Assembly (NCBI GenBank): GCA_039808825.1
Contig: JBDHTV010000002.1
Span: forward strand, 1-37,612
Reading direction: 5' to 3'
DNA: 37,612 bases
From: Bdellovibrionales bacterium
GTDB lineage: Bacteria > Pseudomonadota > Alphaproteobacteria > UBA9219 > RFNS01
The notes beneath the pieces are model-generated. The model made no database searches and was not told the origin of the DNA. It saw nothing but the letters and a program-made list of their open reading frames with translations. The stretch's first letter is position 1; each line of letters opens with the position of its first letter. This document shows, one piece after another, positions 1 to 37,612 of the stretch. Position numbers and translations under genes: made by a program.

Positions 1-70
1 TGACCCGTGGCAAATTTGGCAATTTATTGATCGCGGCTATAAATTCATGGGTAAGAGTTTTCGGTGTCAT
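1..70 (-). CDS. 5' end of an unknown ORF running off the left edge (MTPKTLTHEFIAAINKLPNLPRV...)
   Basis: The ATG at 70..68 overlaps the TGA stop (69..67) of the upstream 91-aa ORF as an ATGA junction. The frame stays open to position 1. This ORF is not in the ORF track; I read it directly from the sequence. Confidence 0.3.
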   Translation of the reverse strand, partial: MTPKTLTHEFIAAINKLPNLPRV

Positions 71-341
71 CGGTTCAGCTCCTTGTGTTCGTCCGAGAGC
101 CTGATTGTGAGCGGGTGCGGCCTACCTCTGGTAACACCATTGGTAACACCGCTTGGAATACCCTCGCGCTTTAGCGCACCAGAGTTTGGTGGTAACACCA
201 TACTCTCAACTTGCGTGAAACTTTTGGTGTTACCAATTTCTTCCTGTTGGTATTCCACTTGGTATTCCGCTTTTGGTTTGCATACTTCCTTGGACGCCAG
301 CCGAAATTGTGACTTCATCGCACTGCGTAATTCGTTGCTCA
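67..341 (-). CDS. Hypothetical small protein (91 aa from MSNELRS)
   Basis: The internal ATG at 341..339 is preceded by GGAGATATAT, a good RBS, and the stop is coupled to the next ORF. The protein has short peptide repeats (GVTNGVT, EYQVEYQ) that coincide with the DNA repeat array. No recognisable family. Confidence 0.4.
129..268. repeat. Phased array of short motifs in both orientations (TGGTAACACC / TGGAATACC and their reverse complements)
   Basis: TGGTAACACC occurs at 129, 141 and 190, and TGGAATACC at 154. The reverse complements are GGTGTTACCA at 226 and GGTATTCC(A) at 249 and 261. Neighbouring copies are spaced 12-13 bp. Confidence 0.6.
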
Positions 342-440
342 TATATATCTCCGTGAAAAATATCCCTGTCGCGCAAAGCTGTTGGGCTGGCACGTTCAGA
401 GACGATTGGGGTTTCGGTTCAATGTCGGGTGGTGGGTTAA

Positions 441-476
441 TAAAAAAGCCACCGGTCTGCGTGAGGCCAGTGGCTT
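441..476 (-). terminator. Putative rho-independent terminator (minus strand)
   Basis: On the minus strand AGCCACTGG-N11-CCGGTGGCT forms a 9-bp stem with one mismatch, followed by TTTTTTATT. It lies downstream of the 698..1210 gene. Confidence 0.5.
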
Positions 477-697
477 AATCTGTAGGGACAGAAAATTGTC
501 CCCCTATACTATGTATGCAGACTGCGGTTTTTGGGCTTAGGTCGTTTTTTGCTTATGCTCCGTCACTTCGATGAGTGTTCCAACCCACGCAAGATTTAGC
601 GAGCCAAGTTTTTTATGTAAGGTCTCGTGAGCCTTGGCATTCCAAAACACGATGGGTTTATCGTTTGTCATGTGTGCAACCAGCCCCATTCTTGGCC

Positions 698-1210
698 TCA
701 GGCTTTCCAGCCGACAGGTTTAGTGACCACGATAGCCGCCAAATGCCACTGACTTGCCAAATCGCCAAGGCCACGCTTGAGGCACACAAGCGCCCGTGAG
801 TTCCTCGCTGGCTGGGAATGGCCGCATATCTCAATGACAGCGTTCAAATCCTCCGGCGCGACTATCTGGCGGGACAGCTTCAGCAGTTTCTCAACCGCTG
901 TTTCCTTCCATGCGGCATGTTCTGCACTGGTCGGTCTGAAGTCCTTCCGGCGCAGCAATACCACACCATAATAGGCTCGGTGGAAGCGCCGTCCAGCACG
1001 GTATTCTTCCCAGTTGATAACCCCATTGTCGCGATAGGCATCCAAAGGGCATTCCCAAACTGCACGATAGCGTTTGATGAAATGGCCCGGTCGGCTACTG
1101 CCAGGAATGACTTCCCTGATTAAACCGCCATTCTGCCGGTGACGTTCATTTGTTGGAGAGACCCACGTTCTGGGGCCGGTAATAGACTTTTGGCGTTTAT
1201 GTTTCCGCAT
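698..1210 (-). CDS. Hypothetical protein, mobile-element style (basic N-terminus, possible C-terminal HTH-like region)
   Basis: 170-aa ORF with a GGAGG-like RBS (cggaggtattcaATG). It is divergent from the XRE gene across an AT-rich spacer. The stretch PLDAYRDNGVINWEEYRAGRRF vaguely recalls alphaproteobacterial element-borne DUF proteins, but this is not verifiable here. Confidence 0.5.
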   Translation of the reverse strand: MRKHKRQKSITGPRTWVSPTNERHRQNGGLIREVIPGSSRPGHFIKRYRAVWECPLDAYRDNGVINWEEYRAGRRFHRAYYGVVLLRRKDFRPTSAEHAAWKETAVEKLLKLSRQIVAPEDLNAVIEICGHSQPARNSRALVCLKRGLGDLASQWHLAAIVVTKPVGWKA

Positions 1211-1329
1211 TGAATACCTCCGTTAAAAATGGCCTGCTTTAAAAAATGAACGTTTTATAAAAATTCAGTTTATAGACGAGTCATAGCACGGAAATTTCGA
1301 AAGTCAAGATAATTCTACAATTTGGATGC

Positions 1330-1448
1330 TTGTTGTATTCATATTGGATTGTGATAGACGAAATAGACTGATTAGTTTGTTGTATTTTCATATAAATGCC
1401 TGTTTTGTGATATTTTATTGATTTATCCACATTCGTGGTATATATAAT
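1330..1448. promoter_or_regulatory. Divergent promoter/operator region: direct repeats TTGTTGTATT(TT)CATAT plus a perfect TATAAT 5 nt before the XRE ATG
   Basis: The repeats lie at 1330..1344 and 1377..1393. TATAAT lies at 1443..1448 and the ATG at 1454, with no SD sequence, which is a leaderless-type arrangement. The surrounding sequence is strongly AT-rich. Confidence 0.4.
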
Positions 1449-1453
1449 CCATT

Positions 1454-2107
1454 ATGAATATAACAGGACGACAAATACGCGGGGCACGGGGCCTGCTGGG
1501 CTGGTCGATGGAAGAGCTAGCCGACAAGGCTGGCATTTCCCGCATCACCATACGGCAGATCGAAGGCGAAGTCGCGCAACCGCAGGAACGCACTCTGGCC
1601 AGCCTGCTTGCAGCCTTCGACAAGGAAGGAATCGAGTTTCAGGATAACGAGGGCGTGTGTATCCGCAAGCATCAAATGCGGACATACAGCGGCAAGGCCG
1701 GTTATCGCCAGCTGCTCGACCATGTCTATGAAACGGTCAAGAAAGGCGGGCGTATCCGCCAATTCAATTTCGGCGATGACCGCTACGTCTCGATTGCGGA
1801 CGATGCTGCCGCCGAGCATATCCAGCGCATGGAAGAGATCGAAGGGCTGGATGCCAAGGTGCTGGTGCTGGAAGGAGAGATCGGCAATCCCGTCAGCTAT
1901 TGCAGCTACCGGACGTTGAATGCCGACTATGCTGATATGGCTCCGTGGTATCTGTATGGAGATATTCTGATCCTCCCCTTAACCGAGGGCGGCAGGCGCG
2001 AGTGTGTCACCATCCAGTCCAAACAAGTCGCCGAACGCTATATCCGCGAGTTTGATTTGTTCTGGAATAAGGGCATTCCGGGCGAAAAACGCCCTAAAAA
2101 GGCATGA
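1454..2107 (+). CDS. XRE/HTH_3 family transcriptional regulator with ~150-aa unassigned C-terminal domain
   Basis: The N-terminus ITGRQIRGARGLLGWSMEELADKAGISRITIRQIEGE is a typical Cro/C1-type HTH. Confidence 0.8.
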   Translation: MNITGRQIRGARGLLGWSMEELADKAGISRITIRQIEGEVAQPQERTLASLLAAFDKEGIEFQDNEGVCIRKHQMRTYSGKAGYRQLLDHVYETVKKGGRIRQFNFGDDRYVSIADDAAAEHIQRMEEIEGLDAKVLVLEGEIGNPVSYCSYRTLNADYADMAPWYLYGDILILPLTEGGRRECVTIQSKQVAERYIREFDLFWNKGIPGEKRPKKA

Positions 2108-2222
2108 AAGTAAAAGAACATTACACTTATAGATACCGGTTTTTGGTAGGATAGCGGCTGCTCTGAATAGAGCTTATGCCAAGAACCCATGCATAGCGCA
2201 TCAGGTTTACCGAGTTGAGGGC

Positions 2223-2561
2223 ATGATGACTGAAGAACACAAGGAAAAATCTGACCTGCAAAAGGCACTCGATCTCGACGCGGAGATTGAGGATTGGCGT
2301 AGTGAAGTCACCAATCGGATTATCGCGCTTCATGATAAAATTGATGAAGCAGAAGAAAACAACAATCAGAAGCTTGCTGATCAGCTTGACAAGGAACTGG
2401 GTGTCTGGATCAGCGTCAGTCAGGCCGGGTATTCGTGTGCTGAAGAGAGCAAACAAGGGCGCGAGATATTAGATTTAGTCCGCACGCAGAAGAAAGAGTC
2501 TGAGGCTCGTCTTGCCTCTTACCGAAAGAAGCAAAAAGACCTGAATAGCACTGGTCAGTAA
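2223..2561 (+). CDS. Small acidic helical protein (candidate epsilon-like antitoxin)
   Basis: 112-aa ORF rich in D/E/K that looks coiled-coil-like. It ends 15 nt before the zeta-type kinase gene. GAGGG precedes the tandem ATGATG start (2223 or 2226). Confidence 0.5.
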   Translation: MMTEEHKEKSDLQKALDLDAEIEDWRSEVTNRIIALHDKIDEAEENNNQKLADQLDKELGVWISVSQAGYSCAEESKQGREILDLVRTQKKESEARLASYRKKQKDLNSTGQ

Positions 2562-2576
2562 TTAGGCATTGAGAAT

Positions 2577-4103
2577 ATGGCGGCTCAAGAACCATCAACC
2601 CCGAAACGCATCAAGCGCTCAAAACAGATGTCGCGTCAAGACATCTATGACAAGAACATTTCAAGACAACTATTTTCCGGGAAGAGCCCATCTGTAGAGC
2701 CAACAGTCATTTTCTTGGTTGGGCAAGCTGGTGCAGGAAAGTCCGGACTGAGCAAGGCTCAGGAAGATCGGCTTGCCGCTTCTGGTCAACCGGTTCTCAT
2801 TGATCCTGATAACCTGCGCAAATATAATCGCGACTATCACCACAATGTTCGTAGCGATAGTCGAACCGCAGCTAACAAGGCAGAAGTTGGCGCGTGGACG
2901 CAGGAAGCTTTTCTGGAAGGCTTGGTGCGTCGCACGAACATTATTCTCGACGGCACTGGTGCAAACACTGATCGTGTCAAAGAGCGGATCGCCTATGCCC
3001 ATGCGTCCGGATACAAAGTAGAAGTACACGCTGTTGCTGCACGGGGTATCGATAGCTGGATTGGGGTGCTGGATCGGCATGAGCAAGGAAAAGATAAAGA
3101 CAGGGCCAATCCTCATAGTGAGCCGCGCGCACGTTTTGTTCCTAAACCGATCCATGACGAACATGCCCGCGATTTGCTGAAGACTTTAGCTGAAGTTGAG
3201 CATCTCGGACTCTGCAACCGTATTGCAGTCTGGCGTAGAGGTAGTTTCGACGCGCCGCTTTACGACAACCCCAAAGCTAGCAAAGGGAATACGCTAGGGG
3301 CCGTTCAAGCCCTCGTTACGGAGCGGAACCGACCGCTTACGGCTCTAGAGCAAGGCCACAGGAGCGATGCACTACAACGCATTAGCGATTTCATGGGAAT
3401 GCGGAATGCTTCCCCTTTGGAGCGGGGCGAAGCTCAGCTTCTGGCTGCTCAGGAACATAATCATGGGTTCACACGGAGTGCAGCCCGAACCTGCGCGAGT
3501 TTAAAGCCGGACGTGCCGGTTGATCTCTATCTCACAAATCCGCAAGCGCAACAGCGCTATGCAAAGCAAGCGCGACGCTATGTATTCTGGCACCTGACCG
3601 AGCGCGAAAAACTAGGCGCCTCCCCCGAGCGCGTGGCCGCGATGGGCGCTAGACTATTCGGTAGGCTGCGGAACCCTGCCCTTGGCTTCGGGATCAAAGA
3701 AGGGCTGGAGCTGGCCGTGTTAAGGCGGCAGATGGCAGCAGCCCCCTCACCGCAGCTGGTGCAGTCCTATTTTGATAAGCGTGAACGCCTCATTGTTGAT
3801 TTGATGCGCGCTCGCAACGCCCATGGGGCAGGCAGGCAACGGACACACGCACAAGTCCAGCAGGCCGATATCACCAACAGTTGGGCGGAACTTGAATATA
3901 CGCAGACGGCAACGCTACGGCGTAAGGCCAGCATAGGAAAACTGCTTATCACGCCTCAGCCTGAGGCCGAGGCGAAATTAGAGGAAGCCCGGCTACGCAC
4001 TATGGCGCGTTTGCAGCAGGGCAAGAAGAAGACGGGCAAGAATACAGCCGTGACAAAGGATCAGAAATCCAGACGGCTGGGGATGAGACCGGGACAGATA
4101 TAA
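2577..4103 (+). CDS. Zeta-toxin family P-loop kinase domain protein with ~280-aa C-terminal extension
   Basis: Walker A motif VIFLVGQAGAGKSG, the catalytic-Asp region PVLIDPDNLRKY and NIILDGTGAN are laid out as in Zeta/PezT-type kinases. Residues from about 230 to 508 carry no recognisable motif. Confidence 0.75.
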   Translation: MAAQEPSTPKRIKRSKQMSRQDIYDKNISRQLFSGKSPSVEPTVIFLVGQAGAGKSGLSKAQEDRLAASGQPVLIDPDNLRKYNRDYHHNVRSDSRTAANKAEVGAWTQEAFLEGLVRRTNIILDGTGANTDRVKERIAYAHASGYKVEVHAVAARGIDSWIGVLDRHEQGKDKDRANPHSEPRARFVPKPIHDEHARDLLKTLAEVEHLGLCNRIAVWRRGSFDAPLYDNPKASKGNTLGAVQALVTERNRPLTALEQGHRSDALQRISDFMGMRNASPLERGEAQLLAAQEHNHGFTRSAARTCASLKPDVPVDLYLTNPQAQQRYAKQARRYVFWHLTEREKLGASPERVAAMGARLFGRLRNPALGFGIKEGLELAVLRRQMAAAPSPQLVQSYFDKRERLIVDLMRARNAHGAGRQRTHAQVQQADITNSWAELEYTQTATLRRKASIGKLLITPQPEAEAKLEEARLRTMARLQQGKKKTGKNTAVTKDQKSRRLGMRPGQI

Positions 4104-4173
4104 TCTTTCCGGCATTTGTTGCTGATTTTTAAAGCTGATTTGAACATATTGAACCTTATTGGAAGGCATATTC

Positions 4174-5430
4174 ATGATTCAGGCTACGCCATTGATGCGA
4201 CAAATCGGCGGCCTCTGCACGGCTGTTATACCCTACGAGCAAACCGACCCCATTCATCGCAGTGCGCTCGGCAGCGTTCTGCGCGACGCGGTGCAGCATG
4301 AAGCCAAGGTTCACGGTGCAGATTTCAATTATGCTGGCTTCCGCAATGTTATGCAGGCGATGGCCAAGGGTGATGTTGAGGTTCTGTTCTTTGCCGCCGC
4401 CTGGGATGTCTGTGAGCCCAAGATTATCGGTGCGACGATTAATTTTCCGTCGGTGTCCCTAGAGCGCAAAGGCGATGATATCGTGGCTAAGCGCGGCATC
4501 TATAGCGAGGATGTTTGTATTCTGCCGTCAAAAATCCGTGATCTCATCGTCGAGCGACCTGTTGGAGGGAAATTTCCAGAGGCAGGGATTGGTACGCATT
4601 TTATTCAAGCCAGCGTGAGCCATTACGCCAGAAACGGTATGCTTGATGGCTCCATCCCTGCTGGACAGACCTTTGAGTTTGCTCCGACGAACGGCCAGAT
4701 TGTGAAAATCCAAGAGCAGCTTGGCGCACGGCTTGGTCATGATAGGGATAGCAGCCTGTTGCGGCTGGAACGGTTAAGAAGCCCAATCTTCAATCAATGG
4801 GTCGTGCCGGTTGAAGTGGCTGCTATTCCGTTACCGAATGGCGCAACCGATCCGAACAACTTTATTGTCCGCTGGTCTGGCGCTGACGGCAAACAGAAGA
4901 TTGAGGCGGCTTTCACCAAAGGCATTTCGACCTTCAAAGGCACGACCGTGACGCAAGCCCAGTTTATCAGTAACGGCAAGCTTCCGGACATGCCCGTAGT
5001 AGAAAGTGTTCTGGCTTCAATCTTAAGAGCCGCCAATCACGAAATCCGTATGCGTCGCTGGGGACATTTAAAGAATAAACCGCCAGCACAATATAGCCCT
5101 CTCATCCCCTTGTTGGCGGACAGGCAGCAAGGGTTCAAAGCTCTGATACACGCCCAGTGTTATGAATTGTTCTCCCCTGCCCCGGCCAAAGACAACAGCC
5201 TGCTATTTGGCGTCAAGCCACCGCCGATGCATCTCCATGTGTTGAGAGGGCCAGAACTGGCCGCAGGGCTGCGGACGCTCGGCGCAACATCCCGCATACT
5301 AGGATCAAACCCCATGCAAACGGCAACGCTTGACCTGCTAAAAGGCACGGGACACGATCACGCCACCAAGCCACTGAGGCTAATAGGATCGTGGCCAGGG
5401 CATACACCGCTATTCTCATTGGCTGCGTAA
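4174..5430 (+). CDS. Hypothetical protein (418 aa)
   Basis: The long ORF has an ATG at 4174 with GGAAGG 7 nt upstream; the track start at 4159 is a TTG. A weak GNAT-like stretch (PEAGIGTHFIQASVSHYARNG) is the only hint of family. Confidence 0.55.
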   Translation: MIQATPLMRQIGGLCTAVIPYEQTDPIHRSALGSVLRDAVQHEAKVHGADFNYAGFRNVMQAMAKGDVEVLFFAAAWDVCEPKIIGATINFPSVSLERKGDDIVAKRGIYSEDVCILPSKIRDLIVERPVGGKFPEAGIGTHFIQASVSHYARNGMLDGSIPAGQTFEFAPTNGQIVKIQEQLGARLGHDRDSSLLRLERLRSPIFNQWVVPVEVAAIPLPNGATDPNNFIVRWSGADGKQKIEAAFTKGISTFKGTTVTQAQFISNGKLPDMPVVESVLASILRAANHEIRMRRWGHLKNKPPAQYSPLIPLLADRQQGFKALIHAQCYELFSPAPAKDNSLLFGVKPPPMHLHVLRGPELAAGLRTLGATSRILGSNPMQTATLDLLKGTGHDHATKPLRLIGSWPGHTPLFSLAA

Positions 5431-5619
5431 CTCTTAGTTGGTTAGAACAGCATATGCCCAGTCGGCTTAGATTGGACATATAGCCATTACAATACAAATA
5501 ACTTGCTACCGTATCTTATATCACGAAACATTATCCAAAATGCTAAGACAGCGCTGGAATTTGCTTTAATGCCGCATGATGAGCCATGCTGGAGCCAATT
5601 GCTGCATATACATCAAGCC

Positions 5620-6906
5620 TCAGAAATTCACCGCCGTCTGCACCCAGACTTTTTTCGTATCGGTATAAGGTCGGTCATCTGCTTCATAGTTGGCGAATTT
5701 CAGCATGACCGACAAAGTCTTCAGATGCGATTTCTCCGGCAGCTTGAAGGTTCGGCCAATCGACAGGTTGGTTTCATTGCCATACTCCCCGCGCTTTACC
5801 CCGGTGAAGCCGTGAAAGGCCGCGGTGACCTCCGTGCCGTCAATCCACTTGCCGATCCCGGAGAATTCATAAGCGGCTGAAACATAATAGTCCCTGAGGC
5901 CATTGGCTGGCGTGGTCAGAAACTTGTCTGCCCAGCCATTGAACTTGTGCAACGTTGCCAGAGGGGTCTGAAAGGCGTCTCGACCATCGCCACCCAGCTG
6001 CTCAAAGCCGAGCCGTGCCGTCAAGCCATGCCCTTTCAGCGCAGGAGAGGCGTGGTAGTAGTTCTTGTCAAAAGTCACCGGGTTCTTGCCGTAGTCACGT
6101 TGGTGCGCCCACTCCGCCTCATAGAGCAGCGACCAGGCCGACGCGAGCGGTTGTGTGCCCGTTATCCGCAGGCCATAAGTTTGCGATGATGAACTTCCAA
6201 GCTTGTCGAGGTCAAGCAGATAGGCATATGCCGTGGTGTTCAGCCAATCGAACCATTTGTGATTCAAGTGAACAAGATGGCTGTCGCTACCGGTGCGGCC
6301 GACTGAGGATCGGTTGCCGAAGACGCGATTGACCTGCCACAGATAGGCATATTGCAGCTCGGTATCCTTGATACCGCTATACGTCGCCTGTACCGCATCA
6401 AAGGTCTGGTCGTTCTGCCGCCAGTCTACTGTCCCAATAAATCTCTGGTTATCGAGATTGAGGCCTTGCCGACCAGCCTTGATTTCGGCTCCCGGGAGAC
6501 CAGCCCATGAAACCCATGCCTGGTTCAGTTCAGCACTGTCAGGATCGGCGACGAGTGGATAATTCGTCCGGCCATTGATTGAATCGTTAAAGCTCTGTGT
6601 GCCAATATGCTGAACCAGCTGCCCTTCCAGATAGCCTTGGAACCCCTGGTATAGACCGGTCTTATAGCCAAGATTGGCCCGCACCGTGGATGCTTTCGCC
6701 GTTTTACGCACCGGCGCCGGGCCATTCTGATCGACATATTCAAACCGGTAACGAACCTGTCCGGTCAGCGCCCCATCCGTCAGCAGCACTTCCGGTCCGG
6801 TTGCGACCGCCCCATTTTCGGGCGTCGCCGCACCGGCGGAATAGCCGATGGCCAGCAAGGGCAAGAGCAGGAGTGAAGGCAGCGACCTTTGAAACAGCTT
6901 TCTCAT
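5620..6906 (-). CDS. Outer-membrane beta-barrel porin, alginate-export (AlgE-like) family
   Basis: It has a signal peptide (MRKLFQRSLPSLLLLPLLAIGYSAGAA), the GQVRYRFEYVDQ motif, alternating beta-strand patterns and a C-terminal ...VQTAVNF with terminal Phe. Confidence 0.7.
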   Translation of the reverse strand: MRKLFQRSLPSLLLLPLLAIGYSAGAATPENGAVATGPEVLLTDGALTGQVRYRFEYVDQNGPAPVRKTAKASTVRANLGYKTGLYQGFQGYLEGQLVQHIGTQSFNDSINGRTNYPLVADPDSAELNQAWVSWAGLPGAEIKAGRQGLNLDNQRFIGTVDWRQNDQTFDAVQATYSGIKDTELQYAYLWQVNRVFGNRSSVGRTGSDSHLVHLNHKWFDWLNTTAYAYLLDLDKLGSSSSQTYGLRITGTQPLASAWSLLYEAEWAHQRDYGKNPVTFDKNYYHASPALKGHGLTARLGFEQLGGDGRDAFQTPLATLHKFNGWADKFLTTPANGLRDYYVSAAYEFSGIGKWIDGTEVTAAFHGFTGVKRGEYGNETNLSIGRTFKLPEKSHLKTLSVMLKFANYEADDRPYTDTKKVWVQTAVNF

Positions 6907-6965
6907 GACCGGTTATCCTTTATGAACACGCTGCCGCAATCTAAAATCAGCGCATTGGCTAGCAC

Positions 6966-6979
6966 TTGACCTAAATCAA
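6966..6979. promoter_or_regulatory. FNR/NnrR-type box TTGACCTAAATCAA upstream of the porin gene
   Basis: TTGA-N6-TCAA palindrome centred about 66 bp upstream of the porin ATG (6906). Confidence 0.6.
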
Positions 6980-6986
6980 GCGGGGC

Positions 6987-7730
6987 TCAGAAATTGCGAA
7001 AGGCGAGGCGAAAGTTCTTCGGTGTGGCCAAGGCGGCGACATCAAACGGGCGTGACTGCGGCCGCAGCGCGCCGAGCGTTGGTCTTTCGTTATCCGCTTT
7101 AAAGTTCTGCAGATAGTATACACCGGCATACCTGCGAGCATCGAGCGCGGCGATGATGGCGTTCACATCTTGCGCGTCGAGCAAATCCGAATGAATCGTC
7201 GTCCTGATTTCATATGACTGGTCGCGGCGCGCGAGCAGGAGATTCAGCGTTTCTGAAAATTCACTCCAGCCTTGCAGACCGGTTATGGCCTGGAATTTTT
7301 CAGGCGGGGCTTTGAAATCCAGTGCGATGCTGTCCAACATGTTGGCCGCCAGCATAGTCCGGATTGTCGTCGGGCGGGTGCCATTGGTATCAAGCTTGAT
7401 GGCGTACCCCATCGCTTTCACCTGCTGGGCAAACGACAACAAGCCCGGATAGAGCGTGGCTTCGCCGCCCGAGAGGACGACACCGTCCAGCAACCCACGG
7501 CGGCGCTCCAGAAAGGCCAGCACCTTCCCGATCTCACCGCGCCCTTTGCCTCTGACAATCTGCGGATTGTGGCAATAGGCGCAGCGCATGTTACAGCCCG
7601 CCAGCCAGACGATGCAGGCGGCCTTGCCCGGGTAATCCAGCATCGTGAAAGGCGTTACCGCATACACGGGCAGAACCCTCTGCCCTGTGTCCGCAGCAAC
7701 GCCTTCCGGCTCAGCCGACCGAAGCATCAC
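6987..7730 (-). CDS. nrdG: Anaerobic ribonucleotide reductase activating protein (radical SAM)
   Basis: CNMRCAYCHNP is a CxxxCxxC radical-SAM motif, and GGEATL is present. The start (GTG 7730 or ATG 7727) overlaps the nrdD stop as GTGATG. Confidence 0.85.
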   Translation of the reverse strand: MMLRSAEPEGVAADTGQRVLPVYAVTPFTMLDYPGKAACIVWLAGCNMRCAYCHNPQIVRGKGRGEIGKVLAFLERRRGLLDGVVLSGGEATLYPGLLSFAQQVKAMGYAIKLDTNGTRPTTIRTMLAANMLDSIALDFKAPPEKFQAITGLQGWSEFSETLNLLLARRDQSYEIRTTIHSDLLDAQDVNAIIAALDARRYAGVYYLQNFKADNERPTLGALRPQSRPFDVAALATPKNFRLAFRNF

Positions 7731-9754
7731 ACACCAGAAAACAAGTCGGCAGCCTCGATCCGCTGTTCAAGAAAATGCTGACGCTCGCGGTGTTCGCCTT
7801 TCTTGCCGGTGTTGAAGCTCTCGACCGGACGGAAATAGCCCATGACGCGCGTCCAGACATTGGTCTTGGTGCCGCAATGCGGACATTCCGGCTGTTCGCC
7901 GTTGAGATAGCCGTGCGTGTCGCAGGTCGAGAAGACCGGCGTGACCGTGATATAGGGCAGCTGGTAATTCTCGATAACCTTGCGGACAAAGCGCTTGCAG
8001 GCTTCGCTATCGGACAGCTTTTCGCTCATATAGAGATGCAGCACGGTGCCGCCAGTATATTTGCACTGCAGTTTGTTCTGCATATCCAGGGCCGCGAACG
8101 GATCTTCCGTGCAACCAACAGGCAGTTGCGAGGAGTTGGTGTAATAAATATTCTCACCGAACCCGGCTTGCAGGATGTCAGGATAGTGCTTCTTGTCTTC
8201 CTTGGCGAAGCGATAGGTGGTGCCCTCCGCCGGGGTCGCTTCCAGATTATAGAGATTGCCCGTCTCTTCCTGATAGCCGCGAATGCGCTCCCGCATGTAA
8301 TCAAGCAGCTCCAGACAAAGCGCCTGCCCGTCCGCGTCGGTCACATCGGCAACGTCATGCGTGAAGTTCCGCACCATTTCGTTCATGCCGTTGACCCCGA
8401 TGGTCGAGAAGTGGTTGCGGAGATGCGGCAGATAACGCTTCGTGTAGGGGTAGAGCCCGCGGTCGAACATGCGCTGCACAAAGGCGCGTTTCTTCTCCAG
8501 CGTGGAGTGGGCGATATCCATCAGGCGATCAAGTTCGCGCAACAGCCCGTTTTTGTCGCCTTGAAAACGATAGCCAAGCCGCGCCATATTCAGCGTGACG
8601 ACGCCGATCGATCCTGTCATCTCCGCCGAGCCGAACAGGCCGTTGCCGCGCTTGAGCAACTCACGCAGGTCGAGCTGGAGCCGACAGCACATGGACCGCA
8701 CGGCACCGGGCGAGTATGCTTCGGGATTGCGCACCCGCTCGCCGTTCGCGCCGCGCAGCCATTGACTGCCGACGAAGTTCTGGAAATAGGAAGAGCCGAC
8801 CTTTGCCGCATTGTCGAAAATCGCCGCCGCAACCTTGCTCTCCCAATCAAAATCTTCGGTGATGTTGACGGTCGGGATGGGGAAGGTAAAAGGTTGGCCA
8901 CTGGAATCGCCCTCGGTCAGCACTTCATAGTAGGCGATATCAATCATCTCCATTTCCGGCAGGAAATGCTTGTAGGTCAAATCCTCCAGCTGGCGAATGC
9001 CCATATCGCGCTGCCGCGCCTTGGCAAGCAGCACCGGATCATCCACACCTTTGAAGAAATGCACATCGCGGCAGGTCGGGAACTGCTCGCCAAGATCGGC
9101 TGGCGCCGTAATGTCGAGCGTCACGTTGGTAAAAGGCGACTGCCCCCAACGAGCCGGAACATTCAGATTATAAACGAACTGCCGAATCGCTTTCTTGACC
9201 GCCGTGAACGAAAGGTTGTCATAAAAGACATAGGGAGCCAGGTAAGTATCGAAACTGGAGAACGCCTGCGCCCCCGCCCATTCCGACTGCAGAATGCCGA
9301 GGAAATTGCTCATCTGCCCCAGAGCCTCGCGGAAATGACGCGGCGGACGCGAGGAGACGCGGCCACGCACGCCGTTAAATCCCTCATTGAGCAAGGCGCG
9401 CAAGGACCACCCCGCGCAATAGCCGGTCAGACAATCCAGATCATGAATATGGATATCGGCACGGCGATGCGCCGTCCCCTCCTCCGGGCTGTAAACCTCG
9501 TCGAGCCAGAAATTGGCGATAACCTTGCCGGCGAGATTGTTAATCATCCCGGCATTCGAGTAGCCCGTATTGGCGTTCGCATTGATGCGCCAATCCGACC
9601 CGGAAATATATTCCGTCACCGCGTCCGAGCAGTTCACCAGCGTCCCGCCGTAGAGGCGGCCAATCACATCGCTGGACGACGCTATTTGATGGACGCGTCC
9701 CGAATCGGCATCATGAGCGTCAAGTCGGTGGGGAAAGGCGGCTTGGGCAGGCAT
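7727..9754 (-). CDS. nrdD: Class III anaerobic ribonucleoside-triphosphate reductase
   Basis: The C-terminus has a Zn ribbon (CPHCG) and the glycyl-radical motif TRVMGYFRP. A GGAGG RBS lies 7 nt before the ATG. No N-terminal ATP-cone motif is seen. Confidence 0.95.
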   Translation of the reverse strand: MPAQAAFPHRLDAHDADSGRVHQIASSSDVIGRLYGGTLVNCSDAVTEYISGSDWRINANANTGYSNAGMINNLAGKVIANFWLDEVYSPEEGTAHRRADIHIHDLDCLTGYCAGWSLRALLNEGFNGVRGRVSSRPPRHFREALGQMSNFLGILQSEWAGAQAFSSFDTYLAPYVFYDNLSFTAVKKAIRQFVYNLNVPARWGQSPFTNVTLDITAPADLGEQFPTCRDVHFFKGVDDPVLLAKARQRDMGIRQLEDLTYKHFLPEMEMIDIAYYEVLTEGDSSGQPFTFPIPTVNITEDFDWESKVAAAIFDNAAKVGSSYFQNFVGSQWLRGANGERVRNPEAYSPGAVRSMCCRLQLDLRELLKRGNGLFGSAEMTGSIGVVTLNMARLGYRFQGDKNGLLRELDRLMDIAHSTLEKKRAFVQRMFDRGLYPYTKRYLPHLRNHFSTIGVNGMNEMVRNFTHDVADVTDADGQALCLELLDYMRERIRGYQEETGNLYNLEATPAEGTTYRFAKEDKKHYPDILQAGFGENIYYTNSSQLPVGCTEDPFAALDMQNKLQCKYTGGTVLHLYMSEKLSDSEACKRFVRKVIENYQLPYITVTPVFSTCDTHGYLNGEQPECPHCGTKTNVWTRVMGYFRPVESFNTGKKGEHRERQHFLEQRIEAADLFSGV

Positions 9755-9866
9755 TCATTACCTCCATGGCAGGAATGGTGATACGGCGGGGAACAGTCTG
9801 AAAGCCGCGGGACACAAGATATTGCGGCTCTGACGACAGATTGCCACCAAGTGAGGTGCCAGCAGG

Positions 9867-9880
9867 TTGACCTAGGTCAA
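9867..9880. promoter_or_regulatory. FNR/NnrR-type box TTGACCTAGGTCAA upstream of nrdD
   Basis: A perfect 14-bp palindrome lying inside the longer palindrome GGTTGACCTAGGTCAACC, about 113-126 bp upstream of the nrdD ATG. Confidence 0.7.
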
Positions 9881-10008
9881 CTCTCCGCCGTGAAAGACCC
9901 GGAAATCTGCTCATCGTCTGGCGCTGTGTGCTGTTGGCCACACCCTCGCTTCAGGTGATGAGTGCTGGCTTTGTTTACAATCATTAAAATGAGTGGGCGT
10001 CTGCCTGG

Positions 10009-11004
10009 CTATTCTGCAACCACGAATGTTCGAAACAGGCCGCGCTCCACGCGCGCCAAGGCGTGGTCAACTAGGACGTATTTCCCCGGCACCACAAACC
10101 GAAGTGTGGCGATCGTCGCGCTGCCGGGCGGCACGTTGATTGTCTGGACAGCTTTCAGCGGTGCGTTTTCTAGCGACCCGGCCTGATAAACCTCGTCAAA
10201 TATTCCACCGATCACATGCAGCGCCGATGATCGGTTGGGCCCGCCATTGCCGAAAAAGATTCGCACTGTTTCGCCCGCCTTTATGCGGAGCGGCGCTTTA
10301 TCGGCCAGCTTTCCGGTCAGGCCGTTCAGGACATAATATTCCGGCTGTTCCGCGAGCAGCTTGGTGCGGCTGTAGGCCAGCAATCCTTCGCTGCCATAAG
10401 GTTGCTCCGTATAAATTTCGCCCTGCAAGAAATAATACTCGTGGTCAACAGGTGGCAAGGCTTGTTCCGGCTCTACGAGAATCAATCCGGCCATGCCATT
10501 CGCGATATGCTCGGCAGCGACCGGGGTGGCACAGTGGTAAACAAATAGTCCCGCCCGCATCGCCTTGAATGAAAATTTGCCACTGCCGCCGGTTTCAGCC
10601 GCCGTCGCCATGCCGCCGCCATGGGGGGCCTGCGCGGCATGAAAATCCACGCTGTGTGTTTCCTGATTCTCACCGTTATTCTTCAATGTAACGTTGACGG
10701 TATCGCCGACGCGCACCCGGAGAAAGGGGCCCGGCACCTTGCCGCCGAAAGTCCAGTAATGGTAGCTTGTTCCGGTAGCGAGAAAGCCCGTAACCTCGCG
10801 GGCTTCGAGTTCAACATTGACCTCCTGCGCCGGGCGGCGCGGTAAAGCCGGCGGCAGGTCCGTTGGATCACGGCCAACATTGACAGATGCCATATTGGCA
10901 TGATGATGCGCATGCTCCGGTTCAGCGGCGGCCACGTTGCCGGCCAGCAATAAGCTGACCCCAAGCATACAGGTCGCCCGTTGCAGAATACCCAACTGTT
11001 TCAT
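10009..11004 (-). CDS. nirK: Copper-containing nitrite reductase
   Basis: Copper ligand motifs HSVDFHAA, VYHCATPVAAEHIANGMAGLILVEP and ALHVIGGIFD are present, with a signal peptide MKQLGILQRATCMLGVSLLLAGNVAAA. The ATG (11004..11002) overlaps the ubiV TGA (11003..11001). Confidence 0.9.
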   Translation of the reverse strand: MKQLGILQRATCMLGVSLLLAGNVAAAEPEHAHHHANMASVNVGRDPTDLPPALPRRPAQEVNVELEAREVTGFLATGTSYHYWTFGGKVPGPFLRVRVGDTVNVTLKNNGENQETHSVDFHAAQAPHGGGMATAAETGGSGKFSFKAMRAGLFVYHCATPVAAEHIANGMAGLILVEPEQALPPVDHEYYFLQGEIYTEQPYGSEGLLAYSRTKLLAEQPEYYVLNGLTGKLADKAPLRIKAGETVRIFFGNGGPNRSSALHVIGGIFDEVYQAGSLENAPLKAVQTINVPPGSATIATLRFVVPGKYVLVDHALARVERGLFRTFVVAE

Positions 11005-11924
11005 GGCCGCTGCCCCTCTCCCCGACTCTCGTAAAACGCACATCCCGGCTGTTTATAGTAGAACCCGTTGACGAACGGCACCTGCAGCCCAAGCTTGTCG
11101 AGCTGTAGCAGGGCGGCTGCACCGGACAGCGCGCCGTCAACAACCTGCCTGAAAATCCGTATCACCTGCAGCATGTCCTGACTATGCGGCGACAAGCGAA
11201 AGCTGGTTATTCCCATTTGTTGCATCGCGGGAATCTCCCGCGCCAAATTAAGACAGCGATAGGAGAGCGTCTGTACCCCGTTGACCACCAGAAAATCTTT
11301 GTCGTCCATTGTCCGCAGCACCATGCCGTCCGGATCGGCTTCGCAAACAAACTGGCAGTTATCCTTTGTCCGGCCATGCGCACGGGCGTGGTAGCAACGC
11401 GCCGACAGCGCCAGCGGCACGCGGCCATAGACCTGCACTTCCAAGGTCACGCCCTGCGCGCGCGCGGATTCTGCCAGGAGGGCAAGGGAAGTTGCCGGAA
11501 TCTCAGGGGCGAGCGTGACATGGCGCGCGCCATGCGCCGCGAGTTCTTTCAAGGTCAACTCATTGTAAACATTCACGAACGGGCCGACGCGGTGAGGCTT
11601 GCCCTTCAGATGATAAAGCGCTGCAACGTCGTTTGCTTCAACAACCGTTGTCTCAACGGCGCAGACCCCCGCCGTCATCTGCCGTTCCCGCGGCAACATA
11701 ATCTCCGCCAGCGTGGTCAGAACGACTTGTTTGCCGCCTGCTGCCAGCCGTTCCATCACTTCGGGCATCAGCGGGTCAAAGAATGGTGACCGTTTGGAAC
11801 AAACAACCTCGCCGAGATAGACTTCGTCGATCGGCGCTTCGTCCGCGACGCTGAAGTAGAAATCGCGCCACCGTTCTGGCGACCAGTTGAATAAAACGGG
11901 ACCAAGCGTCAGTTTCGCAGGCAC
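11001..11924 (-). CDS. ubiV: U32-family O2-independent ubiquinone hydroxylase subunit UbiV (YhbV-like)
   Basis: KLTLGPVLFNW...YLGEVVCSKR matches the remembered E. coli YhbV N-terminus (SLGPVLWYW...YLGEAVCSKR). The GTG at 11924 has GGAG 8 nt upstream and lies just after the ubiU stop. Confidence 0.8.
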   Translation of the reverse strand: MPAKLTLGPVLFNWSPERWRDFYFSVADEAPIDEVYLGEVVCSKRSPFFDPLMPEVMERLAAGGKQVVLTTLAEIMLPRERQMTAGVCAVETTVVEANDVAALYHLKGKPHRVGPFVNVYNELTLKELAAHGARHVTLAPEIPATSLALLAESARAQGVTLEVQVYGRVPLALSARCYHARAHGRTKDNCQFVCEADPDGMVLRTMDDKDFLVVNGVQTLSYRCLNLAREIPAMQQMGITSFRLSPHSQDMLQVIRIFRQVVDGALSGAAALLQLDKLGLQVPFVNGFYYKQPGCAFYESRGEGQRP

Positions 11925-11928
11925 GATT

Positions 11929-12939
11929 TTATCTCCATTTTTTACTCTGATACGCGCCCGTTGTTTGTTTCTGGCCTTCCGCAAGCCGCACCAGTTCAGC
12001 GCAGTCCGGCTTGTCGCCGTCCATCACCGCGTCGATGGCGTGGCGCCATGCCGCGACGACAGCCTGAACATAGGCACGCGAACGCTGCCGCCCCTCTATC
12101 TTCAATGCATCCACCCCGGCGCCGACGAGTTCTGGCAGCAGTGCCGCAAGATTGAGACTAACGGGTTCCTCAAACGCGTAATAGGCTTCGGCGCCATGCG
12201 GGGCGAAATAGCGACCTTTGCATATTGTCGGATAGCCCGCGCTCTGGCCACAGGAGAAGCAGTCAATGGTATAACCGCCGAGTTTGCTGCGCAGATTGCG
12301 CTGCGCGTCTTCCTCATACTGCACGGCCCCGGCGGGCGAACACACCCCATCCATGTTGGTTGAGAGCCCCGTGACGTAATTGGTCAGACTGCAGCGTCCT
12401 TCCGCCATCAATCCATGATTGCCAAAGACGAATGTCTCAATCTCGCAGACGGCGCTCGCCTTGATGTCGCGGATTTCCGGGACCGTGAGGATACGCGGTA
12501 GCACCACCCGCCTGATACCGAACTGTTCGACATAATATTTTATAGCCTCGATTGATGGCGCGCCCGCCTGGACCGAAAGATGCAGGCGCTGGCGCGGGAA
12601 ACGGTCGGCGATAAAGCGGGCGACGCCGATATCGGCGACGATGATTGCATCAACGCCGCAAGCGACTGCATCCTGTGCCGCGCTTTGCCAGAGCGGCACT
12701 GCTCCGGCGGGCGGGAAGGTATTCAGCGCCAGCAGCACTTTGGCAGCCCGCTTGTGCGCATAGGCCACGCCTTCGGCCAATTCCGTACGCGTAAAATTCA
12801 ACCCTGGAAAATTGCGGGCATTCGTCGCATCGCGGAACCCGCAATAGACTGCATCGGCACCGGCATCAACCGCCGCACGCAGACTGGCCGGTGTCCCGGC
12901 CGGGCAGACCAGCTCTGGCGCTTTTCCGGCATGCCCCAT
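11929..12939 (-). CDS. ubiU: U32-family O2-independent ubiquinone hydroxylase subunit UbiU (YhbU-like)
   Basis: ELVCPAG...GADAVYCGF.DATNARNF.GLNFT...GYPTICKGRY...LKIEGRQRS.AYV is collinear with the remembered E. coli YhbU sequence. Confidence 0.85.
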   Translation of the reverse strand: MGHAGKAPELVCPAGTPASLRAAVDAGADAVYCGFRDATNARNFPGLNFTRTELAEGVAYAHKRAAKVLLALNTFPPAGAVPLWQSAAQDAVACGVDAIIVADIGVARFIADRFPRQRLHLSVQAGAPSIEAIKYYVEQFGIRRVVLPRILTVPEIRDIKASAVCEIETFVFGNHGLMAEGRCSLTNYVTGLSTNMDGVCSPAGAVQYEEDAQRNLRSKLGGYTIDCFSCGQSAGYPTICKGRYFAPHGAEAYYAFEEPVSLNLAALLPELVGAGVDALKIEGRQRSRAYVQAVVAAWRHAIDAVMDGDKPDCAELVRLAEGQKQTTGAYQSKKWR

Positions 12940-12940
12940 G

Positions 12941-13471
12941 TCAGGCCTCTATTCTTCGCAAGATGTGCAGGCCACGTCGGCCAATCCCCCCGAACATCGC
13001 CGCGATATCGCTGGCGACGCTGCCTTCGACATCGTCCAGCGCATTCCGCAGGCAAACGACCGCCTCCGTATCACCTTCGACGACGATATCGCGCGCAAAG
13101 AAGGCTGCATCACTGTCCAGACGGCTATCAAGCAGGCGCAGCAGCTGCAGGAAGCTGCCCGTTATTCTGATATGATAATTCAGACCCTTTCGGGAACGAT
13201 AGGCGCGCAATGACAGTCGCTCCGGGTCAGGCTGCAAGAGCAAAACAAAGGGCAGGTTCGACGGTTCGATGAGAAAATTTTTCCGGCAATGCAGCCCCAG
13301 CCGCTGGAACAACTGCGGTTGCGATCTGGCGACGTGGCGGATAATCGCCTGCAAAACAGGGTTATAAACCCACAGCGGCACCGGTCGCAGGATATATTTG
13401 GGGGCGTTGCGCCGTCGCGCAAGTCTGTCTGGTGTCATAGGGCGCGCTCTCGAAACATAAAAGCGACTCAC
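12941..13471 (-). CDS. ubiT: SCP2-domain ubiquinone biosynthesis accessory factor UbiT (YhbT-like)
   Basis: FFARDIVVEGDTEAVVCLRNALD matches the YhbT motif FFQRRLVIEGDTELGLYVKNLMD. The stop is 1 nt from the ubiU ATG. The true start may be the ATG at 13438, given the FNR box position. Confidence 0.7.
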   Translation of the reverse strand: MSRFYVSRARPMTPDRLARRRNAPKYILRPVPLWVYNPVLQAIIRHVARSQPQLFQRLGLHCRKNFLIEPSNLPFVLLLQPDPERLSLRAYRSRKGLNYHIRITGSFLQLLRLLDSRLDSDAAFFARDIVVEGDTEAVVCLRNALDDVEGSVASDIAAMFGGIGRRGLHILRRIEA

Positions 13472-13494
13472 ACCACAAACCGCCGCGCGTGTAG

Positions 13495-13508
13495 TTGATC
13501 TGCGTCAA
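13495..13508. promoter_or_regulatory. FNR-type box TTGATCTGCGTCAA in the ubiT / moeA divergent spacer
   Basis: TTGA-N6-TCAA. Its centre is about 61 bp from the moeA ATG and about 63 bp from the ubiT ATG at 13438, which fits a class II (-41.5) geometry in both directions. Confidence 0.65.
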
Positions 13509-13562
13509 GGTCGGGCATAGTCTAAGTTGCTTAGCTCTTAGGGGCATGAAAGGATGGGGTGA

Positions 13563-14810
13563 ATGCTGACTTATCAGCAGGCGTTGGCGACATGTCTTGC
13601 CGCTGCAGACCGGGTGCTAGAAACGGAAAGCGTTGCGTTGCTCGACGCACCCGGCCGTGTACTCGCCGACGATATTGTGGCCGCATTGGCCATCCAGCCC
13701 TTTGACAATGCCGCGATGGATGGCTACGCCGTGTATTGCGAGGATTTGGCGACGGCGACGTCGGCGACGGCGGTTCAGCTGCCCTGTCACCGTGTCATTG
13801 CGGCCGGGGATCGGGATGCGCTCCCGGCGCTTCAGCGCGGCAGCTGCGCACGTATAATGACTGGGGCGCCCATGCCACCCGGCGCCAACGCTGTCGTGCA
13901 AATCGAACGGACGGCCACCGCCGCAGACAAGATGGTCACTTTCACGGCACCGTGTGCGCTGCATGAGAATGTCCGTCACGCCGGGGAGGATTTCAAGCTG
14001 GGCGACCGCGTTCTTGAGCGAGGCAGAATCATCGCCACGCACCATATCATGCCGTTGGCAACGCTCGGTCTTGGCAAGCTGCCGGTTATCAGGAAACCGC
14101 GCGCCGCTGTCATCACGACCGGCAAAGAACTCGCCTCATCGCTTGACCAGCCCTTGCCGCAGGGGATGATTTATAACTCCAATCACTTCTATATCTGCGG
14201 GGCGCTGACGGCGATGGGGGTTGAGATTGCGGCGACTCATACGGTCGCGGATGACCCTGCCAGTCTGCGCCGCCTGCTGCTGCAGGTTATGCAACAGAAT
14301 TTCGACCTGGTCATTTCCAGCGGCGCCGTCTCTGCCGGCGATTTTGATATCGTCAGACCCGTTCTTGAGGAGCTTGGCGCCACGATTCTGTTCCACAAAA
14401 TCAAGGTCAAGCCGGGCAAGCCCAACCTGTTCGCCAAACTGCCGAATGGTTGCCTCTATTTCGGCCTTCCCGGTAATCCGGTTGCCACGGCGGCTGGCCT
14501 GCGCTTTCTGGTCCAGCAGACTGTGCGCAAGATGCGCGGGGTCGACGCTGAGAAGCCGCTCTACGCCCGCGCCATGAACCGGTTCGTCAAACCGGCCGGT
14601 CTGCATATGTTCTTGAAAGGCTCGGTGGAAGGATGGGAAGATGGCTCGCTGACCGTTGATATCCTCGACGGTCAGGCATCCTTCATGGTCAGCCCGTTTC
14701 TGCAGATGAATGCCTGGGTTTCTGTCGCGGAGGATGTTCAGGAAATCAAAGCCGGTCAGGTTCTGCCGGTATTTCTCATGACGGAATGCGCCACGGCAGG
14801 ATTGCCCTGA
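13563..14810 (+). CDS. moeA: Molybdopterin molybdotransferase
   Basis: The N-terminus has LDAPGRVLADDIVA...PFDNAAMDGYAV, and SGAVSAGDFD and LPGNPVA motifs are present. Confidence 0.9.
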   Translation: MLTYQQALATCLAAADRVLETESVALLDAPGRVLADDIVAALAIQPFDNAAMDGYAVYCEDLATATSATAVQLPCHRVIAAGDRDALPALQRGSCARIMTGAPMPPGANAVVQIERTATAADKMVTFTAPCALHENVRHAGEDFKLGDRVLERGRIIATHHIMPLATLGLGKLPVIRKPRAAVITTGKELASSLDQPLPQGMIYNSNHFYICGALTAMGVEIAATHTVADDPASLRRLLLQVMQQNFDLVISSGAVSAGDFDIVRPVLEELGATILFHKIKVKPGKPNLFAKLPNGCLYFGLPGNPVATAAGLRFLVQQTVRKMRGVDAEKPLYARAMNRFVKPAGLHMFLKGSVEGWEDGSLTVDILDGQASFMVSPFLQMNAWVSVAEDVQEIKAGQVLPVFLMTECATAGLP

Positions 14811-15568
14811 TGATGCGCGCATTGCTCACAGCCGTCTTTTCCGTGGCGTGAACACAGCGCGGCGGTATCCGAATCACAGAAGTGACACAAGACATAGGCG
14901 TCACGCATTTTGATCCGCTCGCCGTCGATGTCGATGCCAAGCGCCTTAATCTGCTGCAAGGTGCGGGAGAATGTCTCCGGCGTGATGCCGAGATAGTTGG
15001 CAACGGTCTGCTTCCGGAAGGGCAGCGTGAATTCCAGACTGTCTGGCGCCATTTCCAGATGGCGGGTGAGAAAATAGTAACCGACCCTTTGCAACGGCGA
15101 CTTGATATTCATCGCATCGATCTGATGCATGGCATTCTTGTAATGACGCGCGACGATGCGCAGGAGATTCGCGGCAAAAGCCGCATCGTCCAGCACATGC
15201 CGCTTCACGATATGCGCTGGCAGGAGCAGCAGTTGCGATGCTTCCATCACCTGGACATTGATGGGAGAATCGCCGCCCATGAACATGACCGCTTCCATGC
15301 ACGTATCACCGGGCAACAACATGCGAATCGTTGCCTCTCTGCCTTCGGCGTCCATGCGGAAAGTGCGGGCCGCGCCCTTAATGACCATGTAAAGGCATTC
15401 GGGCTTGTCGCCTTGCTGGACCAAAACATGCCCTGCGGCAAAATCTCGCAATGACGAAGCCTGGAGCAAGGTCTGCAGGCCGGTCTCGGAAATACCGCTG
15501 AATAGTCCTGACTTTTCATGCCCTTGGCTGGCATGCAGGACTTCAAGTTCTTTCACGGTCATCGGCAT
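14756..15568 (-). CDS. Crp/Fnr family regulator (NarR position) with C-terminal Cys-rich motif
   Basis: It has a cNMP-binding-like domain and the recognition helix PETFSRTLQQI (E--SR). There is no N-terminal Cys cluster. The C-terminus carries C228-x2-C-x7-C-x7-C-x2-C250. The gene is divergent from narK. Confidence 0.85.
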   Translation of the reverse strand: MPMTVKELEVLHASQGHEKSGLFSGISETGLQTLLQASSLRDFAAGHVLVQQGDKPECLYMVIKGAARTFRMDAEGREATIRMLLPGDTCMEAVMFMGGDSPINVQVMEASQLLLLPAHIVKRHVLDDAAFAANLLRIVARHYKNAMHQIDAMNIKSPLQRVGYYFLTRHLEMAPDSLEFTLPFRKQTVANYLGITPETFSRTLQQIKALGIDIDGERIKMRDAYVLCHFCDSDTAALCSRHGKDGCEQCAHHQGNPAVAHSVMRNTGRT

Positions 15569-15592
15569 GAGGACTTGGCGCTCCGCATCGCT

Positions 15593-15606
15593 TGATTCAG
15601 ATCAAG
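15593..15606. promoter_or_regulatory. Consensus FNR box TTGATTCAGATCAA upstream of narK
   Basis: A perfect TTGAT-N4-ATCAA whose centre is about 84 bp upstream of the narK ATG (15683). Confidence 0.75.
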
Positions 15607-15682
15607 AGGTTTCACTTTAGCAGCTGTCACACAGCTTGCGGAAATTCTTTCTGCGGCCTGATTCAGTGCCGAAACGCTGCTT

Positions 15683-17008
15683 ATGAGTGGAAAGACCATG
15701 ACCATACGGAAGACAGACCAGACGCGCGCGCTTGTCCTGAGTACGCTGGCGTTTACGACCTGCTTTGCGGTTTGGACGATTTTCTCCATCATCGGCATTC
15801 AGATCAAGCAGAACCTTGGGTTAAGCGATACGGCGTTCGGCCTGCTGGCGGGCACCCCAATCCTTGTCGGCTCCCTGACGAGGATCTTTCTTGGCATCTG
15901 GGCTGACCAATATGGCGGTCGATTGATTTATAGCGGTTTGATGGTGTCGGCCGCTATCGCGACCTGGATGCTGACATGGGCAGAGAGCTACCAGCAATTT
16001 CTGCTGGCCGCCGCTGGCGTAGGCCTGGCGGGTGGCTCTTTCGCGGTCGGGGTCGCCTATGTCTCCAAATGGTATGAAAAAGGGCAGCAGGGCACAGCTC
16101 TGGGCATTTTTGGCGCTGGGAATGTCGGGGCTGCGGTTACGAAGTTCTGCGCGCCGTTCGTCATGGTGGCGGCTGGCTGGCAAATGGTGGCGCAGATCTG
16201 GTCGGTGACCCTGCTGGTTATCGGGGTTCTGTTCTGGCTTTTGAGCAAGGACGACCCGGATCTGCGCAGCCGCCGCACATCCGGCCGGAAATCGCCGGGT
16301 CTCTTCGCGCAACTGGCGCCGCTTAAAAAGCTCCAAGTCTGGCGCTTCTCGCTTTACTACTTCTTTGTCTTCGGGGCCTTCGTCGCCCTTGCCTTGTGGC
16401 TCCCCCGCTATCTGACCGGAGCCTACGGCATGGACATTAAAACCGCAGGCATGATCGGGGCGGCCTATTCAATTCCCGCCAGCTTGTTCCGTATTCTCGG
16501 CGGGTGGCTCTCTGACCGGTGGGGCGCGCGCAAAGTCATGTATCTCACTTTTGCCGTTTCGACCGTGTGCTGCTTCCTCCTCTCCTACCCGTCAACGCAG
16601 TATGTCGTTAAGGGCATCAAGGGCCCGATTGCGTTCACAATCAGCATGGATATCTTGCCATTCACGCTGCTGATCTTTGTTCTGGGCTTCTTCATGTCCT
16701 TGGGCAAAGCCGCTGTCTTCAAGCATATCCCGGTTTACTATCCTGACCGTGTTGGCGCCGTCGGCGGAATGGTCGGCATGATTGGCGGGCTGGGCGGCTT
16801 TATCCTCCCTATCGCCTTCGGCGCGCTGAACGACCTCATCGGGATCTGGACCAGCTGCTTCATGCTGCTTTTTGCCCTGGTCGCCACGGCTTTCCTTTGG
16901 ATGCATTTCTCCATTCGCGCGCTGGAGCGCGCCCAGAACCCGGCCTTGAAGAAGCCCGCCGACCTCCCTGAATTCGGTCAGCAGCCAGCACACAACATCA
17001 GGAGTTAA
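15683..17008 (+). CDS. narK: MFS nitrate/nitrite transporter (NarK1-type)
   Basis: Twelve-TM-like hydrophobic pattern with the NNP-family motif GxWADQYGGR. It lies directly upstream of a second narK and narG. An alternative ATG is at 15698. Confidence 0.85.
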   Translation: MSGKTMTIRKTDQTRALVLSTLAFTTCFAVWTIFSIIGIQIKQNLGLSDTAFGLLAGTPILVGSLTRIFLGIWADQYGGRLIYSGLMVSAAIATWMLTWAESYQQFLLAAAGVGLAGGSFAVGVAYVSKWYEKGQQGTALGIFGAGNVGAAVTKFCAPFVMVAAGWQMVAQIWSVTLLVIGVLFWLLSKDDPDLRSRRTSGRKSPGLFAQLAPLKKLQVWRFSLYYFFVFGAFVALALWLPRYLTGAYGMDIKTAGMIGAAYSIPASLFRILGGWLSDRWGARKVMYLTFAVSTVCCFLLSYPSTQYVVKGIKGPIAFTISMDILPFTLLIFVLGFFMSLGKAAVFKHIPVYYPDRVGAVGGMVGMIGGLGGFILPIAFGALNDLIGIWTSCFMLLFALVATAFLWMHFSIRALERAQNPALKKPADLPEFGQQPAHNIRS

Positions 17009-17009
17009 C

Positions 17010-18371
17010 ATGAGTAGAGTTTTGCAGACCTGGTACCCGGAAGACGCTGCTTTCTGGCAGTCCCAGGGACGGCGTATCGCGCGCAAGAATTTGTGGATAT
17101 CCGTTCCAGCATTGCTGCTGGCGTTCGCGGTCTGGATGGTCTGGAGCGTTGTCGTCGTCAATCTGCCCAAAATCGGCTTCAGCTTCACGACTGACCAGCT
17201 CTTCTGGTTGACGGCCTTGCCGGGGCTGTCCGGGGCGACACTGCGGATTTTCTACTCCTTTATGGTGCCCATATTTGGTGGTCGACGTTGGACGGCCATC
17301 AGCACAGCCTCGCTGCTCATTCCTGCTGTCGGCATCGGCATTGCCGTCCAAGACCCGTCAACCCCCTACAGCCTGTTTGTGCTTCTCGCCCTGCTTGGCG
17401 GGCTTGGCGGCGGCAATTTTGCCTCCAGCATGGCCAATATTACCTATTTTTTCCCGAAAAAGGAAAAAGGCAGCGCGTTGGCGATTAATGCCGGACTTGG
17501 CAATCTCGGCGTCAGCACCATGCAATTCCTGGTGCCAATCGTCATAACCTTTAGCCTGTTTGGTTCTGTGGCCGGCGCGCCACAAACGGCTGGCGATAAA
17601 ACGCTTTGGGTGCAGAACGCCGGTTTCGTCTGGGTGCCATTTATTCTGGCGGCCACAGTGGCGGCCTGGTTCGGCATGAATGACATCGCGGAGGCCAAAG
17701 CCTCGCTGAGCAGCCAGATGGCTATCTTCAAACGCAAGCATAACTGGATTATGTGCCTGCTCTATATCGGCACATTCGGTTCATTCATCGGCTTTTCTGC
17801 AGGCCTGCCCCTATTGGCCAAGACAGCATTCCCCACGGTGAATTCGTTGCAATATGCCTTTCTTGGTCCTTTGGTTGGCGCCCTGACCCGCGCGGGGAGC
17901 GGTTGGATCGCCGATAAATTCGGCGGTGGTCGCGTCACATTCTGGGTCTTTGTGGTGATGATTATTGGCGCCGCGGGCGTCTGGTATTTCCTGACCATCA
18001 AAGAGCAGCCCCATGCATTCTATGGCTTTTTTGCCATGTTCATTCTGCTCTTTGGCGCAACCGGTGTTGGCAATGCCTCGACGTTCCAGATGATACCGGT
18101 CATTTTCTGGCAGGAGCGCAGCAAGGCGCTCCATGGCGAGGATGCGGCATCGATTCGCAAGGTCGCCGAACGCGAAGCGGCCGCGACGATTGGCTTCAGT
18201 TCAGCCGTTGGGGCGTTCGGTGCCTTTTTCATCCCCAAGAGTTATGGCACAGCCGTCGCCCTCACCGGCAAGGTTGATGCCGCCTTGCTTGTTTTCATCG
18301 CCTTCTATGTCATCTGCCTTGTCGTGACATGGTTCTTCTACACCCGAAAGAATGCAGAAATCCCCTGCTGA
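17010..18371 (+). CDS. narK: MFS nitrate/nitrite antiporter (NarK2-type)
   Basis: Starts 1 nt after the narK1 stop. It shows NNP family features (GGGNFASSMANI, WIADKFGG). Confidence 0.85.
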   Translation: MSRVLQTWYPEDAAFWQSQGRRIARKNLWISVPALLLAFAVWMVWSVVVVNLPKIGFSFTTDQLFWLTALPGLSGATLRIFYSFMVPIFGGRRWTAISTASLLIPAVGIGIAVQDPSTPYSLFVLLALLGGLGGGNFASSMANITYFFPKKEKGSALAINAGLGNLGVSTMQFLVPIVITFSLFGSVAGAPQTAGDKTLWVQNAGFVWVPFILAATVAAWFGMNDIAEAKASLSSQMAIFKRKHNWIMCLLYIGTFGSFIGFSAGLPLLAKTAFPTVNSLQYAFLGPLVGALTRAGSGWIADKFGGGRVTFWVFVVMIIGAAGVWYFLTIKEQPHAFYGFFAMFILLFGATGVGNASTFQMIPVIFWQERSKALHGEDAASIRKVAEREAAATIGFSSAVGAFGAFFIPKSYGTAVALTGKVDAALLVFIAFYVICLVVTWFFYTRKNAEIPC

Positions 18372-18445
18372 GGACAGAATTGACTTGAATCAAGGCGAAG
18401 CCCTGCATTCTGGACGATACAGCACAGAAACTTGGAGCAGACTCT

Positions 18446-21400
18446 ATGAGCTATTTTGTTGATCGTTTGCGTTACTTCACCAAGCGCGCGGAAACCTTCT
18501 CGGGTGGTCACGGCATCACGACCGATGAGAACCGCGGCTGGGAAAGTGCATATCGTGACCGGTGGGCGCACGACAAAATTGTCCGCTCCACGCATGGCGT
18601 GAACTGCACGGGTTCCTGCTCGTGGAAAATCTATGTCAAGAACGGGTTGATTACCTGGGAGACGCAGCAGACCGACTATCCGCGAACCCGCCCTGATCTG
18701 CCAAACCATGAGCCGCGCGGTTGCGCCCGCGGCGCGAGCTATAGCTGGTATATTTACTCCGCCAATCGCCTGAAATACCCGATGATTCGCAAGAAGCTGC
18801 TGAAGCTCTGGCGTCAGGCCAAGGCTCAGAATGGCGGCGACGCCGTTGGCGCCTGGCGGGCGATACAAGCCGACCCGGCGCTGCGCGAATCCTACCAGAA
18901 AGCCCGCGGCCAGGGAGGCTTTGTTCGCGCCGGATGGGAAGAAGCTTCGGAAATCATCGCCGCCGCCAATATTCATACCATCAAGGAACACGGGCCTGAT
19001 CGCATCATCGGCTTCTCGCCCATTCCGGCGATGTCGATGGTGTCCTATGCCGCCGGATCGCGTTACCTGTCGCTGATCGGTGGCGTCTGCATGAGTTTCT
19101 ATGATTGGTACTGCGACTTACCCCCCTCCTCGCCCCAGACCTGGGGCGAGCAGACCGACGTGCCGGAAAGTGCCGACTGGTACAATGCCGGCTTCATCAT
19201 CATGTGGGGCTCGAATGTGCCGCAGACGCGCACGCCTGACGCCCACTTCATGACCGAAGCCCGCTACCGCGGCACCCAGATCGTGACGATTACCCCAGAC
19301 TATTCCGAAGCATCCAAATTCGGCGATATCTGGCTGCACCCGCGGCAGGGCACGGATGCCGCCCTGGGAATGGCCATGGGTCACGTCATTCTCAAGGAAT
19401 TTCATCTTGAGAACCCATCCGAGTATTTCGATACCTACTGCCGCACCTATACGGACATGCCTTTCCTGGTCAAGCTGGAGAAGCGCGGCGACTACTATGC
19501 GCCGGGACGGATGCTACGCGCTGCCGACTTTGCTGACCAGCTGGCTGAAGCGAACAATCCGGAATGGAAGACCGTTTGCTTTGATGAGCATACGGGCGAC
19601 GTTGTGGTGCCGACCGGATCGATTGGCTTCCGCTGGGGCGACGATGGCAAATGGAATATCGCGCCGACCAATGCTCGCACCGGTGCGGAGTTCAAACCTT
19701 GCAAGTCGCTGCTTGGCCGCCAGGACGGTGTCGTCGATGTAGGCTTTCCGTATTTTGGAGGGCAGATTCACGAACATGGCTATTTTGAAGCCAACCGCCA
19801 GCAGGATATCCTGCGGCGCGAAGTCCCGGTGCGTTACCTTGACCTGAAGGGCGAGAAAGTCCCGGTCGCCTGCGTCTTCGATTTGCTGTGCGCGAATTAT
19901 GGCATCGCGCGGCCAGGGCTTAGTGCCAAGAACGTCGCCAGCGACTATGATGCGAACATCCCCTATACGCCGAAGTGGCAGGAGTCCGTCACGGGGGTCA
20001 AGGCTGAGGATGCTATTCGCGTTGCCCGAGCCTTCGCGCAAAATGCCCATGTGACCAAAGGCAAATCGATGGTGATCATCGGGGCGGCGATGAACCACTG
20101 GTATCATATGGACATGAACTACCGTGCCGCCATCAACATGCTGGTCTTCTGCGGCTGTATCGGACAATCCGGCGGCGGCTGGTCACATTATGTCGGGCAG
20201 GAGAAGTTGCGTCCGCAGACCGGCTGGGCACCACTCGCCTTCGCCCTGGACTGGGTGCGCCCGCCCCGGCAGCAGAATTCAACATCCTTCTTCTATGCCC
20301 ATACCGATCAGTGGCGCTACGAATCCCTTGAGCTGGATGAAATTCTGTCGCCGCTAGCCGATAAAAACCGCTGGCGCGGATCGCTCATCGATTGCAACGT
20401 GCGGGCAGAACGTATGGGGTGGCTGCCATCGGCACCACAGCTCCAGGAGAATCCGCTGGGTCTCGTCAAGGCCGCGGAAATCGAGGGCAAAGACCCCGTC
20501 GCCTATGTCGTGGAGAATTTGAAGTCTGGCGAGCTGCGCATGTCATGCGAGGATCCGGATCATCCCGACAACTGGCCACGCAACATGTTTGTCTGGCGCT
20601 CCAATATTCTGGGTTCCAGCGGCAAAGGTCATGAATATTTCCTCAAGCATTTCCTTGGCACCCAGCATGGTGTGCAGGGCAAAGACCTTGGCGAAGAAGG
20701 CAAGCGTTGCTCTTCCGACGTTGTGTGGCATGACAAGGCGCCGGAAGGAAAGCTGGACCTGCTCGTCACGCTCGATTTCCGCATGTCGACAACCTGCATC
20801 TATTCCGACATCGTCCTGCCGACGGCAAGCTGGTACGAGAAGAATGATCTCAACACCTCAGACATGCATCCCTTCATTCACCCCTTGTCGAAGGCGATTG
20901 ACCCTGTCTGGCAGAGTAAATCGGACTGGGACATCTATAAAACCATCGCGAAAAAATTCTCCGAACTTTGCCAGGGCCATCTTGGCAAAGAGAAGGAAAT
21001 TGTTTTAACCCCCATTCTGCATGATACGGCGGGCGAACTCGCGCAATACGATGTCAAGGAATGGCGGCAGGGTGAGTGCGAGCCGATACCGGGCAAGACC
21101 ATGCCCGCGATGAAGGTCGTTGAGCGCGACTACCCCGCGACCTACGCACGTTTCACGTCGCTGGGGCCGCTGCTGGAGAAACTCGGTAACGGTGGAAAAG
21201 GCATCAGCTGGAACACGGAGCATGAGGTTGATTTCCTCAAGAAACTCAATGGCGAATGTGATGGTCGCGCCAGAATTGAGAGCGATATTGATGCCTGCGA
21301 AGTTGTCCTGTCGCTCGCGCCAGAGACCAATGGCGAGGTCGCGGTTAAAAGCTGGGCGGCGCTCAGCAAGATAACCGGCCGTGACCATACGCATCTCGCC

Positions 21401-22162
21401 TTGCCCAAGGAAGAGGAGAAAATTCGCTTCCGGGACATTCAGGCACAGCCGCGGAAGATCATCAGCTCTCCGACCTGGAGCGGTATTGAGTCCGAGCATG
21501 TTTGCTACAACGCAGGTTACACCAATGTTCATGAGTTCATCCCCTGGCGCACACTGACCGGCAGGCAGCAGCTTTACCAGGATCATCCGTGGATGATCGA
21601 CTTCGGCGAAGGCCTGGTCTCCTATCGTCCTCCCATCAATACGCGGACAGTCGGGGCGATGCTGGACAAGCATGGCAAGGAATCCCCCACTATTCTGCTG
21701 AACTTTATTACTCCACACCAGAAATGGGGCATCCACTCAACCTATACAGACAATCTGCATATGCTGACCTTGTCGCGCGGCGGGCCGATTGTCTGGATCA
21801 GTGAAATCGACGCCAAGAAAATTGGCGTGAAAGATAATGACTGGCTGGAAGTCTTCAACACCAATGGGGCGATTATGGCGCGCGCCGTCGTCTCGCAGCG
21901 CGTCAACAAGGGTATGATGCTGATGTATCACGCGCAGGAAAAGCTGGTGCATACACCGGGGAGCCGGATCACCAATGCCCGCGGCGGGATCCATAACTCG
22001 GTCACACGCGCGACACTGAAGCCAACGCATATGATTGGCGGCTATGCCCAACTTTCATATGGCTTCAATTATTACGGCACGGTGGGGTCAAACCGCGATG
22101 AATTTGTGATCGTGCGCCGCGTTGACAAGGTGGACTGGATGGAAGGAGCTGCTGCCGAATGA
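18446..22162 (+). CDS. narG: Respiratory nitrate reductase alpha subunit
   Basis: The N-terminus ...DKIVRSTHGVNCTGSCSWKIYVKNGLITWETQQTDYPRT is near-identical to the remembered E. coli NarG sequence. Length is 1238 aa. Confidence 0.97.
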   Translation: MSYFVDRLRYFTKRAETFSGGHGITTDENRGWESAYRDRWAHDKIVRSTHGVNCTGSCSWKIYVKNGLITWETQQTDYPRTRPDLPNHEPRGCARGASYSWYIYSANRLKYPMIRKKLLKLWRQAKAQNGGDAVGAWRAIQADPALRESYQKARGQGGFVRAGWEEASEIIAAANIHTIKEHGPDRIIGFSPIPAMSMVSYAAGSRYLSLIGGVCMSFYDWYCDLPPSSPQTWGEQTDVPESADWYNAGFIIMWGSNVPQTRTPDAHFMTEARYRGTQIVTITPDYSEASKFGDIWLHPRQGTDAALGMAMGHVILKEFHLENPSEYFDTYCRTYTDMPFLVKLEKRGDYYAPGRMLRAADFADQLAEANNPEWKTVCFDEHTGDVVVPTGSIGFRWGDDGKWNIAPTNARTGAEFKPCKSLLGRQDGVVDVGFPYFGGQIHEHGYFEANRQQDILRREVPVRYLDLKGEKVPVACVFDLLCANYGIARPGLSAKNVASDYDANIPYTPKWQESVTGVKAEDAIRVARAFAQNAHVTKGKSMVIIGAAMNHWYHMDMNYRAAINMLVFCGCIGQSGGGWSHYVGQEKLRPQTGWAPLAFALDWVRPPRQQNSTSFFYAHTDQWRYESLELDEILSPLADKNRWRGSLIDCNVRAERMGWLPSAPQLQENPLGLVKAAEIEGKDPVAYVVENLKSGELRMSCEDPDHPDNWPRNMFVWRSNILGSSGKGHEYFLKHFLGTQHGVQGKDLGEEGKRCSSDVVWHDKAPEGKLDLLVTLDFRMSTTCIYSDIVLPTASWYEKNDLNTSDMHPFIHPLSKAIDPVWQSKSDWDIYKTIAKKFSELCQGHLGKEKEIVLTPILHDTAGELAQYDVKEWRQGECEPIPGKTMPAMKVVERDYPATYARFTSLGPLLEKLGNGGKGISWNTEHEVDFLKKLNGECDGRARIESDIDACEVVLSLAPETNGEVAVKSWAALSKITGRDHTHLALPKEEEKIRFRDIQAQPRKIISSPTWSGIESEHVCYNAGYTNVHEFIPWRTLTGRQQLYQDHPWMIDFGEGLVSYRPPINTRTVGAMLDKHGKESPTILLNFITPHQKWGIHSTYTDNLHMLTLSRGGPIVWISEIDAKKIGVKDNDWLEVFNTNGAIMARAVVSQRVNKGMMLMYHAQEKLVHTPGSRITNARGGIHNSVTRATLKPTHMIGGYAQLSYGFNYYGTVGSNRDEFVIVRRVDKVDWMEGAAAE

Positions 22163-22271
22163 TATCGGCCTCTTCTCTTCAAACCCAGTCTGCTCACCAA
22201 GATGCTGAGAAGTAAGCGGCCAACCTAAACGCTGGCCGCAAGTTAGAACAAGACAACGAACAGGTTATATC

Positions 22272-23930
22272 ATGAAAATCCGCGCCCAAGTTGGTATGGT
22301 GCTCAATCTCGATAAGTGCATCGGCTGTCACACCTGCTCCGTCACCTGCAAGAATGTCTGGACGTCGCGCGAAGGCGTAGAATATGCCTGGTTCAACAAT
22401 GTCGAGACCAAGCCCGGTATTGGCTACCCGAAGGAATGGGAGAATCAGGATAAGTGGCGCGGCGGCTGGCGACGGCACGCCAACGGGAAGATTGCGCCGC
22501 GGCAAGGCGGACGCTGGCGTATCCTCGCCAATATTTTTGGCAACCCGAATTTGCCGGAGATTGACGATTATTACGAGCCCTTCACTTTCGACTATGACCA
22601 TCTCCAGAAGGCACCAGAATCCAAGACGATGCCGACGGCCCGTCCGCGCTCCATCATTTCCGGGCAGCGGATGGAGAAAGTGAGTTGGGGACCAAACTGG
22701 GAAGAAATCCTGGGTACGGAGTTTGAGCATCGCAAGAAAGACTACAACTTCACCGATGTGGAAAAAGACATCTATGGTGAATTTGAAAACACTTTCATGA
22801 TGTATCTGCCGCGTCTGTGCGAGCACTGCCTGAACCCGACCTGCGTAGCCTCCTGCCCGTCCGGCTCGATCTACAAGCGCGAAGAAGACGGGATTGTTCT
22901 GGTTGATCAGGATAAATGCCGTGGCTGGCGTATGTGCATCTCTGGCTGCCCTTACAAAAAGATTTATTACAACTGGCAGACCGGCAAGGCGGAGAAGTGC
23001 ACATTCTGCTATCCGCGCATTGAAAACGGCGAACCGACGGTCTGCTCGGAAACCTGCGTTGGCCGCATCCGTTATCTTGGGGTCATTCTTTATGACGCAG
23101 ACCGGATTGAAGAAGCCGCTAGCGTGGAGAAGAACGAAGATCTTTATGAGGCGCAGTGTCGCATTTTCCTCAATCCCCATGACCCCGAAGTCATCGCCCA
23201 GGCACGGCGCGATGGTATTCCGGACAACTGGATTGAAGCGGCGCAGAAATCGCCCGTCTATAAAATGGCAATCGACTGGAAAGTGGCGTTCCCGCTGCAC
23301 CCGGAATACCGGACGCTGCCGATGGTTTGGTATATTCCGCCGCTCTCGCCGGTTCAATCTGCGCTCAACGCCGGGAAACTCAATGCGCCGCAGAATGGGG
23401 TCATGCCAAACCTGGATGACATGCGGATTCCAATCAAGTATCTGGCCAATATGCTGACAGGTGGCAAAGAACAGCCGGTTCGTCTGGCGCTGCAGCGCAT
23501 GATGGCCATGCGTCACTACATGCGCGGCAAGCATATCGAAGGCAAGGTGGACACTGGGGTGCTCTATGCAGCCGGGCTGACGCCGGACCTGGTCGAAGAC
23601 ATGTACAAGATTATGGCGATTGCCAATTATGAAGATCGGTATGTCATTCCGACCGGGCACCGTGAAGAAACGCTGGACGCTTATGGCGAAAGCGGCGGTT
23701 GCGGCTTTAGCTTCGGCAATGGGTGTGCCGGCCATAGCAACAGCAAGTTTGACCTGTTTGAGCAGCCGAAACAAAGCCGTGGTCAGAGCGGCTCAACCAA
23801 GGACAACCGCATCAACACCATTTTTACCCGCGATCACTACGAGCCGAAGCTGGCACCCCGCGATGCGGGCGAGTCTCCGCCCAAGAAATCAAGCGGCTGC
23901 GGCGGTTGTTGCGGCGGCCAGTGCGGATAG
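22272..23930 (+). CDS. narH: Respiratory nitrate reductase beta subunit with unusual Cys/Gly-rich C-terminal tail
   Basis: MKIRAQVGMVLNLDKCIGCHTCSVTCKNVWTSREGVEYAWFNNVETKPG matches NarH. At 552 aa it is about 40 aa longer than the remembered ~510-aa NarH, and it ends SSGCGGCCGGQCG. Confidence 0.95.
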   Translation: MKIRAQVGMVLNLDKCIGCHTCSVTCKNVWTSREGVEYAWFNNVETKPGIGYPKEWENQDKWRGGWRRHANGKIAPRQGGRWRILANIFGNPNLPEIDDYYEPFTFDYDHLQKAPESKTMPTARPRSIISGQRMEKVSWGPNWEEILGTEFEHRKKDYNFTDVEKDIYGEFENTFMMYLPRLCEHCLNPTCVASCPSGSIYKREEDGIVLVDQDKCRGWRMCISGCPYKKIYYNWQTGKAEKCTFCYPRIENGEPTVCSETCVGRIRYLGVILYDADRIEEAASVEKNEDLYEAQCRIFLNPHDPEVIAQARRDGIPDNWIEAAQKSPVYKMAIDWKVAFPLHPEYRTLPMVWYIPPLSPVQSALNAGKLNAPQNGVMPNLDDMRIPIKYLANMLTGGKEQPVRLALQRMMAMRHYMRGKHIEGKVDTGVLYAAGLTPDLVEDMYKIMAIANYEDRYVIPTGHREETLDAYGESGGCGFSFGNGCAGHSNSKFDLFEQPKQSRGQSGSTKDNRINTIFTRDHYEPKLAPRDAGESPPKKSSGCGGCCGGQCG

Positions 23931-23939
23931 GAGTTATCA

Positions 23940-24650
23940 ATGCTGACGTTGAAAGTGATTGGCCGTTTGCTGTCCTATCCGGAATCGCAGGAGCCTGGAA
24001 TGATTGATGGCTGTGCGAGGCTTCTCCAGCAGGAGGGCTGGCTGACCGTCCCGACACAGAAAAAAATTATTCAGATGCTCCGCTCACAGCAGGACGAAGA
24101 TCTACTCGATCTGCAGGAAGCCTATACGGATCTGTTTGACCGCACGCCTTCCCTTTCGCTGCATCTTTTTGAACATGTTCACGGCGATTCACGCGATCGC
24201 GGCCAGGCCATGGTCGATTTGCTGGAACTCTACCGGCAATCCGGTCTCGATATCGCTACCGATGAGCTGCCTGACTACTTGCCGTTGTTCCTGGAATTTC
24301 TCAGTACGCAGCCGCTTGAAGTCGTCCGCGGCCATCTGGATAGCGCCGTCAATGTCATCGCCGCGATTGGTGAACGACTGAATCGACGCCAATCTTCCTA
24401 TGCCGTTCTGTTTGACGGTTTGGTCGAAATGGCGGCACACGCCCCTGATCCTGCCCAGCTGACGATGGCTCTGCAGCAGGCTTCAGGCGCCCCCACTGCC
24501 GCCGCCGAGCTTGACGCGGTATGGGAAGAGCAATTTGCCTTCGCCAACACCGCGCAAACGACCGGCATTTCCGACGGTTGTCCGAAGGCTCAGGCCATGC
24601 TGGCCACGATCGAAGAACGTCTCAGCGCGACACAGGAGGCCAAGATATGA
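23940..24650 (+). CDS. narJ: Nitrate reductase molybdenum cofactor assembly chaperone
   Basis: Its position between narH and narI, together with the LLSYPE and LPDYLPLFLEFLS motifs, is typical of NarJ. Confidence 0.85.
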   Translation: MLTLKVIGRLLSYPESQEPGMIDGCARLLQQEGWLTVPTQKKIIQMLRSQQDEDLLDLQEAYTDLFDRTPSLSLHLFEHVHGDSRDRGQAMVDLLELYRQSGLDIATDELPDYLPLFLEFLSTQPLEVVRGHLDSAVNVIAAIGERLNRRQSSYAVLFDGLVEMAAHAPDPAQLTMALQQASGAPTAAAELDAVWEEQFAFANTAQTTGISDGCPKAQAMLATIEERLSATQEAKI

Positions 24651-25333
24651 GCAGCGGTCTAGATTTTTTCTTGTTCCAGATTTTTCCCTATATTGCGCTC
24701 GGCGCCTGCGTGCTGGGCACACTGCTGCGCTTTGATCGCGACCCATTCTCCTGGCGTAGCAAATCAAGCCAGCTCCTGCGTCGCCGTCAGCTCATCTGGG
24801 GCAGCGTCCTCTTCCATACGGGTATTCTGGTCATTCTCGGCGGGCATTTTGTCGGGCTGCTTACCCCCATCGCGGTTTTTGACGCCATGGGAGTCTCACA
24901 CGGTGCCAAACAGATTCTGGCTATCACGGCCGGCGGCATTGCCGGCATCTTTTGCCTCGTGGGACTGCTGCTCCTGCTTCACCGGCGACTTTTTGATCCG
25001 CGCATCCGGGCCAACAGTTCTTTTGCCGATATTGCCGTGCTCTTCCTGCTGCTGAGTCAACTGCTGATTGGCTTATGCACCATCACGGTATCCATGCAGC
25101 ATCTGGACGGTCATGAGATGGTCAAGTTTATGGAATGGGCGCAGCACATTGTGACCTTCCGCGGCGGGGCGCATGAATTTATCGCTGATACTGCCTTGGT
25201 GTTCAAACTTCACATCACGCTTGGCTTGTTCATCCTGCTGGTCTTCCCCTTCACACGGCTGGTTCATATGTTGAGCGCCCCGCTCGGCTTTGTGTTCCGT
25301 CCTTACCAGATTGTCCGCAAGAGGGCTTCGTGA
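24647..25333 (+). CDS. narI: Respiratory nitrate reductase gamma (cytochrome b) subunit
   Basis: The internal ATG at 24647 overlaps the narJ TGA as ATGA. MSSGLDFFLFQIFPYIALG..., His-containing TM helices and FTRLVHMLSAP support the call. Confidence 0.9.
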   Translation: MSSGLDFFLFQIFPYIALGACVLGTLLRFDRDPFSWRSKSSQLLRRRQLIWGSVLFHTGILVILGGHFVGLLTPIAVFDAMGVSHGAKQILAITAGGIAGIFCLVGLLLLLHRRLFDPRIRANSSFADIAVLFLLLSQLLIGLCTITVSMQHLDGHEMVKFMEWAQHIVTFRGGAHEFIADTALVFKLHITLGLFILLVFPFTRLVHMLSAPLGFVFRPYQIVRKRAS

Positions 25334-26127
25334 TGCGCTCATTAACCCCGGGTATTATCATTAATGGCTGCAAAATATCTGAAACCGATATTGATGCCGA
25401 GGTGCAATACCATCCAGCTGGCAGCCTCGCGGAGGCACGACATGCGGCCAAACGTTCGCTGGTCATCCGCGAACTGCTTTTGCAACGCGCCACAGAGGCG
25501 GGCTATTTGTCGGCTTCAAGACAGGACAATATTAAAGACCTAGACCAGATCATTGATAATCTTCTGGAATCAGAGATTAAAATTCCGGAGGCGGACGAGG
25601 CGACCTGCCTGCGTTACTATGAGAACAACCAGAAAAAGTTCCTGACCTCGCCGATCTTTGATGTGTCTCATATTCTTTACCTCGCGCCGCCAGAACAGGC
25701 CACGGTGCGCGCCGAAGCCCTTGAGCGCGCCAACCTTGCTTTGGCCCGGCTGCGCGCCGAGCCCGGGCTATTCGAACAGCTGGCACGATCGGAATCGGCA
25801 TGCTCCTCGGCGTCCGCGGGGGGACACCTGGGGCAAATCAGCCACGGGCAAACCATGCTGGCGTTTGAAACCGCGCTCCTGCAGATGCAGGAGGGTGAAC
25901 TGAGCAAAGAGCCGGTAGCCACGAGCGTTGGCTACCATATTATTCGCGTCAACAAACGTGCCGAAGGGCGGCAGCTGCCATTTTCTGCCGTAGCCACCTG
26001 GATCAAAGAGTATCTGAACGAGCAGTGCTGGAACCGAGCCTTCCATCAGTATGTCACGCTCCTTGCCGGGCGCGCCCAGATAAGCGGCTATACTTTCGAG
26101 GCAGCAAATTCGCCTCTCGTGCAATAA
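25330..26127 (+). CDS. PpiC/parvulin-type peptidyl-prolyl isomerase (nar-cluster associated, NifM-like)
   Basis: Rotamase signature SACSSASAGGHLGQISHGQTMLAFE...GYHIIRV. The start overlaps the narI stop as GTGATG. Confidence 0.75.
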   Translation: MMRSLTPGIIINGCKISETDIDAEVQYHPAGSLAEARHAAKRSLVIRELLLQRATEAGYLSASRQDNIKDLDQIIDNLLESEIKIPEADEATCLRYYENNQKKFLTSPIFDVSHILYLAPPEQATVRAEALERANLALARLRAEPGLFEQLARSESACSSASAGGHLGQISHGQTMLAFETALLQMQEGELSKEPVATSVGYHIIRVNKRAEGRQLPFSAVATWIKEYLNEQCWNRAFHQYVTLLAGRAQISGYTFEAANSPLVQ

Positions 26128-26143
26128 TTTTTCGAGAAGTGGC

Positions 26144-27307
26144 ATGAACCGTCTTTTGGCACACCCCTTTCTGGCGCGCGGATTCCGCCCGTTTTTCTTC
26201 TTCGGTTCGCTCTACAGCCTGCTTTGCCTGGTGCTTTGGGGCGGGTTTTACGCCGGTATCGTCGTGCCCGGGCCATCATTTCTCGATCCGGTTTCCTGGC
26301 ATGCGCACGAAATGATTTTCGGCTTCACCATCGCAATTGTCGCCGGCTTCCTGCTGACTGCCGTTGCCAACTGGACCGGCGGCGCGCCAGCACGGCAGCT
26401 CCACCTGGCGCTGCTGTGTTTGCTGTGGATGATCGCCCGTATCGCGGTGAATTTTGATATGGGTTTGCCGCCCTGGCTTGCCATTCTGTTCACGACGGCC
26501 TTTATCCCTGCCCTGGCAATATCGTTGTCGATTCCGCTCATCCGCAGTTGGAGCAAACGCAATTTTGTTTTCCTGACTCTCCTCGGCGTGCTTTTTGGTT
26601 CTGACTTATATTTTCTGCTGACTCTGAGCCGTACGCCACTCTATGTGGCGCTGATGATGATACTGACGATGGTGTCGCTCATCGGCGGGCGGATTATTCC
26701 GTCTTTCACGGTGGCGGCGCTGCGCCGCAAGGGCATCATGGCTTTTCAGACGGATCAGCCCCGAACAGACTTCATCGCGCTCATGACGCTGATTGCGACC
26801 ACCCTATCGTTGATTTTCGCTCCCAACAGTCTTTGGCTGAGCGCCTCGGCGGGGGCGGCCGCAGCCGTTCACGGCCTTCGCATGCGGCATTATCACACCC
26901 TGCCCGCCTTGCGTGACCCGATGCTGTGGATTTTGCATGTTGGCTACAGCTGGCTTGTTCTTGGCCTCTTCCTGCTGGCGTTGACCGGAATTGGCGTCAC
27001 CACCATAGCCAGCGTTATTCACGCATTAACGGCCGGCTGTATCGGTTCAATGTGCCTCGGCATGATGTGCCGCGTGACTCTTGGCCACACGGGCCGACAG
27101 CAGCATGCCTCCAGGCTGACCGTCATCGCCTTCGGGCTGATTCAGGGCGCCGCTTTGCTCAGAGTCTTTGGTCCCATGATGCTGCCGGACCAGATGAGCA
27201 CCATCATCATAATCTCTGCGACCTTGTGGTCAGCAGCCTTCGGGCTCTATTTCTTTGCTTACGCGCCCATGCTCGTCAGCCGACGGATCGACAACCAGGA
27301 AGCCTAA
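26144..27307 (+). CDS. nnrS: NnrS family membrane protein (NO-stress associated)
   Basis: FLARGFRPFFFFGSLY, WHAHEMIFGF and a polytopic membrane pattern. It is adjacent to a Crp/Fnr regulator, as in nnrR-nnrS loci. Confidence 0.8.
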   Translation: MNRLLAHPFLARGFRPFFFFGSLYSLLCLVLWGGFYAGIVVPGPSFLDPVSWHAHEMIFGFTIAIVAGFLLTAVANWTGGAPARQLHLALLCLLWMIARIAVNFDMGLPPWLAILFTTAFIPALAISLSIPLIRSWSKRNFVFLTLLGVLFGSDLYFLLTLSRTPLYVALMMILTMVSLIGGRIIPSFTVAALRRKGIMAFQTDQPRTDFIALMTLIATTLSLIFAPNSLWLSASAGAAAAVHGLRMRHYHTLPALRDPMLWILHVGYSWLVLGLFLLALTGIGVTTIASVIHALTAGCIGSMCLGMMCRVTLGHTGRQQHASRLTVIAFGLIQGAALLRVFGPMMLPDQMSTIIIISATLWSAAFGLYFFAYAPMLVSRRIDNQEA

Positions 27308-27328
27308 ACCCCAGGCGCGGAGCGACGA

Positions 27329-28084
27329 TCAGCACGGCTTGCCAAACAGCGAGATATCGCAATAATCCGTCAAGGCCATCATATCGGTAATCGTTATCTC
27401 ACCGCTGGGGTTGGTCTTGACGCCATAGGGGGACAGTTTTGCCAAGGCGCGCGAGAACGTCTCTGGCCGGATGCTCAGTCGATGGGCGATGACCGATTTG
27501 TCATAGGGCAGGTTGACCGTCCAGAAACCACGGGCATTGCCCTCCTTGTGTTCACAAAATCTTAGCAGGAAGGCTCCAATTCTTTGTGGTGCCGTCCGTG
27601 TCGTGACTTGCTCGATCTGCTGTACCAGATAGTGTTGCCGTGATGCGATTGCGGCAAGGATACGCAAGGCGAACTGACTATCCTCCTCAATTTTCTGCAC
27701 GAAGAAGCTGCGCGGAATTTCCAGCAGCACAGTCTCTTCCAGCGCCTGAGCATGAACGGGATAGGTTCTGCTGTTGTTGAACACGGCCGCCTCGGCAAAG
27801 GACTCGCCGGGGCCGAGGACATGAATCACTGACTCTCCCCCCTCGCGCGACAAGCGATAGAGCTTGACCCAGCCTTTGAGAACGACATAGAAGGCCTCCG
27901 CCACATCGCCCATGGCAAAGATCTCACGGTTCTTCTGATAGGGGCGCTGATGCGCACGCTCCAGCAGCAAGGCGAGATCGGTATCTTCAATGCTTTGAAA
28001 CATTGCAGTGTTTTTTACGAGTCGGGCAATATCCATGATGATCTGCACTTGCTGTTGCATCCTCAGGCTCACATACTGCGGCAT
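27329..28084 (-). CDS. Crp/Fnr family regulator lacking an N-terminal Cys cluster (NnrR/Dnr-like by position)
   Basis: It has a cNMP-binding-like domain (FAMGDVAEAFYVVLKGWVKLYR) and the recognition helix PETFSRALAKL. It is convergent with nnrS and divergent from moaA. Confidence 0.8.
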   Translation of the reverse strand: MPQYVSLRMQQQVQIIMDIARLVKNTAMFQSIEDTDLALLLERAHQRPYQKNREIFAMGDVAEAFYVVLKGWVKLYRLSREGGESVIHVLGPGESFAEAAVFNNSRTYPVHAQALEETVLLEIPRSFFVQKIEEDSQFALRILAAIASRQHYLVQQIEQVTTRTAPQRIGAFLLRFCEHKEGNARGFWTVNLPYDKSVIAHRLSIRPETFSRALAKLSPYGVKTNPSGEITITDMMALTDYCDISLFGKPC

Positions 28085-28149
28085 CGTGCCGCAGAATAGA
28101 ATCGACCCTGCTTGCAGTGTTAATCTATTGAAATAAAAGGCGGCGCGAC

Positions 28150-28163
28150 TTGATTGTGGTCAA
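28150..28163. promoter_or_regulatory. FNR-type box TTGATTGTGGTCAA between the regulator gene and the moa operon
   Basis: TTGA-N6-TCAA. A TSS about 41 bp downstream (~28198) would give a ~133-nt moaA leader that contains the riboswitch. Confidence 0.65.
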
Positions 28164-28221
28164 GTTACGCCAGGCGCTTTACCGCCACTATGCGCCTGAA
28201 GAATTATCCGGAGAAGAACGC

Positions 28222-28328
28222 CGGATCGCTCCGAAGCCATTGAGCCTAAGTCGGTTGTCACCGATATGGCTTCTTGGCCGGGGTTGCGGGGGAAACGCCG
28301 CGGCCTCCCTGTCTGGAAAGGAGACGCC
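28222..28328 (+). promoter_or_regulatory. Moco (molybdenum cofactor) riboswitch in the moaA leader
   Basis: The 3' block GCCUCCCUGUCUGGAAAGGAG closely resembles the remembered E. coli moaA leader GCCUCCCGUAUCUGGAAAGG. A 5' CGCUCCGAAGCC block can pair with the GGAG RBS (P1). An internal perfect 8-bp stem forms between GAAGCCAT and ATGGCTTC. Confidence 0.7.
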
Positions 28329-28330
28329 AT

Positions 28331-29320
28331 ATGACAGCGAACACCGGCCTAGCGGATGCTTTTGGTCGCCGATTTTATTATCTCCGTCTGTCACTGACGG
28401 ACGTTTGTAATTTTCGCTGCAGCTACTGTCTTCCCAACGGCTACACAAAGTCAGGCTGCGACGATTTTCTGTCGCTGGACGAAATTACACGACTGGTGAC
28501 AGCCTTTTCCGCGTTAGGGATGAAGAAAATACGCCTCACCGGCGGGGAGCCGACATTACGAACGGATTTTGTCGCAATCGCCCGGTCAGTCAGTCGTATT
28601 CCCGGCATCCAGACAGTCGCGGTCACAACGAACGGCTACCGGCTGCGTGAACGCGCCGCTGCGTATGCGGCCGCAGGCATCAGATCCATCAATATCAGCA
28701 TCGACTCGCTCCGTCCCGCGATTTTTAGCCATATCACCGGCCATGACCGTCTGAATGAGATTCTGCAGGGGGTTGCCGCCTGCCGCGAAGCCGGGTTTCA
28801 GAAGATCAAAATCAATACGGTCCTGCTCAAGGGCGTGAATGACAGCGAGCTGGATGCCTTCATCGATTTTGTCGTCACCAAGAATCTTACCCTGCGCTTC
28901 ATCGAGCTGATGCGGACATTGGATAACAAGGACTATTTCGCGCAGTATCATGTCTCGAGTGACTTTATTACCAATACGCTGCGGGCGCGCGGGTGGCAGC
29001 AGACAATCCGTGCGCATGACGACGGGCCGGCAATCGAATATATGCATCCGGGCGGCACAGGGCGCATTGGCATCATTGCCCCCTATGGCAAGGATTTTTG
29101 TCAGAGCTGCAATCGCCTGCGGGTTTCGGCGCGCGGCAATCTGCACCTTTGCCTGTTTGGAGAGGAAGGCTATTCACTGCGGCGCTGGCTGCAGCATGAC
29201 GGGCAGGCTGCGGAGCTGCAGAGCCGGATCGTCAGTCTCCTGCAACATAAACGCGCCGGGCACGGGCTGCATCATCAAGACAGCGGCGCGACCCATCATC
29301 TGGCGTCCATCGGAGGATAA
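28331..29320 (+). CDS. moaA: GTP 3',8-cyclase (radical SAM)
   Basis: FGRRFYYLRLSLTDVCNFRCSYCLP motif, with the C-terminal CQSCNRLRVSARGNLHLCLF. The ATG at 28331 has GGAG 8 nt upstream. Confidence 0.9.
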   Translation: MTANTGLADAFGRRFYYLRLSLTDVCNFRCSYCLPNGYTKSGCDDFLSLDEITRLVTAFSALGMKKIRLTGGEPTLRTDFVAIARSVSRIPGIQTVAVTTNGYRLRERAAAYAAAGIRSINISIDSLRPAIFSHITGHDRLNEILQGVAACREAGFQKIKINTVLLKGVNDSELDAFIDFVVTKNLTLRFIELMRTLDNKDYFAQYHVSSDFITNTLRARGWQQTIRAHDDGPAIEYMHPGGTGRIGIIAPYGKDFCQSCNRLRVSARGNLHLCLFGEEGYSLRRWLQHDGQAAELQSRIVSLLQHKRAGHGLHHQDSGATHHLASIGG

Positions 29321-29325
29321 TCATC

Positions 29326-30339
29326 ATGCTGCCCAGTTCGGCTTTCCTGCAGTTTCCTGATACCTGCGTTGCCCAGTTCAAGATGATTGATGTTGGACGC
29401 AAGCGGCCGACCTGGCGCATGGCGGTGGCAAGCGGCAGCATTGTGCTGGGCGCAGAAGCATATGCCGCCCTGAAGGCCGGGACGTTGCCAAAAGGCAATG
29501 TCCTCGCCCTGGCCGAGGCTGCCGCCATCATGGCCGCCAAGAATACCCCGAATACGATACCGCTCTGTCATACGCTGCCGCTCGATCAGGCAACCGTCCA
29601 CTTTGAGCTCCAGGACGACGACCAGGCCGTCATTGCCTATTGCCAGGTGCGTGCGCATGCCAAAACAGGTGTCGAGATGGAAGCACTGTGCGGCACCCAG
29701 GCGGCCTTGCTGACGCTTTGGGATCTGACCAAAGGTGTAGACCCCAATTTATCCATTCACACTGTTCGCCTGCTGGTCAAAAGCGGGGGTAAAAGCGGAC
29801 TCTGGATTAATCCTGCTGGCATTCCTGACTGGCTGCGGCAGCAATTGCCGCAGAACGAGCTGGCCGGCACCAGCGCGGCCGTGCTGGTCATGAGCGACCG
29901 GGCAAGCCGCGGCACCTACGCCGATGAATCTGGCGCTTTTCTGCGCACCGCACTCGCCGCGGCCGGAGCCGACGTCGTCGGCTACGAGGTCGTGCCTGAC
30001 GAAATGACCACAATTGCCGCTTCGCTGCGCCAGATCATTCGCGCGCATCAACCCGATATCCTGCTGGCCTCCGGGGGCACAGGCCCCGGCCCCCGCGATG
30101 TCACCCCCGATGTCCTGGTCGCGTTATGCGATAAAATGCTGGATGGTCTGGGCGACCTGCTGCGCCAGGAAAGCCAGCACATCACGGAAACGGCCTGGTT
30201 ATCGCGAATGACCGCCGGCATGAAGGACGGGACGCTGATTATTGCCCTGCCGGGCAGCCTGAAGGCTGTTCGAGAGTGCTGGGATATACTGCGGCCCTTT
30301 ATCGGCACGGCTCTCAGCAGAATCAAACAACAATCTTGA
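29326..30339 (+). CDS. moaC: Bifunctional MoaC (cyclic pyranopterin monophosphate synthase) / MoaB-Mog domain protein
   Basis: The N-terminal half has MoaC motifs (KGNVLALAEAAAIMAAKNTPNTIPLCH, VEMEAL). The C-terminal half has MogA/MoaB motifs (VLVMSDRASRG, SGGTGPGPRDVTPD). Confidence 0.85.
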   Translation: MLPSSAFLQFPDTCVAQFKMIDVGRKRPTWRMAVASGSIVLGAEAYAALKAGTLPKGNVLALAEAAAIMAAKNTPNTIPLCHTLPLDQATVHFELQDDDQAVIAYCQVRAHAKTGVEMEALCGTQAALLTLWDLTKGVDPNLSIHTVRLLVKSGGKSGLWINPAGIPDWLRQQLPQNELAGTSAAVLVMSDRASRGTYADESGAFLRTALAAAGADVVGYEVVPDEMTTIAASLRQIIRAHQPDILLASGGTGPGPRDVTPDVLVALCDKMLDGLGDLLRQESQHITETAWLSRMTAGMKDGTLIIALPGSLKAVRECWDILRPFIGTALSRIKQQS

Positions 30340-30353
30340 TTGCGGACAGCAAG

Positions 30354-30602
30354 ATGACAACGGTTCATATCAAATATTTTGGGGTGTTTCGCACCATGGG
30401 GAGCGGAATAGAGCTGGAAATCCCCGTCGGTTCGACCGTCGCGGCGGTCAAGACAGCGTTATGGCAGGCGCTGGGCGCTGAGCATCGCCAACTCGTCGAA
30501 GACTCGGCGCTCGCGGACAATATCGCAATTTTGTCCAATGACGCTCAACTCGCGGTTGATTCTCGCGCGCTTGTCATTCTGCCGCCGGTCTGTGGAGGCT
30601 AG
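30354..30602 (+). CDS. moaD: Molybdopterin synthase sulfur-carrier subunit
   Basis: 82-aa ubiquitin-like protein ending in ...PPVCGG (C-terminal Gly-Gly). Confidence 0.8.
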   Translation: MTTVHIKYFGVFRTMGSGIELEIPVGSTVAAVKTALWQALGAEHRQLVEDSALADNIAILSNDAQLAVDSRALVILPPVCGG

Positions 30603-30604
30603 CC

Positions 30605-31042
30605 GTGCCGTCACGAATTGCGGTGCATATACTGCAAACACCTCTCACGATGCGTGCCGCGCTGGATGCGGTGCGCGACCCCGGACACGGCGCCATCGAT
30701 TTTTTTGCGGGTGTCGTGCGCAACCACCACGAGGGCAAGCAAGTCAGCGGCATCACTTATGACGTTCATGAACCGCTCGCGCTCCGCACCATGCAGGCCA
30801 TTTGTGAGGAAGGCAGCACCCAGTGGCCGGGTGCCCATTTCTATGTGGCGCATTTTCAAGGGCAGCTGGCGGTTGGCGAGATCAGCGTACTCATCGCGGT
30901 GAGCACGCCGCACCGGGCGGACTGCTTCGCGGCCTGTCGTCATGTCATCGAAGCCATCAAAACCCGGCTTCCGGTATGGAAGCAGGAACATTACATGGAC
31001 GGTAAAAGCGCCTGGTTACCGGGGCACTCACTCAATGGCTAG
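30605..31042 (+). CDS. moaE: Molybdopterin synthase catalytic subunit
   Basis: GAIDFFAGVVRNHHEGKQV, SVLIAVSTPHRADCFAACRHVIEAIKTRLPVWKQE. GTG start 2 nt after the moaD stop. Confidence 0.85.
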   Translation: MPSRIAVHILQTPLTMRAALDAVRDPGHGAIDFFAGVVRNHHEGKQVSGITYDVHEPLALRTMQAICEEGSTQWPGAHFYVAHFQGQLAVGEISVLIAVSTPHRADCFAACRHVIEAIKTRLPVWKQEHYMDGKSAWLPGHSLNG

Positions 31043-31559
31043 GGCGCAGCAATCGATCGCGGGGGTCGTCCTCGCCGGGGGGCGTTCATCGCGGATGGGG
31101 CAAAACAAAGCCATGCTTGATTATCGTGGCCAGCCATTGGTCGCGCATATGGTTGCCCTGCTGCAGCAGATTGGTATTGCCCACCCCCTGATCAGTGGCA
31201 CCGTTCAAGGGTATGATGGCTTGCCCGACCACACCCCCTTTCAGGGGCCGGGCATCGCCATGGCCACTATCATGACAACCAACCCCGCCCCGGCGGGGTA
31301 CCTATTCGTGCCGGTCGATATGCCGCTGCTGAACGCCGAACTCCTGCAGCGGCTGCTCCACCAGCCGGGGGGATCCTATTACCGGGATTATCCCCTGCCC
31401 GCCTATTTTGTGCCGCCATACCGCCCCAGCCATGCGCCTTCGGTTCGCGAGCTTCTGGCTTTACACGCAATCAAGCCCATCGCTCTCCCGGACGGCGCTG
31501 CCGGTTTTATGCGGAACTTCAACACCCAACAAGAATGGCAGGAGCTAACCCAATCATGA
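31035..31559 (+). CDS. mobA: Molybdenum cofactor guanylyltransferase
   Basis: GVVLAGGRSSRMGQNKAML motif. The ATG at 31035 overlaps the moaE 3' end by 8 nt. Confidence 0.8.
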   Translation: MARAQQSIAGVVLAGGRSSRMGQNKAMLDYRGQPLVAHMVALLQQIGIAHPLISGTVQGYDGLPDHTPFQGPGIAMATIMTTNPAPAGYLFVPVDMPLLNAELLQRLLHQPGGSYYRDYPLPAYFVPPYRPSHAPSVRELLALHAIKPIALPDGAAGFMRNFNTQQEWQELTQS

Positions 31560-31900
31560 ATCTCAAGCTTGCCGAGCATTCCCTCACTTGCAAAATATCG
31601 CCCGACGAACTCCAGCAGCTGGAGGCTGGCCAGAGACTGCGCATGGCGCTGCCGACGCGGCCCTTCGCCATCGGTCTCGAAATCTGGCAAGACGGTCAGC
31701 AGCCGCACTTCGCCGCAACCAATAGCGGCCAAACGATTGCTTTGATTCTCACACTCCCCAAGGACGCCGTGGCGTTGCTCAGAAACATCGGCAGGAATCG
31801 CGATGGCATCCGGCTGATGAGCGATGGTCTGGAACTCGTCGTGCAGGTCGATATCCGCAACGACAAGCGACCACGGCAGGAAGCTGCGCGAGCTTCCTAG
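31556..31900 (+). CDS. Conserved-looking hypothetical small protein coupled to mobA
   Basis: ATGA overlap with the mobA stop. 114 aa: MNLKLAEHSLTCKISPDELQQLEAGQ...LELVVQVDIRND. No function recognised. Confidence 0.5.
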   Translation: MNLKLAEHSLTCKISPDELQQLEAGQRLRMALPTRPFAIGLEIWQDGQQPHFAATNSGQTIALILTLPKDAVALLRNIGRNRDGIRLMSDGLELVVQVDIRNDKRPRQEAARAS

Positions 31901-31921
31901 CCCCGCCATATTCTTCCCGGT

Positions 31922-33004
31922 TTATGTCTGCGGACCCTGCTGCAACCAGGCCTGATAGCCGCCGGCAAGGCTTAACATTTTCTGATAGCCGCGTTGCGCT
32001 AGGATTTCGACCGCGCGACGGCTGCGCGCGCCTCTTTGGCAATAGACAACCAGCAGAACGTCGCGCGGCAGGACACAATCGTCGCCAGCTTCCAAAGATG
32101 ATAGCGGGGCAAGCACCGCATTCGGAACATGCCCTTGCGCCCACTCACTCTGTTCGCGCACATCGACCATGACAAAATTGCTTGCCAGCGTGGCCAGCTT
32201 GCTCGCGGCGACTTCTCGCACCGCAACGCACCCCGCAGCATCCTGCGGGAGTGTAACGGCATCTCTGGCATGGGCACAAACCGCACATTGCGGATTCCTG
32301 GCTACCGCCAGCGTTTGTGTGGTCATTGTCTTGCCATCAAGCAACCAGAGCTTGCCGATTAAGGGCTCAAAACCCCCGTCGCCCACTAGCAGCTGTATGG
32401 CCTGCAAGGCCTGCGTTACCCCGACAAGACCAACAACCGCCCCAAGCACGCCCGCTTCCGCACAGTTCATAATTTTGGCCTTGGGCGGTTCAGGATACAA
32501 ACAACGGTAGCACGGACCTGCTGCCGAGCCGAACACGGCGACCTGGCCATCAAAATTCTGTATCGCGCCATACACCCATGGCTTGCCCGTCTTATACGCC
32601 GCGTCGTTGATGAGAAATTTTGTCGAAAAATTATCGGTACCGTCAAGAATGATGTCGTAGGCTTCAAAAAGCTGACAAGCGTTAGCAGCAGAGAGCGCGG
32701 TATTGTGCGCCTCTAGCTTTATCTGCGGGTTGAAGGCGGCAAGCCGGTCTCTGGCCTGGAGTACTTTTGGCCTGTCAACATCGTCGCTGGTATAGAGTAT
32801 CTGGCGTTGCAGATTGGTTTCATCGACGACATCAAAATCAACCAGGCCGATGCGCCCAACGCCCGCCGCTGCCAAATAGAGCGCGGCTGGCGACCCCAGG
32901 CCGCCGACACCGACACAGAGCACAGACGCCCGCGCGAGGCGATCTTGCCCTTTTACGCCTATCTCTTTTAATGCTGTTTGTCGTGCATAGCGTTCATTGC
33001 TCAT
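31922..33004 (-). CDS. moeB: Molybdopterin-synthase adenylyltransferase with C-terminal rhodanese domain (MoeB/MoeZ type)
   Basis: ThiF/MoeB fold (VLCVGVGGLGSPAALYLAAAGVGRIGLVDFDVVDETNLQRQ), a CxxC pair, and rhodanese VVYCQRGARS. Confidence 0.85.
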   Translation of the reverse strand: MSNERYARQTALKEIGVKGQDRLARASVLCVGVGGLGSPAALYLAAAGVGRIGLVDFDVVDETNLQRQILYTSDDVDRPKVLQARDRLAAFNPQIKLEAHNTALSAANACQLFEAYDIILDGTDNFSTKFLINDAAYKTGKPWVYGAIQNFDGQVAVFGSAAGPCYRCLYPEPPKAKIMNCAEAGVLGAVVGLVGVTQALQAIQLLVGDGGFEPLIGKLWLLDGKTMTTQTLAVARNPQCAVCAHARDAVTLPQDAAGCVAVREVAASKLATLASNFVMVDVREQSEWAQGHVPNAVLAPLSSLEAGDDCVLPRDVLLVVYCQRGARSRRAVEILAQRGYQKMLSLAGGYQAWLQQGPQT

Positions 33005-33096
33005 GGCACGATACTAAGATGCAGCGCCAACATTGCCAATGACAAACAGAAGTTCCCGCGGGCGCTATCCGGCTGCAAGGCTGCGGCGAACCCCCG

Positions 33097-33597
33097 TTAA
33101 CCTTGAGAATTCCTGCTGACGGAACGCCGAAGCGGCAGCATTACGCTTTCGGCAAGCTTTTTCTGCAGCGCCAGCATCATTTCGAGTTGCCGAACCGCGC
33201 TATCGCAGAAGCTCTTGTTCGTCGCCAGCCACTCGCCAGCAACCGGCCACACCGGCGTCAGCGGTGTCGCCGATGTCGTTTGCGCAACCGTGCCGCGCGC
33301 AAAAGCAAGCGCCAAATCCGTCATCTTATCAACGTTCGCCATTGTCTGGTCCGTGACTGTCAGACAGGCCTGCATGTGCTGCACACGGATTGTGTCCAGA
33401 TGCTGCCACGCACTTCCCGCCATCATTTTGTATGATCCCAGAATCTCAGCGAACGATGCCCCCGGTGTCGCGTCCTCGGTTTCCGCCGCATCAGCCAGTG
33501 CAGATACCGTTACGAACTCATCCGGCTGATCTGCATACGTCGTTTTTTGTTTTGCTTGTCCTGCTTGATTGGCCACGCTCCGCTCCATCTCTCGCAT
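33097..33597 (-). CDS. Hypothetical protein preceded by an FNR box
   Basis: 166-aa ORF with plausible composition and an FNR-type box about 107 bp upstream. No motif recognised; a phasin-like helical protein is only a guess. Confidence 0.5.
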   Translation of the reverse strand: MREMERSVANQAGQAKQKTTYADQPDEFVTVSALADAAETEDATPGASFAEILGSYKMMAGSAWQHLDTIRVQHMQACLTVTDQTMANVDKMTDLALAFARGTVAQTTSATPLTPVWPVAGEWLATNKSFCDSAVRQLEMMLALQKKLAESVMLPLRRSVSRNSQG

Positions 33598-33703
33598 TCA
33601 TCGCGCATGTTGAACAATTGCCATGCCGTAGAAACTTTTAGAATTTGCATAACTATCCTGCCCAGCCCGTATCCCAACATAATGGGGTAAAATTGAAATA
33701 TCC

Positions 33704-33717
33704 TTGACTTGCGTCAA
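33704..33717. promoter_or_regulatory. FNR-type box TTGACTTGCGTCAA
   Basis: TTGA-N6-TCAA upstream of the 33097..33597 gene. On the other side it faces an 870-bp non-coding region. Confidence 0.6.
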
Positions 33718-34199
33718 TTCTGCATTGCGTCGCTTACACTGCAACCGAGGCAAGTGGATAACCCTCGCATGTAGCAAGTAGAATGGTTCTTTCGCGCTTC
33801 AAGTTGTGCAATTCATTAGATCCGGTCAACACATATGAGGATCAAGAATTTAGGTTACTGTTCTGGAGTTGTGCCCCCCGGTCTTGTAGGCACTTCTTAA
33901 CTCCCAACTGGAAGCTATTCGAACGCCAACGTGCTCAGCAGGCCTAGATTGCTGTGCTGCTCGGTGCGATTGTAGAAACCATCAATATAGTCAAATCGGT
34001 CTGGTCTGGGTCCGTTAGACATCCTGGATGCTCCCCAAACTGCTCCCCAAAATTCCGAAGCGGCCAGATTATAGAGGAAACAATCTGAGAAACAGGATCA
34101 ATAAGAATGGCGAGAACTCCAGCATTTCTGTGACTTTGAGAAGAAATGAGAGGCCTCATGAAATTCTCGTTGCCGAATTTCAAGACCGGAGCAATCAAC

Positions 34200-34425
34200 C
34201 GCTCTGCCACCCATCCACTTCTCCAAACATCTACCGCTTTAGGATGCGGTTGATATCATAAATTATTGCCTGCTCTCGCAGGCGGGCGCTCTGCCACCCA
34301 TCCGCTGCTCCAAACATCCACCGCTTTAGGATGCAGTTGATATCGTGAATTTTTGCCTGCTATCGCAGGCGGGCGCTCTGCCGCCCATCCACTTCTCCAA
34401 ACATCCAACGGTTTAGAATTGGATA
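34200..34425. repeat. Tandem repeat, 87-bp unit, about 2.5 copies
   Basis: Units start at 34200, 34287 and 34374 with CGCTCTGCC(A/G)CCCATCC. Units 1 and 2 differ at roughly 10 of 87 positions. Each full unit contains the hairpins ACCGC-N8-GCGGT and GCCTGC-TCTC-GCAGGC. Confidence 0.8.
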
Positions 34426-34467
34426 CAACAGCAAACGGCTCAGGCCAACGGTTTTCGGCCCATTTTC

Positions 34468-34782
34468 TTAATTTTCAGCATAACCGACCGCGTCTTTAGC
34501 ATGTTTGTGTTGCAGGTCAGCCGCGGCTGTCTGACGATCCGGCTTAGGCAGCGTTTCCAGCTGCAAAGTTTCCGGCTGCTGCGTCGGATTAAGGTTATGC
34601 CGAATATGTTGCATTATTCCGTCCACCGGCTCGAATTCCTCGCCTTCCACTTCCTGTTCCCATGACTCCATATTGCGCTTCAGGACTTCCTGCTCCGCCT
34701 CAGCGCGTTGCTGTTCTCGTTGCTGATGCGCATGTTCCAGTGCGTGGCCAAGTTCGATAAAATGTAATAGGCTCATTGTCAT
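34468..34782 (-). CDS. Hypothetical small acidic, His/Gln/Glu-rich protein downstream of cbpA
   Basis: 104-aa ORF 82 nt downstream of the DnaJ-like gene on the same strand, with GGAGGAC before the ATG. Confidence 0.45.
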   Translation of the reverse strand: MTMSLLHFIELGHALEHAHQQREQQRAEAEQEVLKRNMESWEQEVEGEEFEPVDGIMQHIRHNLNPTQQPETLQLETLPKPDRQTAAADLQHKHAKDAVGYAEN

Positions 34783-34864
34783 GTCCTCCAGCTCTTTATC
34801 TGGGATGGTCTATACGGCCTGACAAGGGAGACAAGCGGCGCCGGATGCGGCAGAGCGCCGCAGC

Positions 34865-35806
34865 TTATTTATCCCAGCCGAGTTTCGCGCGCGGATCATA
34901 GTGGTGTTTCTTGGCCCACTTCTCGATAAACTCGGTCAGGGAAGCTTCTGCCTTTTCGGGCAGCACGACCTTGAGCCGGACAAAGAAATCACCGGCCTCC
35001 GTTGCGCCCTGTGCCGGGATGCCCTTGCCCTTGAGCCGCAGCAATGAGCCGGTATTGGCACCTTGCGGCACTTTGACAGCGACGGCGCCATTCAGCGTCG
35101 GCACCTTGATATTCGCGCCCAGCATCGCTTCCGGCAGGCTGATCGGCACTTCAATATAAATATCGCGTTCCTTGCGAGTAAAATAGAGGTGCGGCAACAC
35201 GGTGATCTCGACGATGGCATCGCCGCTGTCGCCCATGCCGCTCTGGCCCTGCCCTTTCAGGCGCAGCTTGGTGCCATCCACTGTACCAGGCGGAATATTG
35301 ACATCGACCGCCTTGCCCGATGAGAGCGTGACACGCTGTTTGGTACCGAGACAGGCATCAACGAAACTGACCGACATTGCATACGTAATATCCGCGCCTT
35401 TCGCGCGCGGCCGATCCGAACCAGCGCCGCGGCGGCGCCCCGCCCCGAACAGGTCGGCAAATAAATCTTCGGAAAAACTGCTGAACGGATCAGCGCTCCC
35501 CGCACCGGCTCCGGCGCTGCGATAGCTAGAGCGAAAACCTCCGGCATTGGCAAACGGGTCTGGCCCGCGCGCGAAGCCCTGCGCATTGCCCTGGGCATCA
35601 AGTTCGCCGCGGTCATATTTGGCCCGCTTGTCCGGGTCAGACAGCAGATCATAAGCCGCCGTCACTTCCTTGAATTTCTGCTCGATATCCTTGCGGCCCG
35701 GGTTCACATCGGGATGCAGCTTCTTGGCCAGCTTGCGATAAGCGGCTTTCAGGTCATCGGCGCTGACATTCTTGCTGACACCCAGGGTTTGATAAGGATC
35801 GGGCAT
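34865..35806 (-). CDS. cbpA: DnaJ-class co-chaperone without zinc finger (CbpA-like curved-DNA-binding protein)
   Basis: J-domain DPYQTLGVSKNVSADDLKAAYRKLAKKLHPDVNPG, a Gly-rich linker and DnaJ C-terminal domains. No CxxCxGxG repeats. Confidence 0.85.
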   Translation of the reverse strand: MPDPYQTLGVSKNVSADDLKAAYRKLAKKLHPDVNPGRKDIEQKFKEVTAAYDLLSDPDKRAKYDRGELDAQGNAQGFARGPDPFANAGGFRSSYRSAGAGAGSADPFSSFSEDLFADLFGAGRRRGAGSDRPRAKGADITYAMSVSFVDACLGTKQRVTLSSGKAVDVNIPPGTVDGTKLRLKGQGQSGMGDSGDAIVEITVLPHLYFTRKERDIYIEVPISLPEAMLGANIKVPTLNGAVAVKVPQGANTGSLLRLKGKGIPAQGATEAGDFFVRLKVVLPEKAEASLTEFIEKWAKKHHYDPRAKLGWDK

Positions 35807-35825
35807 TTGTTGGTTTTGGCCTAAA

Positions 35826-35860
35826 ACAAAAAGGGGACTCGGTTACCGAGTCCCCTTTAT
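35826..35860 (-). terminator. Strong rho-independent terminator
   Basis: Perfect 10-bp stem GGGGACTCGG-tta-CCGAGTCCCC (35833..35855), followed on the minus strand by TTTTTTGTTTT. It lies downstream of the lipoprotein gene. Confidence 0.8.
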
Positions 35861-35892
35861 ACCAAGATCAGGCAAAAGCTGGCAATCAGCCG

Positions 35893-36378
35893 TTACTTAA
35901 TGACTTGCCATGAACCATCCGGCTGCTGGCAAGCCGTGCCATAGGCCGACTGTTTCTTGCCGCCAACCATAACCGAGGTTTGATATTCGCGGCAGTAAGC
36001 GCCGGTCGAGCTGTCGCGTCCGTCGCGGATCGGCTCAATCGTGCCGGAATTGCCGGACTGCGGATTGTTCCAGACGATTTGCTGCCCAATCGGCGCGGCA
36101 TAGGCGCGGTTCTGCGCCTGCCCCATCGCCGTCTTATCGGCGCGATCCAGCGAAACGCCAATCTCGTTTCCAGCCCAACCGCCGATCAGAACGCCCGCAA
36201 CGGTGGCAATGGTCTTGCCGGTACCGCCGCCGAACTGGTTGCCGAGCAGACCGCCGAGCGCGGCGCCGCCCGCGGTGCCAACCGTCTGCTTGGTGCCCCA
36301 ATTGTCGGTTTCGCAGCCGCCGAGCGCAATCAGCATGGCCACGGCCGGTAACAGCAGGAATTGACGCTTCATATTCAT
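35893..36378 (-). CDS. Glycine-zipper surface lipoprotein (17-kDa surface-antigen-like)
   Basis: MNMKRQFLLLPAVAMLIALGGC has an LGGC lipobox, and Gly-zipper repeats GGAALGGLLGNQFGGGTG...GVLIGGWAGNEIG follow. Only the last 161 codons of the 395-aa track ORF are used. Confidence 0.8.
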   Translation of the reverse strand: MNMKRQFLLLPAVAMLIALGGCETDNWGTKQTVGTAGGAALGGLLGNQFGGGTGKTIATVAGVLIGGWAGNEIGVSLDRADKTAMGQAQNRAYAAPIGQQIVWNNPQSGNSGTIEPIRDGRDSSTGAYCREYQTSVMVGGKKQSAYGTACQQPDGSWQVIK

Positions 36379-36501
36379 CCCTTTCTGGACATAGTATCTT
36401 TTGTTGGACAATGCGGTGAGACAAAAATTCTGTCGCACCAGAATCGTTAAAGCTGATAGTAATCTGAAGCCCGAATTTGGCGCAACTATGGCAGTAATAT
36501 C

Positions 36502-37101
36502 ATGACAAAAGCCTGGCTCGATCCCGCCGCCGCCCCGATGACGCTCTTTAACCAATGGTTTGCCGACGCGACGGCCAGCGAGCCCAACGACCCCAACGCC
36601 ATGGCATTGGCCACACTGGGGCCGGACGGCATGCCGAGCGTACGCATTGTGCTGCTCAAGGCGTTCGACGCCAGCGGTTTTACCTTTTTTACCAATTATG
36701 AAAGCCGCAAGGGCGATGAGCTGGGCGACCATCAACAGGCCGCCTTCTGCTTGCACTGGAAATCGCTGCTGCGGCAAATCCGGGTGGAGGGAACGGTCAG
36801 CCAGGTCGATGCCGCCATCAGCGACGCCTACTTCGCCCAGCGGCCGCGCGAAAGCCAGCTCGGCGCCTGGGCTTCGCTGCAGTCGCGCCCCCTGCCCGAC
36901 CGTGCGCAGTTCGAGGCGCGTCTGGCCGATTATGCGGCGAAATATCCCGGCGCGGTCCCCCGGCCGCCGCATTGGGGCGGTTATAAAATCGAGCCGCGCA
37001 GCATCGAATTCTGGCAGCAATTCGATTTCCGCCTGCACGACCGCGTCGTCTACAGGCGCGAGGCCGACGGTAGCTGGCACGGAACCCGGCTTTTCCCATG
37101 A
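36502..37101 (+). CDS. pdxH: Pyridoxamine 5'-phosphate oxidase
   Basis: NAMALATLGPDGMPSVRIVLLK, QIRVEGTV, AYFAQRPRESQLGAWAS, IEFWQ...RLHDR...LFP. Confidence 0.92.
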   Translation: MTKAWLDPAAAPMTLFNQWFADATASEPNDPNAMALATLGPDGMPSVRIVLLKAFDASGFTFFTNYESRKGDELGDHQQAAFCLHWKSLLRQIRVEGTVSQVDAAISDAYFAQRPRESQLGAWASLQSRPLPDRAQFEARLADYAAKYPGAVPRPPHWGGYKIEPRSIEFWQQFDFRLHDRVVYRREADGSWHGTRLFP

Positions 37102-37612
37102 CCGGCCACCGGTTCAGCAATGAACAGCTACGGCGCTTTGCGACCTATGCCAGTTTATGCGTGGCGCTGCTCCTGATCGCCACGAAGCTGACGGCCTATC
37201 TTATCACCAACTCCGTCGCGATGCTGTCGTCGCTGCTCGACTCCACCGTTGATTTGCTGGCTTCGCTCGTGACCATGCTCGGCGTGGCGAGCGCGCTGCG
37301 TCCGCCGGACAAAAAACATCGCTATGGTTATGGCAAGGCCGAGCCGCTCGCGGCGCTGACCCAGGGCGCGTTCATCATCGGCTCGGCCGTGTTGCTTGGC
37401 TATGAGGCGCTGCGCCGTATCCTGCATCCATCGCCGCCGCCGGAAAGCGGTTTAAGCTACGGCGTGATGGTGTTTGCCATCGCCCTGACGCTCCTGCTTG
37501 TCGCCTTGCAGAATTACGTCGTCAAACGCACCGCCTCGATGGCGATTGCAGCCGACAGCCTGCATTATAAGGGCGACCTGCTGATCAACCTCGCCGTTAT
37601 CGCCGCATTGGC
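37098..37612 (+). CDS. Cation diffusion facilitator family transporter (partial, runs off the right edge)
   Basis: I read this directly from the sequence; it is not in the track because no stop is reached. MTGHRFSNEQLRRFATYASLCVALLLIATKLTAYLITNSVAMLSSLLDSTVDLLASL...HRYGYGKAEPL. The ATG overlaps the pdxH TGA as ATGA. Confidence 0.8.
   Translation, partial: MTGHRFSNEQLRRFATYASLCVALLLIATKLTAYLITNSVAMLSSLLDSTVDLLASLVTMLGVASALRPPDKKHRYGYGKAEPLAALTQGAFIIGSAVLLGYEALRRILHPSPPPESGLSYGVMVFAIALTLLLVALQNYVVKRTASMAIAADSLHYKGDLLINLAVIAAL

Follow-up and report, generated by a model that had tools for sequence, protein, structure and literature searches.

The region under study lies near the start of a 37,612-nt stretch of DNA (the window) and holds four ORFs, located where an earlier note on this DNA had put them, at 1454-2107, 2223-2561, 2577-4103, and 4174-5430. 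The four are codirectional and closely spaced, and no strong terminator was predicted in the gaps. They follow an AT-rich intergenic region (1211..1453; 29% GC compared with 54–56% in the genes on either side), the putative divergent promoter/operator that the note had pointed out, with a 170-aa ORF running the other way at 698-1210(−). An imperfect 31-nt inverted repeat (1320-1350 / 1446-1476) extends to the start codon of the first gene. That gene encodes HTH-217 (1454..2107, +), a 217-aa XRE-family regulator whose Pfam HTH_3 match covers residues 8–58 only (E 1.8e-8), in line with the small HTH share noted earlier. The rest is a 150-aa C-terminal domain lacking an assigned function; HTH-217 also has weak NCBIfam matches to HTH antitoxins.

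HTH-217, the divergent p170, and the 418-aa product of the fourth gene (GNAT-418) are conserved backbone proteins of a family of integrative mobilizable elements (IMEs) hosted by uncultured Alpha- and Betaproteobacteria. The family’s gene set comprises an integrase, ArdC, DUF736, a MOB relaxase, and NikA/MobC, and we annotated the backbone in related loci L001, L009, L011, L013, and L015. HTH-217 is the most conserved backbone gene, with 69–96% identity in all loci, kinase present or not (tblastn). The basic p170 (698..1210, −; 170 aa, pI 10.5) is always divergent from the HTH gene and was found in every sufficiently long related locus at 28–89% identity; searches of Pfam, PADLOC, and NCBIfam gave no match to it. 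In nine independent relatives, the 418-aa gene directly follows the HTH-217 gene, beside the 170-aa gene, NikA/MobC, and the relaxase, with neither the kinase nor the small protein between them. This comparison does not support the proposed single four-gene cassette built on omega-epsilon-zeta lines.

The window copy is a decayed remnant of such an element that has lost its relaxase. A tyrosine integrase gene fragment persists at 1..76 (−), where blastn aligned window 1-76 with L001 891-966 at 85.5%, within the L001 Phage_integrase gene 670-1857(−). It is followed at 67..393 (−) by a truncated NikA-like/MobC relaxosome accessory gene that keeps only the N-terminal part (its ORF includes 'GRPHPLTIRLSDEHKE'). 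Window 71-1500 is collinear with L001 5493-6925, and L001 967-5492 is absent from the window; a deletion of ∼4.5 kb, marked by the MobC fragment, took out ArdC, DUF736, the relaxase, and most of MobC. At the other end, p130, the fourth backbone gene after GNAT-418 in other elements, is missing, and the right chromosome junction (5431..5619, 41% GC) has on its 3′ side an Alginate_exp porin, NrdG, and NrdD, the same as in L001–L007. Neither the window nor the IME family has a T4SS or T4CP of its own. Some sibling elements carry defense-like cargo, including SNF2/methylase/ResIII genes in L015 and a KAP NTPase.

The two middle genes, encoding the small acidic protein sm112 and the 508-aa kinase, were inserted once into the HTH–GNAT intergenic spacer. 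Homology to the empty-site relative L019 ends at ∼2113 and restarts at ∼4117, delimiting an insertion of ∼2.0 kb (2114..4116, +) that holds the toxin–antitoxin pair; in empty loci, the gap between HTH-217 and GNAT-418 is ∼85–110 nt. By tblastn, sm112 and the kinase are restricted to L001–L008, L017, and L018 among related loci, whereas HTH-217, GNAT-418, and p170 occur in all. The loci with the insertion are monophyletic, with L019 as their sister in the tree. All four genes do co-occur in other loci, but solely within this one clade, which inherited a single insertion. The insertion site is the regulatory operon rather than the cargo region downstream of GNAT/p130, and the kinase pair is probably cotranscribed from the HTH promoter. 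The region is almost certainly a composite of two unrelated units, IME backbone genes and a two-gene zeta-type toxin–antitoxin insertion.

GNAT-418 (4174..5430, +; 418 aa from the ATG or 423 aa from an upstream TTG) has homologues in 45 clusters, none of them named, and 35–94% identity among related loci (tblastn); the motifs GIYSEDVC and FPxxG[IL]GxHF are invariant. Sequence searches returned no match in Pfam, NCBIfam, PADLOC, or PDB, and no GNAT family profile hit it. The weak GNAT-likeness perceived earlier was nevertheless borne out at the fold level. The AF2 model (pLDDT 81, pTM 0.81) predicts a tandem GNAT of the NMT/Eis/MAB_4324 type, and Foldseek gave prob 0.9–1.0 to NMT, Eis2, the tandem GNAT 7Q3A, and NatD, with TM just 0.2–0.3. 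GNAT-418 thus resembles the tandem-GNAT acyltransferases (N-myristoyltransferase, Eis/Eis2, MAB_4324 7Q3A) in its predicted two-GNAT architecture and a conserved beta4/pyrophosphate-loop-like motif, but departs from them in global TM (0.2–0.3), in its lack of a sequence-profile match to any GNAT family, and in being kept as a mobile-element backbone gene partnered with an XRE regulator. A role as dedicated downstream partner of the kinase, suggested before, was rejected, since the gene directly follows the HTH gene in loci without a kinase.

The kinase gene (2577-4103, +; 508 aa) encodes at residues ∼30–290 (2664..3446, +) a zeta/PezT-type P-loop kinase domain, identified by Pfam and Foldseek. 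Its oversized zeta character, previously read from three motifs, was confirmed: Pfam Zeta_toxin matched residues 38–223 (E 3.5e-35), and the motifs GQAGAGKSG (49–57), IDPDNLR (75–81), and LDGTGAN (124–130) are all present. The zeta catalytic positions align (Walker A K55, D76, D125-G-T127, R167, and R186), and the catalytic motifs are kept throughout the kinase family. The kinase hit zeta 1GVN at E 8.5e-13 and PezT at E 7.8e-11. Foldseek matched the domain to zeta (1GVN/3Q8X; E 8.5e-13, TM(target) 0.79) and to PezT (TM 0.81), and full-chain superposition on the two gave TM 0.79–0.82. As modeled, the 508-aa protein contains the complete zeta/PezT fold. The earlier division into an N-terminal zeta part of ∼230 aa and ∼280 aa of unrecognized sequence needs correcting; because the zeta domain at fold level reaches about residue 290, the part left unexplained is ∼200 aa.

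The sm112 ORF (2223-2561, 112 aa) stops 15 nt ahead of the kinase start, and its product is acidic (pI 4.9; 25 D/E, 18 K/R) and antitoxin-like in behavior, much as first described, except that family alignment suggests the second Met, at 2226, as the true start, giving 111 aa (2226..2561, +). It represents a new sequence family that matched neither epsilon nor PezA nor ng_epsilon1. Upstream of the other zeta+X proteins (X denotes the C-terminal domain described below) lie sm112 homologues (35% and 32% identity; E 6e-16 and 2e-13), whereas non-zeta X proteins also have a small upstream protein, but one unrelated to sm112. Because the small upstream protein tracks the toxin type, sm112 is a candidate antitoxin/immunity protein, and sm112 and the kinase very probably constitute a toxin–antitoxin pair.

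Beyond the kinase domain, a disordered linker (residues 291–309) leads into the X domain (residues ∼301–466; 3477..3974, +), predicted by AF2 as an all-helical basic module with boundaries from a local HMM. The model, for which the alignment was shallow (13 sequences), has pLDDT 78–94 over residues 315–415. A C-terminal helix and a disordered, strongly basic tail follow (3975..4100, +; net +9 and pI 11.7 over the last 40 aa), making X and tail together very basic (pI 10.5–12). The X domain is rare: phmmer found eight matches among 1.84e9 proteins (representatives), and no Pfam or NCBIfam family matched. [quoted passage not shown] P0054 is a tandem X-X without a toxin domain, an arrangement as compatible with an adaptor as with a signal. 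The sample consisted of five full-length non-508-aa proteins, four with usable contexts and all metagenomic, and a T4CP gene adjoins the X-protein gene in all four informative loci (L026, L027, L028, and L030). Unlike BID, X was not found in relaxases by phmmer or local HMM searches. BID profiles NF033856 and PF17841 match the Shinella protein discussed below and miss every X protein; by hhalign, the X–BID probability is 0.1%. Because X ends proteins with at least two different central domains and is encoded beside T4CP genes, we tentatively read it as a T4SS signal for T4CP docking or translocation, a reading to which we give slightly less than an even chance.

The toxin–antitoxin core falls within the named epsilon/zeta (PezAT) kind, contrary to the earlier view that the system could not be placed. 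The PADLOC defense-system profiles matched none of the kinase, sm112, and GNAT-418. With the type II pairs (pSM19035 zeta of Streptococcus, 1GVN/3Q8X; PezT, 2P5T), the present pair shares the full zeta kinase fold, the Walker A, catalytic Asp, xGTG, and Arg motifs, a small acidic upstream gene, and a mobile-element setting, in which pairs of this type stabilize islands and plasmids. It differs in the linker, ∼165-aa helical X domain, and basic tail added to the toxin, in the dissimilarity of sm112 to epsilon and PezA, and in lacking a dedicated omega or PezA-type regulator, the pair sitting within another operon. The X-tagged zeta pair appears to be a variation on a known toxin–antitoxin kind; its anatomy, folds, covariation, and contexts were observed, and toxicity, neutralization, substrate, and translocation are proposed from homology and context. 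Xanthomonadales X-Tfe effectors join variable toxin domains to a conserved C-terminal XVIPCD of ∼120 aa that VirD4 recognizes, and they have cognate immunity genes. X proteins likewise have differing central domains ahead of a conserved C-terminal domain, and a small partner gene, but the X domain matches nothing in Pfam, and hosts and T4SS type are different. VbhT is organized on the same plan, its delivery module at the C-terminus of the toxin, the gene for a small antitoxin upstream, and relaxase/Dtr genes nearby; its toxin is a FIC fold rather than a zeta kinase, its signal domain differs, and its translocation has been demonstrated, whereas that of the 508-aa toxin is proposed.

Zeta toxins enlarged by a T4SS signal at the C-terminus have already been described as PezT/Zeta-BID (tBID-alpha class; Chelativorans BNC1 plasmid 1 and Shinella p3_Teo12 WP_318914515.1) in the literature on BID domains (PMC5675462, PMC6509941). 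Like zeta-X, they begin with a zeta kinase and end in a helical domain and a positively charged tail, and a small gene lies upstream (on p3_Teo12, TraA relaxase, an 89-aa gene, and then the zeta-BID effector); on alphaproteobacterial conjugative plasmids, they are encoded in or beside the Dtr/T4CP genes of the transfer system. However, X is not BID by sequence, the protein has 508 aa compared with 823 aa in Shinella, it resides on an IME without its own T4SS, and the small upstream proteins are unrelated. Another oversized zeta toxin from a Gram-negative host is ng_zeta1 (401 aa), encoded with ng_epsilon1 on conjugative plasmids of Neisseria gonorrhoeae (6EPG; PMC5923241). It too carries an additional domain at its C-terminus, and its antitoxin likewise bears no relation to epsilon, but that domain is an OB fold instead of a helical bundle, and the ng_zeta1 kinase is topologically rewired and distant from ours (Foldseek E ∼1e-2 versus 1e-12 for classical zeta).

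We favor, with some confidence, an epsilon/zeta-like addiction pair in a decayed mobilizable island, its toxin bearing a possible new T4SS-recognition module. By homology, the kinase would poison cell-wall synthesis through phosphorylation of UDP-activated sugar precursors, and sm112 would neutralize it through direct binding. Given these proposed activities, the pair would work as an addiction module in the resident cell, consistent with its persistence in an island undergoing decay. The linker, X domain, and basic tail (∼200 aa) would dock at a T4CP or act as a translocation signal, and a conjugative (helper) T4SS would carry the toxin across into recipients, a route demonstrated for VbhT and suggested for Zeta-BID. 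The window copy has no T4SS/T4CP of its own and has lost the relaxase, so delivery could not operate from it unless a helper supplied everything.

The main competing explanation, unlikely but the strongest of its kind, is a classical epsilon/zeta-type pair that only stabilizes the island, X acting inside the producer cell, for example by selecting substrates, binding nucleic acids or membranes, or autoregulating the toxin. The basicity of X and tail also suits nucleic-acid binding, X is not BID, the kinase gene is intact in a decayed element whose window has no T4SS, and the OB domain of ng_zeta1 sets a precedent for extra C-terminal zeta domains of unclear role (PMC5923241). However, a kinase-specific regulatory domain is not expected on nonkinase proteins, whereas X is modular, tethered to the kinase by a flexible linker, attached to at least two unrelated central domains, and found in a toxin-less tandem and next to T4CP genes. 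An improbable alternative makes the pair an anti-phage abortive-infection module carried as defense cargo, infection freeing the kinase from sm112 so that the cell dies. Mobile-element toxin–antitoxin modules often double as defense, sibling elements carry the defense-like genes mentioned above, and a PezAT review names phage defense among proposed roles (PMC10532202); against this stand the missing PADLOC matches, insertion in the regulatory operon rather than the cargo region, and the X–T4CP linkage, which favors conjugation over phage sensing.

Two further readings, both very improbable, give the backbone genes a part in the pair. A dedicated system of omega-like regulator, epsilon-like antitoxin, zeta kinase, and a 418-aa protein modifying or assisting the kinase would suit the codirectional, tightly spaced genes, the probable cotranscription, and the presence of all four in at least five sequence-distinct loci (the window, L006/L017, L001, L005, and L018), but one insertion event accounts for this co-occurrence, the nine independent loci have HTH-217 next to GNAT-418 and lack the pair, and T4CP-adjacent zeta+X relatives have neither protein nearby. 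PezA combines an N-terminal HTH with a C-terminal toxin-binding domain, and HTH-217, with its similar two-domain layout, 150-aa C-terminal domain, and weak HTH-antitoxin matches, could be the real antitoxin and sm112 an accessory. However, HTH-217 is 69–93% conserved in elements without any kinase and is missing from T4CP-linked zeta+X loci, which do have sm112 homologues. Under the favored reading of an addiction pair with a tagged toxin, X, if it is a delivery tag, would be a new T4SS-recognition module, parallel to Zeta-BID and VbhT and distinct from BID by sequence.

The window carries four co-directional genes on the forward strand, as the earlier note described: HTH-217, encoding a 217-aa XRE regulator (1454-2107); sm112, encoding a small protein of 112 aa (2223-2561, with a start at the second Met, 2226, suggested by the family alignment); a gene for a 508-aa zeta-type kinase (2577-4103); and GNAT-418, encoding a 418-aa protein (4174-5430). 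A further gene, p170 (698-1210, 170 aa), is divergent from HTH-217. The regulator was also described correctly as having its HTH in a small part of the protein, with Pfam placing HTH_3 (PF01381; E 1.8e-8, exceeding the gathering score) at residues 8-58 only. Pfam returned no match in sm112, GNAT-418, or p170. The spacer between p170 and HTH-217 (1211-1453) is 29% GC, and HTH-217 presumably controls this divergent AT-rich promoter region. An imperfect 31-nt inverted repeat (1320-1350/1446-1476, 77% complementary) extends across the divergent promoter to include the start codon of HTH-217, as a possible operator; a promoter and terminator scan gave nothing above background. Against PADLOC-DB 2.0, HTH-217 produced generic HTH matches only, and sm112, the kinase, GNAT-418, and p170 produced none. 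A PADLOC-listed anti-phage defence system was ruled out, since no component models matched.

The zeta/PezT hallmarks read in the third protein proved genuine. Pfam identified Zeta_toxin (PF06414) at residues 38-223 (E 3.5e-35), and NCBIfam gave a PezT match below threshold. Residues 30-231 align with zeta (1GVN) and PezT (2P5T), and the Walker A (GQxGxGK), IDxD, xGTG, RxE, and AR..PK motifs are in register with both. The kinase is motif-intact, carrying the Walker A Lys, the catalytic Asp, and the substrate/ATP-binding Arg that mark Zeta_toxin proteins. In an AF2 model (13-sequence alignment, pLDDT 79, pTM 0.75), the kinase domain (~30-290) is followed by a disordered linker (291-309), an all-helical bundle (~315-490, pLDDT up to 94), and a disordered tail (~486-508). 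Foldseek superposed the kinase domain on complete zeta and PezT chains (E 8.5e-13, TM(target) 0.79-0.82), with AvrRxo1 (E ~3e-4) and ng_zeta1 (E ~1e-2) as far more distant fold matches. Because the superposition covers the full zeta/PezT chains, we regard this as a classical zeta/PezT kinase. The C-terminal part that the earlier note could not explain exists, but it amounts to ~200 aa rather than the ~280 aa claimed, as the zeta fold runs to ~290.

The four genes had been read as one cassette and the 418-aa protein as a dedicated partner of the kinase; neither reading survived comparison with related loci. Among 5.8 billion clustered proteins, no more than eight are close full-length relatives of the kinase, and the same five genes (p170, HTH, small protein, kinase, and 418-aa) recur in the contigs of these relatives. 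The GNAT-418 family is wider, with 45 clusters, all unnamed, down to 35% identity. In its distant loci, a 217-aa HTH gene is followed after 85-110 nt by the 418-aa gene and then by a conserved ~130-aa gene, while the opposite flank of the HTH gene carries p170, NikA/MobC, a relaxase, and a recombinase of either the tyrosine or the serine type; the kinase and the small acidic protein occur in none of these distant loci. When all window proteins were compared with every related locus by tblastn, HTH-217 was the best-conserved backbone protein (69-96% identical across all loci), followed by GNAT-418 (35-94%) and p170 (28-89%), and sm112 and the kinase were found in L001-L008, L017, and L018 only. 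Junction alignment with the nearest empty-site relative, L019 (HTH 93% and 418-aa 72% identical), bounds the insertion in this mobile-element operon at ~2114-4116. In a tree of GNAT-418, the loci with the insertion group in a single clade whose sister is L019, indicating that the pair was acquired once. The four genes do recur together among kinase relatives, then, but only within that one clade. Since they are conserved without the kinase, HTH-217 was ruled out as a PezA-like antitoxin and GNAT-418 as a kinase partner. That the pair sits next to the regulator and the 418-aa gene reflects where it happened to land and is no evidence that they work together. The four-gene observation is confirmed and its interpretation partly supported; that an apparently novel four-gene system dissolved on finding empty-site relatives holds a practical lesson for those who scan genomes. 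A hairpin with a T-run (4110-4124), resembling a weak terminator, coincides exactly with the right insertion junction, and L019 has a similar sequence.

We are almost certain of the composite anatomy, in which a zeta-type pair is embedded among the backbone genes of a decayed integrative mobilizable element (IME). In L001, the five genes sit at the end of an element with a tyrosine integrase, ArdC, DUF736, a PF03432 relaxase, and NikA/MobC, and this element adjoins the same porin-NrdG-NrdD genes as in the window. The elements at L001, L009/L010, L011/L012, L013, and L015 are IMEs, having an integrase and a relaxase with accessory protein and being without mating-pair-formation genes. In the window, the integrase and NikA/MobC are present as remnants only: positions 1-76 match the L001 integrase gene and positions 71-1500 match L001 from mid-NikA/MobC onward, with a 6-nt overlap at the junction. 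From this alignment, the window element has lost ~4.5 kb by deletion (ArdC, DUF736, the relaxase, most of MobC, and part of the integrase). A search for att-like direct repeats flanking the L001 element gave short chance-level matches only, and megablast of window positions 1-5600 against plasmids gave no match. Positions 5620-37612 are ordinary chromosome with genes of anaerobic metabolism: an Alginate_exp-type porin, NrdG/NrdD, a multicopper oxidase, and U32 peptidases (by synteny with L001), then MoeA, an MFS (NarK-like) transporter, NarG/NarH nitrate reductase, and NnrS; no conjugation or T4SS (type IV secretion system) genes were found in this region. The source material is metagenome-assembled sequence throughout, from uncultured Rhodospirillales, other Alphaproteobacteria, and one Paludibacterium MAG.

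The weak GNAT-like stretch reported in the 418-aa protein turned out to be right at the fold level, as the top Foldseek matches are all GNAT and a beta4-like motif is present. With an AF2 model of GNAT-418 (33-sequence alignment, pLDDT 81, pTM 0.81), the top 50 Foldseek matches were all GNAT or tandem-GNAT proteins (probability 0.8-1.0, E ~1e-5 to 1e-4, global TM only 0.2-0.3), including N-myristoyltransferases, Eis/Eis2, the tandem-repeat GNAT MAB_4324, and the single GNATs NatD and NatC; Pfam and NCBIfam gave no GNAT-family match. An invariant GIYSEDVC strand is followed by P..GG.FP..G[IL]G.HF, and the conserved loop (FPxxG[IL]GxHF) resembles, in sequence only, the GNAT beta4/pyrophosphate-binding loop with its acyl-CoA motif Q/RxxGxG/A. 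GNAT-418 is probably an acyl-CoA-dependent acyltransferase of the element core.

The ~130-aa helical protein p130 is the fourth backbone gene product, encoded after the 418-aa gene in empty-site elements (L009 9282-9674; L011 9249-9638; L013 9282-9701; L015 9183-9584). It is 33-58% identical between loci, has no Pfam match, and is missing in the window, L001, L005, and L006. The region after GNAT-418/p130 looks like a cargo slot. It holds RHS/YD-shell polymorphic toxins in L005 (12128-17527) and L009 (L009/L010 10215-15098), a SNF2 helicase with N6_N4 methylase and ResIII restriction-like genes in L015 (9845-17158), and a radical-SAM/DCD/tRNA-synthetase-like/NUDIX cluster with CDPS in L011/L012 (11953-16796). 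L011, L012, and L021 also carry a second, distant HTH-217 paralogue, 29% identical across its whole length; its gene lies ~1.2 kb past the GNAT gene and in the opposite orientation (e.g., L011 10434-11024, minus strand). One MAG (GCA_963852305.1) contains two diverged insertion-bearing elements, L001 (contig 19) and L005 (contig 10), in different chromosomal contexts, with kinases 79% and 71% identical to the window's; L005 has in addition a duplicated p170 paralogue and an IS element.

We then considered the helical C-terminal module of the kinase (~301-466), the X domain. Foldseek with the full kinase model was uninformative on X, as the list was dominated by P-loop kinases, and X matched no Pfam or NCBIfam family. 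An exhaustive phmmer search (query residues 236-508; 1.84 billion representatives) found eight proteins only; X is a tiny family. With the X-domain alignment as query, a word-indexed search recovered the 508-aa family only and a metagenome scan added only two fragments of that family. X was found neither among 72,556 plasmids (P0054 query included) nor in the viral contig set (P0057 query). The module is shared by different proteins. P0056 (624 aa) and P0057 (607 aa) consist of an N-terminal module, Zeta_toxin, and a C-terminal X domain; P0058 (484 aa) and P0059 (591 aa) have the same N-terminal module and C-terminal X around a different center, without kinase motifs or a Pfam match; and P0054 (509 aa) is two tandem X domains and nothing else. 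The N-terminal ~100 aa of P0056-P0059, a beta-rich segment (V.V.G....V.YK..G..VEIV.A.K) followed by a Lys/Glu-rich helix, is common to the X proteins linked to a type IV coupling protein (T4CP) and absent from the window's kinase. In all four informative loci, the X-protein gene adjoins a T4CP gene (PF02534, PF10412, PF12696), in the order T4CP, small gene(s), X protein in L026, L027, and L028 and X-X protein, then T4CP in L030. Within the 508-aa family, conservation of X equals or exceeds that of the kinase domain. Its core is basic in seven of eight copies, and the last 40 residues have a net charge of +9 to +11 across the window family (+9 and pI 11.7 in the window protein, where they are disordered in the model). 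The T4CPs at the X-effector loci L026-L029 are unusually long (1073-1124 aa); a search with the one from L027 showed resemblance to known VirD4/TraG proteins (~30% identity) in its first ~400 aa only. A ~265-aa protein with weak vWA-like similarity (33-72% identity) follows the X-effector genes in four loci (L026 9318-10118; L028 6075-6869; L029 1759-2556; L027 7165-7896).

The small protein upstream of the kinase is as acidic and as close as the earlier note stated (pI 4.9, ending 15 nt before the co-directional kinase gene). The small genes before the two T4CP-linked zeta+X genes overlap the toxin gene by 4 nt and encode sm112 homologues (35% and 32% identity, E 6e-16 and 2e-13). In contrast, the small proteins before non-zeta X proteins are related to each other and unrelated to sm112. 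The upstream small protein thus follows the toxin domain and not X, the pattern that marks an antitoxin or immunity protein cognate to the toxin, and sm112 and the kinase very likely form a toxin-antitoxin pair. This places the pair in the epsilon/zeta (PezAT) kind: the Zeta_toxin fold and catalytic motifs are shared, and there is likewise a small co-directional upstream gene, here covarying with toxin type. In PezAT, however, the antitoxin is epsilon or the PezA C-domain, a three-helix bundle blocking the ATP site, to which sm112 has no sequence similarity. Even with E values up to 10 allowed, profiles from Pfam, NCBIfam, and the PDB linked sm112 to none of epsilon, PezA, and ng_epsilon1 (all three are represented in the PDB), and by sequence sm112 defines a putative new antitoxin family.

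By analogy with the family (PMC3062530, PMC5923241), the kinase would phosphorylate UDP-activated cell-wall precursors (UDP-GlcNAc or another UDP-sugar) and poison the cell, sm112 would bind and block it, and the pair would stabilise the island. A stabilising role fits a pair that is intact in a copy whose transfer genes are deleted. There is a close precedent for delivery: VbhT (FIC-BID), secreted by a conjugative T4SS, is the one protein for which a TA toxin has been shown to be such a substrate. The role is proposed for BID-tagged FIC and zeta toxins, with PezT/Zeta-BID proteins of alphaproteobacterial plasmids as proposed T4SS substrates (PMC5675462, section 10; PMC6509941). The analysis recovered one of these proteins: in Shinella p3_Teo12, a TraA relaxase gene is followed by an 89-aa gene and then by a gene for an 823-aa "BID domain-containing T4SS effector" with an N-terminal zeta domain. 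Used as a control, this protein was detected by NF033856 (E 1.2e-12) and PF17841 (E 2.2e-5), models that found no BID in the window protein, P0054, P0057, or P0059; profile comparison of X with BID gave an hhalign probability of 0.1%, and X as BID was ruled out by sequence. [quoted passage not shown] Zeta-BID genes lie beside a T4SS/T4CP/Dtr locus. In the intact relative L001, the kinase gene lies two genes from NikA/MobC and the relaxase in an element without T4SS or T4CP; X-domain relatives adjoin T4CP genes in four of four loci, and the window copy is without a relaxase.

From this architecture and context, the linker, X, and the basic tail would form a T4CP-recognition signal, and a conjugative or helper T4SS could then deliver the toxin to recipients. 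That X is a T4SS signal is a real possibility, which we adopt tentatively. The mobilizable elements have no T4SS of their own, and X was not found in their relaxases. The X-X protein P0054 is as compatible with an adaptor as with a signal. The main rival is an ordinary addiction module in which X has an intracellular role; with modular X domains beside T4CP genes on different cores, we consider it rather unlikely. More tentative than the signal itself is the full reading: X and the basic tail as an unrecognised T4SS recognition class, sequence-unrelated to BID, XVIPCD, and TSA; the tagged zeta kinase and at least one other toxin type as conjugation-delivered interbacterial effectors; and a T4SS-less island that captured a tagged toxin-immunity pair.

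The epsilon/zeta-type pair is of a known kind; new are the putative antitoxin family and the C-terminal module, which is very rare and associated with T4CP genes. The comparison also gives a context to two families without a name, the sm112 antitoxin family and the backbone set of HTH-217, tandem-GNAT, p170, and p130. An independent non-BID module on different toxin cores beside T4CP genes would show that TA toxins became substrates of conjugative T4SSs more than once, with different tags, and X would offer a new compact (~200-aa) candidate signal for T4CP recognition. If the delivery reading is true, a helper T4SS could inject a cell-wall poison, and only recipients that gain the island with its antitoxin would survive.
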